Source: Candidatus Binatia bacterium
Lineage (GTDB): Bacteria > Desulfobacterota > Binatia > UBA9968 > JAJDTQ01
Assembly (NCBI GenBank): GCA_963666515.2
Contig: OY762897.2
Location: 2,976,001-3,040,000 of the forward strand
Direction: 5' to 3'
DNA length: 64,000 nt
Position numbers and translations under genes: made by a program. The notes beneath the pieces are model-generated. The model was given only the letters and a program-made list of their open reading frames with translations. It made no database searches and was not told where the DNA came from. Positions 1 to 64,000 of this stretch are shown piece by piece (the stretch's first letter is position 1; each line of letters starts with the position of its first letter).

Positions 1-221
1 ACCATGCGGGCGTCGAACTTGGGCTTCTGGCGCACCGCATTCTCCAGGGTGAGCCACTCGTCCAGCGGATAGACGTCCAGGCAGCGCTTGGAGCTGACGA
101 CGAAATTTGTGATAATAAGACGTCCGCCGTCACCCTTTCCCCGGAGGTATTCGCGATACTTGGCCGGAATGCTGAGACGCCCCTTGGTATCGACCGTATG
201 CTCGTATTTGCCGCGGAACAT
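1..221 (-). CDS. mraZ: MraZ transcriptional regulator (5' part, runs off window start)
   Basis: Manual translation from ATG at 221: MFRGKYEHTVDTKGRLSIPAKYR...CLDVYPLDEW, with the MraZ DxKGR and YP..EW motifs. Not in the ORF track. Confidence 0.93.
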   Translation of the reverse strand, partial: MFRGKYEHTVDTKGRLSIPAKYREYLRGKGDGGRLIITNFVVSSKRCLDVYPLDEWLTLENAVRQKPKFDARM

Positions 222-235
222 GACCTGACCATCTA

Positions 236-270
236 TGGGAAATCATCCCACTTTATCCCACCAGACGGGA
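236..270 (-). promoter_or_regulatory. MraZ-box direct repeats (autoregulatory operator)
   Basis: GTGGGA occurs twice with 10-bp spacing on the minus strand (+ strand tcccac at 246-251 and 256-261), just upstream of mraZ. Confidence 0.6.
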
Positions 271-439
271 CTATAGCCAGACCGTCTCGCGCCTGTCAAC
301 CACAAAAACGCAATATTTCCCGCCGCGAAAACGGCGCGAATCTGCCAGGAAACCTGAAGTTTTACCTACATCTGGGTGTATTCGAGGCCCAGGGAGGGCT
401 TGTGCTACAAGATATGGGAGCGGGCGGTGGGATGGGGGC

Positions 440-812
440 CAGTGGATCGTTAAGCCGGATTCTGTAACGCTTCCCAACAGGAAGCGGGACGGTCATTCAT
501 CTTGCCCCGCGATTGCTCGCGGGGTCCAGCGACCTTACCCGAGGGTGTCAGGCGGACGACCCAACCCTCCTATTTGGTCTTGCTCCGGGTGGGGTTTACC
601 ATGCGCCCGCCATCACTGGCGGACCGGTGAGCTCTTACCTCGCCTTTTCAACCTTGCCTGACGGCCCGGCGTGACCGGAACGCGTCGGGCGGTATGTTTT
701 CTGTGGCACTTTCCCCCGATCGCCCGGGGCCGCCGTTAGCGGCCACCCTGTCCTTTGGAGTCCGGACTTTCCTCCTCCGCGTCGACCGCGGAAGCGACCG
801 TCTGATCCACTG
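440..812 (-). ncRNA. rnpB: RNase P RNA
   Basis: Minus strand has GAGGAAAGTCCGG near the 5' end and ACAGAATCCGGCTTA near the 3' end. P1 helix is CAGTGGATC/GATCCACTG (804-812 with 440-448). Confidence 0.96.
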
Positions 813-880
813 TGCCCCTGGACACAGTTTCCCGGTTGCGGGGCGCGGTTGCAACCCCTGGAGACGGTAGACTTCGTATG

Positions 881-1615
881 CTACGGCTGATTCTCCTGCT
901 CGGGGGCGGGCGGGTTGTAGAAGAGTATCCTCTGGCAGCTCGGACAGAGGTTCACGCGTTCGTTGCGCAGGACGTCGTTCCATAGCTGGGGCGGGATGTT
1001 CATGTAGCAGGCCCGGCAGATGGCGGAAGACACCGACACCACCGCGGTGCCGTCGCGGCGGTCGAACAGCAGCTCGTACTTTCCCATGAGGTCGCCGTCG
1101 AGACGCGACGCCGTGTCCTCGCGCACTTGGCGCGTCTGCGCGATCTTGTCGTCGATCTCGGCGATCTCGCCCTCCAGCGGCCCCTTTCGGCCGTCCCAGT
1201 CGTTCTTCCGCTCCGTCAGCTCCGACTCTTTCTGGTTCAGGACGCTCTCCTGTTCCTCCAGGTCGGTCATCACCTCGATCAGCTCCTCCTCGAGGATGGC
1301 GTTGGATTCCTTGATCTGCGCGATCTCCCGTTGGAGCGCCTGCAACTCCTTGATGTTCTTGACGTGGCTCATGCGCATGCGCCTGTCGGTGGCCTTCCGG
1401 TTGGCGTCCAGCACCGTCTGTTCCTTGCCGCGCCGGACCGCCTCCCTTTCCTGCCAGGCCTCCCTCAGCGCGTTGACCTCCGCGGTCAGCTTGGCGATCT
1501 CGCCTTCACACCTTTCGATTTCCTCGATTCGCTCCGTCCGCGCGGTCCTGTGCTTCTTCACTTCCAGATCGATGCCCTGAAGCACCGCCAAGGTCTCCAA
1601 CTGCTCCTGCAACAC
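881..1615 (-). CDS. Coiled-coil, C4-type zinc-ribbon protein (COG1579/DUF164)
   Basis: Long coiled coil followed by CRAC...CPSCQRIL. GTG at 1615 after a GGAGGG RBS is preferred over 1681. Confidence 0.88.
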   Translation of the reverse strand: MLQEQLETLAVLQGIDLEVKKHRTARTERIEEIERCEGEIAKLTAEVNALREAWQEREAVRRGKEQTVLDANRKATDRRMRMSHVKNIKELQALQREIAQIKESNAILEEELIEVMTDLEEQESVLNQKESELTERKNDWDGRKGPLEGEIAEIDDKIAQTRQVREDTASRLDGDLMGKYELLFDRRDGTAVVSVSSAICRACYMNIPPQLWNDVLRNERVNLCPSCQRILFYNPPAPEQENQP

Positions 1616-1801
1616 GTTACCCTCCAGTCGCCGGACACGGGACAAAAAAAGAACCGCACCCTTGAGTGCAGTTCTTTCCATTCCGGTCCCGGCTGTCTGA
1701 TCGTGTTCGATAGGCGCTTACGTTCATGCTTGAGAGTATATTATCGACATCCCGTTTGATTGTCAAAGGCAGGCGGGCGGGCTGGGGCGGGCCGGCGGCC
1801 G

Positions 1802-3214
1802 TCACAGGCCGAGCTTGCCGGGGTTCATGATGTTGTCGGGATCCAGAAAGCGCTTCATGGAGCGCATCAGATCCAGGCCGTCGCCGTGCTCATGGGCCAT
1901 GAGCGGAGCCAGCTTGACTCCGACCCCGTGGCAGTACTCCACGGACCCGCCGAAGCGGTGAACCGTCCGCAGCAGGGCGACGATGGCGTCGCCCAACTCC
2001 GCCCGGGCCTGCTCGCCGCCCTCCGTGGACAGCCGCAACGAGAAAAGCTCCGGGCCGGTCCAGAGTCCGCTCTCCCGGAAACGCACCTTGCGGGCCGCGG
2101 CCACGGCGATGGCCTCGCGCCTGAAGGCCAGCACCTGCGACGCCGGCAGGGCGACGTGCACCCAGTCCTGGTGCACTCCGGTTTCGCTGCGTTTCCGGCG
2201 CTCGCCGCGGTTGGCGGCGAACCGCCGGGCCGCGGCGTGACGGTCACGCCAGAACCGCTGGGCCTTGTCCGGGGCCAGCCTCTCGCCGCCCCGGTCGAGG
2301 TACGCCCCGAGAGCTACCCCGTCCTCCGCGGCCACCACCTCCGCTTTTCCCTCGAAGCCCAGGTAAAGGATCGCCGGCCCTTCCGGATCCTCGGTCTCGT
2401 CGCCGTAGTCCAGCAGGACGGGCCTCAGGCCGGCGGCAGAGAACGCCCGGACGGCCTCGAAACCGGGGGCGAAGGAGTCGAACCGGACCGCGTGGAGCGA
2501 CCTCGTCTCCGGAACCGGGAAGACCCGGAGGGTCGCTTCCGTGAGGATGCCGAAGCAGCCCTCGCCACCGATGAACAGGTGGTTCAGGTCGATGCCGGTG
2601 GAAGTCTTGGCGACGGCGCGGGTGCGGCACACCTGCCCCTGGGGCAGCACCGCCTCCACCCCCAGCACCTGGTCCCCCATGGAGCCGTATTTTCCACCTC
2701 GGTAGCCGAGGCTGTTGGTGGAGACGGCTCCGCCCACCGTGGCCACCGGCAGCGTCCAGGGGTCGTGGCCCAGCATGAGGCCGGACTCCTGGAGGCGGGC
2801 TGCGAGATTCTCCAGCACCGCCCCGGCCTGGACACGGGCCGTGAATGCCGCCGGGTCGATCTCCAGCACGGCGTTCATCCGCCGGAGGTCCACGACGATG
2901 CCGGGGGTCAACGAAACGGCGGCGCCCATGAGCCCGGACCCGCCGCCGTAAGGCACCAGCGGCACCCGGGCCTCGTTGGCCACGCCCACTACGGCCTGCA
3001 CCTCGGCCGTGGAAGCGGGGGTGCAGACGCACAGCGGATGAACGGGGAGTATGGGATGTCCGGGATGGATGCGGCTTCGGCTCAACGCATCCCAGGAATG
3101 CAGGTCTATCTCATCTGGATCCGTGAGGACGGCGCCGGCGCCCAGCAGGTCGGCGAGCCGGCGAATCGTATCGCCGTGTGTTCCGGCAAACCCGGATACT
3201 GGTATTCCCGTCAT
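1802..3214 (-). CDS. FAD-binding oxidoreductase (GlcD / D-lactate dehydrogenase / alkyl-DHAP synthase family)
   Basis: PYGGGSGL, ATVGG, GGEGCFGILTE, and C-terminal HGVG...LDPDNIMNPGK. Confidence 0.88.
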   Translation of the reverse strand: MTGIPVSGFAGTHGDTIRRLADLLGAGAVLTDPDEIDLHSWDALSRSRIHPGHPILPVHPLCVCTPASTAEVQAVVGVANEARVPLVPYGGGSGLMGAAVSLTPGIVVDLRRMNAVLEIDPAAFTARVQAGAVLENLAARLQESGLMLGHDPWTLPVATVGGAVSTNSLGYRGGKYGSMGDQVLGVEAVLPQGQVCRTRAVAKTSTGIDLNHLFIGGEGCFGILTEATLRVFPVPETRSLHAVRFDSFAPGFEAVRAFSAAGLRPVLLDYGDETEDPEGPAILYLGFEGKAEVVAAEDGVALGAYLDRGGERLAPDKAQRFWRDRHAAARRFAANRGERRKRSETGVHQDWVHVALPASQVLAFRREAIAVAAARKVRFRESGLWTGPELFSLRLSTEGGEQARAELGDAIVALLRTVHRFGGSVEYCHGVGVKLAPLMAHEHGDGLDLMRSMKRFLDPDNIMNPGKLGL

Positions 3215-3283
3215 TCCGGCGAAAGCCGGAATCCGGAGCCGCGTTGAACGCTCCTGGATTCCGGCTTTCGCCGGAATGACGGG
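3207..3283. repeat. REP-like palindrome family 1 (GTCATTCCGGCGAAAGCCGGAATCC), inverted doublet
   Basis: 28-bp perfect inverted repeat, 3207-3234 and 3256-3283; related copies occur elsewhere in the window. Confidence 0.85.
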
Positions 3284-3371
3284 TCAGAGTTTCGTGCCTG
3301 TTGCGTCCCAACAATCTGCAAGAGGCATCCTGCTTGAGTCCGTCGGACGGCCATTCTGCATGAAGCTGGCG

Positions 3372-4142
3372 TCAGTGCATGTTCTGGCCGCCGTCCACCA
3401 CCAGGGTCTGCCCGGTCATGAAATCGGCCAGCGGGGACGACATGAACAGGACCCCGCCGACGAGGTCCTGGGGCACCTGGACCCGCTTGAGCGCGCGCGA
3501 GCCGATGTTGCTCTGGCGCATCTTGAGGATCTCCTCGGTGGGGTTCTCCTCGGACAGGGTCGAGCCCGGACAGAGGATGTTGACCTGGATGTTGTCCTCG
3601 CCCACCTCCCGCGCCAGGGTGCGGCTGAAGCCCATGACCCCGGCCTTGGAGGCGACGTAGTGGATGCGTCCCGGAGGGCCGTAGAGCGCGGTGCCGGAGG
3701 CGATGTTGACGATCTTGCCGGACTTCTGCTGGCGCATCTGCGGCAGCACCGCGCGGCAGCAGAGGAACACGCCCTTGAGGTTCACCGACATGAGCTTGTC
3801 CCATTCCTCGATGCTTATCTCCTCGATGCGGCCGCGGCTCATGGGAATGGTGGCGAAGATCGAGGCGTTGTTGATGAGCACGTCCACCCGGCCGAAGCGC
3901 TCGACGGTCCTGGCCACCATCTGGTTGGCGGACTCCTCGTCGGACACGTCCACGGTTACGGCCATGGAGCCTGCCTCGCTCAGCTTCGCCAAGTCTCCCG
4001 CTACCTTCTCTGCCGCCTCGCCGTCGATGTCCGCCACCACCACCCGGGAGCCGGACTTGGTAAAGCCCTCGCAGTACGCCTTGCCGATGCCGTGCCCTCC
4101 GCCCGTGACGATCACCACCTTGCCCTGCAACCCTTCGATCAT
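3372..4142 (-). CDS. SDR family oxidoreductase (FabG-like)
   Basis: TGGGHGIG, NNAS and YVASK motifs. Start MIEGLQGK at 4142. Confidence 0.9.
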   Translation of the reverse strand: MIEGLQGKVVIVTGGGHGIGKAYCEGFTKSGSRVVVADIDGEAAEKVAGDLAKLSEAGSMAVTVDVSDEESANQMVARTVERFGRVDVLINNASIFATIPMSRGRIEEISIEEWDKLMSVNLKGVFLCCRAVLPQMRQQKSGKIVNIASGTALYGPPGRIHYVASKAGVMGFSRTLAREVGEDNIQVNILCPGSTLSEENPTEEILKMRQSNIGSRALKRVQVPQDLVGGVLFMSSPLADFMTGQTLVVDGGQNMH

Positions 4143-4401
4143 GAGTGCTCCTCTCCGGACCGGCCGATAGCCCACATGAAGACGGGTTCGGGACGGCCGC
4201 AAACGATTATGGCACTGCTCTATCGGGAAACCGAGGCCGGTGTCAAGCAAACCGCGCCGGTCCCCGGCCGGGGCCGATCGCCGGACGCGGAGGCGGGTTT
4301 CGAACCCGGTCCAAGCCTGTTTCGACGCGGTTCTCCGGCCCGCTGGCGTCCTTCCCGGGGCCGATTTGAACCCCCTGGCGAATCGTGTTAACGCAACTCC
4401 G

Positions 4402-6471
4402 ATGGCGCGATATCGGGTAGCGGTGGACACCGGAGGGACCTTCTCCGACTTCGTTTTCTTCAACGAGGACAGCGGCGAGATCAGCATCACCAAGGTGCCC
4501 TCGACCCCCAGGGAGCCGTTCCAGGCGGTGCTCAACGGCGTGCAGGAACTGCTCGACCGGGGCGTGCCGGCGGGGGACGTGAGCTTCTTTTCCCACGGCA
4601 CCACCGTGGGCACCAACGCGCTGCTGGAGGAGAAGGGCGCGGTCACCGGGCTGCTGGTGACCGAGGGCTTCCGCGGCATCTACGAGGTCATGGAGCAGAG
4701 CCGGGGCTACGGTCCGGTGACCTACGACCTGTTCTTCGAGAAACCCCGGCTGCTGGCTTCCCCGTACACCACCGAGGAGGTCCGCGAGCGGGTGGACTTC
4801 CAGGGCAACGCGCTCACCCCGGTGGACCCGGCGCAGGCGGCCGGGGCCGTCCGCCGCCTCAAGGCCAAGGGCGTCGAGTCCGTGGCCGTCTGCTTCCTGT
4901 TCTCGTTCCTGAACCTGGAGCACGAGCTGGCAGTGAAGAAGATCATGGCCGAGGAGTTCCCGGAGGCCAGCCTGTCGCTGTCGTGCGAGGTGCTGCCGCA
5001 GATCCGCGAGTTCTACCGGATGAGCACCACGGTTATCAACGCCTACATCGCGCCGGTGATGAGCCGCTATCTGAACGCGCTGGAGGACCGCCTGCGGGAG
5101 ATGGGCGTCACCACGCCGCAGCTCTACATCATGCAGTCCAACGGCGGCGTGTCCACCTTCCGGACCTCGGCGCGCATCCCCGTGGCCACGGTGCTCTCCG
5201 GGCCGGCGGGCGGCGTGATCTCGTCGCTGGGCGCCAGCGGCAAGGTGGGCATCGACAACATCATCACCTTCGACATGGGCGGCACCAGTTGCGACGTGGC
5301 GCTGATCCACCAGGGCCGCCCGGTGGTCACCACCCAGGGGCGCATCAGCCAGCGGCCCATCAGCCTGCCCATGCTCGACATCCACACTGTGAGCGCGGGC
5401 GGCGGCACCATCGCGCGCATCGACTCGGTGGGGGCGCTCCAGGTGGGACCCGACAGCGCCGGCGCCGATCCCGGCCCCATCTGCTACGACCGCGGCGGCG
5501 AGAACGCCACCGTCACCGACGCCAACGTCATCCTGGGGGTGCTGGACCCCGACCACTTCCTCGGCGGCCGCCTCACCCTCGACAAAGCCAAGGCCGAGTC
5601 GCTGGTGGAGGAGCGCATCGCCAAGCCGCTGGGGCTGAGCCTGCACGAAGCCGCGGACGGCATTCTCAGAATCATCAACGTCAAGATGGAGGAAGCCATC
5701 AAGGCGGTGTCGTCCCAGCGCGGCTACGACATCCGGGAGTTCACCCTGGTGGCCTTCGGCGGCGCCGGTCCCATGCACGCGGGACGGCTGGCGCTGGACC
5801 TGGGCATCCCGACGCTGCTGGTGCCACTGACGCCGGGGGTCAACTCGGCGCTGGGCCTCCTCATGTCGGACGTGAAGCACGACCACGTGCGCTCCAAGCT
5901 GGCGCCGATGCAGGAGCTGGAGTCCGGCGACATCAACGTCCTGTTCGACCAGCTCGTGCGGCAGGCGCGGGAAGAATTGTCGGAAGAGGGCTTTTCGGAC
6001 CGGGACATCGTGCTGACGCCGTACCTGGACCTGCGCTACGCGGGACAGGGTTACGAACTGACGGTGCCGTGCCCGAACCCGCCGCTCAAGCCCGAGGACA
6101 TGGAGCTGGTGCAGCAGCGCTTCCACGAGGTCCACGAGCAGGCGCACGGCCACAAGGCCGAGTCCGAGCCGGTAGAGCTGGTGAGCGTGCGGCTGGTGTC
6201 CGAGGGGCGGGTGCCGCAGACCCGGCTGTCGCCGTTCAAGGCCACGGGGCTGCGTGTGGCCGACGCACGCACCGGCGAGCGCCGGATCTTCTTCGGCCGT
6301 GACCAGGGCTTCCAGGACACGCCCATCTACGACCGGGACCGCCTGGAGCCCGGACACGAGCTGGCCGGCCCCGCGGTGGTGGAGCAGATGGACACCACCA
6401 CCGTCATTCATCCGGAGCAGCAGGCGCGGGTGGACGACTACAAGAACCTGATCATCACGGCGAAAGATTAG
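4402..6471 (+). CDS. Hydantoinase/oxoprolinase A (ATP-binding) subunit
   Basis: VDTGGTFSD, HGTTVGTN, SGPAGG, DMGGTS and AFGGAGPMH. Start ATG at 4402. Confidence 0.92.
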   Translation: MARYRVAVDTGGTFSDFVFFNEDSGEISITKVPSTPREPFQAVLNGVQELLDRGVPAGDVSFFSHGTTVGTNALLEEKGAVTGLLVTEGFRGIYEVMEQSRGYGPVTYDLFFEKPRLLASPYTTEEVRERVDFQGNALTPVDPAQAAGAVRRLKAKGVESVAVCFLFSFLNLEHELAVKKIMAEEFPEASLSLSCEVLPQIREFYRMSTTVINAYIAPVMSRYLNALEDRLREMGVTTPQLYIMQSNGGVSTFRTSARIPVATVLSGPAGGVISSLGASGKVGIDNIITFDMGGTSCDVALIHQGRPVVTTQGRISQRPISLPMLDIHTVSAGGGTIARIDSVGALQVGPDSAGADPGPICYDRGGENATVTDANVILGVLDPDHFLGGRLTLDKAKAESLVEERIAKPLGLSLHEAADGILRIINVKMEEAIKAVSSQRGYDIREFTLVAFGGAGPMHAGRLALDLGIPTLLVPLTPGVNSALGLLMSDVKHDHVRSKLAPMQELESGDINVLFDQLVRQAREELSEEGFSDRDIVLTPYLDLRYAGQGYELTVPCPNPPLKPEDMELVQQRFHEVHEQAHGHKAESEPVELVSVRLVSEGRVPQTRLSPFKATGLRVADARTGERRIFFGRDQGFQDTPIYDRDRLEPGHELAGPAVVEQMDTTTVIHPEQQARVDDYKNLIITAKD

Positions 6472-6478
6472 AAATGGC

Positions 6479-6516
6479 GTCCTTCGACTTCGCTACGCTA
6501 CGCTCAGGACGAACGG
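6479..6516. repeat. REP-like family 2 (CCTTCGACTTCGCT...ACGCTCAGGACGAACGG)
   Basis: Matches the left arm of the 21303-21413 element. Confidence 0.75.
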
Positions 6517-6563
6517 AAAATCGTTTCGCGACTACGGGCCAACCGCCTGCCGGGAGATAGGCC

Positions 6564-8351
6564 ATGGCACATCCGGAATCCAGCATGGACACCGCCTCCT
6601 CCGCCGATCCCATCACCATGCAGGTGATCCAGGCGCGGCTGGCCGGCATCGTGCAGGAGATGCAGAACTCGCTCTTCCGCACCGGCTTCTCCACCATCAT
6701 CCGCGAGTCCCAGGACGCGAGCTGCGCGCTACTCACCTGCGACGGCGAGGTGGCGGCGCAGCACGTGGTGCTGCCGCTCCACATGGGGGCCTTCCCGGCC
6801 TGCGCCCAGGGGGTGCTACGGAACTACGGGCCGGAAGATATCCACGAGGGCGACGCCTACATCACCAACCACCCCTACCTCGGCGGCAGCCCCCACGCCC
6901 CGGACATGTGCGTGATGACGCCGATCTTCTTCGACGGCGAGTGGGTGGGCTTCTCCGCCACCATGGCGCACAAGAGCGACATCGGCGGGCCGGTGCCCGG
7001 GAGCTGCTGGAGCCAGGCCCGGGAGGTGTACCAGGAGGGGCTCCAGGTGCCGCCGGTCAAGTACATCGACCGCTTCAGGACCAGCAAGGACATCGAGGAG
7101 ATCATCGGCTGCAACAGCCGCACACCCGAGCTGGTGGTGGGCGACATCCGCGGGCAGGTGGGCGCGGCGCGCCTGGGCGAGCGGCGCTTCGGCGAGATGA
7201 TGGCCAAGTACGGCCGCGAGACGGTGCTCGCCTGCTACGACCGGCTGTTCCGCCTCACCGAAGAACGGGTGCGCAACGAGATCGCCACTTGGCCCGACAG
7301 GAGCGCCGAGGGCGAGCGCTTCCTGGACAGCGACGGCATCGACCTCGACAAGCCGGTGCGCATCCGGGTGCGCATCGACAAGAAGGGCGACCGCCTGCTG
7401 TTCGACTTCACCGGCAGCGCGGACCAGACCCGCGGTCCGGCCAACATCCGGCCGTCGGTGGTGCGGGCGGCGTGCTCCTACTGCCTCACCGCCCTTACCG
7501 ACCCGGCGCTTCCCACCAACCAGGGGCTGGCGCGGGTGGTGGAGGTGAATTGCCCCGAAGGAAGCGTGCTCAACCCCCGCTTCCCGGCGCCCGTAAACAC
7601 CTACAACCCCACCGTGCACGCCCTGGTGGAGGCGCTGTTCGAGGCCCTGAGCCAGCTCACCCCGGTCAAGAAGATCGCCGACGGCTGCGCCAGCCGCTCC
7701 ATCATCATCGGTGGGAAGAACGAGAAGACCGGCCGGAGCTACGTCCAGTACGAGATCTTCGGCGGCGGCTCCGGCGCCCGCTCCGGCAAGGACGGCGTCT
7801 CCGGCACCAACGTCAACCAGTCCAACGCCCGCATCGCCCCCATCGAGATCATCGAGTCGGAGTTCGATACCCGGCTGCGCCGTTTCGAGTTGGTGCGGGA
7901 CTCCGGCGGCACCGGCCAGTTCCGCGGCGGCTTGGGCTTCGTCCGGGAGTACGAGTTCCTCAACCCCGAGGGCCGCTTCTCCCTCCGCTCCACCAAGCAC
8001 GTGGTGGCGCCCAAGGGCGTGGAAGGCGGCGGCAACGGCCGCACCGGCAAGGGCATCCTCAACCCCGGCTCCCAGGAAGAACGGGAGATCCCCTCCCGGT
8101 GCTCCGACGTCGCCGTGCGCCGGGCCGACGTGTTCCGCCTGGAAACCCCCGGAGGCGGGGGCCTGGGCGAGCCCCTGGACCGCGACGCCGAAGCGGTGCT
8201 GAGAGACGTCAGGAACGGCTACGTCTCGCCGGAGAACGCTCTGGAGACTTACGGCGTGGCAGTGCTGGAAACGGGTGGCACCTTCGTGCTGGACGAGGCG
8301 CGGACGGAGACGGCGCGGCGGGAACACGGACGGGCGGCCCGGTACTCCTGA
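6564..8351 (+). CDS. Hydantoinase B/oxoprolinase subunit, paralog 1
   Basis: RTGFSTIIRES, NHPYLGGSPHAPD, HKSDIGG, DSGGTGQFRGGLG and TPGGGGLG. Confidence 0.92.
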   Translation: MAHPESSMDTASSADPITMQVIQARLAGIVQEMQNSLFRTGFSTIIRESQDASCALLTCDGEVAAQHVVLPLHMGAFPACAQGVLRNYGPEDIHEGDAYITNHPYLGGSPHAPDMCVMTPIFFDGEWVGFSATMAHKSDIGGPVPGSCWSQAREVYQEGLQVPPVKYIDRFRTSKDIEEIIGCNSRTPELVVGDIRGQVGAARLGERRFGEMMAKYGRETVLACYDRLFRLTEERVRNEIATWPDRSAEGERFLDSDGIDLDKPVRIRVRIDKKGDRLLFDFTGSADQTRGPANIRPSVVRAACSYCLTALTDPALPTNQGLARVVEVNCPEGSVLNPRFPAPVNTYNPTVHALVEALFEALSQLTPVKKIADGCASRSIIIGGKNEKTGRSYVQYEIFGGGSGARSGKDGVSGTNVNQSNARIAPIEIIESEFDTRLRRFELVRDSGGTGQFRGGLGFVREYEFLNPEGRFSLRSTKHVVAPKGVEGGGNGRTGKGILNPGSQEEREIPSRCSDVAVRRADVFRLETPGGGGLGEPLDRDAEAVLRDVRNGYVSPENALETYGVAVLETGGTFVLDEARTETARREHGRAARYS

Positions 8352-8399
8352 GTGACTGCATGATCGCCATGTCCGCCAAGCCGGCGCAGATGCCCGCGT

Positions 8400-8428
8400 C
8401 CGTCATTCCGGCGAAAGCCGGAATCCAG
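8400..8428. repeat. REP-like family 1, single copy
   Basis: CCGTCATTCCGGCGAAAGCCGGAATCCAG between the two hydantoinase B genes. Confidence 0.85.
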
Positions 8429-8466
8429 GGGGCGAAGGGCCTGGGCTCCAATGACGATATGAACCC

Positions 8467-10239
8467 GTGTCCATGACCCACACCGCCGACCCCATCACCG
8501 TCCAGGTCATCCGCGCCGCCCTCGACGGCATCGTGCAGGAGATGCAGACCTCGCTCTTCCGCACGGGCTTCTCCACCATCATCCGGGAATCCCACGACGC
8601 CAGTTGCGCGATCCTGAACACCAACGCCGAAGTCATCGCCCAGCACGTCGTGCTGCCGCTCCACATGGGCGCCTTCCCGGCCTGTACCGAGGGGTTGCTC
8701 GAACGGTTTTCGCCGGACGAGCTGCGGGAAGGCGACGCCTACATCGTCAACCACCCCTACCGCGGCGGCAGCCCACACGCCCCGGACATGGGCGTGCTGA
8801 CACCTGTCTTCTACCAGAGCGAATGGGTGGGCTTCTGCGCCAGCATGGCCCACAAGAGCGACATCGGCGGCACCGTGCCCGGCAGCGGCTCGGGTACTGC
8901 CAGGGAGATATTCCAGGAAGGGCTCCACCTGCCGGCGGTGAAGTTCATGGATGCGGGCCGGCCCGTGCGCGAGTTGGAGTGGTTCATCCATGCCAACAGC
9001 CGCACACCGGAGGTGGTGGTGGGCGACATCCGCGGCCAGGTGGGCGCCAACCGGCTGGGCGAGAGGCGGCTGGCCGAGCTGCTGGACAAGTACGGCAAGG
9101 ACACGGTGGTGGCCTCCACCGAGGAGCTGGCCGGACACGCCGAGCGCCGCCTGCGCCAGGTCATCGCCTCATGGCCCGACGGCCGTTACCAGGGCGAGGC
9201 CTGTGTCGACAACGACGGCATCGACCTCGACAAGCCCGTGCGCATCCGCGTCACCGTGGAAAAGACCGGCGACCGCATCCTGTTCGACTTCTCGGAATGC
9301 AGCCCCCAGACCACCGGCCCGGCCAACATCCGCCCTCCCCTGGTGCGGGCCTGCTGCTACTACTGCCTCATCGCCCTCATCGACCCGTTCCTGCCCATCA
9401 ACCAGGGGCTGGCGCGGGTGGTGGAAACCCGATTCCGCCAGGGCAGCGTCGTCTGCCCCGACTTTCCCGCCGCGGTGAACGCCTACATGCCCACCGCGCT
9501 GGTGGTGGCCGAGGCCGTCCTACAGGCCATGAGCACCCTGGTGCCCGACAAGACCATCGCCGAGGGCTCCGGCAGCGGCGCCATCGCCCTGGGCGGCCGC
9601 GCCCGCGACGGCAAGCGCAGCTACGTCCAGTACGAGATCTTCGCCGGCGGCGTCGGCGGCCGGAACGGCAAGGACGGCGCCTCTGCCACCTCCTTCCACC
9701 TGAGCAACGGCAAGATCGCCCCCGTCGAGATCATCGAGTCCGAGTTCCCCACCCAAGTGGAGCGCTTCGAGCTGCTGCCCGACTCCGGCGGTCCCGGCCG
9801 CCACCGAGGCGGCCTCGGCTTTGTCCGCGAGTACCGCATCCTCCAGGACGAGGTCCGCTTCTCCATGCGCACCGACAAGCACGCCCTCGCCCCCCAGGGC
9901 ATCGACGGCGGCCACCCCGGCGGCACCGGCGGCTGCATCATCAACCCCGGCGCCGACGACGAGCGCAGCATGCCGTCCCGCTTCGGCGACCAGCGGTTGA
10001 AGACCGGCGACGTGCTACGAGTGGAGCGGCCGGGTGGCGGGGGCGTGGGAGCGGCGTTCCGGCGAAATCCGGAGGCCGTGCTGGACGACGTGCGGCAGGG
10101 GTATGTTTCCGTCGAGAGGGCACAGAGTGACTACGGCGTCATGATCCGTGTCGATGGCAGGGAGTTCGCCGCGGATTCGGACGCGACTAAAAAGTTGCGA
10201 GCACGTGGGCGGGACACTCCAATCGACACCCAGGGGTAA
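8467..10239 (+). CDS. Hydantoinase B/oxoprolinase subunit, paralog 2
   Basis: Same motif set as paralog 1 and colinear with it over its full length. Confidence 0.92.
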   Translation: MSMTHTADPITVQVIRAALDGIVQEMQTSLFRTGFSTIIRESHDASCAILNTNAEVIAQHVVLPLHMGAFPACTEGLLERFSPDELREGDAYIVNHPYRGGSPHAPDMGVLTPVFYQSEWVGFCASMAHKSDIGGTVPGSGSGTAREIFQEGLHLPAVKFMDAGRPVRELEWFIHANSRTPEVVVGDIRGQVGANRLGERRLAELLDKYGKDTVVASTEELAGHAERRLRQVIASWPDGRYQGEACVDNDGIDLDKPVRIRVTVEKTGDRILFDFSECSPQTTGPANIRPPLVRACCYYCLIALIDPFLPINQGLARVVETRFRQGSVVCPDFPAAVNAYMPTALVVAEAVLQAMSTLVPDKTIAEGSGSGAIALGGRARDGKRSYVQYEIFAGGVGGRNGKDGASATSFHLSNGKIAPVEIIESEFPTQVERFELLPDSGGPGRHRGGLGFVREYRILQDEVRFSMRTDKHALAPQGIDGGHPGGTGGCIINPGADDERSMPSRFGDQRLKTGDVLRVERPGGGGVGAAFRRNPEAVLDDVRQGYVSVERAQSDYGVMIRVDGREFAADSDATKKLRARGRDTPIDTQG

Positions 10240-10327
10240 CGTCAAGTCACTCTGCGCCAAGCGGGGAGTCAAGATGACCGACGCCATACGCGAACTGCTG
10301 GAGGACAAATTTGGCGAAGCGGAGTGA
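10238..10327 (+). pseudogene. 3' remnant of a ribbon-helix-helix (ParG-like) protein gene
   Basis: Frame reads NVKSLCAKRGVKMTDAIRELLEDKFGEAE*, like helices A and B of ParG-type RHH proteins. No 5' half; the stop overlaps the MTase start. Confidence 0.55.
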
Positions 10328-11099
10328 CATTCGTCGCGGACAACCTGAGTTGTCGTTTGACGCTGCCGAGCCGGCCGGGTCAGCCGCCGCCCATCCTCCA
10401 GAATCCGAGAAGCGAACGAAGCGCGTCGTTCGGAACGGGGCAGCGACAAATGCACTGGTCTTAAGCGCCTATGAAGAAGGGAACGACCAGATATTTCCAC
10501 GTATTCTCGCGTTGTATGTAAAGCCGGGCAGTATCGTCGCCGACGTAACCCACGGCAAAGGAGTCTTCTGGCGAAACATTCCGCCTGACCTGTACGACCT
10601 TCGTGCAACTGACATTCAGGACGGTGTTGACTGCCGGAGCCTTCCCTATGCCGATGGGACCATCGACTGTGTCGTCCTGGATCCTCCCTATATGCATACC
10701 CCGGGAGGAACCGCCCATCAGTCTCACTCGCCATTCGAGAGCTACTACGCCAACAACCGGTGCAAGGCACCCAGCAAAGCGAAATACCACGACGCCGTAC
10801 TGGAACTCTATCGGGAAGCCGCTCGCGAAGCCTACCGGGTGCTGCGTAAGCGAGGCGTCTTCATCGTGAAGTGCCAGGACGAAGTCTGCGCCAACCGGCA
10901 ACGCTTCACGCATGTCGAGATAATGGAAATGTGCCGCGGCATGAAATTCGTGGCTGAAGACCTGTTCGTCGCGGTTCGGAACAACCGTCCCGGCGTCAGC
11001 CGCGTCGTCAAGCAAGTCCACGCGCGCAAGAACCACTCCTATTTCCTCGTATTCTGGAAAAGCAACGGACGAGATCGTTTGTGGGAGCCACCGAGCTGA
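10311..11099 (+). CDS. Orphan amino (m6A/m4C) DNA methyltransferase, small phage/plasmid type
   Basis: SAM motif VADVTHGKG, catalytic VVLDPPY, and YRVLRKRGVFIVKCQD. Confidence 0.8.
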   Translation: MAKRSDIRRGQPELSFDAAEPAGSAAAHPPESEKRTKRVVRNGAATNALVLSAYEEGNDQIFPRILALYVKPGSIVADVTHGKGVFWRNIPPDLYDLRATDIQDGVDCRSLPYADGTIDCVVLDPPYMHTPGGTAHQSHSPFESYYANNRCKAPSKAKYHDAVLELYREAAREAYRVLRKRGVFIVKCQDEVCANRQRFTHVEIMEMCRGMKFVAEDLFVAVRNNRPGVSRVVKQVHARKNHSYFLVFWKSNGRDRLWEPPS

Positions 11100-11235
11100 A
11101 TCCCATCGACCTGATGGTGGCCGTGATTAGGGATCACCTCCCCGGAGTCGATCTGGAGAGGCTCACCACTGGAGGATACTGCCACGTCGGGAAAGCGGGC
11201 GGCCTGCCCTGGAGAGAGACCGCCCGCAAAGGAGT

Positions 11236-11580
11236 TTATGTTGCTGACGTCGCATTACCGCGATCAAGCAATGCAAGGATGCTGCCCAGCACTGCCAAGG
11301 CCATGAAGATGGCAACGAGTGTGCCACCAACGACCGCCGTAATGACCGACACTACCAACAGCAGGATGCTCGCCAGCTTGCCCTTGGCGGCGATTGTGGC
11401 CGCGCCCAACGCAATGACCAGGAACGAGCAGAAGACGCCAGCCCAGCCAAGGCCGACGACGGTATCCGCGCCTTCGGCTTCGAATGCCCCGCCGACGCCG
11501 CCGATGAACAGCGTGACGAAGGCCGCCATTACGGCCATCACGCCCGCCACGATACCGATGATTCCTCCAGCCTTTTTCAT
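11236..11580 (-). CDS. Small 3-4 TM membrane protein (DUF4064-like)
   Basis: 114 aa, almost entirely hydrophobic Gly/Ala-rich helices; RBS GAGGTG. Confidence 0.7.
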   Translation of the reverse strand: MKKAGGIIGIVAGVMAVMAAFVTLFIGGVGGAFEAEGADTVVGLGWAGVFCSFLVIALGAATIAAKGKLASILLLVVSVITAVVGGTLVAIFMALAVLGSILALLDRGNATSAT

Positions 11581-11584
11581 GACG

Positions 11585-11893
11585 TCACCTCGGCCGGATG
11601 CTGTACTTGATCTTCAAGTTCGCGTATGTGGGAACATCCATCGCCACGGCCTGAAGGGCATGCCCCTCGATGAACCCATTGGCGACGCCCAGGAACTTGT
11701 CCCCATCGTACAGTCGAATCGTGGCGCTGCCCTTGTCGCACGTAGCGCTGCCGTCGATGGAAACACCCATCGAGGACGCCGACGCCCGCCACGCCTCCAG
11801 ATCGCACTTGCCCACGTGATCATCGCAGGCTAGGGCCGTAGCGACACCAAGGAGCACCGTCGCAAGGACGACGGTGAGACAACCTGCTCTCAT
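11585..11893 (-). CDS. Small secreted beta-rich protein (FxLYD-like)
   Basis: Signal peptide ending ALA, motif TIRLYDGDKFLGVA, strong RBS GAGGAGGTG. Confidence 0.7.
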   Translation of the reverse strand: MRAGCLTVVLATVLLGVATALACDDHVGKCDLEAWRASASSMGVSIDGSATCDKGSATIRLYDGDKFLGVANGFIEGHALQAVAMDVPTYANLKIKYSIRPR

Positions 11894-11945
11894 TCTTCAC
11901 CTCCTCGCAGTTGGGGGCCATGTCCCGGCGGGATTGCCGGGCCAT

Positions 11946-12068
11946 GTGACCACTGCAACGGAGTTGAAGCGTTCCGCGTATTCGCCGGGCTTGGGGAGCG
12001 ACCCCTTGCCGGGTACAGGCTCTTGTATTCAGCGGATGACCCGACACGGGACTCCGCACAGTGGTCAC
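11946..12068 (-). ncRNA. Candidate structured 5' leader RNA (family not identified)
   Basis: Nested helices: GTGACCACTG/CAGTGGTCAC, CGGAGT/ACTCCG, TCCGC/GCGGA, plus three internal hairpins. G-U pairs favour the minus strand. Confidence 0.55.
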
Positions 12069-12075
12069 GGGTGAG

Positions 12076-12105
12076 ACGCTAGGACAGATGTTGGCGGGTT
12101 GTCAA
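12076..12105 (-). promoter_or_regulatory. Predicted sigma70 promoter
   Basis: TTGACA (12105-12100), 18-nt spacer, TAGCGT (12081-12076); predicted +1 near 12069. Confidence 0.55.
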
Positions 12106-12570
12106 GTACCCAAATGGAGGGAGGGAATCGGGACGAAGCACCCCGACAGCAAGACGCCAAAGACGCTGGAAAGATACTACAGAGACGGACCCGATGAAGG
12201 CCGTGGACGACTTGCTGGAGCGAGTGCTGGCGGGAGCGGGAGTTAGGAAGCCGGATGTTTCCCCGGAACCTCAAGAGACCTGAAACAGAAGGTCGCCGAC
12301 GACCATTTCACTGACGCGCCACAGCGCTTGAATCTGCCCGTCCATCAGAAGATCGCACTTCTGCGACCCCTGATTCCAGCGGGCCCTACCCCGAAGTTCA
12401 GGCTTTCCTTGCGGCGCACGAAAATCACAGTCTCCGTGCAACAAGCAGTAACCACATCGCGGATGGCATTGAGGAAAGTCGACCTGGAAGGCCAGTACAA
12501 GCCAGCAGCCGTCAGCGTCAGGTGAATAACTATCTGTGCACTGGACCCGTCAACGTTTCGCCGTTCCACC

Positions 12571-12948
12571 TCACTTCTTCGTTCCAGCACCCTCTTCCAG
12601 CTGCTTCCTTAGTTTCTCCAGTTGCGTGCTCGTCCTCGCGTGCAAGGCTTGTATACAATTCACCTGTTTCCCCACATTTCTCGCCTCGCCTCCGCATTCT
12701 GACACTTCAGCCCAACTAGTCGAAGGCAGCTCTCCACGCTGTCGTTCAATAGCTGTTCTTTTCGCAACCTCCCTCTTCAGTTCTCTTTGAACTTCCTCTA
12801 GCCGTCGCTGCAAGTCTTCATTCTCACCCCTCAGCGTCGCCAGCGAACCCACCATATTGATGATTACGATAACCAAAACGATCATTGTCGCAAAAACCGC
12901 TGTGCGACTCCCCAACTTGTCGAGCCATGCCTTAATCGCCACTCTCAT
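12571..12948 (-). CDS. Hypothetical single-TM coiled-coil protein
   Basis: N-terminal TM helix, heptad-like segment and a Cys pair; overlaps the upstream gene. Confidence 0.6.
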   Translation of the reverse strand: MRVAIKAWLDKLGSRTAVFATMIVLVIVIINMVGSLATLRGENEDLQRRLEEVQRELKREVAKRTAIERQRGELPSTSWAEVSECGGEARNVGKQVNCIQALHARTSTQLEKLRKQLEEGAGTKK

Positions 12949-13690
12949 CGCCGAACACCTTTCTGAGTTCCCGCCCCAGGATCTCGTCTGCGGTTCGTCC
13001 TTGCGTTATCGTATAATAGCTCGATAGAAACGACGCTAACCCCAAGAAAATTACGTACAGCGCTCTCGTTGACGCTGCCTCGCCATCCTCCATCGGTGTT
13101 GGCCCGTGACCGGCCGTCAGCAGAAAGTACGACACGAAATCTAAAATCAAAGACGCTGTAACTAGTACTGGCCATCGACTCTTCGGCGCGTGTTCTTGGA
13201 GAAAAAAAGATAATTCCATACCAATCATTAACAAAATCAACGCTCTGGTGGCGGCAAAGGACAACTCATAACGAACCGCCACGGTCTCCGCCTCGGGTGC
13301 TGTAATCACCTGTGCAGATAGCACCAATAGTATCGACGCCGCCGGCAGAATCCACTTGGCGAAACTCCTAGGCACTGAGTCCATAGTCGAGTAGTATTGA
13401 CTGTAAACTTCTTCGTAGTCACTCTCTAATTGCTGCTTATACGAATATGATTTGACCAAAATCACGCCGTAAAAAACGATCAGGACAGCAGTCGTACTAT
13501 ATATTGCTTCGGCTTTAGTACCAAGGCCCAAAACAAGAAGGACATCGGAGAAAAAAGAGAGGTACACCACAAGACCGATGACGCATAAAACCAAGAAACC
13601 GGCGGCCGCAGAACTCGCAGTGTCTGTTTCGGTGGCCTCAACTTCATCAACTACGTCAGCACTTTCGTCTGTCAATTTTTCCTCAGGCAT
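12932..13690 (-). CDS. Hypothetical multi-TM membrane protein
   Basis: 252-aa ORF in visibly AT-richer DNA, about 6 hydrophobic segments, acidic N-terminus. Confidence 0.7.
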   Translation of the reverse strand: MPEEKLTDESADVVDEVEATETDTASSAAAGFLVLCVIGLVVYLSFFSDVLLVLGLGTKAEAIYSTTAVLIVFYGVILVKSYSYKQQLESDYEEVYSQYYSTMDSVPRSFAKWILPAASILLVLSAQVITAPEAETVAVRYELSFAATRALILLMIGMELSFFLQEHAPKSRWPVLVTASLILDFVSYFLLTAGHGPTPMEDGEAASTRALYVIFLGLASFLSSYYTITQGRTADEILGRELRKVFGDESGD

Positions 13691-13885
13691 CGGACACCCA
13701 CTTCATGATCTTGTTGCCATACAAAATGGCCGTAGACTACGGTTGAAACTAACACGCGGCTTAACGTATCACATCGTCCGAATGGGGGCGCAACCTTTAG
13801 TTCGGAGGGGTTGAGAGAGGGGATAAGCGCGTTAATCACGAGTTTTGGCAGAAGAACCAATCATCGGCATCGTGATGCTCGGCCC

Positions 13886-15313
13886 TCACCGCCTACTCAC
13901 CGCCTCGAACAAATGCAACTGCGGCGTCTTCCCGTTGTCGTCCGCCCGCACGGGGTAGTTGGCGGTGAAGCAGGCGTCGCAGTAGCCGGTGTCGTCGCCC
14001 TTGAAGAAGGCGTAGAGGCCCTGGCGGCTGAGGTAGGCGAGGGAGTCGGCGCCGATGAAGGCCTGGATGCCTTCGACGGAGTGGACGGAGGCGATGAGTT
14101 CCTTGTGGGTGGGGGTGTCGATGCCGTAGTAGCAGGGGCTGATGGTGGGAGGGGAGCTGATGCGGACGTGGACTTCGGTGGCCCCGGCCTCCCGCAGCAT
14201 GCGGATGATCTTCTGGCTGGTGGTGCCGCGTACGATGGAGTCGTCCACCACCACCACGCGCTTGCCCTGGAGCACCTCGCGCATGGCGTTGAGCTTGATC
14301 TTGACGCCGAAGTTGCGGATGTGCTGCTGCGGCTCGATGAAGGTGCGGCCGACGTAGTGGTTGCGGATCAGGGCGAGGTCGAGGGGGATGCCCGACTGTT
14401 CGGCGTAGCCGATGGCGGCGGGCACGCCCGAGTCGGGCACCGGGGTCACCAGGTCGGCGTCCACGTGGCTTTCGCGGGCAAGCTGGCGGCCCAGTTCCTT
14501 GCGGTACTGGTAGACGCTGTGGCCGAAGACGTTGCTGTCGGGCCGGGAAAAGTAGATGGACTCGAAGATGCACCGGGCGGGCGGAGTCTCCGGGAAGGGT
14601 CTGAGGGACTCCATGCCCTCCCGGCCGAAGACCAGCACCTCGCCGGGCTCCACCTCGCGCACGTACTCGGCCTCGATCAGGTCCAGCACGCAGGTTTCCG
14701 ACGCCACCACGTAGGACTGGGAGTTGCCGGATCGGGGGAACCGGCCCAGGATCAGCGGCCGGAAACCCGCGGGGTCGCGGGCGGCGATCATCGTGCCGGC
14801 GGTGAGGAATACGAGCGAGTAGGAGCCCTTGACCTGGTGGAGAGCGTCGATGACCCGGTCCGTCAGGGTCTTTTCCCGCGAGGTGGCGATGAGGTGGATG
14901 ATCACCTCGGTGTCGGAGGTGGACTGGAAGATGGAACCGGACTCCTCCAGTTGCTCCCGGAGCTGGTTGGCGTTGATCAGGTTGCCGTTGTGAGACACGG
15001 CGATGGGGCCGTCCGCGTACTCCACCACGAACGGCTGGGCGTTCTTGATGTCGGTTTGCCCGCTGGTGGAATAGCGGTTGTGCCCGATGGCCGAGGTTCC
15101 CTGCAGGTTCTTGATGATGTCCTCTTTGAAGATGTCGGCCACCAGACCCATCTGGCGGTGCGAGATGAGCGCGCCGCCGTCGGACGACACGATGCCCGAG
15201 GACTCCTGGCCGCGGTGCTGCAGCGCGTAGAGCCCCAAGTACACCATGTTGGCGGCTTCCCGGTGGCCATAGACTCCGACCACCGCGCATTCTTCGTGGA
15301 ACTTGTCGAACAT
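13886..15313 (-). CDS. purF: Amidophosphoribosyltransferase
   Basis: EECAVVG, LQHRGQES, GHNRYST, VDDSIVRGTT and CDACF. Confidence 0.97.
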   Translation of the reverse strand: MFDKFHEECAVVGVYGHREAANMVYLGLYALQHRGQESSGIVSSDGGALISHRQMGLVADIFKEDIIKNLQGTSAIGHNRYSTSGQTDIKNAQPFVVEYADGPIAVSHNGNLINANQLREQLEESGSIFQSTSDTEVIIHLIATSREKTLTDRVIDALHQVKGSYSLVFLTAGTMIAARDPAGFRPLILGRFPRSGNSQSYVVASETCVLDLIEAEYVREVEPGEVLVFGREGMESLRPFPETPPARCIFESIYFSRPDSNVFGHSVYQYRKELGRQLARESHVDADLVTPVPDSGVPAAIGYAEQSGIPLDLALIRNHYVGRTFIEPQQHIRNFGVKIKLNAMREVLQGKRVVVVDDSIVRGTTSQKIIRMLREAGATEVHVRISSPPTISPCYYGIDTPTHKELIASVHSVEGIQAFIGADSLAYLSRQGLYAFFKGDDTGYCDACFTANYPVRADDNGKTPQLHLFEAVSRR

Positions 15314-15340
15314 GACGTCCCTGCTACGCAACAAACCCGT

Positions 15341-17550
<2,210 letters not shown>

Positions 17551-17554
<4 letters not shown>

Positions 17555-18255
17555 GCGCCGCTCCCGCGTGCGATCTCAGCGGCCATGGAAGAGAATATCT
17601 TGAGGCCGCTCACGCCGCCGAGGACGGCCTCGGTGGCGTCCTCGGGATGGGGCATCAGCCCGAACACGTTGCGTTGGCGGTTGCAGATGCCGGCGATGCC
17701 GTCCACCGAGCCGTTGGGGTTGGCCTCGTCTGAGACCTCGCCCGCGGCGTCGGCGTAGCGCAGCAGCACCTGCCCGTTGTCGTCCAAATCCCTGAGGGTG
17801 GCGGCGTCGGCGTGGTAGCGGCCTTCGCCGTGCTTCACCGGCATCTCCAGCAACTCGCCGGGTTGCGCCAGACGGGTGAACGGGGAGCGGTTGTCTTCGA
17901 CCCGGAGATGCACCCGCCGGCACACGAAGCGCAGAGAGGCATTGCGGGTCAAAGCCCCGGGCAGCAGCCCGGACTCGCAGAGGATCTGGAAGCCGTTGCA
18001 GATGCCGAGCACCAGCCCGCCGGCCCGGGCGAACTCGACGATGCCCTGCATCACCGGCGAGAAGCGGGCCATGGCCCCGGCCCGCAGGTAGTCGCCGTAG
18101 GAGAAGCCGCCCGGCAGCACGACACCGTCGCAGCCGCCGTCAAAGGGGTCCTTGTGCCAGAGCGTGCAGACGTCCTGCCCGAGCACGTTACGCAGGCAAT
18201 GGACGACATCGTCGTCGTCGCAAGAGCCGGGAAAGACGGCTACGCCCCAACGCAT
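17551..18255 (-). CDS. purQ: FGAM synthase glutaminase subunit PurQ
   Basis: [20 protein letters not shown] and MPHPE. Confidence 0.96.
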
Positions 18256-18258
18256 GGG

Positions 18259-18510
18259 CTATTCCGCGGTTCCCGCGATCTCGAAGCGGTAGTCTTCGAT
18301 GACGGGGTTGGCCAGGAGCTTGTCGCACATGCGGCGGGCCTGCTCCTCCGCGTCATCGGCCCCGTCCGCGTCCAGTTGAAGCTCCAGGTACTTTCCCACC
18401 CGCACGTCCTGCACCGCGCCGAAGCCGAGGCTGTGGAGCGAGTTCTGCACCGCCTTGCCCTGGGGGTCCAGGACGCCCTCCTTGAGGGTCACGAAGACTT
18501 TGACGAGCAT
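18259..18510 (-). CDS. purS: FGAM synthase subunit PurS
   Basis: VLDPQG and LLANPVIE. Confidence 0.96.
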   Translation of the reverse strand: MLVKVFVTLKEGVLDPQGKAVQNSLHSLGFGAVQDVRVGKYLELQLDADGADDAEEQARRMCDKLLANPVIEDYRFEIAGTAE

Positions 18511-18540
18511 GGTTGGTGCGGACCCCCACCCGCCCCCACC

Positions 18541-18572
18541 CCTGGATTCCGGGTCAAGCCCGGAATGACGGG
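18541..18572. repeat. REP-like family 1 variant
   Basis: CCTGGATTCCGGGTCAAGCCCGGAATGACGGG between purC and purS. Confidence 0.75.
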
Positions 18573-18601
18573 TGGGTGGGCAGGGGGTTGCAGCAGGCCG
18601 A

Positions 18602-19309
18602 CTAGCTGCCGGTCACCCGGCGGCAGACTTCCTGGTATGCCTCCTCGACGCCGCCCAGGTCGCGGCGGAAGCGGTCCTTGTCCATCTTCTCCAGGGAGCC
18701 CTTCTGCCAGAAACGACACGTATCGGGGCAGATCTCGTCGGCCAGGACGACCTGGTCTCCGCGCTTGCCGAACTCGAGCTTGAAGTCCACCAGGATCAGG
18801 TCCCGCTCGTCGAAGAACGCCGTCATCAGCTCGTTGATGCGGAAGGTGAGACGCTTGATCTCCGCCAACTCCTCCGCGGTGGCATAGCCCAAGGCGAGGA
18901 TGTGGTAGTCGTTGATGATCGGGTCATCCAACTCGTCGCACTTGTAGCAGAACTCCAGGATGGTAGTGGACAGCGACTGCCCCTCCTCCAGCCCCAGCCG
19001 CTTGGCCATGCTGCCGGCGACGATGTTGCGGATGATGACCTCGATGGGCAGCATGTCCAGCTTCCACACCAGCATCTCCCGCTCGTCGAGGCGATCCAGG
19101 AAGTGAGTCGGCACGCCGTTGTCCTCCAGGTGCTTGAACAGCACCTCGGAGATGGCGTTGTTGACGATCCCCTTGGACATCACGGTGCCGAGCTTCTTCT
19201 TGTTGAAGGCGCTGGCGTCGTCCTTGAAGAACTGGATCATCTTGGCGGGATCGTCGGTGGCGTAGAGCTTCTTCGCCTTCCCCTCGTACATGAACTCGCG
19301 CTTTTCCAT
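18602..19309 (-). CDS. purC: SAICAR synthetase
   Basis: YEGKAK, LVDFKLEFG, LADEICPDTCRFW and DKDRFR. Confidence 0.96.
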   Translation of the reverse strand: MEKREFMYEGKAKKLYATDDPAKMIQFFKDDASAFNKKKLGTVMSKGIVNNAISEVLFKHLEDNGVPTHFLDRLDEREMLVWKLDMLPIEVIIRNIVAGSMAKRLGLEEGQSLSTTILEFCYKCDELDDPIINDYHILALGYATAEELAEIKRLTFRINELMTAFFDERDLILVDFKLEFGKRGDQVVLADEICPDTCRFWQKGSLEKMDKDRFRRDLGGVEEAYQEVCRRVTGS

Positions 19310-19365
19310 CTTTCTCCTCGTGCGCGTGCGGCCCCGTATTGAACCCGGTCCGGCGAAGCTGCCGC

Positions 19366-20664
19366 TCACGCTTCGCCGAACACCCTGTCGAAGATCGTTT
19401 CCACGTGTTTGAGGCAGTCCTTGAGATCCCAGATGTCGTCGATCTCCCCTGCGGTCAGGTGCTCCATCACCGCCATGTCTTCCAGGAGCTGCTGCTTGAG
19501 GTCGGTTCCCTCCTTGGCGGCCCGGAGGCCGTGCCGCTGCACGGTCTTGTAGGCCATGTCCCGGGCCATCCCCTTCTCCACCAGGAGCAGGAGCACGCCC
19601 TGGGAGAACACCGCGCCGCCGCTCAACTTCATGTTGCGCTCCATGTTATCGGGGTAAACGCACAGGTTGCGGATCACGTGGGTCATCCGGTGAAGCATGA
19701 AGTGCACCAGGATCGTGGCGTCCGGACCGATGACCCGTTCCACCGACGAGTGGCTGATGTCCCGCTCGTGCCAGAGGGCCACGTTCTCCAGCGCCGACAC
19801 CGAGTAGGAGCGCACCAGCCGCGCCAGACCGCAGACGTTCTCGGTGAGGATGGGGTTGCGCTTGTGGGGCATGGCCGACGAGCCCATCTGCGTCGCCGCG
19901 AACGGTTCCTCGGCTTCCAGCACCTCGGTGCGCTGGAGATGGCGGATCTCCACCGCGAACTTCTCGATGGAGCTGGCGAGCACGGCCAGGACGCTGAAGA
20001 AGTAGGCGTGGCGGTCGCGCTGCACGATCTGGTTCGACACCGGGTCCGGGGTGATGCCGGCGGCCTTGCACACGTACGCCTCCACCTCCGGCGGGACCTG
20101 CGCGTACGTGCCCACGGCTCCGGAGATGATGCCGCAGCCGATCTCGCCGGCGGCGCCCTCCAGCCGCGCCAGGTTCCGGCGCATCTCCTCGTGCCACAGC
20201 GCCATCTTGAGGCCGAAGGTGATGGGCTCCGCGTGGATGCCGTGGGTGCGGCCCATCATCGGCGTGTCCTTGTAGCGGAACGCCTGCTCCCGCAACACCG
20301 AGAGGAACTCCCGCACGGAGTTCAGCAGAAGCTCGCTGGCGTCCTTGAGCTGCAGCGAGAACCCGGTGTCCATGACGTCCGAGGAGGTCATGCCCACGTG
20401 CACGAAGCGGGCGTCGTCGCCGATGGACTCGGCCAGGCAGCGCAGGAACGCGATCACCTCGTGGTGGACCTCGCGCTCGATCTCGCGGATGCGGGCGACG
20501 TCGATACGGGCGTTCTGCCGGATGCGCGCCGGCGCGTCCACCGGAACCTTGCCCATCTCCGCCAAGGCTTCCGTGGCCAGGATCTCGATCTCCAGCCACT
20601 TGTCGAAGCGGTTCTCCTCGGACCATATCCGCGCCATCTCGGGGCGTGTGTAGCGGTCGATCAT
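19366..20664 (-). CDS. purB: Adenylosuccinate lyase
   Basis: MIDRY, GRTHGIHAEP and GSSAMPHKRNP. Confidence 0.97.
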   Translation of the reverse strand: MIDRYTRPEMARIWSEENRFDKWLEIEILATEALAEMGKVPVDAPARIRQNARIDVARIREIEREVHHEVIAFLRCLAESIGDDARFVHVGMTSSDVMDTGFSLQLKDASELLLNSVREFLSVLREQAFRYKDTPMMGRTHGIHAEPITFGLKMALWHEEMRRNLARLEGAAGEIGCGIISGAVGTYAQVPPEVEAYVCKAAGITPDPVSNQIVQRDRHAYFFSVLAVLASSIEKFAVEIRHLQRTEVLEAEEPFAATQMGSSAMPHKRNPILTENVCGLARLVRSYSVSALENVALWHERDISHSSVERVIGPDATILVHFMLHRMTHVIRNLCVYPDNMERNMKLSGGAVFSQGVLLLLVEKGMARDMAYKTVQRHGLRAAKEGTDLKQQLLEDMAVMEHLTAGEIDDIWDLKDCLKHVETIFDRVFGEA

Positions 20665-20700
20665 CTTACACGTGTGCCGTGGGTTGCAAGGGTTTCACGC

Positions 20701-20747
20701 CCTTCGACTGCGCTTCGCTGACGCTCCGCCACGCTCGGTGACGAACC
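20701..20747. repeat. REP-like family 2, degenerate copy
   Basis: CCTTCGACTGCGCT...ACGCTCGGTGACGAACC. Confidence 0.5.
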
Positions 20748-20776
20748 GAAATGGCGCCATCTCGACCGACGGAGCC

Positions 20777-21271
20777 TCACGGCTCGTTGGCATCGTCGGG
20801 AGGGGCCGCCACCGGTTCCTCCGCGTCCGTATGGCCGAACCCGCCGGCTTCCCGCGTCGATGCAGGCAACTCGTCCACTTCCTCCCAGCGCACCCGGGGG
20901 ACCGGCTGCACCACCATCTGAGCGATGCGGTCTCCGTGCCGGATGGTCACGGGCTCCGTGCCCAGGTTGATCATAGCCAGTTGGACCTCGCCGCGGTAGT
21001 CCGAGTCGATGGTGCCGGGGCTGTTCACCAGAGTCACGCCCTGCTTGAGCGCCAGGCCGCTCCGGGGCCGTATCTGGGCTTCGTAACCCGCGGGCAGCGC
21101 CAGCGCGAATCCCGTCGGTATGAGCGCCCGTTCCAGCGGCGCCAGCACGACGTCGTCCTCGAGCGCCGCCGCCACGTCCAGTCCCACCGAGCCGCCGGTC
21201 ATGTACCGTGGCAACGGCACCGCGGCCTTGCCGTGGCGCACCCGCTTGATCTGGACCCTGACTTCGGCCAT
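20777..21271 (-). CDS. dut: dUTPase
   Basis: QIRPRSGLA, GTIDSDYRGE and GGFGHT. Confidence 0.96.
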   Translation of the reverse strand: MAEVRVQIKRVRHGKAAVPLPRYMTGGSVGLDVAAALEDDVVLAPLERALIPTGFALALPAGYEAQIRPRSGLALKQGVTLVNSPGTIDSDYRGEVQLAMINLGTEPVTIRHGDRIAQMVVQPVPRVRWEEVDELPASTREAGGFGHTDAEEPVAAPPDDANEP

Positions 21272-21302
21272 GAGCCTGGAGGACTCTGAAACAACTGGAA
21301 CG

Positions 21303-21413
21303 GCGTCCTTCGACTTCGCTCCGCTGACATGGAGCTACGCTCAGGACGAACGGTTGTGGGTACCGTTCGTCCTGAGCGTAGGGAGGCGTCAGCCGACCGA
21401 AGTCGAAGGACGC
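21303..21413. repeat. REP-like family 2, inverted doublet
   Basis: GCGTCCTTCGACTTCG...ACGCTCAGGACGAACGGT pairs with ACCGTTCGTCCTGAGCGT...CGAAGTCGAAGGACGC. Confidence 0.85.
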
Positions 21414-22678
21414 TGTTCCTCCGGGCTGCCGAACGCCAGCCCGTCGACGCTGTGCCCTTCGAGATCGCCCAGCAGGGTGGCGGTCATGGCTTCGGGCACG
21501 AGGGTCTCGCGGGCAAGGGCCGTGACGGCGTCAAGCGTGACGTCACGGACCCCCTGGACGATCTCCTCCACGGAGATCTGCCTTCCGTGGTGCATCTCGC
21601 CGCGGGTCATGTGGGTCATCCACGAATCCGCGGACTCCAGGCCCAGCAGCGTGTTCCCCACGAGCTGGTTGCGGGCCCGATCGAGTTCCTCCCCGGCCAC
21701 CTTCCCCTCGGCGATCTTGAACATTTCCTCGACGGCGAGGTCGATGACCTCCCGGGTCCATTCCGCCCTGGTGCCGACGTAGACGCCGAGATAGCCCGCG
21801 TCACGGTACGCCGACAGAAAGGAATAGACCGAGTAGGCCTTGCCGCGCCGCTCGCGTATCTCCTGGAAGAGCCGCGAGCTCATGCCGCCGCCCAGCAGCG
21901 TGTTGAGCACATGCGCCACGTAGTGCCGGGGGTCGCCGTGGGCCAGCGCCGGCACGCCCAGGCAGACGTGCACCTGCCCCAGTTCCCTGTGATGGACGGA
22001 CACGCCGCGGCCGGTCTCCGGCGGCGCGCCGGCGTCCCCCAACGGCCGCGAAGGCAGCGCGCCGAACTCTCCGGCCACCGCGTCCACCAGGCCGGCATGG
22101 GTCAGATTGCCCGCGCCGGCGATGATGACCCGGCCCGGGAGGTAGCGGTCGCCCATGAAACCCAGCAGGTCGTCCCGGGTGAATCCGGACACCGTGTCCT
22201 TCTCGCCGCACACCGGCCGGCCCAGCGGGTGCTCGCCGAAATAGTCCAGGCTGAAGAGGTCGTGGACGAAGTCTTCGGGGTTCTCGTCCGCGGAGGCGAT
22301 CTCCTGCAGGATCACGGTGCGCTCGCGCTCGATCTCGTCGGGGTCGAACACCGAGTTGAGGAAGATGTCCTTGAGGACGTCGATGGCCAGCGGCAGGTGC
22401 TCGTCCAGCACCTTGGCGTAGTAGCAGGTGGATTCCTTGCCGGTGAAGGCGTTGATGAACCCGCCGACGGAGTCCATCTCCTCGGCGATCCGTTGCGGGC
22501 TGCGCCGCTCGGTTCCCTTGAACAGGAGGTGTTCGAGGAAGTGCGACAGTCCGCCCTGCCGGCGTTCCTCGTGACGGGAGCCGTTCTCCACCCAGACGCC
22601 GAGGCTCACCGCCCGGGTGCCGGGCCGCCGTTCGGTCAGGATTCGGATGCCGTTGTCCAGCAGGGTCTTTTCAAACAT
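21389..22678 (-). CDS. M16 family zinc metallopeptidase
   Basis: HFLEH, NAFTGKE and SSRLFQEIRE; usual position downstream of pnp. Confidence 0.93.
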   Translation of the reverse strand: MFEKTLLDNGIRILTERRPGTRAVSLGVWVENGSRHEERRQGGLSHFLEHLLFKGTERRSPQRIAEEMDSVGGFINAFTGKESTCYYAKVLDEHLPLAIDVLKDIFLNSVFDPDEIERERTVILQEIASADENPEDFVHDLFSLDYFGEHPLGRPVCGEKDTVSGFTRDDLLGFMGDRYLPGRVIIAGAGNLTHAGLVDAVAGEFGALPSRPLGDAGAPPETGRGVSVHHRELGQVHVCLGVPALAHGDPRHYVAHVLNTLLGGGMSSRLFQEIRERRGKAYSVYSFLSAYRDAGYLGVYVGTRAEWTREVIDLAVEEMFKIAEGKVAGEELDRARNQLVGNTLLGLESADSWMTHMTRGEMHHGRQISVEEIVQGVRDVTLDAVTALARETLVPEAMTATLLGDLEGHSVDGLAFGSPEEQRPSTSVG

Positions 22679-22720
22679 CGGAGGGAAGATGGACCTGAGT
22701 TCGGACCGGCGGACTTGGGC

Positions 22721-24820
22721 CTAGACCCGTTCGGACTGCTGCTCTTCCTTGAGGGCCTCTTTGCGGCTGAGCCTGATCTTCCCCTGCCGGTCCACGTCCA
22801 GGACCTTGACCATCAGCTCGTCGCCCTCGTTGAGCACGTCTCTCACCCGGCGCACGTGGTCGTCGGCGATCTGCGAGATATGCACCAACCCGTCGGTGCC
22901 GGGGAGGATCTCGACGAAGGCGCCGAAATCCATCACGCGCCTGACGGTGCCCTTGTAGATCCTGCCGATCTCCACCTCCGCGGCGATTCCCTCGATCATC
23001 TCGATGGCCCTGCGGCTGCCCGCCTCGTCGACGGCCGCCACGGTCACCGTGCCGTCGTCCTGCACGTCGATCTTCGTGCCGGTGGCATCGACGATCCCCC
23101 GGATCACCTTGCCTCCCGGTCCGATGATGTCACGGATCTTGTCCGGCCGGACCTTCAGGGTGGTGATCCGCGGCGCGTGGCGGGAAACCTCCCCGCGCGT
23201 CTCCGACAGGGTGCCGTCCATGATGCCCAGGATGTGCAGCCGCCCTTCCCGGGCCTGGTAGAGGGCCTCCCGCATGATCTCGCGGTTCACTCCGCTGATC
23301 TTGATGTCCATCTGCAGCGCGGTGATCCCGTTACGGGTGCCGGCCACCTTGAAGTCCATGTCGCCCAGGTGATCCTCGTCGCCGAGTATGTCCGTCAGCA
23401 CCCGCACCTCGTCGCCGTCCTTGATCAGGCCCATGGCGATGCCCGCCACCGGCGCCTTGATGGGGACGCCGGCGTCCATCAGCGACAGCGAGCCGCCGCA
23501 GACGCTGGCCATGGAGGTGGAGCCGTTGGACGACAGGACCTCGGAAACCACCCGCAGCGTGTACGGGAACTCGTCCTCATCCGGCAGCACCGCGGCCAGC
23601 GCCCGTTCGGCCAAGGCGCCGTGGCCGATCTCCCGCCGGCCCGGGCTGCGCAGGAACTTGACCTCGCCGGTGCTGAAGGGAGGGAAATTGTAGTGCAGCA
23701 TGAACTTCTTGAACTGCTCGCCGGTGAGCGCGTCGACCCGCTGGGCGTCCTGGGCCGTGCCCAGGGTGGCCACCGCCAGCGCCTGGGTCTCGCCGCGCGT
23801 GAACAGCGCCGACCCGTGCGTGCGCGGCAGCAGGCCGACTTCGCAGGTGATGGGGCGCACGTCCTTGAGCCCGCGCCCGTCGATGCGCTTGCGTTGCTGC
23901 AGCACGAGGTCGCGGAGCTGGAACTTCTCCAAGTCCTTGAAGGCGCCCTTGACCTCCTTCTCGCGCCCGGGGAACTCCTCCGCGCCGGTCGTCATGACGT
24001 CGCCGCCGACCTCGTCGATGCGGGCGTTCCGCTGCTTCTTGTCGGCGATGGTGACGGCTTCCTTGAGCTTGTCCTGGGCGAGTTCCCGCACCCGGGCGGC
24101 CAGCGATTCGTCCCGCACTTCCGGCGGCGGCACCCGCTTGGCCTTGCCGAGCTGGTCCTTGAGCTTCTGCTGCAGGTCGATGAGCGGCTGGATCGCCTGG
24201 TGTCCCTGGAACAGGGCGTCGAGCACGTCCTCTTCGGGGACCATCGAGGCCCCGCCTTCCACCATGACGATGCCGTCCCGGGTGCCGGAGAGGTAGATGT
24301 TGACGTCGCATCGGGGAACCTCGCTCACCAGCGGGTTCATCACCCACTCGCCGCCGATCCGGCCCACCCGGACGCCCGCCAGCGGCCCCTGGAACGGGAT
24401 GTCGGATATCTCCAGCGCCACCGAAGCGGCGAGCATGGACACCATGTCGGTGTCGTTCTCGCCGTCAGCGGACAGCACGGTAACGATGATCTGGGTCTCG
24501 GCCTTGAGCCCGCCGGCGAACAGCGGGCGGATGGAGCGGTCGATGAGGCGGCAGGTGAGGATTTCCTTTTCCGACGGTCGTCCCTCACGCTTGAAGAAGC
24601 CGCCGGGGATGCGTCCGGCGGCGAAGGTCTTTTCCTGGTAGTCGACGGTCAGCGGGAAGAAGTCGATGTCTTCCCGAACGTCCTTGGAGGCCACCGCGGT
24701 GGCGATGACGACGGTCTCGCCGAAACGCACCAGCGCGGCGCCGTCGGCCTGCTGGGCCACCTTGCCCAGGTCGATGCATAGAGGCCGGCCGCAATAATCC
24801 AACTCGATCTTTGTGTGCAT
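22721..24820 (-). CDS. pnp: Polyribonucleotide nucleotidyltransferase
   Basis: [24 protein letters not shown], then KH and S1 domains. Confidence 0.97.
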
Positions 24821-24849
24821 ATGTATCCCCTCTAGGGTAGTGGGGGCTG

Positions 24850-24879
24850 AAGAGAAGAACGCGGGAAGGGACACCCGCG
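24850..24879 (-). terminator. Hairpin plus pyrimidine tract between rpsO and pnp
   Basis: Minus strand CGCGGG-8 nt-CCCGCG followed by TTCTTCTCT. Confidence 0.4.
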
Positions 24880-24888
24880 GCGGGGCAT

Positions 24889-25158
24889 CTATCGGCGGAT
24901 ACCCAGCCGCTGGATCAAAGTCTGATACCTCTGAACATCCCTCTTCTTGAGATAATCCAGAAGCCGCCGCCTTTTTCCGACGAGCTTGAGCAGGCCCATC
25001 CGCGTGTGATGGTCCTTCTTGTGAGTTCTCAGATGCTCTGTCAGGTAAACGATGCGGTGGCTGTGAATGGCGACCTGCACCTCAGGCGAACCGGTGTCGG
25101 TGTCGTGGAGTCTGAATTTCCTGATCGTCTCGCTGGTCTGCTCCCGAGCTGATTCCAT
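24889..25158 (-). CDS. rpsO: 30S ribosomal protein S15
   Basis: [10 protein letters not shown] and HKKDHH. Confidence 0.97.
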
Positions 25159-25240
25159 CTGACCCTTTTCTTTCTCCCTTTTTCAATATTTCACAAGTTT
25201 TGTAGCACACGGGTCCCGGCCGTGTAAAGCTGCCCGCTCA

Positions 25241-26158
25241 TCAGGAATCGTTGAGGACGCGCAGGAGCCGCCATGCCTCTGACGCCTTCTCCCACCCGAT
25301 CAGCGCCGCCAGGCGGCCTTCCGGGTCCACCACCCGGCGGGTGGTCTCGCCGGCCGCGGCCTTCTCGACCCCGGCGAGGGCGCTCTGAAGGCCGCGCCGG
25401 AGCCGCTCCACCGCGGCGGCGTCCAGGGTCGCGCACCCCAGGTGCGCGAGGGCGTCGTTCAGAGGCACCAGCGGGACCGCCGCGGCGTCCGCGAGCGCTT
25501 CGAGATCGTCCAGGGCCACGGCGTCGGCGATGCGGAACGGGCCGGAGGCCACCCGGCGGAGACGGCTGAGGTAGGCGCCGCATCCCAGGGACCGTCCGAT
25601 GTCCGCGGCCAGAGTCCTGACGTAGGTGCCCTTGGAACAGGCCAGCTCGAACTCCAGCTCGGCCGGGCCCACCCGCGTGAGCCGTTCGATCTCCACCCGG
25701 ACGCGGCGCGGCTCGCGGCCCACCTCCATTCCCTTGCGCGCCAGCTCGTAGAGCCGCGAACCGTCCTTCTTGAGCGCCGAGTACATCGGCGGCACCTGTT
25801 GGAGGCAGCCGCTGAACTCGCGGCGCAGGGATTCGATCTCGCGCGGGCCGATATCCGGTGCGTCGCGCCGGGACAGCAGCGTGCCGGTGCGGTCCTGGGT
25901 GTCGGTCTCCGCCCCCAGCGTGATGGCGCCGGTGTAGCCCTTGTCCGCGTCCAGGAAATACTGCGCGACCTTGGTGCCCTCGTTGACCGCCAGCGGCAGC
26001 AGGCCGGACGCGAACGGGTCCAGGGTGCCGAGGTGGCCGACCTTGCGCGCGCCGGTGATCCGTTTCGCCGCGGCCACCACTCGCGCCGAAGTCGGCCCCT
26101 CCGGCTTGTCCACCAGCAGGATGCCGCTCCTGGAGAGATGCACGGCGTCCCGCCTCAT
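25241..26158 (-). CDS. truB: tRNA pseudouridine(55) synthase
   Basis: KVGHLGTLDP, PPMYSALK and CSKGTYVR. Confidence 0.95.
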   Translation of the reverse strand: MRRDAVHLSRSGILLVDKPEGPTSARVVAAAKRITGARKVGHLGTLDPFASGLLPLAVNEGTKVAQYFLDADKGYTGAITLGAETDTQDRTGTLLSRRDAPDIGPREIESLRREFSGCLQQVPPMYSALKKDGSRLYELARKGMEVGREPRRVRVEIERLTRVGPAELEFELACSKGTYVRTLAADIGRSLGCGAYLSRLRRVASGPFRIADAVALDDLEALADAAAVPLVPLNDALAHLGCATLDAAAVERLRRGLQSALAGVEKAAAGETTRRVVDPEGRLAALIGWEKASEAWRLLRVLNDS

Positions 26159-26520
26159 TCCCCGGGTCCCACCGCCTTGAGGAGGTCGTCGATGCGCCGG
26201 GCCCGATCCGGGGCCTCATCGTAGACGAACTCGATGGCCGGGACGAAACGCAGCTTGAGACCGTCGGCGATGCGTCCGCGAATGAAACCCGTGGCCGCGC
26301 GCAGGCCCTGGAGCGCTTCGTCCTTCGGCGGCGCCCCGTCCCGCACCGTGAAGTAGATCCTGGCGTGCTTGAGATCGGCCCTCACGTCCACGCTCGTCAG
26401 CGTCACCCCGGTGAGCCGCGAATCATCGAGCGTGCGCGCCAGCAGCCGGGAGACGAACTCGATCAGCAGGTCGCCGACCCGCTCCGAGCGGGAACCGCCC
26501 GTCTTTCGACGATTTCTCAC
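26155..26520 (-). CDS. rbfA: Ribosome-binding factor A
   Basis: DLKHARIY and LRFVPAIEFVYD; located between infB and truB. Confidence 0.92.
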   Translation of the reverse strand: MRNRRKTGGSRSERVGDLLIEFVSRLLARTLDDSRLTGVTLTSVDVRADLKHARIYFTVRDGAPPKDEALQGLRAATGFIRGRIADGLKLRFVPAIEFVYDEAPDRARRIDDLLKAVGPGE

Positions 26521-26533
26521 GGGTTCCGTCCGC

Positions 26534-26821
26534 CTATTCGTGCAGGATACGGATGTCGGACTCGCCCAGCTCGGCGAGGCCGAGGCGATCCACGAACTCG
26601 ACCACCTGCCGCAACGTGGCCTCGACGATCCGGGCGTTGCTGCCCACGACCCCGAACCCCAGGAGCGCCCGCTGCCACAGGTCCTGGTCGCCGCACTCCG
26701 TTACCGAGATGTTGAACTTGTTGGAAACCCGGGACTGGATCTTCCGCAGGACCGATCTCTTTCCCTTGAGGGAGTGGTTTTCCGGCAGGATCAACGCGAG
26801 CTTGAGAACGCCGACCACCAT
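26534..26821 (-). CDS. DUF503 (YlxP) family protein
   Basis: HSLKGKRSV and QDLWQRA; conserved position after infB. Confidence 0.9.
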   Translation of the reverse strand: MVVGVLKLALILPENHSLKGKRSVLRKIQSRVSNKFNISVTECGDQDLWQRALLGFGVVGSNARIVEATLRQVVEFVDRLGLAELGESDIRILHE

Positions 26822-26855
26822 GCCGCCACCGCCACGCGAAGCGAGGTCGGGAGGA

Positions 26856-29702
26856 CTAGCGGTCCGCGGAGAGCTGCGCCGCGCCGCCGCCGTCCACCCG
26901 CAGGGCTCCCCGGCTGATGGGGATCTTTTCGAAGCCTTCGATGACGTCGCCGACCTTGACGTCCTGATACCCGTCGAGGGCGATGCCGCACTCGTATCCG
27001 GTGCCCACCTCGCGCACGTCGTCCTTGAAACGCTTCAGGCTCGCGAGCCGGCCCTCGTGCACCACCACCTGGTCCCGCAACAGCCGTATCATGCTGGAAC
27101 GCATGATCTTGCCGTCGGTGACCGAACAGCCCGCGATGGTGCCCACCCCGCGGATGTTGAAGACCTCCCGGACCTGGATACGGGCGTGGAACTCCTCGCG
27201 GAAGACCGGCTCCAGGAGCCCCTCCATGGCCGAGCGGATATCGTCGATCACCTCATAGATGATGGTGTAGAGCCTCACGTCCACGCCCTGCTGCACCGCC
27301 AGGCTCGTGGCCTTGGGCTCGGGACGGACGTTGAAACCGATGACGATGGCGTTGGAGGCGCTGGCCAGCAGCACGTCGCTCTCGGTGATGCCGCCCACCG
27401 AGCCGTGGATCACCCGGATCTTCACCTCGTCGGTGGAGAGCCGGGTCACGGCCTCGTTCAGGGCCTCCACGGAGCCGTGGACGTCGCCCTTCACGACCAC
27501 CCGCAGCTCCTTGACCTCGCTGGCCTTGATCTGGTCGTAGAACTCTTCGAGCGAGACCTTGCTGGTCTTGGCCAGCTCGGCCTCGCGCTGCTGGGTCTCG
27601 CGGTATTCGGCGAACTGCCTTGCCGAGCCCTCGTCGGTGAGCGCCGAGAACGCCTCGCCGGCCTGCGGCACGCCCTGGAGTCCCAGGATCTCCACCGGAA
27701 TGGACGGCGTCGCCGTGTCCACCTTGCGCCCCTGGTCGTCCACCATGGCCCGCACCTTGCCGTGATGAGGCCCGGCGAAGATGGGGTCCCCCACCTTGAG
27801 CGTCCCCTCCTGGACCAGCACGGTGGACACCGGTCCGCGGCCCCGCTCCAGCTTGGCCTCGACGACCGCGCCCCGGGCCAGCTTGTTGGGGTTGGCCTTC
27901 AACTCCAGAAGATCCGCCTGGAGCAGCAGCATCTCCATCAGACCGGGCAATCCTTCGTGGGTCACCGCCGAGACCGGCACGAAGATCGTATCGCCGCCCC
28001 ATGCCTCCGGCACCAAGCCATGGTCGGACAAGCCGCGCTGGACCCGGTCCGGATCCGCGTCGGGACGGTCCATCTTGTTCACCGCCACGATGATCGGCAC
28101 TTCCGCGGCGCGGGCGTGATCCACCGCTTCGATGGTCTGCGGCATCACGCCGTCGTCCGCGGCCACCACCAGCACCACGATGTCGGTGACCTTGGCGCCC
28201 CTGGCGCGCATGGCGGTGAAGGCTTCGTGTCCGGGCGTGTCGAGGAAGGTGACCCCCCTGCCGTCGAGCCGCACGTGGTAGGCGCCGATGTGCTGGGTGA
28301 TCCCGCCCGCCTCCGCGTCGGTCACGTTGGCGCTGCGGATGGCGTCGAGCAGGGACGTCTTGCCGTGGTCCACGTGTCCCATGATGGTGACCACCGGCGG
28401 GCGCGGCTCCAGCGCCTCCTCCGGGTCGGTGACCTCGTGCTGATCCTGGAGCGCGGTCTCGACGTCGAAGGCCACGTTCTCCACCTGGTAGTCGAACTCG
28501 TTCGCCACCAGGGTCGCGGTGTCGAAGTCCAGCACCTGGTTGATGGTGGCCATCATGCCGAGGCCCATGAGCTTCTTGATGACCTCGCCGGCCTTGATGC
28601 CCATGTCCTTGGCCATGTCGCCCACGGTGATGGCCTCGTCCATGCGGATGACCCGCTTGCGGGCCGCGGGCACCGTGATCTCGGTCTTCTTCTGCTCCTT
28701 GCCGGGCAGGGCGCGCTTCTTCCTGAGCACGCGGCCGCGCGGAGAGCGGAACTCGCGCTCCTTCAGCTCGATGACTTCCTGCTTCCGGATGACCCGTTTC
28801 CTGCCTTTGCCGCCCTTGCCTTGCCCGTCCGCTTCCGCCGGCGGCTGTCCGCCGTCGCGCGGCGCGCCCGGCGCCGCCGGCTTCGCGGAAGCGGTTTTCG
28901 AAGGCGCCGGCGCCGGCTTCCGGTTCAGGTCGATGCGCCCGAGGATTCGGGGGCCGGTCAGCCCGGTGGTTTGTCCCGGCGTCTCCGCGGCCTTGTCGTC
29001 GGCGGGCGCGGCGGCGCCGTTGGCGGCGCTCGCGGCCTCGGGCGCCGGCTGCGCGGGTTCTTCCACCGCGGCGGGCGCTACGGGCTCCTCCGGCTGCTCC
29101 TCCTGCGCCTGGGCTTCGGCGGCGCCCGCGGCCTCGGGCTCGGCCGCGGCTTCCTCCGGGGAGGCCGCCTCCGCGGCCTCGGGCTGCCGGTCCGCCTGAT
29201 CCGCCTCGGGCGCGGGCTCCTGGACCGCGGACTCCTCGGCCGCGGCCTCCGCCGGCGCCGTTTCGCGCGGCGCGGTTTCCTGAAGCGGCGCTTCGCGCGG
29301 GACGGCTTCCTGAGCCGCCGCCTCCTCGGCCGCTTCCTCCTCCTGCGGCGGGTGCTCCACCGGATGAATGGGTCTGCGAGTGACCAGCTCGACCGTGCTT
29401 CTGCGGCGCCGGATGACGTTGGCGCGAACGCGGCGCTCCACCACCTTCTCGTGCGCCTGCACCTCGCCCATGTCCTCGTCCTCGGCGGTGATCGTGCGAT
29501 CGACCACGACCCGTTCTTCGCCGACCGTCACCTTCGGCTTCTCGGTGGCGGCAATCGCCGCCTTGACGGCCTCGATCTCCGAATCGTCGAGGGAGCTTTG
29601 CGATTTCTTGCCACGGATCCGGATCTTCTCGAGTTGAGCGATGAGATCCCTGGTCTCGAGATCGAGCTGCCTGGCCAGTTGATGCACTCTCACTTTGCTC
29701 AT
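26856..29702 (-). CDS. infB: Translation initiation factor IF-2
   Basis: [17 protein letters not shown] and NKMD; start [10 protein letters not shown] at 29702. Confidence 0.97.
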
Positions 29703-29962
29703 TTCCCACTCCGTTGAGCGCGAAGCCTTCCCAACAGGTCCTCGCGATCCTTGCGGGACAGATCGCGACGAAACGCCCGGTAGACGCTCTTGCGCTTCAG
29801 GAAAGCCCGCCAGCAATCCTCGCTGTCATGCAGATAGCCTCCTCGTCCGCTGTGTTCTTCGGGCCGCAAGCCTTCCGCGGTCACCGCCACCCGGCGCATC
29901 ACGGCCTTCTCGTCGCGCTGACCGCAGCCCAGACAGGTCCGTACGGGCGAACGGCCGCTCAC
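29699..29962 (-). CDS. ylxR: YlxR (DUF448/RnpM) RNA-binding protein
   Basis: PVRTCLGC and GRGGYL; between nusA and infB. Confidence 0.88.
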
Positions 29963-31374
29963 GCGCCTTGCTGAGGAGTCGGCTCCGCTTCCTCCTCGCC
30001 GGCCGCGGAGGCGGGCTCTTCGGAAGCCTCGCTTGCCGCAGGCTCCGGCTCGGAAGCCGCTGCCTCGGACTCTGCCGTCTCCGCCGCGGCCTCGCTCGCC
30101 GCAGCCTCCTCCGCCTCCCGGGCCGCACGCTCACGCTCTTCCTCCAGGTGCTTCGCGCACGCCTCCAGGATGACCTGGGCCTTCTCCGGCTCGATGCCGG
30201 TGATCTCGTTGATGGTGGCGGCCTCGGCCTCGGACAGGTCCTCGGCCGACTTGAAGCCCGACTGATAGAGCAGCTCCGCCATCACCTCGCTCACGCCGGG
30301 GATCGCGGACAGCGACTGCCTCGCCTGCCGGCTCTCCTCGTCCGCCTCCGATTCGCTGCGGGCGTCGATGCCCCAGCCGGTGAGGCGGGAAGCCAGCCGG
30401 ACGTTCTGACCCTTGCGGCCGATGGCCAGGGAGAGCTGCTCGTCCGGCACGATCACCTCCATGGTGTGGGCGTCGTCGTCCAGCAGTATCTTGGTGACCT
30501 TGGCCGGGGCCAGCGCCCGGCATACGTATTCGGCCTGTTCCGGGATCCAGTGGACGATGTCGATCTTCTCTCCCCGAAGCTCCTGCACCACCGACTGCAC
30601 CCGGGTGCCCTTCATGCCCACGCAGGCGCCCACCGGATCGACGTCGGGGTCGTTGGAGGTCACGGCGATCTTCGCCCGTCCGCCCGGCTCCCGGGCCGCT
30701 CCCTTGACCTCGACGATCCCTTCGTAGATCTCGGGGACTTCCTGCTCGAACAGCTTGATCAGCATGCCCGGGTGGGTGCGCGACAGCACGATCTGGGGTC
30801 CGCGGCTGGTCATCTCGACGCTGACGATGTAGGCCCGGATGCGGTCGCCCTGCCGGTAGCGTTCCCGCGGGACCTGCTCCTTTTCCGGCAGGATCGCGTT
30901 GGTCCTGCCCAGGTTCACGATGATGTTGTTCTTCTCGAAGCGCTGCACGATGCCGTGGACCAGCTCGCCCTGGCGGTCCTTGAACTCGTTGAAAATGATC
31001 TCGCGCTCGACGTCCCGCACCCGCTGCACGATGTTCTGCTTGGCCGCCTGGGCCGCGATCCGGCCGAACACCGTGGCGTCGATCTTCATGAGCAGCTCGT
31101 CGCCCAGCTCCACGTCCGGGTCCAGCGTGTCACGGGCCTCGTCGAGATCGATCTGGGTGTCGGGGTCGGCGACGTCGTCCACCACCACCTTGGCCTCGAA
31201 GATCTCGATCTCCCCGATATCGGGGTTGTACTGGGCCTCGAAGCTCCGCTCCGCGCCGAAGGTCTTCTTGGCCGCCGACACCATGGCGGACTCGATGGCC
31301 TCGACCAGGATTTCCCTGTCGATGCCCTTTTCCTTGGTCACCTGCTCGATGACCCGACTCAGATCCTGCTGCAT
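29959..31374 (-). CDS. nusA: Transcription termination factor NusA
   Basis: FGRIAAQAAKQ, AREPGGRAKIAV and LAIGRKGQNVRLA. Confidence 0.97.
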   Translation of the reverse strand: MQQDLSRVIEQVTKEKGIDREILVEAIESAMVSAAKKTFGAERSFEAQYNPDIGEIEIFEAKVVVDDVADPDTQIDLDEARDTLDPDVELGDELLMKIDATVFGRIAAQAAKQNIVQRVRDVEREIIFNEFKDRQGELVHGIVQRFEKNNIIVNLGRTNAILPEKEQVPRERYRQGDRIRAYIVSVEMTSRGPQIVLSRTHPGMLIKLFEQEVPEIYEGIVEVKGAAREPGGRAKIAVTSNDPDVDPVGACVGMKGTRVQSVVQELRGEKIDIVHWIPEQAEYVCRALAPAKVTKILLDDDAHTMEVIVPDEQLSLAIGRKGQNVRLASRLTGWGIDARSESEADEESRQARQSLSAIPGVSEVMAELLYQSGFKSAEDLSEAEAATINEITGIEPEKAQVILEACAKHLEEERERAAREAEEAAASEAAAETAESEAAASEPEPAASEASEEPASAAGEEEAEPTPQQGA

Positions 31375-31402
31375 CTCTGTCCCCCAACTACGCTTTCCCC
31401 GG

Positions 31403-31897
31403 TCATCCCGGCGACGCCCAGTCGTACTCGACGTTGGCCTTGACGATGGCGCCGAACGGGATGAAAACCTCGCGACCGTCCTGCAGCACCACCACGCCGT
31501 CTCCGGCGGCGCCGTGCAGCGGTCCGAGAAAGTTCTTCCGGCCGCCGATCATCTCGCCGGTATGGACCCGGACCCTCTGCCCGACGAACCGGGCGAAATG
31601 CTCCGGTCTCCTGAGCGGACGGTTGATGCCGGGAGACGAGACCTCCAGGGTGTAGGAACCCGCGACCACGTCATGGACGTCCAGAAAGTCGCTCAACTCG
31701 CGGCTGACCCGGCCCAACTCCTCGATCCCCGGCGCCTCGGTCTCGTCCCGCTTCCCGACCCTGTCCAGGTACACGCGCAACACACGGCCCGACCTCCCCT
31801 CGTGCCGGAGCTCGATGTCCACCACCTCCAGCCCCTCGCCGGCGGCCAACGGCTCCACGAACTCCCAGAGGCGATCCAGTGTCTCGCTCGTCGCCAT
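31403..31897 (-). CDS. rimP: Ribosome maturation factor RimP
   Basis: YTLEVSSPGINRPL. Confidence 0.94.
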   Translation of the reverse strand: MATSETLDRLWEFVEPLAAGEGLEVVDIELRHEGRSGRVLRVYLDRVGKRDETEAPGIEELGRVSRELSDFLDVHDVVAGSYTLEVSSPGINRPLRRPEHFARFVGQRVRVHTGEMIGGRKNFLGPLHGAAGDGVVVLQDGREVFIPFGAIVKANVEYDWASPG

Positions 31898-31919
31898 CGG
31901 CACCTCGAACAAGCACCTC

Positions 31920-31948
31920 AAATAAAAAAGCGGGCAAGCTGCCCACTG
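31920..31948 (-). promoter_or_regulatory. rimP leader hairpin / attenuator
   Basis: AGTGGGC-AGCTT-GCCCGCT followed by TTTTTATT directly upstream of rimP. Confidence 0.7.
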
Positions 31949-32089
31949 ATGCTTGATGTTTTACAACATTGACGCCGCCCAATGCAAACCACGCGCCGCT
32001 GCCGGGCGGCGGCGCGCGGGCGGGTTTGAAACCGCCCGCTGCACCCGTTATCATCCCGTGGCTGAAACCACCCGTTTCAGAAGCCACCC

Positions 32090-33211
32090 ATGTCGAACCC
32101 GCAGCCCATGCCCACCGCGGCGCCCTCCGGCGACGTCTCCGCGGCGGTCTCCTGGCAGGACGTCCTCACCAGCCTCGAGGACGCCGTCATGGTGGTGGAC
32201 TGCTCGCGCGGCGTCTCTTTCGTGAACCAGGCGGCCGAGACCCTCACCGGGCTGTCGGCCCGGAAGTTGCGGGCGCGGACTTCCGGCGACCTCTTTCGCG
32301 CCAACCGGTGGCTGCTGGACATGATCGACAAGAGCCTCGGGCCGGACGAGAGCACCAGCCGCGCGGAGAGCGAGTTTCTCAAGCCGCGCGGCAAGAGCGT
32401 GCCGGTGAGCGCCCTGGTCTCGCCTCTCCGCGACCAGGACGGACGGGTCGCCGGCAGCGTGCTGCTCCTGCGCGACCGCACCCTGAGGCAGGCCCTGGAG
32501 GAGGACCTGAGGCGGTCGGACCGGCTGGCCCTGCTGGGCAAGCTGGCGGCCGCCCTGGCCCACGAGATCAAGAACCCGCTGGGCGGCATCAAGGGGGCGG
32601 CCCAGCTCATCCGCGCCGAGGTGGCGCACGACCCGTCGCTGCTGGAGAACACCGACATCATGATCCGGGAGGTGGACCGGGTCAATCAACTGCTGGACCA
32701 GCTCCTGGACCTGGCGCGCCCGGCGGGCCTCCACCTGGAGCCGCTGAACGTCCACGAGCTGCTGGAGCACGTCCTGGGCCTGGAGGCGCATAACGCGGCC
32801 GCGGCAAGGGTGCGCATCCTGCGCTCGTTCGACCCCAGCCTGCCGCCGATCACCGGCGACCGCAGCCGGCTGGTTCAGGTGTTCCTCAACCTGATGGAGA
32901 ACGCGCTGCAGGCCGGGCCCACCTGCATGACCGTCACCACCCGCATCGAAACGGACTTCTCCCTGCGCACCGGGCGTTCGAGCGCCACCAGGTTCGTCAG
33001 CGTGGACGTCCGCGACGACGGCGCCGGCATCGACGAGGACGACCTGCCCGACATCTTCGCGCCCTTCTTCACCCGCAAGCGCCGCGGCACCGGCCTCGGG
33101 CTGGCCATCTGCGACCGCACCATCAAGGAGCACGGGGGCCGCCTGGGCGTCGAGAGCCGGCTCGGCGAAGGATCGGTGTTCCGGGTGTCGCTGCCCGCCC
33201 GACAGGACTAG
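32090..33211 (+). CDS. ntrB: PAS-domain histidine kinase, NtrB-like
   Basis: [28 protein letters not shown] and GTGLGL. Confidence 0.8.
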
Positions 33212-33216
33212 CCGCC

Positions 33217-34655
<1,439 letters not shown>

Positions 34656-34659
<4 letters not shown>

Positions 34660-35285
34660 GCCGTCTGCCTTCGCGACTGTACGCCATCGTGGATCCGGCC
34701 CAGACCGGCGGCCGTCCGCTGGCCTCGGTGATCGACGCCATGCTGGCGGGCGGCGTGTCGGCGCTCCAGTTGCGGGTGAAGGACCGGCCCGCGGACGAGT
34801 TCCTGCGCATGGCCCTGAGCGCCCGCGAACGCACCGCCCGCGCCGGCTGCCTCTTCATCGTCAACGACCGCGTGGACATCGCCCTGGCCGCCGGCGCCGA
34901 CGGCGTGCACCTGGGACAGGAGGACCTGCCGCTGGAGGCCGCGCGGCCCCTCGTGGGAGACATGCTGATCGGCGTCTCCACCCACAGCCTGGAACAGGCG
35001 GAAGCCGCGGAGCGGGGCGGCGCCGACTACATCGGCTTCGGCCCCATGTTCCCCACTCAGACCAAGGAGACGGGCTACGGTTCCCGCGGCCTCTCGATGC
35101 TGGCGTCGGTGCGGCGCCGGGTGCGCGTCCCCATCGTCGCCATCGGCGGCATCACCGCGGAGAACGTCGCGCGGACGTGGCGCGCCGGAGCGGACGCCGC
35201 CGCCATGATCAGCTACCTGACCCGGGGCGGTGACGTGACGGCGCGGGTCAGGGAGATTCTGGCCATCCGGCAAGAGCCGCGGTAG
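34656..35285 (+). CDS. thiE: Thiamine phosphate synthase
   Basis: [18 protein letters not shown] and VAIGGI. Confidence 0.93.
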
Positions 35286-35306
35286 GGGCGACCCGCGGTC
35301 GCCCTA
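35283..35306. terminator. GTAG-type hairpin spanning the convergent thiE/dnaB junction
   Basis: TAGGG(G)CGACC-CGC-GGTCGCCCTA; no U-tract. Confidence 0.5.
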
Positions 35307-36680
35307 GTAGGCCTCCGCGTCCGTATAGCCTTCCTCGCCGCGCTCGGTGTAGTCCTCGAAACGGGTGTATTCCTTCAGGAAGGTCAGCTTCCGGGTGCCC
35401 ACCGGGCCGTTGCGCTGCTTCTCGACGATGATCTCCGCGACGTTCGTGTGCTTCGTCACGTCCTTTTCGTAGGCATCCTCGCGGTAGACGAACATGATCA
35501 CGTCGGCGTCCTGCTCGATGGCGCCGGACTCCCGCAGGTCCGCCATCTGGGGACGCTTGCCGGTCCTTTCCTCCACCCGCCGGTTGAGTTGCGAGAGGGC
35601 CACCACCGGAACGTTCAACTCCTTGGCGAGGGCCTTGAGTGAGCGCGATATCTCCGAGATCTCCTGCTCGCGGCTCGGCGAATCCCGGTAGCCGCGCATG
35701 AGCTGCAGGTAGTCGATGACCACCATGCCGATGTTCCGGGCGCGGTCCCGCAGGAGCCGCCGGGTCTTGGCCCGCACTTCCAGCACCGTCAGCGCCGCGG
35801 TATCGTCGATGTAGATGGGCGCCTTCGCCAGCCGCGCCGTCGTGGCCACCAGCCTTCCCGATTCCTCGTCCCTTAGATAGCCGGTGCGGAGCCTGGAATA
35901 GTCCACGCGCGCCTCGGAGCAGAGCATCCGCAGCACGAGCTGCTCCTTGGCCATCTCCAGGGAGAAGACGGCCACGCCGATCCCATTGAACGCGGCGTTG
36001 ACCGCCACGTTGAGGGCGAACGCGGTCTTGCCCATGCCCGGCCGGCCGGCGACGATGAGCAGGTCCGAGGGCTGGAAGCCGGCGGTCAACTGGTCGAGGT
36101 CGTGGTAGCCCGTGGCCACGCCGGTCACCATCCCCTTGCGCTGGGACAGCTCCGCGAGCTTCTTCATGGTGTCGTTCATCAGGTCGCCGACCCACACGAA
36201 CGACGCGTTGATGCGCTTTTCCGAGATGTCGAAGATGGCGCGCTCGGCGTCATCCAGGAAGGTGTCGACGTCGCCCCGCTCGTCCAGCCCGCGGGAGGCG
36301 ATATCGGTGGAGGTGCGGATCAGGTGGCGGAGAATGGCCTTCTCCCGCACGATCCGCGCGTAGTGGCCGATGTTGGCCGCGGTGGGAACCTGGCTCGCAA
36401 GCTCCGCGAGATACGCGGAGCCGCCCACGTCTTCCAGCTCCCCCTTGCTCTTGAGATGGTCGCTCAGGGTGATGAGGTCCACCGGCTCGTTCCGGTCCCA
36501 CAGTTCCACCATGGCCCGGTAGATCTTGCGGTGCGACTCGCGGTAGAGGTCGTCGGAGTTGACCAGCTCGACGACCGTGTTGATGGCGTCGTTCTCCAGC
36601 AGCACGCCGCCCAGGATCGACGCCTCCGCCTCCAGGTTCTGGGGCGGAAGGCGGTGAAGGGTTTCGGTCACGTCCGCCAT
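35304..36680 (-). CDS. dnaB: Replicative DNA helicase
   Basis: GRPGMGKT, IDYLQL and DLRESGAIEQDAD; no intein. Confidence 0.97.
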   Translation of the reverse strand: MADVTETLHRLPPQNLEAEASILGGVLLENDAINTVVELVNSDDLYRESHRKIYRAMVELWDRNEPVDLITLSDHLKSKGELEDVGGSAYLAELASQVPTAANIGHYARIVREKAILRHLIRTSTDIASRGLDERGDVDTFLDDAERAIFDISEKRINASFVWVGDLMNDTMKKLAELSQRKGMVTGVATGYHDLDQLTAGFQPSDLLIVAGRPGMGKTAFALNVAVNAAFNGIGVAVFSLEMAKEQLVLRMLCSEARVDYSRLRTGYLRDEESGRLVATTARLAKAPIYIDDTAALTVLEVRAKTRRLLRDRARNIGMVVIDYLQLMRGYRDSPSREQEISEISRSLKALAKELNVPVVALSQLNRRVEERTGKRPQMADLRESGAIEQDADVIMFVYREDAYEKDVTKHTNVAEIIVEKQRNGPVGTRKLTFLKEYTRFEDYTERGEEGYTDAEAY

Positions 36681-36683
36681 GGT

Positions 36684-37052
36684 TCACCCGCCGCCGGGCG
36701 CGGCGCCGTGCTCCGCGGTCACCACCGTGTGGATGCCACCGCGGACGTTGAAATCGCCCTCGACGCTCATGTACTTGGGCGAGCAGGCCTCCACCAGGTC
36801 GTCCAGGATGCGGTTGACCACGTCTTCGTGAAAGGCGCCCTCCTCACGGTACGACCAGAGGTAGAGCTTGAGAGACAGCAGCTCGACGCACCGCGGCCCG
36901 GGCACGTAACGGACCCGGATGGTGGCGAAGTCCGGCTGTCCGGTCTTGGGACACACGCAGGTGAACTCCGGACACTCCATTGCCACCTCGTAATCGCGAT
37001 CCTGCCGTGGATTGGGTATGGTCTCGATCCGCCTGCTGGGTCGGGTCGGCAC
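36684..37052 (-). CDS. queF: preQ0 reductase (unimodular)
   Basis: [23 protein letters not shown] and VRGGI. Confidence 0.9.
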
Positions 37053-37173
37053 GGTGCCTGCCTTTCATCCGGGACGCGGCGCCCGGCCCTCCGCCGCGGT
37101 ACGCCCGCGGCCCGCGACGTCCACGCCGAGGGCGCCTTGACTTGACGCCGTGCGGACGCCAGACTGACGCCGC

Positions 37174-37422
37174 ATGAAACTCGACATCCACGTACCATCC
37201 ATCGACGGCGTCGTCAGGGTCGAGATCCGGTCGGTCGAAGAGGACGGCTCCTGGTCGGCCTACCCCGTCCTCATCGGCGGCGCCGCCCTCGATGATGCCT
37301 GTCTCGTGCTGGCGCGGTCGAGCCGGCCGCTCCGTTTCAGCGGCAACACGGCCGAAGCCGCGGAGACCCGGGCCAAGGAATACGTCCAGGCCCACTACCG
37401 GGTCCAACGCATGATCTGGTGA
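37174..37422 (+). CDS. Hypothetical small protein, possible HicB-like fold
   Basis: 82 aa with genome-typical codon usage; EEDGSWSA...GNTAEAAETRAKE. Confidence 0.6.
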   Translation: MKLDIHVPSIDGVVRVEIRSVEEDGSWSAYPVLIGGAALDDACLVLARSSRPLRFSGNTAEAAETRAKEYVQAHYRVQRMIW

Positions 37423-37442
37423 AATAACACCCGCGCGGCCCT

Positions 37443-38561
37443 TCAAGTCAAGGGCTGCTGCTGGGTGACGCAGTGGATGCCGCCGAGGCCGAGGATAAGC
37501 GTGCGGGCGTCGATGCCGACGACCCGTCGGCCCGGAAACAGGTCTGCCAGCGTGTCCCGTGCGATCCGGTCCTTGGGACCGCCGTAGAACGGCGCCAGCA
37601 CCACCCCGTTGGCGATGTAGAAGTTGGCGTAGCTCGCCGGCAGCCGCGAACCGCCCGCGGTCACCGGGTCGGGCTGCGGTAGCGGCACCACCCGCAGCCA
37701 GCGGCCGCCCGAGTCCCTGGCGGACATGAGACAGCGGTAGTTCTCCTGGAGCGCATGGTAGTTTTCGTCCCGCGTATCCCGCTCCACCACGCACACGACG
37801 GTGCCGGCGTCCACGAAACGCGCAAGGTTGTCCACGTGGCCGTCGGTATCGTCGCCCGCCATGCCCGCAGGGAGCCACAGGACGCGGCGGACCCCCAGGG
37901 CCGATTGCAGCACCCCCTCGATGTCCTCCCGGGTGCGGCTGCTGTTGCGGTTGGGATTGAGCAGGCACTCCTTGGTCACCAAGCAGAGGCCGGCGCCGTT
38001 CACGTCGATGGAGCCTCCCTCCAGCACGATTCCCGGCGTGAACGCCGGCAGGGCCAGGGACTCGTTGATCCGCAGCGGCACGGCGTCGTCGGCCACGTAC
38101 TCGGGGTACTTCATCCCCCAGGCGTTGAAGCGCCAGTTCACCAGCGCCAACGCCTCGGACGGGCCCGCACGGATGATAAAGGTCGGCCCGTAGTCCCGTA
38201 TCCACACGTCGACGGTGGGGATGCGGTGGAACGCCACGCCGCCGGCATCGAGGCCGCCGCGCCGCAGAGCCGCGGCGGCCTCGGCCTCGGAAGCGGCGTC
38301 GTTGACCAGGAGATCGACCCTTTCGCTGCCCGCAAGCGCCCGGATCATCTCCACCCACGTCTGCCGCACCCGCTCCAGGCCGTCCGGCCACGTGTCCGCG
38401 TTGTGCGGCCACGCGAGCCACGTGGCGGCGTGGGGCTCCCATTCCGCGGGCATCCGGTAACCTGCGCCCCGCGGGTCCGCCAGTCGGGCGAACGTGGATC
38501 GCTGGTCTTCGCCGGCCAGGCTTTCCCCGCGACCGCTTACCGCGTCGCCCGCACCCGCCAT
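37443..38561 (-). CDS. aguA: Agmatine deiminase
   Basis: RMPAEWEPH, WIRDYGP, DDTDGHVD and GGIHCVTQQQP. Confidence 0.92.
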   Translation of the reverse strand: MAGAGDAVSGRGESLAGEDQRSTFARLADPRGAGYRMPAEWEPHAATWLAWPHNADTWPDGLERVRQTWVEMIRALAGSERVDLLVNDAASEAEAAAALRRGGLDAGGVAFHRIPTVDVWIRDYGPTFIIRAGPSEALALVNWRFNAWGMKYPEYVADDAVPLRINESLALPAFTPGIVLEGGSIDVNGAGLCLVTKECLLNPNRNSSRTREDIEGVLQSALGVRRVLWLPAGMAGDDTDGHVDNLARFVDAGTVVCVVERDTRDENYHALQENYRCLMSARDSGGRWLRVVPLPQPDPVTAGGSRLPASYANFYIANGVVLAPFYGGPKDRIARDTLADLFPGRRVVGIDARTLILGLGGIHCVTQQQPLT

Positions 38562-38566
38562 GCCGC

Positions 38567-39472
38567 TCAATCCGACGGGTCGTCGACGAGGTGGCCGGTG
38601 AGGCCGTCGTAGGCGTCGATGCGCCGGTCCCGCAGGAACGGCCAGTTGTGACGTGCTTCCGCGATGGCCCCGAGGTCGCAGTCCAGCAGCAGGGTCTCGG
38701 GCCTGCTCCTGCCGGCCCGGGCAAGCACCCGGCCCGAAGGATCTGCGGCGAAGGAGTTGCCCCAGAACGTGATCGTCCCCTCGCGGCCCACCCGGTTGAC
38801 CGCGGCCACGTAGACGCCGTTGGTAACGGCGTGGGAGCGCTGCACCAGTTCCCAGGCTTCGAGCTGCGCTTGTCGCGCGGCCCGGGTCTCTCCGGCACCC
38901 CAGCCGATGGCGGTGGGATAGAAGATGATCTCGGCCCCGCCCAGGGCCGCCAGCCGCGCCGCCTCCGGAAACCACTGGTCCCAGCAGATCAGCACCCCCA
39001 CGTGAGCGTAGCGGGTAGGGAAGGTACGGAACCCCAGGTCGCCGGGGGTGAAGTAGAACTTCTCGAAGAAGCCGGGGTCGTCGGGGATGTGCATCTTGCG
39101 GTACCGGCCCGCGATCTCCCCGTCGGCGTCGATGACCAGGGCGGTGTTGTGGTACACGCCGGGGGCGCGGGCCTCGAACACCGAGGCCACGATCACCACC
39201 TCCAGCTCCCGCGCCAGGGGACACAGACGCTCGGTGGTGGGGCCGGGAACGGGTTCCGCCAGGGCGAAGGCTCCCGTGTCCTCGGCCTGCGGGAAATACC
39301 GCGAGCGGAACAGCTCTTGCAGGCAAACGATCCCGGCTCCCGCCTCGGCCGCGAGCCGTATCCGGCGCGCCGCGGCCGCGAGGTTGCGCTCCGGGTCCAG
39401 GGAGGCCCTGGACTGAATGAGCCCCAAGGTCACCGAGTGTTTGGGGGTCGGCGGCATGGTCAAGTCAATCAA
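38567..39472 (-). CDS. aguB: N-carbamoylputrescine amidase (nitrilase family)
   Basis: LQELF, YRKMHIPDDPGFFEKFYF and ICWDQWFPE. The start may be 39457. Confidence 0.9.
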   Translation of the reverse strand: MIDLTMPPTPKHSVTLGLIQSRASLDPERNLAAAARRIRLAAEAGAGIVCLQELFRSRYFPQAEDTGAFALAEPVPGPTTERLCPLARELEVVIVASVFEARAPGVYHNTALVIDADGEIAGRYRKMHIPDDPGFFEKFYFTPGDLGFRTFPTRYAHVGVLICWDQWFPEAARLAALGGAEIIFYPTAIGWGAGETRAARQAQLEAWELVQRSHAVTNGVYVAAVNRVGREGTITFWGNSFAADPSGRVLARAGRSRPETLLLDCDLGAIAEARHNWPFLRDRRIDAYDGLTGHLVDDPSD

Positions 39473-39574
39473 GAACGCCGAGCGGGTGGGTCACCGGCAC
39501 GCCTGTGGGCTTGAAGCGGCGGAAGGTCGCCACGACCGGACCCTGCTTGATCGCAGTGGCCGCGGTCCGTGCCC

Positions 39575-40870
<1,296 letters not shown>

Positions 40871-41066
40871 ACGTCATTCCTCTCGATTCGCGATTTGGAA
40901 AGTAGCACTCTTAGACCATCCCCGGTGAGGGGTCAACCCATATCCAGGGGCCGTTCCGCTTGACATTTCGGGTCGAATTCGTTCTCCGAAACCGCCCCGG
41001 AACGGGTCCTGGAGGGGCCTCCGTCCCTTGAATCGAGGGTCGGGCCGGACCCTTCGGAGCTTGGGC

Positions 41067-41819
41067 TCACGCCCCGGTCAGGCGCATGCCGCCGTCCACC
41101 GGCAGGATGGCGGCGGTGACGTGGGAGGCGGCGTCCGATGCCAGGTAGACGGCCGCCGCGGCCACGTCCTCCGGCTCTCCGATGCGCCCCAGCGGCACCC
41201 GGGTGGCGTAGCGGGCGAGCTTTTCCGGCGTCGAGGTGTCCACCATGGGAGTCCGGTTGGGCCCGGGGCAGATGCAGTTGACCCGGATGTTCTGGCGCGC
41301 GTGGTCCTCGGCCATGGCCTCGGTCAATCGCACCATGCCGCCCTTGGAGGCGCAGTAGGCGGCGCGCCCCGCCTGGCCCTGAATGCCCGACCGGGCGGCG
41401 ATGTTGATGATGACCCCGCCGCCGCGCCTGACCATCTCGGGGATGGCGTGGCGGCACACGTTGAAAACGCCCTTCAGGTTGGTGTCGAGGGTCCGGTCCC
41501 AGTCCTCCTCTGTGATCTCCGTCACCGCGCCGTTGGTGCGGACACCGGCGCTGTGGACCACGATGTCCAGGCCGCCGTAGCGCTCCACCGCGGCCGCCAC
41601 CACCGCGGCCATCTCGTCGTGCCGCCGGACGTCCGCGGCCGTGAACATGGCGTCGCCACCGTCGGCCTCGATGAGCGCGCGGGTTTCTTCGCCCTTGCTC
41701 GCGGTGCTGGAGGTCCCCGCGACGGCGCAGCCCTCCCGGACGAAGGCTACCGCGATGGCGCGCCCCAGGCCCGAGCCGAATCCCGTCACCAGAGCCACCT
41801 TGCCTTCGAGTTGATGCAT
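41067..41819 (-). CDS. SDR family oxidoreductase
   Basis: TGFGSGLG, YCASK and VDGG. Confidence 0.9.
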   Translation of the reverse strand: MHQLEGKVALVTGFGSGLGRAIAVAFVREGCAVAGTSSTASKGEETRALIEADGGDAMFTAADVRRHDEMAAVVAAAVERYGGLDIVVHSAGVRTNGAVTEITEEDWDRTLDTNLKGVFNVCRHAIPEMVRRGGGVIINIAARSGIQGQAGRAAYCASKGGMVRLTEAMAEDHARQNIRVNCICPGPNRTPMVDTSTPEKLARYATRVPLGRIGEPEDVAAAAVYLASDAASHVTAAILPVDGGMRLTGA

Positions 41820-41836
41820 CGGTTGTTCCTTCCACC

Positions 41837-41889
41837 CCTGGATTCCGGCCCCGTATCGAGTACGGGGCAGGCTTTTCGCCGGAATGACG
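41837..41889. repeat. REP-like family 1 copy with an inserted internal hairpin
   Basis: CCTGGATTCCGG-[CCCCGTATCGAGTACGGGG]-...TTTCGCCGGAATGACG; a further half copy lies near 41951-41966. Confidence 0.7.
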
Positions 41890-41992
41890 ATTCGAGTGTC
41901 GTCGCCTTACGGCACGCAGAACGGAGTTTGACGCGGTGACACAGCCTGTTGCGCGGGAATGACGGTACGTGGGTTACTGCCATTCCCGGCGT

Positions 41993-43117
41993 TCAGTTCC
42001 GGGCATACTCCTGCACCGCGTCCTCGTTCAGCACCATCCCGTGTCCGGGGGTCTCCGGCAGCGCGACCCAGCCGTCCTCGGGCTCGGGCGGGTCCTTGTA
42101 GAGAGTCCTGGCCATGTGCCAGTCGTTCACGTGGAACTCGGTGCGCCAGCCGTTGGGCACCGCCGCGTGCAGGTTCATGTCGTAGTAGGCGCCGTTGCCG
42201 ATGGGCAGGTCGAAGGCCTGGGCCACCGCCGCGGCCTTCATGCCCATGGTGAAGCCGCCCACGGAGCCCACCTGGATGTTGAGGAAGTCCACGGCCCCGG
42301 CCCGCGCCAGACCCGCCAGCCCGTAGAAGTCCTCCCATTGGCCGGCGGCGATGGGAATGGAAGTCTGACGCCGTAGCGCCGCCAGCTTGGCCGGGTCGTT
42401 GCGCAGGATGGGCTCCTCGAACCACATCAGGTTGTAGGGCTCCAGCCGCTTGCACCAGCGGAGCGCCGCGTCGTAGCGCAAGAGGCAGGCGGCGTCCACC
42501 ATCAGCTCTACCTCGTCTCCCACCGCCTCCCGCACCGCCCGGACCCGGCGCTCATCCTCGGACGGGTCGTCTTCGCGGTGCGCTCCGCTGGCGCCGCGCA
42601 TGTCGATCTCGCCGCGCATGTTGAGGCGTCCGACCATCAGCTTGAGGCGCTTGTGGCCGCGCTCCACCCAGTGACGGGCCGCTTCCACCAAGGCGTCCAG
42701 GCCATAGCTCCTGACGCCGAACGTGAAGTAGCACGGGACGGCCCCCTGCGCCCCTCCCAACAGACGCCACACCGGCAGATCGTAGAGCTTGCCCCTGATG
42801 TCCCACAGCGCCACGTCGATGGCGCTGACCGCGGCGTTCCAGACACCGGGTTCGGCCCGGGGGTTGAAGCGCCAGCGCATCTCGTGCATGAGGCGCTCGT
42901 TCTCCAGCGGGTCCTTGCCCAGCAGGAAGGGAGTCAGGTCGGCTTCGATAAACCGCAGGATGGCGGACCCCGGACCGTGGCCGATCTCGGCGGTGCCGGT
43001 GAGGCCCTGGTCGGTCTCCACCCACACCAAGTCCACGGAGGCGGTCCGGCGTTCGTGGAACGGCAGGTCCAGGGGAATGTTCGTGAGCCGCCGAGTCTTG
43101 ATGGCGCTGATCTTCAT
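41993..43117 (-). CDS. Mandelate racemase/muconate lactonizing (enolase superfamily) enzyme
   Basis: SAIDVALWDIRGK, LMVD, WFEEP and PETPGHG. Confidence 0.88.
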   Translation of the reverse strand: MKISAIKTRRLTNIPLDLPFHERRTASVDLVWVETDQGLTGTAEIGHGPGSAILRFIEADLTPFLLGKDPLENERLMHEMRWRFNPRAEPGVWNAAVSAIDVALWDIRGKLYDLPVWRLLGGAQGAVPCYFTFGVRSYGLDALVEAARHWVERGHKRLKLMVGRLNMRGEIDMRGASGAHREDDPSEDERRVRAVREAVGDEVELMVDAACLLRYDAALRWCKRLEPYNLMWFEEPILRNDPAKLAALRRQTSIPIAAGQWEDFYGLAGLARAGAVDFLNIQVGSVGGFTMGMKAAAVAQAFDLPIGNGAYYDMNLHAAVPNGWRTEFHVNDWHMARTLYKDPPEPEDGWVALPETPGHGMVLNEDAVQEYARN

Positions 43118-43132
43118 GGTGTGGAGTCTCCG

Positions 43133-43699
43133 TCAGTTTGTGGCGAAAGCCTGATGACGCACGAACACCTCCGCGTCCCGTGGCAGGAAGAACACCAGCC
43201 GGACTTCCCGGATCGAGGGATGGGAACGGAGGGCGTCCTCAATGGCCCGGGACGATACCGCGGCCGCCTCGTCCATCGGGTATCCGTAGACGCCGGTGGA
43301 GATGGCCGGGAAGGCCACCGTGGCCAAGCCCTCCTCCGCGGCGATTCCAAGGGAGTTGCGGTAACAGTCGGCCAGCTTCTCCACCTTGTCCGCGCCGCCG
43401 CTGCCGTACACCGGACCCACAGTGTGGATCACGTGGCGCGCCGGCATGTTCCCGGCCGTGGTCAGGACCGCGCTGCCGGTGGGAAGCCCGTCGGGGTAAC
43501 GAGTGGCACGGATGCTCTTGCACTCCTCCAGGATGGCCGGGCCGCCGGCCCGGTGGACCGCGCCGTCCACGCCGCCGCCGCCCATCAGCGTGCCGTTGGC
43601 GGCGTTCACCACCGCGTCCACCGCCTCCCGGGTGATGTCTCCCACCTTGACGGCCACGCGGCCGTCGAGGAAGCTGGGGAAGTTCGTAGAATCGCTCAT
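43133..43699 (-). CDS. Macro-domain O-acetyl-ADP-ribose deacetylase (YmdB-like)
   Basis: GDIT, VNAAN..LMGGGGVDGA, HTVGP and AISTGVYGYP. Confidence 0.92.
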   Translation of the reverse strand: MSDSTNFPSFLDGRVAVKVGDITREAVDAVVNAANGTLMGGGGVDGAVHRAGGPAILEECKSIRATRYPDGLPTGSAVLTTAGNMPARHVIHTVGPVYGSGGADKVEKLADCYRNSLGIAAEEGLATVAFPAISTGVYGYPMDEAAAVSSRAIEDALRSHPSIREVRLVFFLPRDAEVFVRHQAFATN

Positions 43700-43781
43700 G
43701 TATCCTACTCCTGCGGGCATGGACACGGGTAAACTGAAACGCGCCTCTGCGTCTCCCGCTTACCGACAACGATCCTGTGCC

Positions 43782-44927
43782 TCATCCCCACACCTGCCGC
43801 GCGGTCTCCACCACCCGCTCCAGCTTCCGCTTCTGGTCGTCCGGCGTCACGAGATTGCCCACCGCGTCCGAAGAGAAGCCGCACTGGGGGCTGATGGCCA
43901 GTTGCTCCAGCGGCAGGAACCGGGCGGCGTCATCAATGCGCCGTTTCAGATCGTCCACGCTCTCCAGCTCCGGCACCTTGGTGCTCACCAGCCCCAGCAC
44001 CACCACCGTGCCCTTGGGCACGAACCGCAACGGCTCGAACCCGCCGGCCCGTTCCGAGTCGTACTCCAGCAGCAGCCGGCGGTGCTTCAACCCCCCGAAC
44101 AGCCGCTCCGCCACCGCATCGTAGGCCCCCTCCCGGTGCCACATGCTGCGCTGGTTGCCGCGGCAGAGATGGATGCCGGAGACGGCGTCGCCGAAGGCTT
44201 CGAGGATCGCGTTGTCGGCGGCGATGGAGCGGTCCAGGTTCGCGTCCGGATCCTCGCCGCGCTGCCGCATGGCCTCCAGCGACGGCTCGTCCACGTAGGC
44301 CGTGTAGCCGGGGGCGTCGATCTGCACGTAGCGGCAGCCGGCCTCCACCAGGGCCGCCACCATAGTCCTCTCGATGGTCACGACGTCTGCCAGGAAATCG
44401 TCCACGGTGGGATAGACGGCGCGCGAGTTCTCGTGGTCGAAGCGCTGGCTGATGCGGTCCGGGCCCACGAGCGCGACCTTGGCCGGAGTGCGGGTCGCGG
44501 CGCTGAGGAAGCGGTATTCTTCGAGCGGCAGGTTCCGCGCCAGGCGCAGGCGCTCCACCGCCGGCAGCCGGTGCCAGACCGGCACCTCGGGGTTCACGTC
44601 GCGCTGAACGTCCCAGCGCCGCAGCGCCGTCCCGCCGCGGGACTGCCGCTCCAGGATATCCATTCGCGCCGCCCCCGCGCGAAACCCTTCCACGCAGGCG
44701 CCGAAGCTGTCCTGGAAGTTGAGCCTGCGGAACTCCCCGTCGGTGACCACGCCCAGGCCCAGTCCCTCCTGCAGCGCCACCGCTTCCCGGATCGCCTCAT
44801 CCTCGGCTTGGCGCAGCCCGCCGGCGTCCAGCTCGCCGGCCTCGAACCGCCGCCGCGCCTGCTTGAGCCCCTCGGGGCGCAGCAGGCTTCCCACCACATC
44901 GGTTCTCATGGTTGCCAGGTCGTTCAT
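43782..44927 (-). CDS. Cobalamin-independent methionine synthase II-like protein (single barrel)
   Basis: VGSLLRP, TDGEFRR, HLCRGN, LLEYD and SPQCGF. Confidence 0.88.
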   Translation of the reverse strand: MNDLATMRTDVVGSLLRPEGLKQARRRFEAGELDAGGLRQAEDEAIREAVALQEGLGLGVVTDGEFRRLNFQDSFGACVEGFRAGAARMDILERQSRGGTALRRWDVQRDVNPEVPVWHRLPAVERLRLARNLPLEEYRFLSAATRTPAKVALVGPDRISQRFDHENSRAVYPTVDDFLADVVTIERTMVAALVEAGCRYVQIDAPGYTAYVDEPSLEAMRQRGEDPDANLDRSIAADNAILEAFGDAVSGIHLCRGNQRSMWHREGAYDAVAERLFGGLKHRRLLLEYDSERAGGFEPLRFVPKGTVVVLGLVSTKVPELESVDDLKRRIDDAARFLPLEQLAISPQCGFSSDAVGNLVTPDDQKRKLERVVETARQVWG

Positions 44928-44958
44928 GGCCGTCTTTCCTCGATGGGGCCGTTTCCCC

Positions 44959-46512
44959 TCATTCCGTTGGCGACGGTGAAAGGCCGGCGTCGTAGATCGC
45001 GCGCACCGTCTCGATGGTGTCCGCCTGCTCCGCGCGCTTGTCGGGCCGGTAACGTTTTACGCGGGCGAAGCGCAGGGCCAGACCTGCGGGATACTGCGGG
45101 CTCGCCTGAAGGTCGTTGAAGGCCACCTCCACCACCGCCTCCGGCCGCACGTACACGGTGTGCCGGTCCCGGGCGGTCTCCAGCCGCTGCAACAACTCCG
45201 TCTGCTCCATGAGCATGGCGTCTGTCAAGCCCTTGAAGGTCTTGCCGAGCATGACGAACGGGCCGCCGGACGGGTCCCGGGCGCCCAGGTGCAGGTTGCT
45301 GAGCCAGCCCCGCCGGCGGCCGTGGCCCCACTCCGCGGCCAGCACCACCAGGTCCAGGGTGTGCACGCGCTTGATCTTGAGCCAGTTGCGGCTGCGCTCG
45401 CCGGCCTCGTACAGAGCGTCCGGGGCCTTGGCCATGACCCCCTCGTGGCCCGCGGCCACGGCCGCGGCGAAGAACTCCCCGGCCGCGGCCGCACTGTCGG
45501 TGACCATCCGCGGCATCCGCAGGGCGGCCGGGACGGTGGCGGCCAGGGCGCGGACACGCTCCCGGCCGGCAGCGTCGATGAGGGTCTCGCCGTCGAGGTA
45601 GAGGCAGTCGAAGAAGTACGGGGTCAGGGGCAGCTCGCGGCGCAGCCCGGTCAGGTCGAGCTTGCGGCCGAACCGCCGCATGGTGGTCTGGAACGGATGG
45701 GGCTTGCCGTCCTGCCGGAAGGCCAGCACCTCGCCGTCCAGGATGGCTTCGCGCGCATCGAGCGTGCTGACCAACTCGACCAGCTCGGGCGCCGCTCCGG
45801 CCACGTCCCTGAGCCCCCGGCTGAACACCGCCACCTCCGACCCCACCTTGTGGACCTGCACGCGCGCGCCGTCCATCTTGTATTCGAGCGCCGCGGTGCC
45901 GAGCTGCCGCATGGCCTCGGCGACGTCGTCACAGGGCTGCGCCAGGGCCGGCAGGATGGGCCGCCCCGGCGCGAGCTGAAATCCGCTCAGCCCCACTTCA
46001 CCGTGAGTGAGGGCGACCGCGGCCACCTGTCCCAGGGATCCCGTGATGAAATAGGCCCGGCGCACGGCGCGGGACGGCAGCCCGGATGCCTTGGCCACGG
46101 CCTCCATCATGACGCCCTCCAGGGCGCCGTGACGCATCTCCCCCAGCACGAGGCGTTGGAGAAAGTCCCGCTCGGATTCCGAGGCCCGCCCCATCAGTCC
46201 GGCGAACTGCTCGGCCCGCCGCCGGCTCGATCCCGACCCGGTGGTCCGGCGCATGCTCTCGAAGCACGCATCGGTCTCGGCAAGAGTCAGGACCGGGCCG
46301 TCCGAAGCCGGCTCCGCGAGGGCATCCTTCAGCATGGACCAGCCGATGCCGATCCTGCCCTGGGGCAGCTCGCCGCACAGGTAGGCCACCGCGATGGGGA
46401 CCTCCGGCGGCTCCAGGCGACGCAGACAGTCGGCCAAGTGCCCGATCTTGGCGAGGCGGCTCGCGTTGCGCGTGACCTGCCCGGAAGTCTCGGCAAGCTC
46501 GTGCAGCTTCAT
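44959..46512 (-). CDS. ATP-dependent DNA ligase (LigB-like)
   Basis: EYKMDG, ILDGE, EGVMAK, WLKIK and LRFAR. Confidence 0.93.
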   Translation of the reverse strand: MKLHELAETSGQVTRNASRLAKIGHLADCLRRLEPPEVPIAVAYLCGELPQGRIGIGWSMLKDALAEPASDGPVLTLAETDACFESMRRTTGSGSSRRRAEQFAGLMGRASESERDFLQRLVLGEMRHGALEGVMMEAVAKASGLPSRAVRRAYFITGSLGQVAAVALTHGEVGLSGFQLAPGRPILPALAQPCDDVAEAMRQLGTAALEYKMDGARVQVHKVGSEVAVFSRGLRDVAGAAPELVELVSTLDAREAILDGEVLAFRQDGKPHPFQTTMRRFGRKLDLTGLRRELPLTPYFFDCLYLDGETLIDAAGRERVRALAATVPAALRMPRMVTDSAAAAGEFFAAAVAAGHEGVMAKAPDALYEAGERSRNWLKIKRVHTLDLVVLAAEWGHGRRRGWLSNLHLGARDPSGGPFVMLGKTFKGLTDAMLMEQTELLQRLETARDRHTVYVRPEAVVEVAFNDLQASPQYPAGLALRFARVKRYRPDKRAEQADTIETVRAIYDAGLSPSPTE

Positions 46513-46527
46513 GAAGAGGCCTCCGGA

Positions 46528-47754
46528 CTACAAGCGCAAAGCGTACAGCGGCACGTACACTTCATCGGACGACAACCCGCCATGGTTGCCCTTGTGGACC
46601 GGGGCCTTGGTCAAGGCAGCGGTCACCCGAAAGGCGTAGTCGTCCCGGGCGAGCAGAACATGATCGCCGACCCGGCCGCGCAGGGAGGGGTGCTGCCGGC
46701 CCGGCCCCAGGAGCCCGCTCTCGATCAGCTCTTCTCCCGTAATGCACACGCACGAGTCCCCCAGGCGCCGGGCCACCACGTCGTGGAAGCGCTCCACACG
46801 CCCCGGACGGACGAAACACGAGACTTGGCGGGCATCGCCGGAGGGGAGCAGCGCGAGGCAGTCGAGCAGGCCCGGGACTTCGGTCAGCTCGACCCGCTTG
46901 GGCGGCGGCGCGTCCACCACGCCGTGGTCCGCGGTGACCAGGAGCAAAGTCCCGGTCCCGGCCAGCCGGTCCGCCAGGCGCCCGAGGTACCGGTCGATCT
47001 CGGCCAGGTGCCGCCGCGTTTCCCTGGCCTGAACGCCCTTGTCGTGACAGAGGGTGTCGTAGAGAGGCCAGTAGACATACGCGAGGCCGCCGCGTGCGCC
47101 CTGACGGGCGAAGCGCGCGATCTGCCGCTCCATGCCCGTCAGGGTCTTGAAGGCGCCGTAGCCGTTCCAGCGGGTGCCCGCGTTGGAATAGGCGCTCCGG
47201 CCCAGGGCGCCGAACGACAGCAGCCGCTTGTGCCGGCGCACCGACGACAGGTACGAGGGCAGCCCCAGGTAGCGCCGCAGGTTGAAATCGTCCCGGGTCA
47301 TCGGGCTGCCCGTGAGGGTCCGCCCCGGCAGCACCGCGCCGACGAGGCCCAGGTCGTGCAGGTGCAGATGCCAGCTCAGCACGCCGTGCTCGGCCGGCGT
47401 GGCGCCCGTCGAGAAGGTCGTCACCGCCGCCGCGGTGGTGCTGGGAAAGACCGTGGTGATGCGCTCGCAGGGGTGCCTGGAAAAGAAACGGCCGCCGCCC
47501 CCGGCAGCCGTGAACCGGCGCAGTTGATTGTACCCCACGCCGTCGAGCAGCAGGCAGACGGTGCGCGAGACGCCGTCGAACAACCGCGTATCCGGGACCT
47601 TGAGCCTGGGATGAGGAGAGGCGCCGCCCAGCGCGTGAACGACGGACGAGAGCAGGTTCACGATGGAGCCGCCGTCGTAGTCGGGGAAGTGGAACCCGCC
47701 CGCGGTCTTCAGGCGCTGGAGGACTCGGGCGTTGCCGCCGTGAGACTGGTTCAT
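46528..47754 (-). CDS. Alkaline phosphatase superfamily / nucleotide pyrophosphatase-phosphodiesterase
   Basis: LLDG, FPSTT, DTLCH, TADHG and GNHGG. Start uncertain. Confidence 0.85.
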   Translation of the reverse strand: MNQSHGGNARVLQRLKTAGGFHFPDYDGGSIVNLLSSVVHALGGASPHPRLKVPDTRLFDGVSRTVCLLLDGVGYNQLRRFTAAGGGGRFFSRHPCERITTVFPSTTAAAVTTFSTGATPAEHGVLSWHLHLHDLGLVGAVLPGRTLTGSPMTRDDFNLRRYLGLPSYLSSVRRHKRLLSFGALGRSAYSNAGTRWNGYGAFKTLTGMERQIARFARQGARGGLAYVYWPLYDTLCHDKGVQARETRRHLAEIDRYLGRLADRLAGTGTLLLVTADHGVVDAPPPKRVELTEVPGLLDCLALLPSGDARQVSCFVRPGRVERFHDVVARRLGDSCVCITGEELIESGLLGPGRQHPSLRGRVGDHVLLARDDYAFRVTAALTKAPVHKGNHGGLSSDEVYVPLYALRL

Positions 47755-47863
47755 GGGCGATGTCACGATTCCGGCCATGCGGCCGTCTTGAACGATAGAA
47801 CAGCACCGGTGGTCGAGCAACCGTTCCTGACCCTTGACTCGTGGAAAGGGAATCTGAGAAGAA

Positions 47864-49837
47864 ATGTACGACCCTCCTGAACGGTGGCCCTGCGACGTGA
47901 ACGAAACCCAAAGCGGATCCGAGACCTCCGGCAACCCGACCGTGATCCGGCTCCTGATCGTCGGCTTGTCGTTGTTCCTCGCCCTTTTCCACCTGTACAC
48001 CGGCGTGTTCGGCACTCTGAATGCGATGCTACAACGCAGCATTCATTTAGGGGTCGCCCTGGTGCTGGTCTTCCTGATTTATCCCTCAAAAAGGGGGAGC
48101 AAGGGCACGCCGGGCGTCTCCAATTACATTTTCCTGGCGCTCACGATCGTGTCGATGGGCTATCTCTATTGGAATGCCGAGTATCTGACCCAAGAGCGCA
48201 TCTCCATGTTGACACCGGCCACGTTGATCGAGACGGCTCTTGGCATTTGCCTGATATCGGTCGTTCTCGAAGGCGTGCGAAGAACGCTCGGTATGCCTCT
48301 GGCCGTCGTCGTTGCCGTGTTCATCCTCTACTACGTCGTCGGCCCGTATTTCCCGTCCGACGGCATCGGCTATGCGGCGCTCGGCTACGAAGTCTTTATC
48401 GACAATCAATACCTGTCGCTGGCCGGCATGTTCGGCCTGGCGCTGGGCATCTCGGCCACGTTCCTGCCGCTGTTCATCATCTTCGGACGCATCATGCACG
48501 CCACCGGTTTCGGCGGCTTCCTGACGGACTTCGCCATGGGCGTCGCGGGGCGGACCCGGGGCGGGCCGGCGAAAGTTGCGATCATTTCCAGCGCGCTCTT
48601 CGGCACCATCAACGGCAGCGCCACGGCGAATGCGCTGACCACGGGCAATTTCACCATCCCGCTGATGAAGCGGTCCGGCTACTCGAATCACTTTTCCGCC
48701 GGGGTCGAGGCATCCGCCTCGACCGGCGGCCAGATAATGCCGCCGATCATGGGAGCGGCCGCCTTCCTGATGGCCGAGTTCGCCAGGATTCCCTACGTCA
48801 CCATCATGCAGTACGCGATCTTTCCGGCGATCCTCTTCTTCCTGGGCATCTTCGTCACGGTCGACCTGGAGGCCAAGAAGCTGCGGCTCAAGGGCCTCGA
48901 CAGCGACGAACTGCCGGACTGGAAATCCCAGGTTCCGAAATATCTTCATTTGCTGGTGCCCATCGGAATCCTGATCTGGCTGATCGTCCAGAACCGCTCG
49001 CTGATGTATTCGATAACGGTCTCGATCATCGCCTTGTTCGTCTTCGCCTATTTGCGCAGCGCCACCCGCATGAACTGGCGGGCGCTGTTCGACGCCCTGG
49101 TGGCGTCGAGCCGCGACATTCTCGGAGTCGCCATGGCGACGGCGGCGGTCGGCATCATCGTCGGGATCGTCGGTCTGACGGGGCTGGGGATCAAGCTCTC
49201 TTCCCTGATGGTGGACCTCAGCGTCGGCAACCTGCTGGCGTCGCTGCTGCTTGCGTTCCTGGGCGCGATGGTCCTCGGAATGACCATGAACACCTCGGCG
49301 GTCTATCTGCTGCTGGTGGCGCTGATCATACCGGGGCTGCTCAAGGTCGGTCTGGCGGTGCCGCAGGCGCACTTCTTCGGCTTCTACTTCGGCGTGCTGG
49401 CCCAGGTCACCCCTCCGGTGGCCGTGACCGCCTACGCGGCTGCGGGGCTTGCCCAGGCCGACCTGAACAAGACGGGCTATGCCGCGGTCAAGCTGTGCGC
49501 GTCGGGCTTCGTGGTCCCGTTCATGTTCGCGTACTCGCCCGAATTGATGTTGATCGGCTCCTGGCAGGACATCGCCATCGCCGTACCGTCCGCCTTGATC
49601 GGCGTCTACGTGGTGTCGGTGGTGGCGTCGGCGTACTGGCTGACGCGGATGCGCTGGTATGAACGCCTGGTGGCGCTGGGTGGCGCCCTTCTGAGCATTT
49701 TCCCGGGAATCTGGTCCGATATCACCGGCCTCGCGCTGATCGCGCTCGTGTTGGCCAGCCAGTTCAAGCGCGTCCGGGACGAAGACGGGCGCGCAGGGAT
49801 CCGCGAGTATGACGTTGATGCAGGTGTCACGAAGTGA
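47864..49837 (+). CDS. TRAP transporter fused 4TM/12TM permease (TAXI type)
   Basis: GGPAKVA, STGGQIMPPIMGAAAF and VTPPVA. Confidence 0.92.
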   Translation: MYDPPERWPCDVNETQSGSETSGNPTVIRLLIVGLSLFLALFHLYTGVFGTLNAMLQRSIHLGVALVLVFLIYPSKRGSKGTPGVSNYIFLALTIVSMGYLYWNAEYLTQERISMLTPATLIETALGICLISVVLEGVRRTLGMPLAVVVAVFILYYVVGPYFPSDGIGYAALGYEVFIDNQYLSLAGMFGLALGISATFLPLFIIFGRIMHATGFGGFLTDFAMGVAGRTRGGPAKVAIISSALFGTINGSATANALTTGNFTIPLMKRSGYSNHFSAGVEASASTGGQIMPPIMGAAAFLMAEFARIPYVTIMQYAIFPAILFFLGIFVTVDLEAKKLRLKGLDSDELPDWKSQVPKYLHLLVPIGILIWLIVQNRSLMYSITVSIIALFVFAYLRSATRMNWRALFDALVASSRDILGVAMATAAVGIIVGIVGLTGLGIKLSSLMVDLSVGNLLASLLLAFLGAMVLGMTMNTSAVYLLLVALIIPGLLKVGLAVPQAHFFGFYFGVLAQVTPPVAVTAYAAAGLAQADLNKTGYAAVKLCASGFVVPFMFAYSPELMLIGSWQDIAIAVPSALIGVYVVSVVASAYWLTRMRWYERLVALGGALLSIFPGIWSDITGLALIALVLASQFKRVRDEDGRAGIREYDVDAGVTK

Positions 49838-49923
49838 GAAAGGAGGACAATAGCCAGGCCCTTTGGAATGCGTTCAACAACACGGCCCTATCCGCTGACC
49901 GTCAATACCAAGGAGGAAATGTC

Positions 49924-50901
49924 ATGAACAAAGGGAAATCGGCGGCGCTCTTCGCCGCGGCTGTCCTGATCTCGATTTCGGTCGCGTTCTCCGGCATCCC
50001 GAACGCGGCCGCCCAGAGCAAGACGGTTGACTTTTTCCTGGCCACCTCCGGGCCGGGCAGTTCGTTCTATCCGCTTTCGGTGGCTCTCGCGGAGGTGTGG
50101 AAGAAAAACATTCCCGGACTCAACGTCAGCCTGGCGCCGGGCGGCGGTGTCGGATCGGTGGTCGCCACCGGCACGGCCAAGGCTCATGTGGGCATGACGC
50201 TCTCCAGCGCCGCGGTGGACGGGATCAAGGGCAGACCTCCCTTTCCGCAACCGCATCCGGACGTGCGCGCCCTGGCATCGCTCGACCCGCAAGCCTTCCA
50301 GTTCCTTGCCTACAAGCGGTCGGGGCTCACCAAGCTTGAAGATCTGGCCGGCAAGCGTGTCTATGTCAAGCCGAAGAGATTCGCCGCCCATGCCATCAAT
50401 CTTCTGGTGCTGAAGGTTCACGGAATGACGCTCGACAGCCTCTCGAAGGCCGAGACGGTGTCCAAGCCCGACGCGGTCAACCTGTTCAAGGACGGCCACG
50501 TCGATGCGATGCTGTGGATGGGGCCGGTTCCGGACTCGCTGATCATGAACGCCTCGCTCAACCGTCCCATCAATCTTCTGCGGATATCCGATGCGAAGAA
50601 GCAGGAGCTTCGGAAGATCAACCCGGGCATCGTTCCGCTGGTGCTGCCCAAGGGGCTTTACCCCGGCGTGGATGCGGATTTCCAAACCCTGTCCGTGCCG
50701 CGCGTGCTGGTCATGAGCAAGAACGTTTCGGACGACAAGGCCTACAGCCTGGCGAAGACCCTGGTGGAGAAATGGGAAGACCTGAAACTGGCGGATCCCG
50801 GGCTCAAGCTGGTGAAGGTCGAGAGCACCGCCACCGACTTCGGCGTCACCTATCATCCGGGCGCCGCCAAGTACTACAAGGAACGAGGGTGGATGAAATA
50901 G
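49924..50901 (+). CDS. TAXI family TRAP solute-binding protein
   Basis: Signal peptide, ATSGPGSSFY and YHPGAAKYYKE. Confidence 0.9.
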   Translation: MNKGKSAALFAAAVLISISVAFSGIPNAAAQSKTVDFFLATSGPGSSFYPLSVALAEVWKKNIPGLNVSLAPGGGVGSVVATGTAKAHVGMTLSSAAVDGIKGRPPFPQPHPDVRALASLDPQAFQFLAYKRSGLTKLEDLAGKRVYVKPKRFAAHAINLLVLKVHGMTLDSLSKAETVSKPDAVNLFKDGHVDAMLWMGPVPDSLIMNASLNRPINLLRISDAKKQELRKINPGIVPLVLPKGLYPGVDADFQTLSVPRVLVMSKNVSDDKAYSLAKTLVEKWEDLKLADPGLKLVKVESTATDFGVTYHPGAAKYYKERGWMK

Positions 50902-50994
50902 GGCTACCGGGTGGACGAAGGGATCGATCCCGTTCGCCGGGTCCCCGCCCGGCGACGCGGGGTCGGTCCCGCTTCGTCGCCTGCGTCAACCAGA

Positions 50995-52041
50995 ATGAAG
51001 GGGAAGACATTGCCGGCACTTGAGTCCACGAAGGACAGATTCGAACGAATGCTCCTGATCCGGCGGTTCGAGGAAGGCATGTTGCGCCTGCACGGGCGGG
51101 GCATCCTGCCGTGCCACTTTCACGTCTCGATCGGGCAGGAAGCCACCGCGGTCGCGGTCTGCGGCGCCGCGGAGGAGCATGACGTGCTCTTTACCAATCA
51201 CCGGAGCAACGGCCACCTGATCGCCCGCGGCGCCGATCCGGGATGGATGTTCGCTGAGCAGTTGGGCCGCGTCGGCGGCAACACCAACGGCAAAGGCGGA
51301 ACGCTGCACATGATCGCGCCCGAGCTGGGGATGCCCTGGACCACTTCGCTGGTCGGATGCAGCGTCCCGATGGCGGTGGGCGCGGCCCTGATCCACAAGC
51401 AGCAGCGCCGGCCCGGCGTCGTCATCGCCTTCTTCGGTGACGGCGTGATGGAGGAGGGCGCCTTTTACGAGGGGATCAACCTGGCCGCCTTGTGGCACGT
51501 GCCGCTTGTTTGTGTCTGCGAGAACAACGGCGTGCCGACCGAGCTGCGAAAGCTCGACACCACGCAGCCCTCCACGTTTCTGGCCAGACGCCTCGCCGAC
51601 ATTCCGTCCGCGTTCGGCATCCCCTGCGCCACCATCGACGGCGCCGACGTGGAGGGGCTGTTCGACCTGATGACGGAGGTGGTGGGCACGGTTCGGCGCG
51701 ACCTGGCGCCGTATTTCGTCGAGGTCCGCACGACGCGCTATCCGGGCAACCGGGCCCTGTGGCCGGAGCTGGCGGGGGCGGAAACCGACCTCGCCTGGGC
51801 CTGGGACGAAGGTGAACCGCCCGAGCAACTGGCCGCCTGGAGCCGGGACAGCGATCCGCTGATGGGCTTTGTTCGGAGGCTGCTGGCCCAGGGCGCGGTC
51901 TCCCGCGATGACGTAACCCGGATCGATGCCGCCATCGCCGCGCGGATCGATGAGGCGATGGAGTCCGCCATCCGCAGCCCGCAGCCGCCGCCCGATAGCG
52001 CTTACGGGGATGTCTGGGCCGCTCGGGAGGGCTCGTCATGA
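50995..52041 (+). CDS. ThDP-dependent dehydrogenase E1 alpha-like subunit
   Basis: IRRFEE, HVSIGQEA and FFGDG...ENN. Confidence 0.88.
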   Translation: MKGKTLPALESTKDRFERMLLIRRFEEGMLRLHGRGILPCHFHVSIGQEATAVAVCGAAEEHDVLFTNHRSNGHLIARGADPGWMFAEQLGRVGGNTNGKGGTLHMIAPELGMPWTTSLVGCSVPMAVGAALIHKQQRRPGVVIAFFGDGVMEEGAFYEGINLAALWHVPLVCVCENNGVPTELRKLDTTQPSTFLARRLADIPSAFGIPCATIDGADVEGLFDLMTEVVGTVRRDLAPYFVEVRTTRYPGNRALWPELAGAETDLAWAWDEGEPPEQLAAWSRDSDPLMGFVRRLLAQGAVSRDDVTRIDAAIAARIDEAMESAIRSPQPPPDSAYGDVWAAREGSS

Positions 52042-53036
52042 AGATGTCGTACTTGAAGGGCCTTGCGCTCGCCATCGACGAAGCCATGGCGGCTGAGCCC
52101 CGGGTCATTCTGATGGGCTCTCGCATGGGCGGCCACCTCACCGCGCAGGAAAACGAGGCATTCGCCGGCGTGCTGGATCGCTACGCGGAGCGAATTTTCA
52201 TGAACGTGCCCATCGCCGAATTCGGGCTCGCCGGCGCCGCGGTCGGCGCCTCCCTGGCGGGCGGCCGGCCGCTCCTGAGCTTCAACATCGGCAGTTTCAT
52301 GCTGCATGGCTTCCCGCCGATCGTGAACGAGGCTCCCAACGTACACTACACCACCGGAGGACGGTGCAGCGCGCCGGTCACGTATTACGCGCTGGGCGGC
52401 ATCCGGGGGGGCGGTTCGTCCCAGCATTCGCATCGGTTGCAGGCGATGCTGGGCAACGTTCCGGGGCTGCAGATACTTGCGCCGGCAACGGCCGGCGACG
52501 CCTATGGACTGCTCAAATGGTGCCTGCTCGAGAGCCGGAACCCGACGGTCTTCTTCGCGCACACCGATTTGCTCCTGTCCGAGGACGAGGCCGATGGGGC
52601 GTCGCCGTTGTTGCCCGTCGGGTCGGCCCGCATCAGCCGGGCCGGACACGACATCACCCTGATCGCGCATTCCGTGACGGTGCCGAGGGCCCTCGCCGCG
52701 GCGGACGCCCTGGCGGCGGATCACGGCGTTTCCGCCGAAGTGATCGACCTGCGGACGCTGGCGCCGCTCGACGCGGCGACCGTGGTCGACTCCGTACGAA
52801 AGACCGGACACGCGGTGGTCGTCGACGAGTGCCACAAGAGCTTCGGCGTCAACGCCGAAATCGCGGCCACGCTGGCGGAAGCGGCCTTGTCCCATCTGAA
52901 GGCGCCCATTGGCCGTGTGGCCACGGCCGACGTGCCGATCCCCTACAACCTGAGCCTGGAGCGCGAGATCAGCGTGACCCCGGACAAGATCGTCCAGGGA
53001 GCGCTGTCAACGCTGGAGGGTCGAGCGTCGTGTTGA
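52038..53036 (+). CDS. ThDP-dependent dehydrogenase E1 beta-like subunit
   Basis: PIAE, QHS and EVIDLRTLAPLD; ATGA overlap with the alpha gene. Confidence 0.88.
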   Translation: MKMSYLKGLALAIDEAMAAEPRVILMGSRMGGHLTAQENEAFAGVLDRYAERIFMNVPIAEFGLAGAAVGASLAGGRPLLSFNIGSFMLHGFPPIVNEAPNVHYTTGGRCSAPVTYYALGGIRGGGSSQHSHRLQAMLGNVPGLQILAPATAGDAYGLLKWCLLESRNPTVFFAHTDLLLSEDEADGASPLLPVGSARISRAGHDITLIAHSVTVPRALAAADALAADHGVSAEVIDLRTLAPLDAATVVDSVRKTGHAVVVDECHKSFGVNAEIAATLAEAALSHLKAPIGRVATADVPIPYNLSLEREISVTPDKIVQGALSTLEGRASC

Positions 53037-53076
53037 CGGAAACACGAGACACCCGTGTTCGGATGAGGTGCCGGAC

Positions 53077-54057
53077 ATGAAGGCGATGGTCGTTGTCCAG
53101 AGGAACGGACGCGGAGAGCTGGTGCTGCAAGATGTTCCCGAACCCGTTGCGGGCGAGGGCCAGGTAGCGATCCGCATGGAGGGGACCGCCGTCAGTTTCG
53201 GCGACATCGAGATGCGCAAGGGCGATTACCATACCCCTCGCAAGCCGCCGGTCATCCCGGGACACGACGTCGCCGGCACCTTGGCGGCCCTGGGGCCAGG
53301 GACGACCGGGTTCCGCGTCGGCGAGCGGGTCACGGCGATCTCGCTCACCGGGACCTACGCCGACATCGTCGTGGCGCCCGCGGCCATAACATGGTCGCTG
53401 CCGGACGAGATCGACATCATCTCGGCCGCGGCCTTGCCGACCAATGGCGTAACGTCCTACAACCTGCTCACCATGGCCGGACGCTTGGCCGCGGGCGAAA
53501 CGGTGTTGATCCACGCCGCCGCGGGCGGCGTAGGGACAACCACCTGCCAGTTGGCCAAGCTGCTCGGCGCCGGCACGGTCATCGGCACCGTCGGTGACGA
53601 ATCCAAGGCCGATCTGGCCCGAAGCCTCGGCTGCGACCACGTCATCCTGTACCGGACGGAACCCATCGCTTCCCGGGTCATGTCCATCACGGGGGGCAAG
53701 GGGGCCGATGTGATTCTCGATTCGATAGGGGGCTCGGTCACCGAGCAGAACCTCGCCTGCCTGGCCCCCTGGGGCCGCATTGTCGCCTGTGGCAAGTCAA
53801 GCGGGACTGCCGGGCAGATCCCGACCGACCTCCTGCACGCCGGAAACAAGGCCGCGATCGGGTACAGCACCGGCGGGCACCGCTACGAAAGGCCGGAAGC
53901 GTTGCGGCCGGCCGGCGACACGGTGCTCGGCTACCTGCGCTCGAAGCAACTGAAAATCGTGGTGAGCGCCCAATTTCCCCTCACCGAGGCCAACGCGGCA
54001 CTGGACCTAGTGGCAAGCCGCAAGAGCACCGGAAGGGTCGTCCTGACCAACTCCTGA
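53077..54057 (+). CDS. NADPH:quinone oxidoreductase (MDR, zeta-crystallin-like)
   Basis: IHAAAGGVG and STGRVVL; no Zn-ligand cysteines. Confidence 0.87.
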   Translation: MKAMVVVQRNGRGELVLQDVPEPVAGEGQVAIRMEGTAVSFGDIEMRKGDYHTPRKPPVIPGHDVAGTLAALGPGTTGFRVGERVTAISLTGTYADIVVAPAAITWSLPDEIDIISAAALPTNGVTSYNLLTMAGRLAAGETVLIHAAAGGVGTTTCQLAKLLGAGTVIGTVGDESKADLARSLGCDHVILYRTEPIASRVMSITGGKGADVILDSIGGSVTEQNLACLAPWGRIVACGKSSGTAGQIPTDLLHAGNKAAIGYSTGGHRYERPEALRPAGDTVLGYLRSKQLKIVVSAQFPLTEANAALDLVASRKSTGRVVLTNS

Positions 54058-54147
54058 CGGTCTGCCGACGCAACACTCAGGCCGAGCAATGATGCGAGTT
54101 TCCACCAACGCCGCTACAAGAGGCCATCGTAGCCAAGGAGGTCCTGG

Positions 54148-56355
54148 ATGCTTCCCATAGCTGCTTACGCCGACCGCTACTCGGTAGCCCCCGGAGAGAC
54201 CATCGCGTTCAAGGTGAGCTCGGCCGCATCCGAGGACTACGAGGCGCGCCTGGTACGCGTCATCAGCGGCGACCCCAACCCGGACGGGCCGGGCATCCGG
54301 GAGGAACCTGTGGACGCCGCCTTCGCCGGGCGTTACCCGTCGCGGGTGCAGCCGATCCACAGCGGCTCCTATGTCCGGGTTCCCGGCGCCGCGCCCCTGG
54401 ACCTCCTTCGGAGCTTCACGGTGACGGCCGTCATCTGGCCGGCCCTGCCGGTCCTCCCCCGCCGGCAGGCGCTCGCGTCACGGGTCGACGCCGCCACCGG
54501 CGCGGGCTTCACCCTCGATATCGACGAGGAGGGCTCGCTCGCCGCCACCCTGAGCGACGGCACAACGACGAACAGCGCAAGCGTCGGCAAGGAGCTGCGC
54601 GCCCGTGCCTGGTACCGGGTCTTCCTCAGCTACGACGCGGACAAGGGCGAACTGACGCTCGGCCAGCAGCCATTCGCGCCGACAATGATGATCGACGACT
54701 CGGGCGCCGTCACCACAGCCGCCGCGTTCACGGGAAGCTGCACGGGGAGCGGCGACCTCCTGTTCGCGGCGCGCGCGGGCTCGCCTCCTTGCGACCACTA
54801 CAACGGCAAGCTGGAAGCGCCGCGGGTGCTGGCCGCGGCGCTGGACCTGGACGCGGCGTTCCGGGCCGCGGGCGAGGCTCCCGGCTCCGGCGCGGCGGTG
54901 GTCGGAGCCTGGGACTTCTCCCGCGAGATGCCGTCGAAGCGCATCATCGACACCGGCCCCCACGCCATGCACGGCGAGACCGTCAACCTGCCGGCGCGGG
55001 CCATGAAAGGCTCAGGCTGGACGGGCGAGGAGATGTGCTGGCGCCACGCCCCGGAGCACTACGGCGCCATCTACTTCCACGACGACGACCTCTACGACTG
55101 CGGCTGGGAGACCGACTTCAGCTTCGAGGTGCCCGAGGACTTCAGGAGCGGCGTGTACGCGGTGCGCCTGCGCGCGGGCGAGGACGAGGACATGGCGCCG
55201 TTCTTCGTGCGCGCGGCCCCGGGGCGGGCCCAGTCGAGCGCCTGCGTGCTCATCCCCACCTTCACCTACATCGTCTATGCCAACTCCGTCCGCGACAGGG
55301 CCAACGACGCCTACCGCGAGCACGTGGCGCGCTGGGGGGCGCGCCCCTGGACGCCGGACGAGCATCCCGAGTACGGCATCTCCACCTACAACCACCATCC
55401 CGACGGGAGCGGGGTGAGCTATTCGTCGCGGCTCCGTCCCATCCTGAACCAGCGCTCCGGCTACTTGTCCTACGCGGACCCCAAGGCCGGTTCCGGCCTG
55501 CGCCATTTCCCCGCCGACACCCACCTGCTGGCGTGGCTGGAGGCGCTGGGCCACGACTTCGACGTCATCACCGACGAGGACCTCGACGCCGACGGCGTCG
55601 AAGCCATCGCGCCGTACAAGGTGGTGATGACGACCACGCACCCCGAGTACCACACCCCGCGCTCGCTCGACGCCCTCACCGGCTACACCGAGCAGGGCGG
55701 GCGCCTGATGTACCTGGGCGGCAACGGCTTCTACTGGCGCGTGGCGGTCAGTCCGGAGTTCCCCGGCGCGGTGGAGATCCGCCGGGGCGAGACCGGCATC
55801 CGCGCGTGGGCGGCGGAACCCGGTGAGTACTACAACGCCTTCGACGGCTGCTACGGCGGACTGTGGCGGAGCAGCGGCCGCGCCCCCCAGCGCCTGGCGG
55901 GAGTGGGGTTCATATCACAGGGCGACTTTCGCGGCGCCTGTTACCGGCGCCTGCCCGCTTCCCACGATTCCCGCGCCGCCTGGATCTTCGATGGCATCGA
56001 CGACGAGGTCCTCGGCGACTTCGGACTGAGCGGCGGGGGCGCGGCCGGCTTCGAGCTCGACCGGCTGGACACGAAACTGGGGTCGCCTTCCCACGCCCTC
56101 GTGCTCGCCCGCTCGGAGGAGCCGGACGACAGCTTCACGCTGGTCCCGGAGGAGATCGTGGCCCTTTACCGGAGACGTCCCCACCTCGTGCGGGAGCTCC
56201 TCCGTTCCGAGATCGTGTTTTTCGAGACCCCCAACGGCGGCGCCGTGTTCTCGGTGGGCTCGATCACCTTCTGCGGCAGCCTCCCGCACAACGACTTCGA
56301 CAACAACATCTCGCGCATGGTGGACAACGTGCTGCGCCGTTTCCGCACCGACTGA
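54148..56355 (+). CDS. N,N-dimethylformamidase large subunit family protein
   Basis: LamG-like N-terminus, TFTYIVYAN, HPEYH, YLGGNGFYW and VFSVGSI. Confidence 0.85.
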   Translation: MLPIAAYADRYSVAPGETIAFKVSSAASEDYEARLVRVISGDPNPDGPGIREEPVDAAFAGRYPSRVQPIHSGSYVRVPGAAPLDLLRSFTVTAVIWPALPVLPRRQALASRVDAATGAGFTLDIDEEGSLAATLSDGTTTNSASVGKELRARAWYRVFLSYDADKGELTLGQQPFAPTMMIDDSGAVTTAAAFTGSCTGSGDLLFAARAGSPPCDHYNGKLEAPRVLAAALDLDAAFRAAGEAPGSGAAVVGAWDFSREMPSKRIIDTGPHAMHGETVNLPARAMKGSGWTGEEMCWRHAPEHYGAIYFHDDDLYDCGWETDFSFEVPEDFRSGVYAVRLRAGEDEDMAPFFVRAAPGRAQSSACVLIPTFTYIVYANSVRDRANDAYREHVARWGARPWTPDEHPEYGISTYNHHPDGSGVSYSSRLRPILNQRSGYLSYADPKAGSGLRHFPADTHLLAWLEALGHDFDVITDEDLDADGVEAIAPYKVVMTTTHPEYHTPRSLDALTGYTEQGGRLMYLGGNGFYWRVAVSPEFPGAVEIRRGETGIRAWAAEPGEYYNAFDGCYGGLWRSSGRAPQRLAGVGFISQGDFRGACYRRLPASHDSRAAWIFDGIDDEVLGDFGLSGGGAAGFELDRLDTKLGSPSHALVLARSEEPDDSFTLVPEEIVALYRRRPHLVRELLRSEIVFFETPNGGAVFSVGSITFCGSLPHNDFDNNISRMVDNVLRRFRTD

Positions 56356-56503
56356 ACGACGGGTAGGTCGGCTCAAGGTCGCGAAGCAGATGGAACAGTA
56401 ACGACAACCGGACAACCACAGTTCCACGGTGAACCATCACCCTTGACGCCCCGCAGAAAAATTTGAGATGAGAAAACAGTCCCGGGACAAAGGAGGATCC
56501 GCC

Positions 56504-57322
56504 ATGGTCATACGGGAAGCCGGTGACGGCTCCACCTACGTGAGCACGCAGGAAGAGCACGCCGAGTTGTCGGCGCAGTTCGCGGCCCATTGGGGCAACG
56601 ACCGGTTCGCGCAGCTCCGGCCTTACGACACCATGGTCTTTGCCACCACGTACCACGACAGCGGCTACCGGGAGTGGGAAGGGTTGCCGCGCATGAACGT
56701 GGAGAAAGGCCGGCCCTACGGGCACCGCGAGCGAATCCCGGGGTTCGAGGACACCGAACTGGCAGCCTACCGGCGAAACGTGGACTGGGTTCGAGGGCAT
56801 GACCTCTACGCCGGGACGCTGGTCTCGATGCACCGCACCGGCTTGTGGCGCGGCCGCTACGACGTCCTCACCAGTCCCAGGCCGAGAATCCGGGACCTCA
56901 GCGGCGGGGTCAAGGCCGTGCTGACCGAACTCGAGGACCAGCAAAAAGAGGACAAGAGCGGGCTCGCCGCCGCAAACCCCGGCTTCGAAGAGGAGCTGTG
57001 GATCAACTACCGGATGCTTCAGCTCTTTGACCTGCTGTCGCTCTACTTCTGTTGCGACGGCTACGGCGACGACGGCTTCAAGGAGGAGTGTCTGGCGCCC
57101 ATCCCCGACGGCTACTCGCCCGACCGCGGCGTCGAGCTGCGCATTACGCCCAACTCCGACGGCTCCGTGAAGATGGCGCCCTACCCCTTCGACGTCGCGC
57201 CGCTCCGAGTCTCGGTGCGCACGCGGCGGATGGAACCCGGGGAGTATGCGTCGGAAGCGGACTGCCGCGAAGCCTACTACAAGACGCCGTCGACGCTGCT
57301 GAACTTCGATATCACGGACTGA
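56504..57322 (+). CDS. DUF3891-like protein (HD-like motifs)
   Basis: QEEHAELSAQFAAHWGN, YHDSGY, SMH, FDLLSLYFC and PYPF. Confidence 0.75.
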   Translation: MVIREAGDGSTYVSTQEEHAELSAQFAAHWGNDRFAQLRPYDTMVFATTYHDSGYREWEGLPRMNVEKGRPYGHRERIPGFEDTELAAYRRNVDWVRGHDLYAGTLVSMHRTGLWRGRYDVLTSPRPRIRDLSGGVKAVLTELEDQQKEDKSGLAAANPGFEEELWINYRMLQLFDLLSLYFCCDGYGDDGFKEECLAPIPDGYSPDRGVELRITPNSDGSVKMAPYPFDVAPLRVSVRTRRMEPGEYASEADCREAYYKTPSTLLNFDITD

Positions 57323-57343
57323 CAACGCCTGGGCTTACCGGGT

Positions 57344-59035
57344 TCACGCCTTCACCAGCCGCTCGGCCTTCACCGTCTCCTTCCGCCGGGGCTCCGGGAA
57401 CACGTCCGGGCTGCACAGCACGTCCACCAGCACCGGTTGGTTCCGGCCCACGCGCAGGGCCTCCGCGAAGGCGTCCTCCAACTCCGCCGGATCGGCGACC
57501 CGCAGGCCGGCGGCGCCGAAGAGCCGGGCGTACTCGTCGAAGGGCGGGTTGCCGATGGCGTCGCCGATGTAGCGCTCGTCGTAGTAGAACTTCTGGTAGG
57601 CGCGTTCTGAGCCGTAGTTGAAGTTGTTGAGGACGATGCAGGTGGTGGGGATGCCTTCGCGTACCGCGGTCTCCAGCTCGGCGCCGTTGTAGAGGAAGGA
57701 GCCGTCGCCGCTCAGGGTAACCACCGGACGCTCGGGCGCGGCGAGCTTGGCGCCGAGGCCCACGGGGTAGCCGACGCCGATGGCGGCGAGTCCCTGGGGC
57801 GCCAGCAGGCTCCGGGGACGCTCGAAGGTCTGGTACTCGTAGACGTAGCCGGGGCCGACGCCGGCGTCGATGGTAATGATGGCGTCCCTGGGCAGGACCT
57901 TGCGCAGGGCGGCGTGGGCGCGCCGGGGGTCGATGGGCCGGCCGTTGTAGCCGGCGGCCTTGTTCCGGTGCCGTTCCTGCGCGGACCGCACCTTGGCGGC
58001 CTTCTTCAGCCAGCTCGGTTGGCCGGTTCCTTTCCGTTTCACCGACCGCAGCAACACCTTGAGCGCGGCTCGCGCGTCCGCGTTGATGCCGACCTCCGCG
58101 GGATAGACGCGGCCGATGTTGTTCCGGTCCTGGGCGACGTGGATCAGTTTCGTCTTCGGAGCGAAGAAATCGGGACGCCAGAACGTGGTCGTGTGACCCA
58201 GGCTGGTGCCCACGGCCAGCACCAAGTCGGCTTCCTTGAAGAAGGCCTGGGCCTCGGGCAGCGCGCCCCTGCCGATGGTGCCGAGGTAGAGTGGGTATGA
58301 ATGAGGGGCCACGTCGTCCCGGCCGGTGGAAGACATGATGGGAGCATCGAGGCGCTTCGACAACGCGACGAGATCGCCGCCGGCCCCAGACCAGAGCACG
58401 CCGCCGCCGGCCACCAGCACCGGGCGGCGCGCCTTCTCCAGGAGACGGACGGCCGCCGCCACGGCCGCCGTGTCGGGGGCCGGCGCGGCCACCTCGCTCC
58501 GGATCAGCCGCGCCATGTCCGGCGCCTCCACGGTCTCGTTCAGCACGTCCCGCGGCAGGTCCAGGTGCACCGGCCCAGGGACGCCCGTCATCGTGCGCTG
58601 GTAGGCTTCCCAGGTCAGCGCCGCGGCCAGCTCGGGCTTGCGTACCTGCACCGACCACTTGACCACCGGCCGGAACATGGCCTGCTGGTCGATCTCCTGG
58701 CTCGAATCCCGGAACATGTCCTTCATCATCGGCGCGCCGGTGATGACCAGAACCGGGCTCTGGGCGTGGAAGGCATTGGCCACCCCGGTCAACAGGTTGG
58801 TGGCGCCGGGGCCGTTGGTGGCGATGCAGACGCCGGGCCTGCCGGCGATGCGGGCGAAGCCGTCGGCCATGAGCGCCGCGGCCTGTTCATGGCGGGTGGA
58901 GAGGAACCGGATGTCGTCCCGGCCGTACATGCCGTCGAGGATCTCCAGCATGCACGAGCCGACGACGCCGATTACCTTGCGGACGCCGAGTTGCGCCAGG
59001 ACTTCGGCCACGGCATGGCCCGCGGTCATTTGCAT
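57344..59035 (-). CDS. ThDP-binding enzyme, sulfoacetaldehyde acetyltransferase / acetolactate synthase-like
   Basis: RHEQAA, NGPGATN and SGDGSF...LNN. Confidence 0.85.
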   Translation of the reverse strand: MQMTAGHAVAEVLAQLGVRKVIGVVGSCMLEILDGMYGRDDIRFLSTRHEQAAALMADGFARIAGRPGVCIATNGPGATNLLTGVANAFHAQSPVLVITGAPMMKDMFRDSSQEIDQQAMFRPVVKWSVQVRKPELAAALTWEAYQRTMTGVPGPVHLDLPRDVLNETVEAPDMARLIRSEVAAPAPDTAAVAAAVRLLEKARRPVLVAGGGVLWSGAGGDLVALSKRLDAPIMSSTGRDDVAPHSYPLYLGTIGRGALPEAQAFFKEADLVLAVGTSLGHTTTFWRPDFFAPKTKLIHVAQDRNNIGRVYPAEVGINADARAALKVLLRSVKRKGTGQPSWLKKAAKVRSAQERHRNKAAGYNGRPIDPRRAHAALRKVLPRDAIITIDAGVGPGYVYEYQTFERPRSLLAPQGLAAIGVGYPVGLGAKLAAPERPVVTLSGDGSFLYNGAELETAVREGIPTTCIVLNNFNYGSERAYQKFYYDERYIGDAIGNPPFDEYARLFGAAGLRVADPAELEDAFAEALRVGRNQPVLVDVLCSPDVFPEPRRKETVKAERLVKA

Positions 59036-59246
59036 GGTGGTTTTCCTCCGGGCTGTATCGGGAGCGTGAAACGCTACGCACGTGCTGTGCGAACCGTAAA
59101 GGAGGCGGGCGGGCAACACAAGGGTTGGCGGTTCAAGGGCGAAACCGTCATGGCATCCGCCGGGAGCGTCTGGTAATATCCGGGGGCTGTCGCGCACCGG
59201 AAGCGATTCCGGTATCGCACGAGCCTCCCTGACGAGAGGAGCAGCC

Positions 59247-60254
59247 ATGGAGCCCAGCGGCATCATTTTCACGGAGCGCCGAGAGCAGCCCATCAAGCAG
59301 TGGCCGTTCCAGGACAAGAAGGTAGGCCAGACAAGAAAGGCCCAGCGTCACCCGCTGACGCGCCGGTACATGTTCATGCGGGAGGACCACGACCGCCGCA
59401 ACCTGCACGACGGCCCGGTGAACTCCGACCGCCTGGAGACCGAGGACTGGGCCGGGGTCACCCGCACCATGAAGAAGGCGGCGCTGGACATGGGCGCCGA
59501 CATCGTCGGCGTGGCGCCCATCGACGAGTTCGACTACGTGCGCGGCACCAAGCCGCCCGAAGGGCACAAGGTCGCCATCTCCTTCGCCATCCACATGAGC
59601 TTCGAGGAGATGAAGCGACTGGGCCCTCTCGCCCAGACCGAGGTGCACAAGGTCTACTACCTGCTGTCCGACGTCACCGTCCGCCTGGCGCAGTACATCC
59701 GCTCCTACGGCTATCACGCGGTGGGCTATCCCAACGAGGGCGACCTGCTCTTCATTCCGGTGGCCTGGAAGGCCGGACTCGGCGAGCTGGGACGTCACGG
59801 CTCCCTCATCACGAAGAAGTTCGGCCCCAGCGTGCGGCTGGGCGCGGTCACGACTGAAATGCCTCTGATCCCCGAGGCGCAACCTACCGATTTCGGCTTC
59901 GACGACTTCTGCCTGCGCTGCAACGCGTGCACGAACTTCTGCCCGGGCGAGTCGATCATCCCGAAGAAGCAGGAAATCTTCGGCACCGTGCGCTGGCACG
60001 TGGACACGCCCACCTGCCGTCCTTTCTTCGAGCAGTACGAGGGCTGCAAGGTCTGCCTCACGGTCTGTCCGATCAACGCCCAGACCCCGGTCGCGCCCAT
60101 GTACAAAGACCTCATGAAGGGACTCATGCGGCGCAAGATCCCCGTGCGGCAGCTCATCGACGAGTGGCGGGCGGAAGGCATCCAGGAGGCCGAGGAGTTC
60201 GGCGAAGGATGGGTCCCGGAATCCGAGGAGAACGGCTCCGGCGACGGGGAGTGA
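59247..60254 (+). CDS. Reductive dehalogenase/QueG-superfamily 2x[4Fe-4S] protein
   Basis: GADIVG, AGLGELGRHG, VRLGAVTT, FCLRCNACTNFCP and CKVCLTVCP. Confidence 0.8.
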   Translation: MEPSGIIFTERREQPIKQWPFQDKKVGQTRKAQRHPLTRRYMFMREDHDRRNLHDGPVNSDRLETEDWAGVTRTMKKAALDMGADIVGVAPIDEFDYVRGTKPPEGHKVAISFAIHMSFEEMKRLGPLAQTEVHKVYYLLSDVTVRLAQYIRSYGYHAVGYPNEGDLLFIPVAWKAGLGELGRHGSLITKKFGPSVRLGAVTTEMPLIPEAQPTDFGFDDFCLRCNACTNFCPGESIIPKKQEIFGTVRWHVDTPTCRPFFEQYEGCKVCLTVCPINAQTPVAPMYKDLMKGLMRRKIPVRQLIDEWRAEGIQEAEEFGEGWVPESEENGSGDGE

Positions 60255-60297
60255 ATCCGCCGCCTGGCCTTAAGACAGCGACATCGAGGAGAATCCC

Positions 60298-60618
60298 ATG
60301 TTCTTTGAATTGCGCCAGTACAAGACCAGGCCCGGCAAGCGCGACGCCTGGGTCAAGACCATGGAGGAGAAGATCATCCCGTTCCACGCCTCCAACGGCG
60401 TGGTGGTCTCCGGCAGCTTCACCGGCCGGGATGACGACGACACCTACATCTGGCTGCGCCGCTTCGACAGCCAGGAGCAGAAGGAAGCGTTCGCCAAGAC
60501 CATCGCGGAGAGCGACTACTGGAAGAGCGAGGTGGTCCCGGACATCCAGGAGATGCTGGACCGGGAAGCCATGGTGGTGACGGCGCTCGAAGCGACGGCG
60601 TTGTCGGTCATAAGCTGA
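60298..60618 (+). CDS. NIPSNAP family protein
   Basis: FELRQYKTRPGK and YIWLRRF. Confidence 0.82.
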   Translation: MFFELRQYKTRPGKRDAWVKTMEEKIIPFHASNGVVVSGSFTGRDDDDTYIWLRRFDSQEQKEAFAKTIAESDYWKSEVVPDIQEMLDREAMVVTALEATALSVIS

Positions 60619-60668
60619 GCAGTGGGTCCGCGAGTCCTGGCTCGTGGGAGCAAAGGGCTTCCATGCTG

Positions 60669-60758
60669 GAATTGGCCCGAATTGGCCCGAATTGGCCCGA
60701 ATTGGCCCGAATGAGCCGGAATTGGCCGGAATGAGCCGGAATTGGCCAGAACTGGGGC
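60669..60758. repeat. 10-bp tandem repeat, 9 units (GAATTGGCCS)
   Basis: Four exact GAATTGGCCC units, then GAATGAGCCG, GAATTGGCCG, GAATGAGCCG, GAATTGGCCA and GAACTGGGGC. Confidence 0.95.
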
Positions 60759-61051
60759 CCTATAGTCGCTTCCAGCGAGCACCTCCACCACGACCTGTTG
60801 TTGCTACAAATGGGAGATTTACAGTTGTCAGCAACAGCAACACAAAGGGGAAGGGAGAACAGACGTGGACGGAAACTAAAGAAATACAGCGCAATGCCGA
60901 TAGAAGATTATAGAAGGTGGCGTCCACACTATGGATCACCTTGGCCGGATTACATTAAACCCTGTGGCGAGTATTGACTTCCTGACCCGTAAAGATGACT
61001 ATAAGTAGCGTCCTGAGGTCCAGTTTCTCAAGTCATAGAGGCGAAACACAC

Positions 61052-62794
61052 ATGGAAGCCCTCCGCGAGACGCGCTTTACCAAACGCTATGGTACCGTCA
61101 CCAAAGAAAAGGCTGGTGGCGCAGTTTACACACCAAGAACGCTGGCCAACTTTGTTTCACAAAAAATCGCGGAAGCGGTGGAGAAACAGGCTACTGGACA
61201 TTTGCTTCGCATCCTCGACCCTGCGATTGGCCATGGAGAGCTTCTTGTCAGTCTTCTTGAGCGTCTTTCTGGACGGCAAAAGTCCAAGATCGAAGTCTAT
61301 GGCTTTGAGACCAACCCCGAAGCTCTCAATATTGCTAGGGAACGACTTGAGCAACAATTCCCCAGCGTCTCCGTTCATTTCGAGTCGGACAACTTTCTTG
61401 AATTTGTTCTCCAACACTTCGGACCTGGCGGTCATGGCAATCTTTTTCGCTCTACCACTCCCGAAACCTATGACTTCATCATTGCGAACCCCCCCTATGT
61501 TCGTACGCAGATCATGGGTGCGAAGCAGACGAAACTACTCTCAGAGAAGTTCGGCCTCTCAGGCCGTATCGACCTCTATTACGCTTTCGTTGTTGGCATC
61601 TCTCAAGTACTCAAGCCACAGGGCATCGCCGGAATCATCGTTTCCAACCGTTTCATGACGACCAAGTCCGGCGCGCCCATCCGGCAGGCTCTCCTTGATC
61701 GATTCAATATCTGGCATGCTTGGGACTTGGGCGATACCAAGCTGTTCGAGGCTGCCGTCCTACCTGCTGTCTTGGTCGTTCAGGGAAAAAACGGTCACAA
61801 GCTGGAAACCCCGGCGTTCACGTCCATCTACCAAACCAGGGAACCCGCAACCGTGTCCGCCACTGACCCGATAACCGCCCTCAACGAAGAAGGCGTCGTC
61901 AAGATTGACGACGGACGGCACTTCCACGTCCAGCACGGGAGACTAGACACGAACGGTAGGTCGGATGGTGTTTGGCGCATTGCCACCGAAGCCGGTGACA
62001 CTTGGCTGAAGACCGTAGAAGCGCATAGCTGGGGGACCTTCCGCGATATCGGAAAGATCCGCGTTGGCGTCAAAACCTGCGCAGACAAGATATTCATTCG
62101 TAGAGACTGGCAGGACATGGCCGAGACTGATCGGCCGGAGCTTATCAGACCGCTCACCACTCACCATGTGGCCCGACGATTCAAACCCCTGTCCTCGGAA
62201 CGGCCAAGTCACATTCTCTATCCACACGAGGTCGTAGGAGGCCGGCGCCGCGCTGTTGACCTAGCCCGCTACCCTCGCAGCCAAGCCTATCTCACGGCGC
62301 ATCGACCGGTTCTGGAACGTCGCAAGTACGTCATCGAGGCGGGCCGCCAGTGGTATGAAATTTGGGTCCCGCAAGACCCGAGGGCTTGGGATCAACCCAA
62401 GCTCGTGTTCCGCGATATTGTAGATGAGCCGACGTTCTGGATCGACCTGGATGGTTCCGTTGTGAACGGGGACTGCTATTGGCTTGTCGCCCATAACTCC
62501 GCCAATATAGACCTCCTTTGGCTCGCAGCCGCCACCGCTAACTCCACATTCATTGAGCGCTTTTATGATCTCCGCTTCCACAATAAGCTTTATGCAGGCC
62601 GTCGGCGGTTCATCACGCAGTACGTCGAGAACTTCCCCCTTCCCGATCCACACAGCTCCCTCAGCAAGTCCATCGTTTCCAAGGCGAAGCGGATACACAC
62701 GCTTACGCCTTCCCCACGTGCTGAGCTGCTTCAGCAAGAGCTGAACGCCATGGTCTGGGAAGCTTTTACCGGCTATAGCCTCCCGTCAAGCTAG
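61052..62794 (+). CDS. Type II m6A DNA methyltransferase (gamma class)
   Basis: GAVYTP, ILDPAIGHG, IIANPPY, DLYYAF and a C-terminal TaqI-like TRD. Confidence 0.92.
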   Translation: MEALRETRFTKRYGTVTKEKAGGAVYTPRTLANFVSQKIAEAVEKQATGHLLRILDPAIGHGELLVSLLERLSGRQKSKIEVYGFETNPEALNIARERLEQQFPSVSVHFESDNFLEFVLQHFGPGGHGNLFRSTTPETYDFIIANPPYVRTQIMGAKQTKLLSEKFGLSGRIDLYYAFVVGISQVLKPQGIAGIIVSNRFMTTKSGAPIRQALLDRFNIWHAWDLGDTKLFEAAVLPAVLVVQGKNGHKLETPAFTSIYQTREPATVSATDPITALNEEGVVKIDDGRHFHVQHGRLDTNGRSDGVWRIATEAGDTWLKTVEAHSWGTFRDIGKIRVGVKTCADKIFIRRDWQDMAETDRPELIRPLTTHHVARRFKPLSSERPSHILYPHEVVGGRRRAVDLARYPRSQAYLTAHRPVLERRKYVIEAGRQWYEIWVPQDPRAWDQPKLVFRDIVDEPTFWIDLDGSVVNGDCYWLVAHNSANIDLLWLAAATANSTFIERFYDLRFHNKLYAGRRRFITQYVENFPLPDPHSSLSKSIVSKAKRIHTLTPSPRAELLQQELNAMVWEAFTGYSLPSS

Positions 62795-62810
62795 AGGGTT
62801 CCTGCCGTCT

Positions 62811-63860
62811 TCAGTCGAAGAAGTCGCGGGGCAAGGGTATCTGAAGTTTCCTGTTCAGTACCTTGCCTTGAAATTGCGGGAACCGTGTAAAGAACCTCTC
62901 GCCGGTGGTGAGGAACAGATGCGTCAAAGTCACGCGCTTCCCGTCTGTCTCAGCGTAGAACAGTGCATAGCGGACATCGCAATGCCGTATTTGTCTGCCT
63001 TCGATCCTCGGGACGTCCAATGCTTCCTCACTATTCGGACGCACTAAGCCCAGATCAATAGTCGGCGACGTTTGCAGCTTCACTTCCAACAGTTGGTGCC
63101 GAACGTCTGGAAATTGGCCATCATCCCGGCAGTCCGTGTATCCCAAGTGTTGGCACACGAGCCTGTGCAACAACGCGCCTCGATTGCGTTCTTGGTCGTA
63201 CCCGATGTCTGCGAATGATTCGCCGACAAGAGGTTGAAGGCGATCGAAAATCTCCACGATCGACAGCAATTGTGCTGTCCGCGGAGCGTCCACCGGGCTC
63301 ACCCCGACCGCTAGGTCGGCAGCCGTCCCTACAGACGCACGGAGTGTCTCCGTGTCCTCATCAGTAACCAACTCGGCATTTGCTCCACCCGGAATCAGGC
63401 GGGCTTGATATTTCTGGGTCAGAGTACCTGTCGAGTCCAGCAACGCCAGTGTGTTGCCCGTGACCACCTTAATCTTGGTAATCACGTCTTCCCTCCCAAC
63501 CCGGATAATCGCGTAGCGCCGCGTCGGTTCTAGTTCTTCATTCCAGACCTGGAGGTTGTTCGACTTCTGCACAAAGGTGTCGAAGAATTGACCCGGAAAG
63601 CGCGGCTGCGTTCTCTTGAAGCTACGCGGCACCGGGTAGCCAAGCGACCGACAAACATGTTCCTTGACCACTTTCGAGCGGGTTCGTAGCGGAAGTCCGG
63701 CGAGTGAAACGCCGGACATGGCAGCGTTGAGTAGCTTCTCTAACTCCAGCGTCGGAATCCAAAGCTCCGGATCACCGATCTCGATACGGTCATAGATCGA
63801 CAATCCCTTCCGACGGATTGCCTCAACGTATCGCTCGGGGCCACTACCGTCAGCGGTCAT
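62811..63860 (-). CDS. Type II restriction endonuclease, PD-(D/E)xK
   Basis: FPDVRHQLLEVKLQ motif; convergent with the MTase and downstream of a controller gene. Confidence 0.75.
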   Translation of the reverse strand: MTADGSGPERYVEAIRRKGLSIYDRIEIGDPELWIPTLELEKLLNAAMSGVSLAGLPLRTRSKVVKEHVCRSLGYPVPRSFKRTQPRFPGQFFDTFVQKSNNLQVWNEELEPTRRYAIIRVGREDVITKIKVVTGNTLALLDSTGTLTQKYQARLIPGGANAELVTDEDTETLRASVGTAADLAVGVSPVDAPRTAQLLSIVEIFDRLQPLVGESFADIGYDQERNRGALLHRLVCQHLGYTDCRDDGQFPDVRHQLLEVKLQTSPTIDLGLVRPNSEEALDVPRIEGRQIRHCDVRYALFYAETDGKRVTLTHLFLTTGERFFTRFPQFQGKVLNRKLQIPLPRDFFD

Positions 63861-64000
63861 CCTCAAAGGCCCTTTTGGTCAGGAGCTCCGGGACACTCAC
63901 ACCCAGTGCAGCGGCCAAAGTTTCTAGCGTCTTGAGCGTCACGTTACGCTCACCCCTCTCCACCGACCCCACGTATGTCCGGTGCAGATTGCATATGCCA
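63850..64000 (-). CDS. R-M controller (C) protein, XRE HTH (3' part, runs off window end)
   Basis: Manual translation GICNLHRTYVGSVERGERNVTLKTLETLAAALGVSVPELL...*; the stop overlaps the REase start. Not in the ORF track. Confidence 0.85.
   Translation of the reverse strand, partial: GICNLHRTYVGSVERGERNVTLKTLETLAAALGVSVPELLTKRAFEDDR

What the first reader, a model, noticed from the sequence alone, without database searches (positions are those of the whole stretch)
11946..12105. Unannotated multi-stem RNA starting at a predicted TSS, leading two small envelope genes: candidate new riboswitch or leader
Seen in sequence (minus strand): a TTGACA-18-TAGCGT promoter puts +1 near 12069, next to the first base of a long closing helix (GTGACCACTG-TG-CGGAGT pairing with ACTCCG-TTG-CAGTGGTCAC). 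The interruptions become G-U pairs only on this strand. The helix encloses hairpin CCCG-TGT-CGGG and helix TCCGC/GCGGA. That inner helix encloses TGAA, hairpin TACA-6-TGTA, stem CCGG..GGGG-TCGCT-CCCC..CCGG and CGAATAC, and GAATAC occurs twice. Another hairpin (CCCGGC-6-GCCGGG) and a strong RBS follow before the 11893 start. Inference: nested multiway junctions in a 5' UTR fit a ligand-sensing or protein-binding RNA. The UGAAU...GUA...CGAA...AACUCCGU order loosely recalls the 3' half of the ydaO (c-di-AMP) aptamer, but I cannot match it to a family I know.
Basis: partly seen in the sequence, partly recalled or inferred. Interest (0 to 1): 0.75.

Follow-up and report, generated by a model that had tools for sequence, protein, structure and literature searches.

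The report
Enlarged sRNA-Xcc1-type leader RNA
A real, strongly conserved folded RNA sits at the start of the messages of many envelope-protein genes in uncultured Binatia bacteria, and it turns out to be an enlarged, probably switchable relative of a poorly understood RNA family called sRNA-Xcc1.

Summary
The genome holds 6 copies. Related Binatia genomes hold 1-19 copies each. On 70 distinct copies, 91.8% of pair cells form pairs, against 34-43% in slid controls, and 39 of 45 pairs show double changes. A TTGACA-N17/18-TAnnnT promoter lies at a fixed distance in 36 of 70 copies.

The next gene has a hydrophobic N-terminus in 38 of 65 cases and a lipobox in 26 of 65. The genome background is 13.5% and 3.8%.

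No Rfam family reaches its threshold, and ydaO gives no match. The RNA is not wholly new, though. Its invariant core is that of sRNA-Xcc1 (RF02221). The core is GUCGGG, a helix, the internal loop AAUACAAnA/GAAUA, and a distal CCCGGC. Intermediate forms in Vicinamibacterales and a Novosphingobium MAG match both models.

In the enlarged form each strand of the Xcc1 closing helix also has a local partner, P2 or P5. This suggests a two-state cis switch. The effector and the output are unknown, and I found no expression data.

The parts
12100..12105 (-). -35 hexamer TTGACA
   Evidence: Sequence. At least 5 of 6 TTGACA with N16-19 and TAnnnT in 36 of 70 distinct copies, at a fixed distance from P1. 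Flanks aligned by eye.
12076..12081 (-). -10 hexamer TAGCGT; predicted transcription start about 12069-12070
   Evidence: Sequence. TAGCGT is the commonest -10 among copies (9 of 36). The hexamer ends at model position -2 in 24 of 36. The start site is inferred, not measured.
12051..12068 (-). P1 5' strand (GTGACCACTGTGCGGAGT)
   Evidence: Pairs with 11946-11964. All 16 P1 pairs of helices 1 and 3 have double changes among 70 copies, with 90.9% and 97.7% of cells paired.
12040..12050 (-). P2 hairpin CCCG-TGT-CGGG. Its 3' arm plus flanks, GUCGGGUC (12045-12038), is nearly invariant.
   Evidence: 94.2% of cells paired. There are few double changes (CG to GC in 1 copy, GC to AU in 2).
12032..12036 (-). 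P3 5' strand TCCGC
   Evidence: Pairs with 11973-11977. 98% of cells paired. UA 36 / CG 32 at the first pair and CG 39 / UA 19 / UG 10 at the third.
12021..12031 (-). 5' side of the invariant internal loop (U-GAAUACAAGA)
   Evidence: A74, A75, U76, A77 and A80 are invariant in 48 of 48 rows, and A79 in 46 of 48. The same letters occur in sRNA-Xcc1 members.
11984..12020 (-). P3b (GCC / GGC) enclosing a 7-nt bulge and P4 (GGC-AA-GGGG-UCGCU-CCCC-AA-GCC)
   Evidence: P3b first pair is AU 23 / GC 21 / GU 21 / UA 2, and the third is CG 63 / UA 7. P4 pairs have double changes. P4 is shortened in some copies, such as L074, L075 and L088.
11978..11983 (-). 3' side of the internal loop (GAAUAC)
   Evidence: A154 and A155 are invariant, U156 46 of 48, A157 47 of 48.
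11973..11977 (-). P3 3' strand GCGGA
   Evidence: See P3 5' strand.
11946..11964 (-). P1 3' strand (ACTCCGTTGCAGTGGTCAC), preceded by the variable joiner 11965-11972
11921..11944 (-). P5 hairpin. The 5' arm GGCCCGGC (11943-11936) is nearly invariant and complementary to GUCGGGUC of P2.
   Evidence: P5 has 89% of cells paired. Variation is almost all on the 3' arm (GU 21, GU 10, mismatches). All 8 long-range pairs are possible in 60 of 70 copies.
11900..11906 (-). Shine-Dalgarno GAGGAGG
   Evidence: Sequence.
11585..11893 (-). Gene 1: 102-aa protein with signal peptide and lipobox-like ...ATALAC; no Pfam family
11236..11580 (-). Gene 2: 114-aa hydrophobic (multi-span) protein; no Pfam family

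Best explanation
Window 11915-12075 (minus strand) encodes the 5' leader of the mRNA for two small envelope proteins. It is about 150-165 nt long and is transcribed from its own sigma70-type promoter.

It is one of 6 paralogous leaders in this genome. It belongs to a lineage-restricted, multi-copy RNA class found in three Binatia families. A shorter-P4 form occurs in some Vicinamibacterales and in one Novosphingobium MAG. The class precedes genes for lipoproteins and other exported proteins.

Its conserved core is the core of the sRNA-Xcc1 family (RF02221). The core runs GUCGGG, then P3, then the asymmetric internal loop GAAUACAAnA/GAAUA, then P3b, then a distal CCCGGC.

The enlarged form adds three things:
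- a long 5'/3' clamp (P1);
- a local partner for the 5' strand of the Xcc1 closing helix (P2);
- a local partner for its 3' strand (P5).

I infer a cis-acting two-state switch. State A has P2 and P5 hairpins and is the thermodynamic default. State B has the Xcc1-type long-range helix GUCGGGUC/GGCCCGGC. State B would be stabilised when an unidentified effector (small molecule or protein) binds the invariant internal loop. That would free the P5 3' arm just upstream of the ribosome-binding region and change translation or transcript fate.

Shown: the RNA structure, its family, its copy number, its promoter position and its gene association. Inferred: the transcription start, the switch, the effector and the output.
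For: Structure:
- 70 distinct copies give 91.8% paired cells, against 33.6-42.9% when partners are slid.
- 567 doubly changed cells, against 49-97 in the slid controls.
- 39 of 45 pairs have double changes, and 0 of 500 shuffles reach the observed values (the 47-sequence set agrees).
- In an all-against-all column scan, the 16 best covarying pairs are all pairs of this model.
- Many G-U pairs fix the strand.

Copies and spread:
- 6 copies in G000.
- 26 of 61 relatives have a match: genus 22 of 27, sister family 3 of 5, third family 0 of 28.
- Class sample: 23 of 151, i.e. f1 6 of 8, f2 2 of 2, f6 14 of 18, and 0 of 122 in 16 other families.
- Phylum sample: 2 of 151.

Promoter: 36 of 70 copies have one at a fixed distance.

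Leader role:
- A same-strand ORF starts within 330 nt in 65 of 70 copies, often 15-30 nt after the model end. That leaves no room for a second promoter.
- 38 of 65 have a hydrophobic N-terminus and 26 of 65 a lipobox, against 488 and 136 of 3614 genome ORFs run through the same script.
- Pfam on 45 of these 65 finds only envelope-type families.

Kinship to RF02221:
- The window scores 17.1 bits, with the Xcc1 closing helix laid on GUCGGGUC/GGCCCGGC and hairpin 1 on P3-loop-P3b.
- The motif scan found at least 115 loci. 9 of 18 tested reach RF02221's gathering score.
- My Binatia model hits L161 at 63.3 bits, L154 at 49.9, L123 at 34.7 and the bona fide RF02221 member L175 at 29.0.
- RF02221 scores the enlarged forms at 47.1, 36.8, 32.1, 27.9 and 23.5 bits, always with the same register.

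Switch:
- GUCGGGYC and GGCCCGGC are nearly invariant, while their local partners vary.
- 97.5% of the long-range cells pair, against 19-52% when slid.
- In the Vicinamibacterales set the terminal pair is GC 9 / AU 5 / GU 1 with no A-C.
- Energies: P2 is -4.3 and P5 -14.0, against -12.9 kcal/mol for the long-range duplex.
Against: - No transcript data. No RNA run holds the locus, so the start site, the 3' end and co-transcription are inferred.
- Within Binatia the long-range helix shows no covariation. 92 of 500 shuffles reach the observed percentage paired and 63 of 500 reach the covariation score. Support comes from 5 related Vicinamibacterales sequences and from homology.
- P5 itself shows compensatory changes (GGUCCGGC/GCCGGAUC in L078), so it is a real hairpin and not only a decoy.
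- No conserved expression platform. The minimum-energy fold pairs 3 or more of the 10 Shine-Dalgarno-region bases with the domain in only 13 of 42 leaders.
- No U-tract follows P5.
- The gap from model end to start codon ranges from 15 to about 250 nt.
- P1 is a very stable 17-18 bp helix, unlike the marginal P1 of most riboswitches.
- RF02221's gathering score is not met (17.1 against 53 bits; no match at E<=10 genome-wide).
- Canonical sRNA-Xcc1 loci precede different genes (Bro-N and other antirepressor types), so no shared physiological logic is evident.
- Copies are paralogues and orthologues, so counts overstate independence.
Confidence: 0.55

Rival explanations
1. A constitutive 5' structural module. 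The clamp-closed domain at the very 5' end protects abundant envelope-protein mRNAs from 5'-end-dependent decay, or sets their translation level, without sensing anything.
For: P1 starts a few nucleotides after the predicted start and is long and stable. No conserved Shine-Dalgarno-sequestering or terminator platform was found. The linker to the start codon is variable. The promoter is near consensus at -35.
Against: A mere stabiliser needs no invariant internal loop kept letter for letter from Proteobacteria to Binatia. It also needs no two invariant, mutually complementary strands that each have a second partner.
Confidence: 0.2
2. An independent trans-acting small RNA, as published for sRNA-Xcc1. 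It would end at P5 and act on other mRNAs by base pairing, and the downstream gene would be incidental.
For: sRNA-Xcc1 accumulates as a discrete RNA of about 88-100 nt in Xanthomonas (PMC2996969, passages). It is multi-copy and transcribed in Xylella (PMC12189769, passages). P5 is a strong GC hairpin. Some copies have no convincing ORF behind them (5 of 70), and some stand in tandem or divergent clusters.
Against: In many copies the start codon lies 15-30 nt after the element, so the gene must be read from the element's promoter. The strong bias to exported-protein genes is a cis signature. No U-tract follows P5. The conserved single-stranded letters lie in a structured loop. A search for the complement of the loop found only 7 exact sites outside the three copies that carry that exact loop sequence, about the number expected by chance.
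Confidence: 0.12
3. A self-cleaving or otherwise processed RNA (a ribozyme-like element) that happens to lie in leaders.
For: Multi-copy, scattered gene contexts, tandem clusters and invariant junction letters with freely covarying stems are also the habit of small self-cleaving ribozymes. That comparison is from my own knowledge.
Against: No match to any ribozyme family in Rfam. A promoter at a fixed distance explains the 5' end without cleavage. Nothing here tests catalysis.
Confidence: 0.05
4. A DNA-level repeat (a miniature inverted-repeat element or recombination site) and not an RNA.
For: Long imperfect inverted repeat, several copies per genome, and a window copy inside a low-GC islet next to a DNA methylase gene.
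Against: Copies differ wholesale in P1 sequence while keeping pairing. Many pairs are G-U, which are A-C on the other strand. Orientation relative to a promoter and to the next gene is fixed. No target duplications or identical copies within G000 (73-76% identity).
Confidence: 0.02

Closest known systems
sRNA-Xcc1 (Rfam RF02221)
   Same: Same invariant core in the same order. GUCGGG directly 5' of a 5-6 bp helix, the internal loop (U/G)AAUACAAnA opposite GAAUA, a CCC/GGG-type helix, and a distal CCCGRC that pairs with GUCGGG. Both are multi-copy in some genomes and promoter-proximal. Intermediates score with both models.
   Different: The window copy scores 17.1 bits against the 53-bit threshold. 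It is about twice as long. Xcc1 hairpin 2 is replaced by the 3' strand of a long clamp, P1. P2 and P5 give each closing-helix strand a local partner. The GNRA-type tip of hairpin 1 is replaced by P4. The downstream genes are exported proteins here. In canonical loci they are Bro-N, P22_AR_N, Rha, ORF6N, KilA-N, AntA and HTH genes, or symE in Xanthomonas integrons (bioRxiv 10.1101/2025.06.18.660453, passages).
Multi-copy second-messenger riboswitches such as c-di-GMP-I (GEMM-I)
   Same: It works like these in habit only. There are several to many copies per genome in 5' leaders of genes for surface, secreted and envelope proteins. This comparison is from my own knowledge.
   Different: No sequence or structure match. 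RF01051 found nothing in G000, but its control genomes also stayed silent, so that search says nothing. No ligand was tested.
ydaO (c-di-AMP) riboswitch, RF00379
   Different: No match at E<=10 in a 701-nt scan. The architecture differs, and the GAAUA repeats form one internal loop rather than two pseudo-symmetric halves.
5' UTR stabilisers of envelope-protein mRNAs (for example the E. coli ompA leader)
   Same: A structured domain at the extreme 5' end of mRNAs for abundant envelope proteins. This comparison is from my own knowledge.
   Different: Those leaders are gene-specific and lack a loop conserved across phyla. Here one module serves dozens of unrelated genes.

Membership tests
sRNA-Xcc1 (RF02221) | Score at or above Rfam's gathering threshold (53 bits) | tested here: not met
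   17.1 bits, E 4.7 in a 701-nt scan. No match at E<=10 in the whole genome. Two other Binatia copies gave no match at E<=10 in a 1174-nt scan.
sRNA-Xcc1 (RF02221) | Hairpin 1 with the internal loop AAUACAAnA opposite GAAUA | tested here: met
   The loop letters are invariant or nearly so in 48 rows and identical to those in confirmed RF02221 members.
sRNA-Xcc1 (RF02221) | Closing helix GNCGGG.. with ..CCCGNC around the whole RNA | tested here: inconclusive
   The complementary strands GUCGGGYC and GGCCCGGC are present, with 8 of 8 pairs in 60 of 70 copies. There is no covariation in Binatia. GC/AU covariation occurs at one pair in 15 sequences of the enlarged form. In this RNA both strands also have local partners (P2, P5).
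sRNA-Xcc1 (RF02221) | Hairpin 2 between hairpin 1 and the closing helix; total length about 87 nt | tested here: not met
   That segment is the joiner plus the P1 3' strand. The element is about 150-165 nt.
sRNA-Xcc1 (RF02221) | Chain of intermediates linking it to confirmed members | tested here: met
   R2 scores L161 at 63.3, L154 at 49.9, L123 at 34.7 and L175 at 29.0 bits. L175 reaches RF02221's threshold at 55.1 bits. RF02221 scores the enlarged forms at 47.1 to 23.5 bits.
ydaO / c-di-AMP riboswitch (RF00379) | Match to the family covariance model | tested here: not met
   Absent from the gathering scan and from the E<=10 scan.
Riboswitch (generic) | Conserved, covarying aptamer-like fold in a 5' leader | tested here: met
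Riboswitch (generic) | Expression platform with mutually exclusive pairings tied to a terminator or ribosome-binding site | tested here: inconclusive
   Mutually exclusive P2+P5 against the long-range helix is plausible. No consistent link to the Shine-Dalgarno sequence, and no U-tract.
Riboswitch (generic) | Direct, specific binding of a small molecule | not testable with these tools
   Needs in-line probing, ITC or similar.
Intrinsic terminator (for P5) | GC-rich hairpin followed by a U-run | tested here: not met
   P5 is followed by ACAUGGCCCCCAACUG in the window, and by similar U-poor tails in other copies. The terminator scan did not list it.

The most novel reading that the evidence does not exclude
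The invariant GAAUACAAnA/GAAUA loop is an aptamer for a small molecule, for instance a nucleotide second messenger or an envelope-related metabolite. The enlarged Binatia and Vicinamibacterales form would then be a new riboswitch class commanding a regulon of dozens of surface lipoprotein and secreted-protein genes. By extension, the whole sRNA-Xcc1 family, so far treated as trans-acting sRNAs, would be cis-acting sensors in front of prophage antirepressor and symE genes.
Probability: 0.2. Interest if true: 0.85.

Novelty: new variant of a known kind. Interest (0 to 1): 0.62.

Why it matters
It adds a large, strongly covariation-supported leader RNA to uncultured phyla (Binatia, Acidobacteriota) where hardly any RNA regulation is described. 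It defines a candidate regulon of envelope proteins in these organisms.

It also ties this RNA to sRNA-Xcc1. That RNA is known from plant pathogens and prophages, and its mechanism is unknown. The enlarged form supplies each strand of the Xcc1 closing helix with a competitor. This is a natural hint that the closing helix is the regulated element, and it gives a concrete, testable model for the whole superfamily.

My searches for 'Binatia' with 'riboswitch' gave 0 papers. 'Binatota' with 'noncoding RNA' gave 1 unrelated paper, judged from its listing only. The three sRNA-Xcc1 papers I read in passages (of 24 found) treat it as a trans-acting sRNA or only note that it lies upstream of symE.

Tried and rejected
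- ydaO and any known riboswitch: rejected by Rfam scans.
- RNAalifold's alternative inner fold (CCGUGUGU with AUACGCGG, and CGGGU with ACCCG): rejected. The changes seen in P3 (CCUGC/GCAGG, UCUGC/GCAGA, CCCGU/ACGGG) and in L005 break it while keeping P3.
- Extra pseudoknots: an all-against-all covariation scan found none beyond the model.
- P4 loop GUAGCUCC as an anti-Shine-Dalgarno or pseudoknot strand: dropped, because some copies lack the loop.
- Shine-Dalgarno sequestration by the domain: not consistent.
- A trans partner complementary to the loop: 10 exact sites of the 10-mer in the genome. 3 are copies of the element, and 7 is about what chance would give.
- CsrA binding to the CAACGG repeats of the long linkers: no CsrA gene found in G000, which is 98% complete. 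The control genomes did ring.
- Conserved structure in the long linkers: none predicted.
- c-di-GMP-I in G000: no match, but the controls were silent, so this is uninformative.
- RF02221 over 20 whole loci: nothing listed, because at that search size a 17-bit match exceeds E 10.
- Expression: no RNA holder is listed for the locus. The 4 holders are contig-only runs of one study.
- Supplements of papers were not seen. The target lists and alignments of the sRNA-Xcc1 papers may bear on the trans-acting claim. Chen et al. 2011 (RNA Biol 8:947) was not read; I know it only from citations.

Rows dropped:
- For Pfam I gave 45 of the 65 downstream ORFs. I left out short or doubtful automatic calls.
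- I gave 53 of the 74 ORFs behind the Xcc1-type motif. I left out 52-aa doubtful ORFs, near-duplicate Pseudomonas proteins and loci with long-gap chance matches.
- The automatic ORF picks include some wrong frames (for example L031, L034, L088, L094), so 38 of 65 is a floor.
Full report
WHAT IS THERE

On the minus strand of the window the following features lie in order:
- TTGACA (12105-12100), 18 nt, TAGCGT (12081-12076).
- A long helix P1 (12068-12051 with 11964-11946).
- Inside P1, hairpin P2 (CCCG-UGU-CGGG, 12050-12040) and helix P3 (UCCGC 12036-12032 with GCGGA 11977-11973).
- P3 closes an asymmetric internal loop. The 5' side is U-GAAUACAAGA (12031-12021) and the 3' side is GAAUAC (11983-11978).
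- A 3-bp helix P3b follows (GCC 12020-12018 with GGC 11986-11984), then a 7-nt bulge and hairpin P4 (12010-11988).
- After P1 comes hairpin P5 (11944-11921), then GAGGAGG (11906-11900) and ATG at 11893.
- That ATG opens a 102-aa protein with a signal peptide and a lipobox-like ...ALAC. A 114-aa hydrophobic protein follows at 11580-11236. Neither has a Pfam family.

The single-sequence fold is better than shuffles (z -3.09; 2 of 200 shuffles fold as well). Two exceptions apply. The TACA-6-TGTA hairpin is not conserved. The 'CCGG..CCGG' stem is better read as P3b plus P4.

IT IS A FAMILY

- A BLAST of the region against the window's own genome found four more copies at 73-76% identity.
- A covariance model built from the five (R1) found a sixth.
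- R1 found matches in 26 of 61 related genomes: own genus 22 of 27, a sister family 3 of 5, a third family of the order 0 of 28. One genome has 19 matches.
- A refined model (R2) found it in 23 of 151 genomes sampled from the class. These were families f1 6 of 8, f2 2 of 2 and f6 14 of 18, with 0 of 122 in sixteen other families.
- In a sample of the phylum it was found in 2 of 151 genomes, namely the window's own and one other of the same class.
- Record titles of matching public contigs name mostly 'Candidatus Binatia' MAGs. A few carry other submitter labels. Of the 30 pattern loci, 29 were confirmed by the model, and the Saprospiraceae contig L065 was not.

THE STRUCTURE IS SUPPORTED BY COVARIATION

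On 70 distinct sequences aligned to R2:
- 91.8% of pair cells form standard pairs, against 33.6-42.9% when the 3' partners are slid by 1-3 columns.
- 567 cells carry changes on both sides, against 49-97 in the slid controls.
- 39 of 45 pairs show at least one double change.
- No shuffle out of 500 reaches any observed measure.

P1 changes wholesale between copies. P3 alternates UA/CG, CG/UA and CG/UG. The first pair of P3b is AU 23, GC 21, GU 21, UA 2.

The alignment was fitted to the model, which favours it. An independent all-against-all column scan still ranks model pairs in its first 16 places. The earlier 47-sequence set gives the same picture. Frequent G-U pairs fix the transcribed strand as the minus strand.

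RNAalifold's different inner fold is contradicted by the P3 covariation and by copy L005.

PROMOTER AND LEADER ROLE

In 36 of 70 distinct copies a 5-of-6 or better TTGACA, a 16-19-nt spacer (17 or 18 in 34 of them) and TAnnnT lie just upstream. The -10 hexamer ends at the same model position in 24 of those 36. The RNA therefore most likely starts 1-5 nt before P1. The generic promoter scan missed the window's site because TAGCGT matches TATAAT at only 3 positions.

A same-strand ORF with a Shine-Dalgarno-like sequence starts within 330 nt in 65 of 70 copies, often only 15-30 nt after the element. In those cases the gene can only be read from the element's promoter.

The encoded proteins are unrelated to one another but share a destination:
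- 38 of 65 have a hydrophobic N-terminal run of 10 or more residues, and 26 of 65 have a lipobox.
- The same script gives 488 of 3614 (13.5%) and 136 of 3614 (3.8%) for ORFs of the whole genome.
- The copies are not independent, so the binomial p-values printed there overstate the case.
- Pfam on 45 of the 65 finds TbpB_B_D (2) and single cases of Peptidase_S8, OMP_b-brl, YecR, Surface_Ag_2, Peptidase_M8, Peptidase_M10, Dockerin_1, GT87 and others.

NOT IN RFAM, BUT NOT AN ORPHAN

- The only gathering-level Rfam match in the window is RNase P RNA at 435-813.
- A permissive scan of 11700-12400 gave no ydaO match. Its only structured match was sRNA-Xcc1 (RF02221) at 17.1 bits, E 4.7.
- That weak alignment was informative. 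It lays the closing helix of sRNA-Xcc1 on GUCGGGUC (the P2 3' arm) and GGCCCGGC (the P5 5' arm). It lays hairpin 1, with its AAUACAA/GAAUA loop, on P3-loop-P3b.
- A scan of public genomes for the loop motif taken from the Rfam consensus returned at least 115 loci. They come from Pseudomonas, Xanthomonas, Haemophilus, Neisseria, Azospirillum, Desulfovibrio, Acidobacteriota and others.
- Their sequences read GUCGGGAG-(helix)-AAUACAAnA-CCC-GNRA-GGG-GAAUA-(helix)-hairpin 2-CUCCCGAC.
- 9 of 18 tested reach RF02221's gathering score.

The link then runs through intermediates:
- R2 hits four of the 80 loci significantly: L161 at 63.3 bits, L154 at 49.9, L123 at 34.7 and L175 at 29.0.
- L175 is itself a threshold-passing RF02221 member at 55.1 bits.
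- L161, L123 (Vicinamibacterales MAGs) and L154 (a Novosphingobium MAG) have the enlarged architecture with P1, and in L161 and L123 also P5.
- RF02221 scores such enlarged forms at 47.1, 36.8, 32.1, 27.9 and 23.5 bits, always in the same register.
- The genome of L161 holds 9 copies and that of L123 holds 3.
- 5 of 101 genomes sampled from that order have a match to the Binatia-trained model.
- These copies too have a promoter at the same distance. Reading by eye the 17 full-length copies outside the window shown, I count about 10 that are followed by proteins with signal peptides, lipoboxes or membrane anchors.

The window's RNA is thus an enlarged, divergent member of an sRNA-Xcc1 superfamily. 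It fails the family's formal threshold.

WHAT IS KNOWN OF sRNA-Xcc1

I read passages only:
- It is an 88-nt RNA, seen as a band of about 100 nt on Northern blots, in Xanthomonas campestris (PMC2996969).
- It lies upstream of symE in a widespread integron cassette (bioRxiv 10.1101/2025.06.18.660453).
- It has seven transcribed copies in Xylella fastidiosa, five of them in a row (PMC12189769).
- It is treated as a trans-acting sRNA, and no mechanism is shown.

In my sample of canonical loci, a same-strand ORF follows in 74 of 80. Of 53 ORFs scanned, 16 carry Bro-N, 5 P22_AR_N, 5 Phage_pRha, 3 ORF6N, 2 KilA-N and 1 AntA, and several carry HTH domains. These are prophage antirepressor-type regulators. 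So the canonical form is also promoter-proximal and sits in front of genes.

HOW IT MAY WORK

Compared with the canonical form, the enlarged RNA differs in three ways:
- It replaces hairpin 2 by the 3' strand of a long clamp, P1, whose 5' strand is the very start of the transcript.
- It places CCCG upstream of GUCGGG, giving P2.
- It places GCCGGG downstream of GGCCCGGC, giving P5.

Each strand of the ancestral closing helix therefore has a local competitor. The two shared strands are nearly invariant (67-70 of 70 at most positions), while their local partners vary. The partners change C to U, giving G-U pairs, and show mismatches. That pattern is expected of strands with two partners.

Evidence on the long-range helix:
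- All 8 pairs are possible in 60 of 70 copies. 97.5% of cells pair, against 19-52% when slid.
- Because both strands hardly vary in Binatia, covariation is absent there.
- In the 15 sequences of the Vicinamibacterales set, which includes the window, the terminal pair is GC 9, AU 5, GU 1 and never A-C.
- P5 is also a true hairpin, with compensatory changes in L078, L026 and L030.

Nearest-neighbour energies for the window are -4.3 kcal/mol (P2) and -14.0 (P5), against -12.9 for the bare long-range duplex. P2+P5 should therefore be the default state.

I infer a bistable leader. An effector bound at the invariant loop would favour the Xcc1-type fold. That would open P5 and free the stretch just 5' of the ribosome-binding region. 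In Vicinamibacterales copies the Shine-Dalgarno sequence follows P5 within 0-5 nt.

This is inference. There is no consistent predicted Shine-Dalgarno sequestration (13 of 42). There is no U-tract after P5. The linker is variable. No transcript data exist.

Other explanations remain open, in falling order of likelihood: a constitutive stabiliser, a discrete trans-acting sRNA, and a processed or self-cleaving RNA. A DNA repeat is very unlikely.

VERDICT

- It is wrong on ydaO and on the claim that the RNA has no relatives.
- Novelty: a new, enlarged variant of a known but functionally obscure RNA family. It has a new host range, a new gene association and an architecture that suggests how the family works.

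Noticed in passing
window 435-813 (-): Bacterial RNase P RNA class A, 292.8 bits, full length.
   Followed up: no
window about 10200-13800: Low-GC islet (0.45-0.62 against about 0.69 in the flanks) between a Hydantoinase_B gene (8467-10239) and purF-like 13886-15334. It holds an N6_N4 DNA methylase gene (10311-11099, +), the leader with its two genes, and two further Pfam-less genes (12571-12948 and 12932-13690, -). It looks like acquired DNA.
   Followed up: partly
L009, L012, L040, L024, L031, L071, L034, L060, L027 (between P5 and the start codon): A 'long form' of the leader carries about 70 nt with repeated GCAACGG / CAACGG and CACCGGGA motifs and a conserved GGAGGUGUUCCAUG. No conserved structure is predicted, and no CsrA gene is present in G000. 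Its role is unknown.
   Followed up: partly
L070 / L092 (G027:C1:4242903-4243442); L230 (G339:C1 about 3465372-3466311): Copies occur as a divergent pair about 200 nt apart. In one Vicinamibacterales genome there is a cluster of two full copies, each followed about 130 nt downstream by a 'core-only' copy (P2 3' arm to P3), ahead of a signal-peptide gene. This recalls tandem riboswitches and the five-in-a-row sRNA-Xcc1 copies of Xylella.
   Followed up: partly
L105-L184 (public genomes): Canonical sRNA-Xcc1 RNAs sit upstream of prophage antirepressor-type genes: Bro-N in 16 of 53, P22_AR_N 5, Rha 5, ORF6N 3, KilA-N 2, AntA 1. None of the three sRNA-Xcc1 papers I read in passages (of 24 found) mentions this association.
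   Followed up: partly
L018 (G002:C1:948460-948627 and downstream): The gene behind this copy resembles the lipoprotein gene behind L039. It has ATT in place of ATG and appears to be one base short early in the frame. It may be a pseudogene or a sequencing error.
   Followed up: no
G020: 19 matches in one 5.9-Mb genome, several with identical scores (128.7 bits three times, 138.7 twice). This suggests recent duplications of leader-plus-gene units.
   Followed up: no
window 12291-12304 (-): Terminator-like hairpin GGTCGTCGGCGACC followed by TTCTGTTT, about 185 nt upstream of the -35 hexamer. It is a plausible end of the upstream operon, which would leave the leader with its own promoter.
   Followed up: no
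L024:2059-2148 (+): Sub-threshold match to skipping-rope RNA (24 bits against a gathering score of 36.7, E 0.35) near one Binatia copy. It is probably chance.
   Followed up: no
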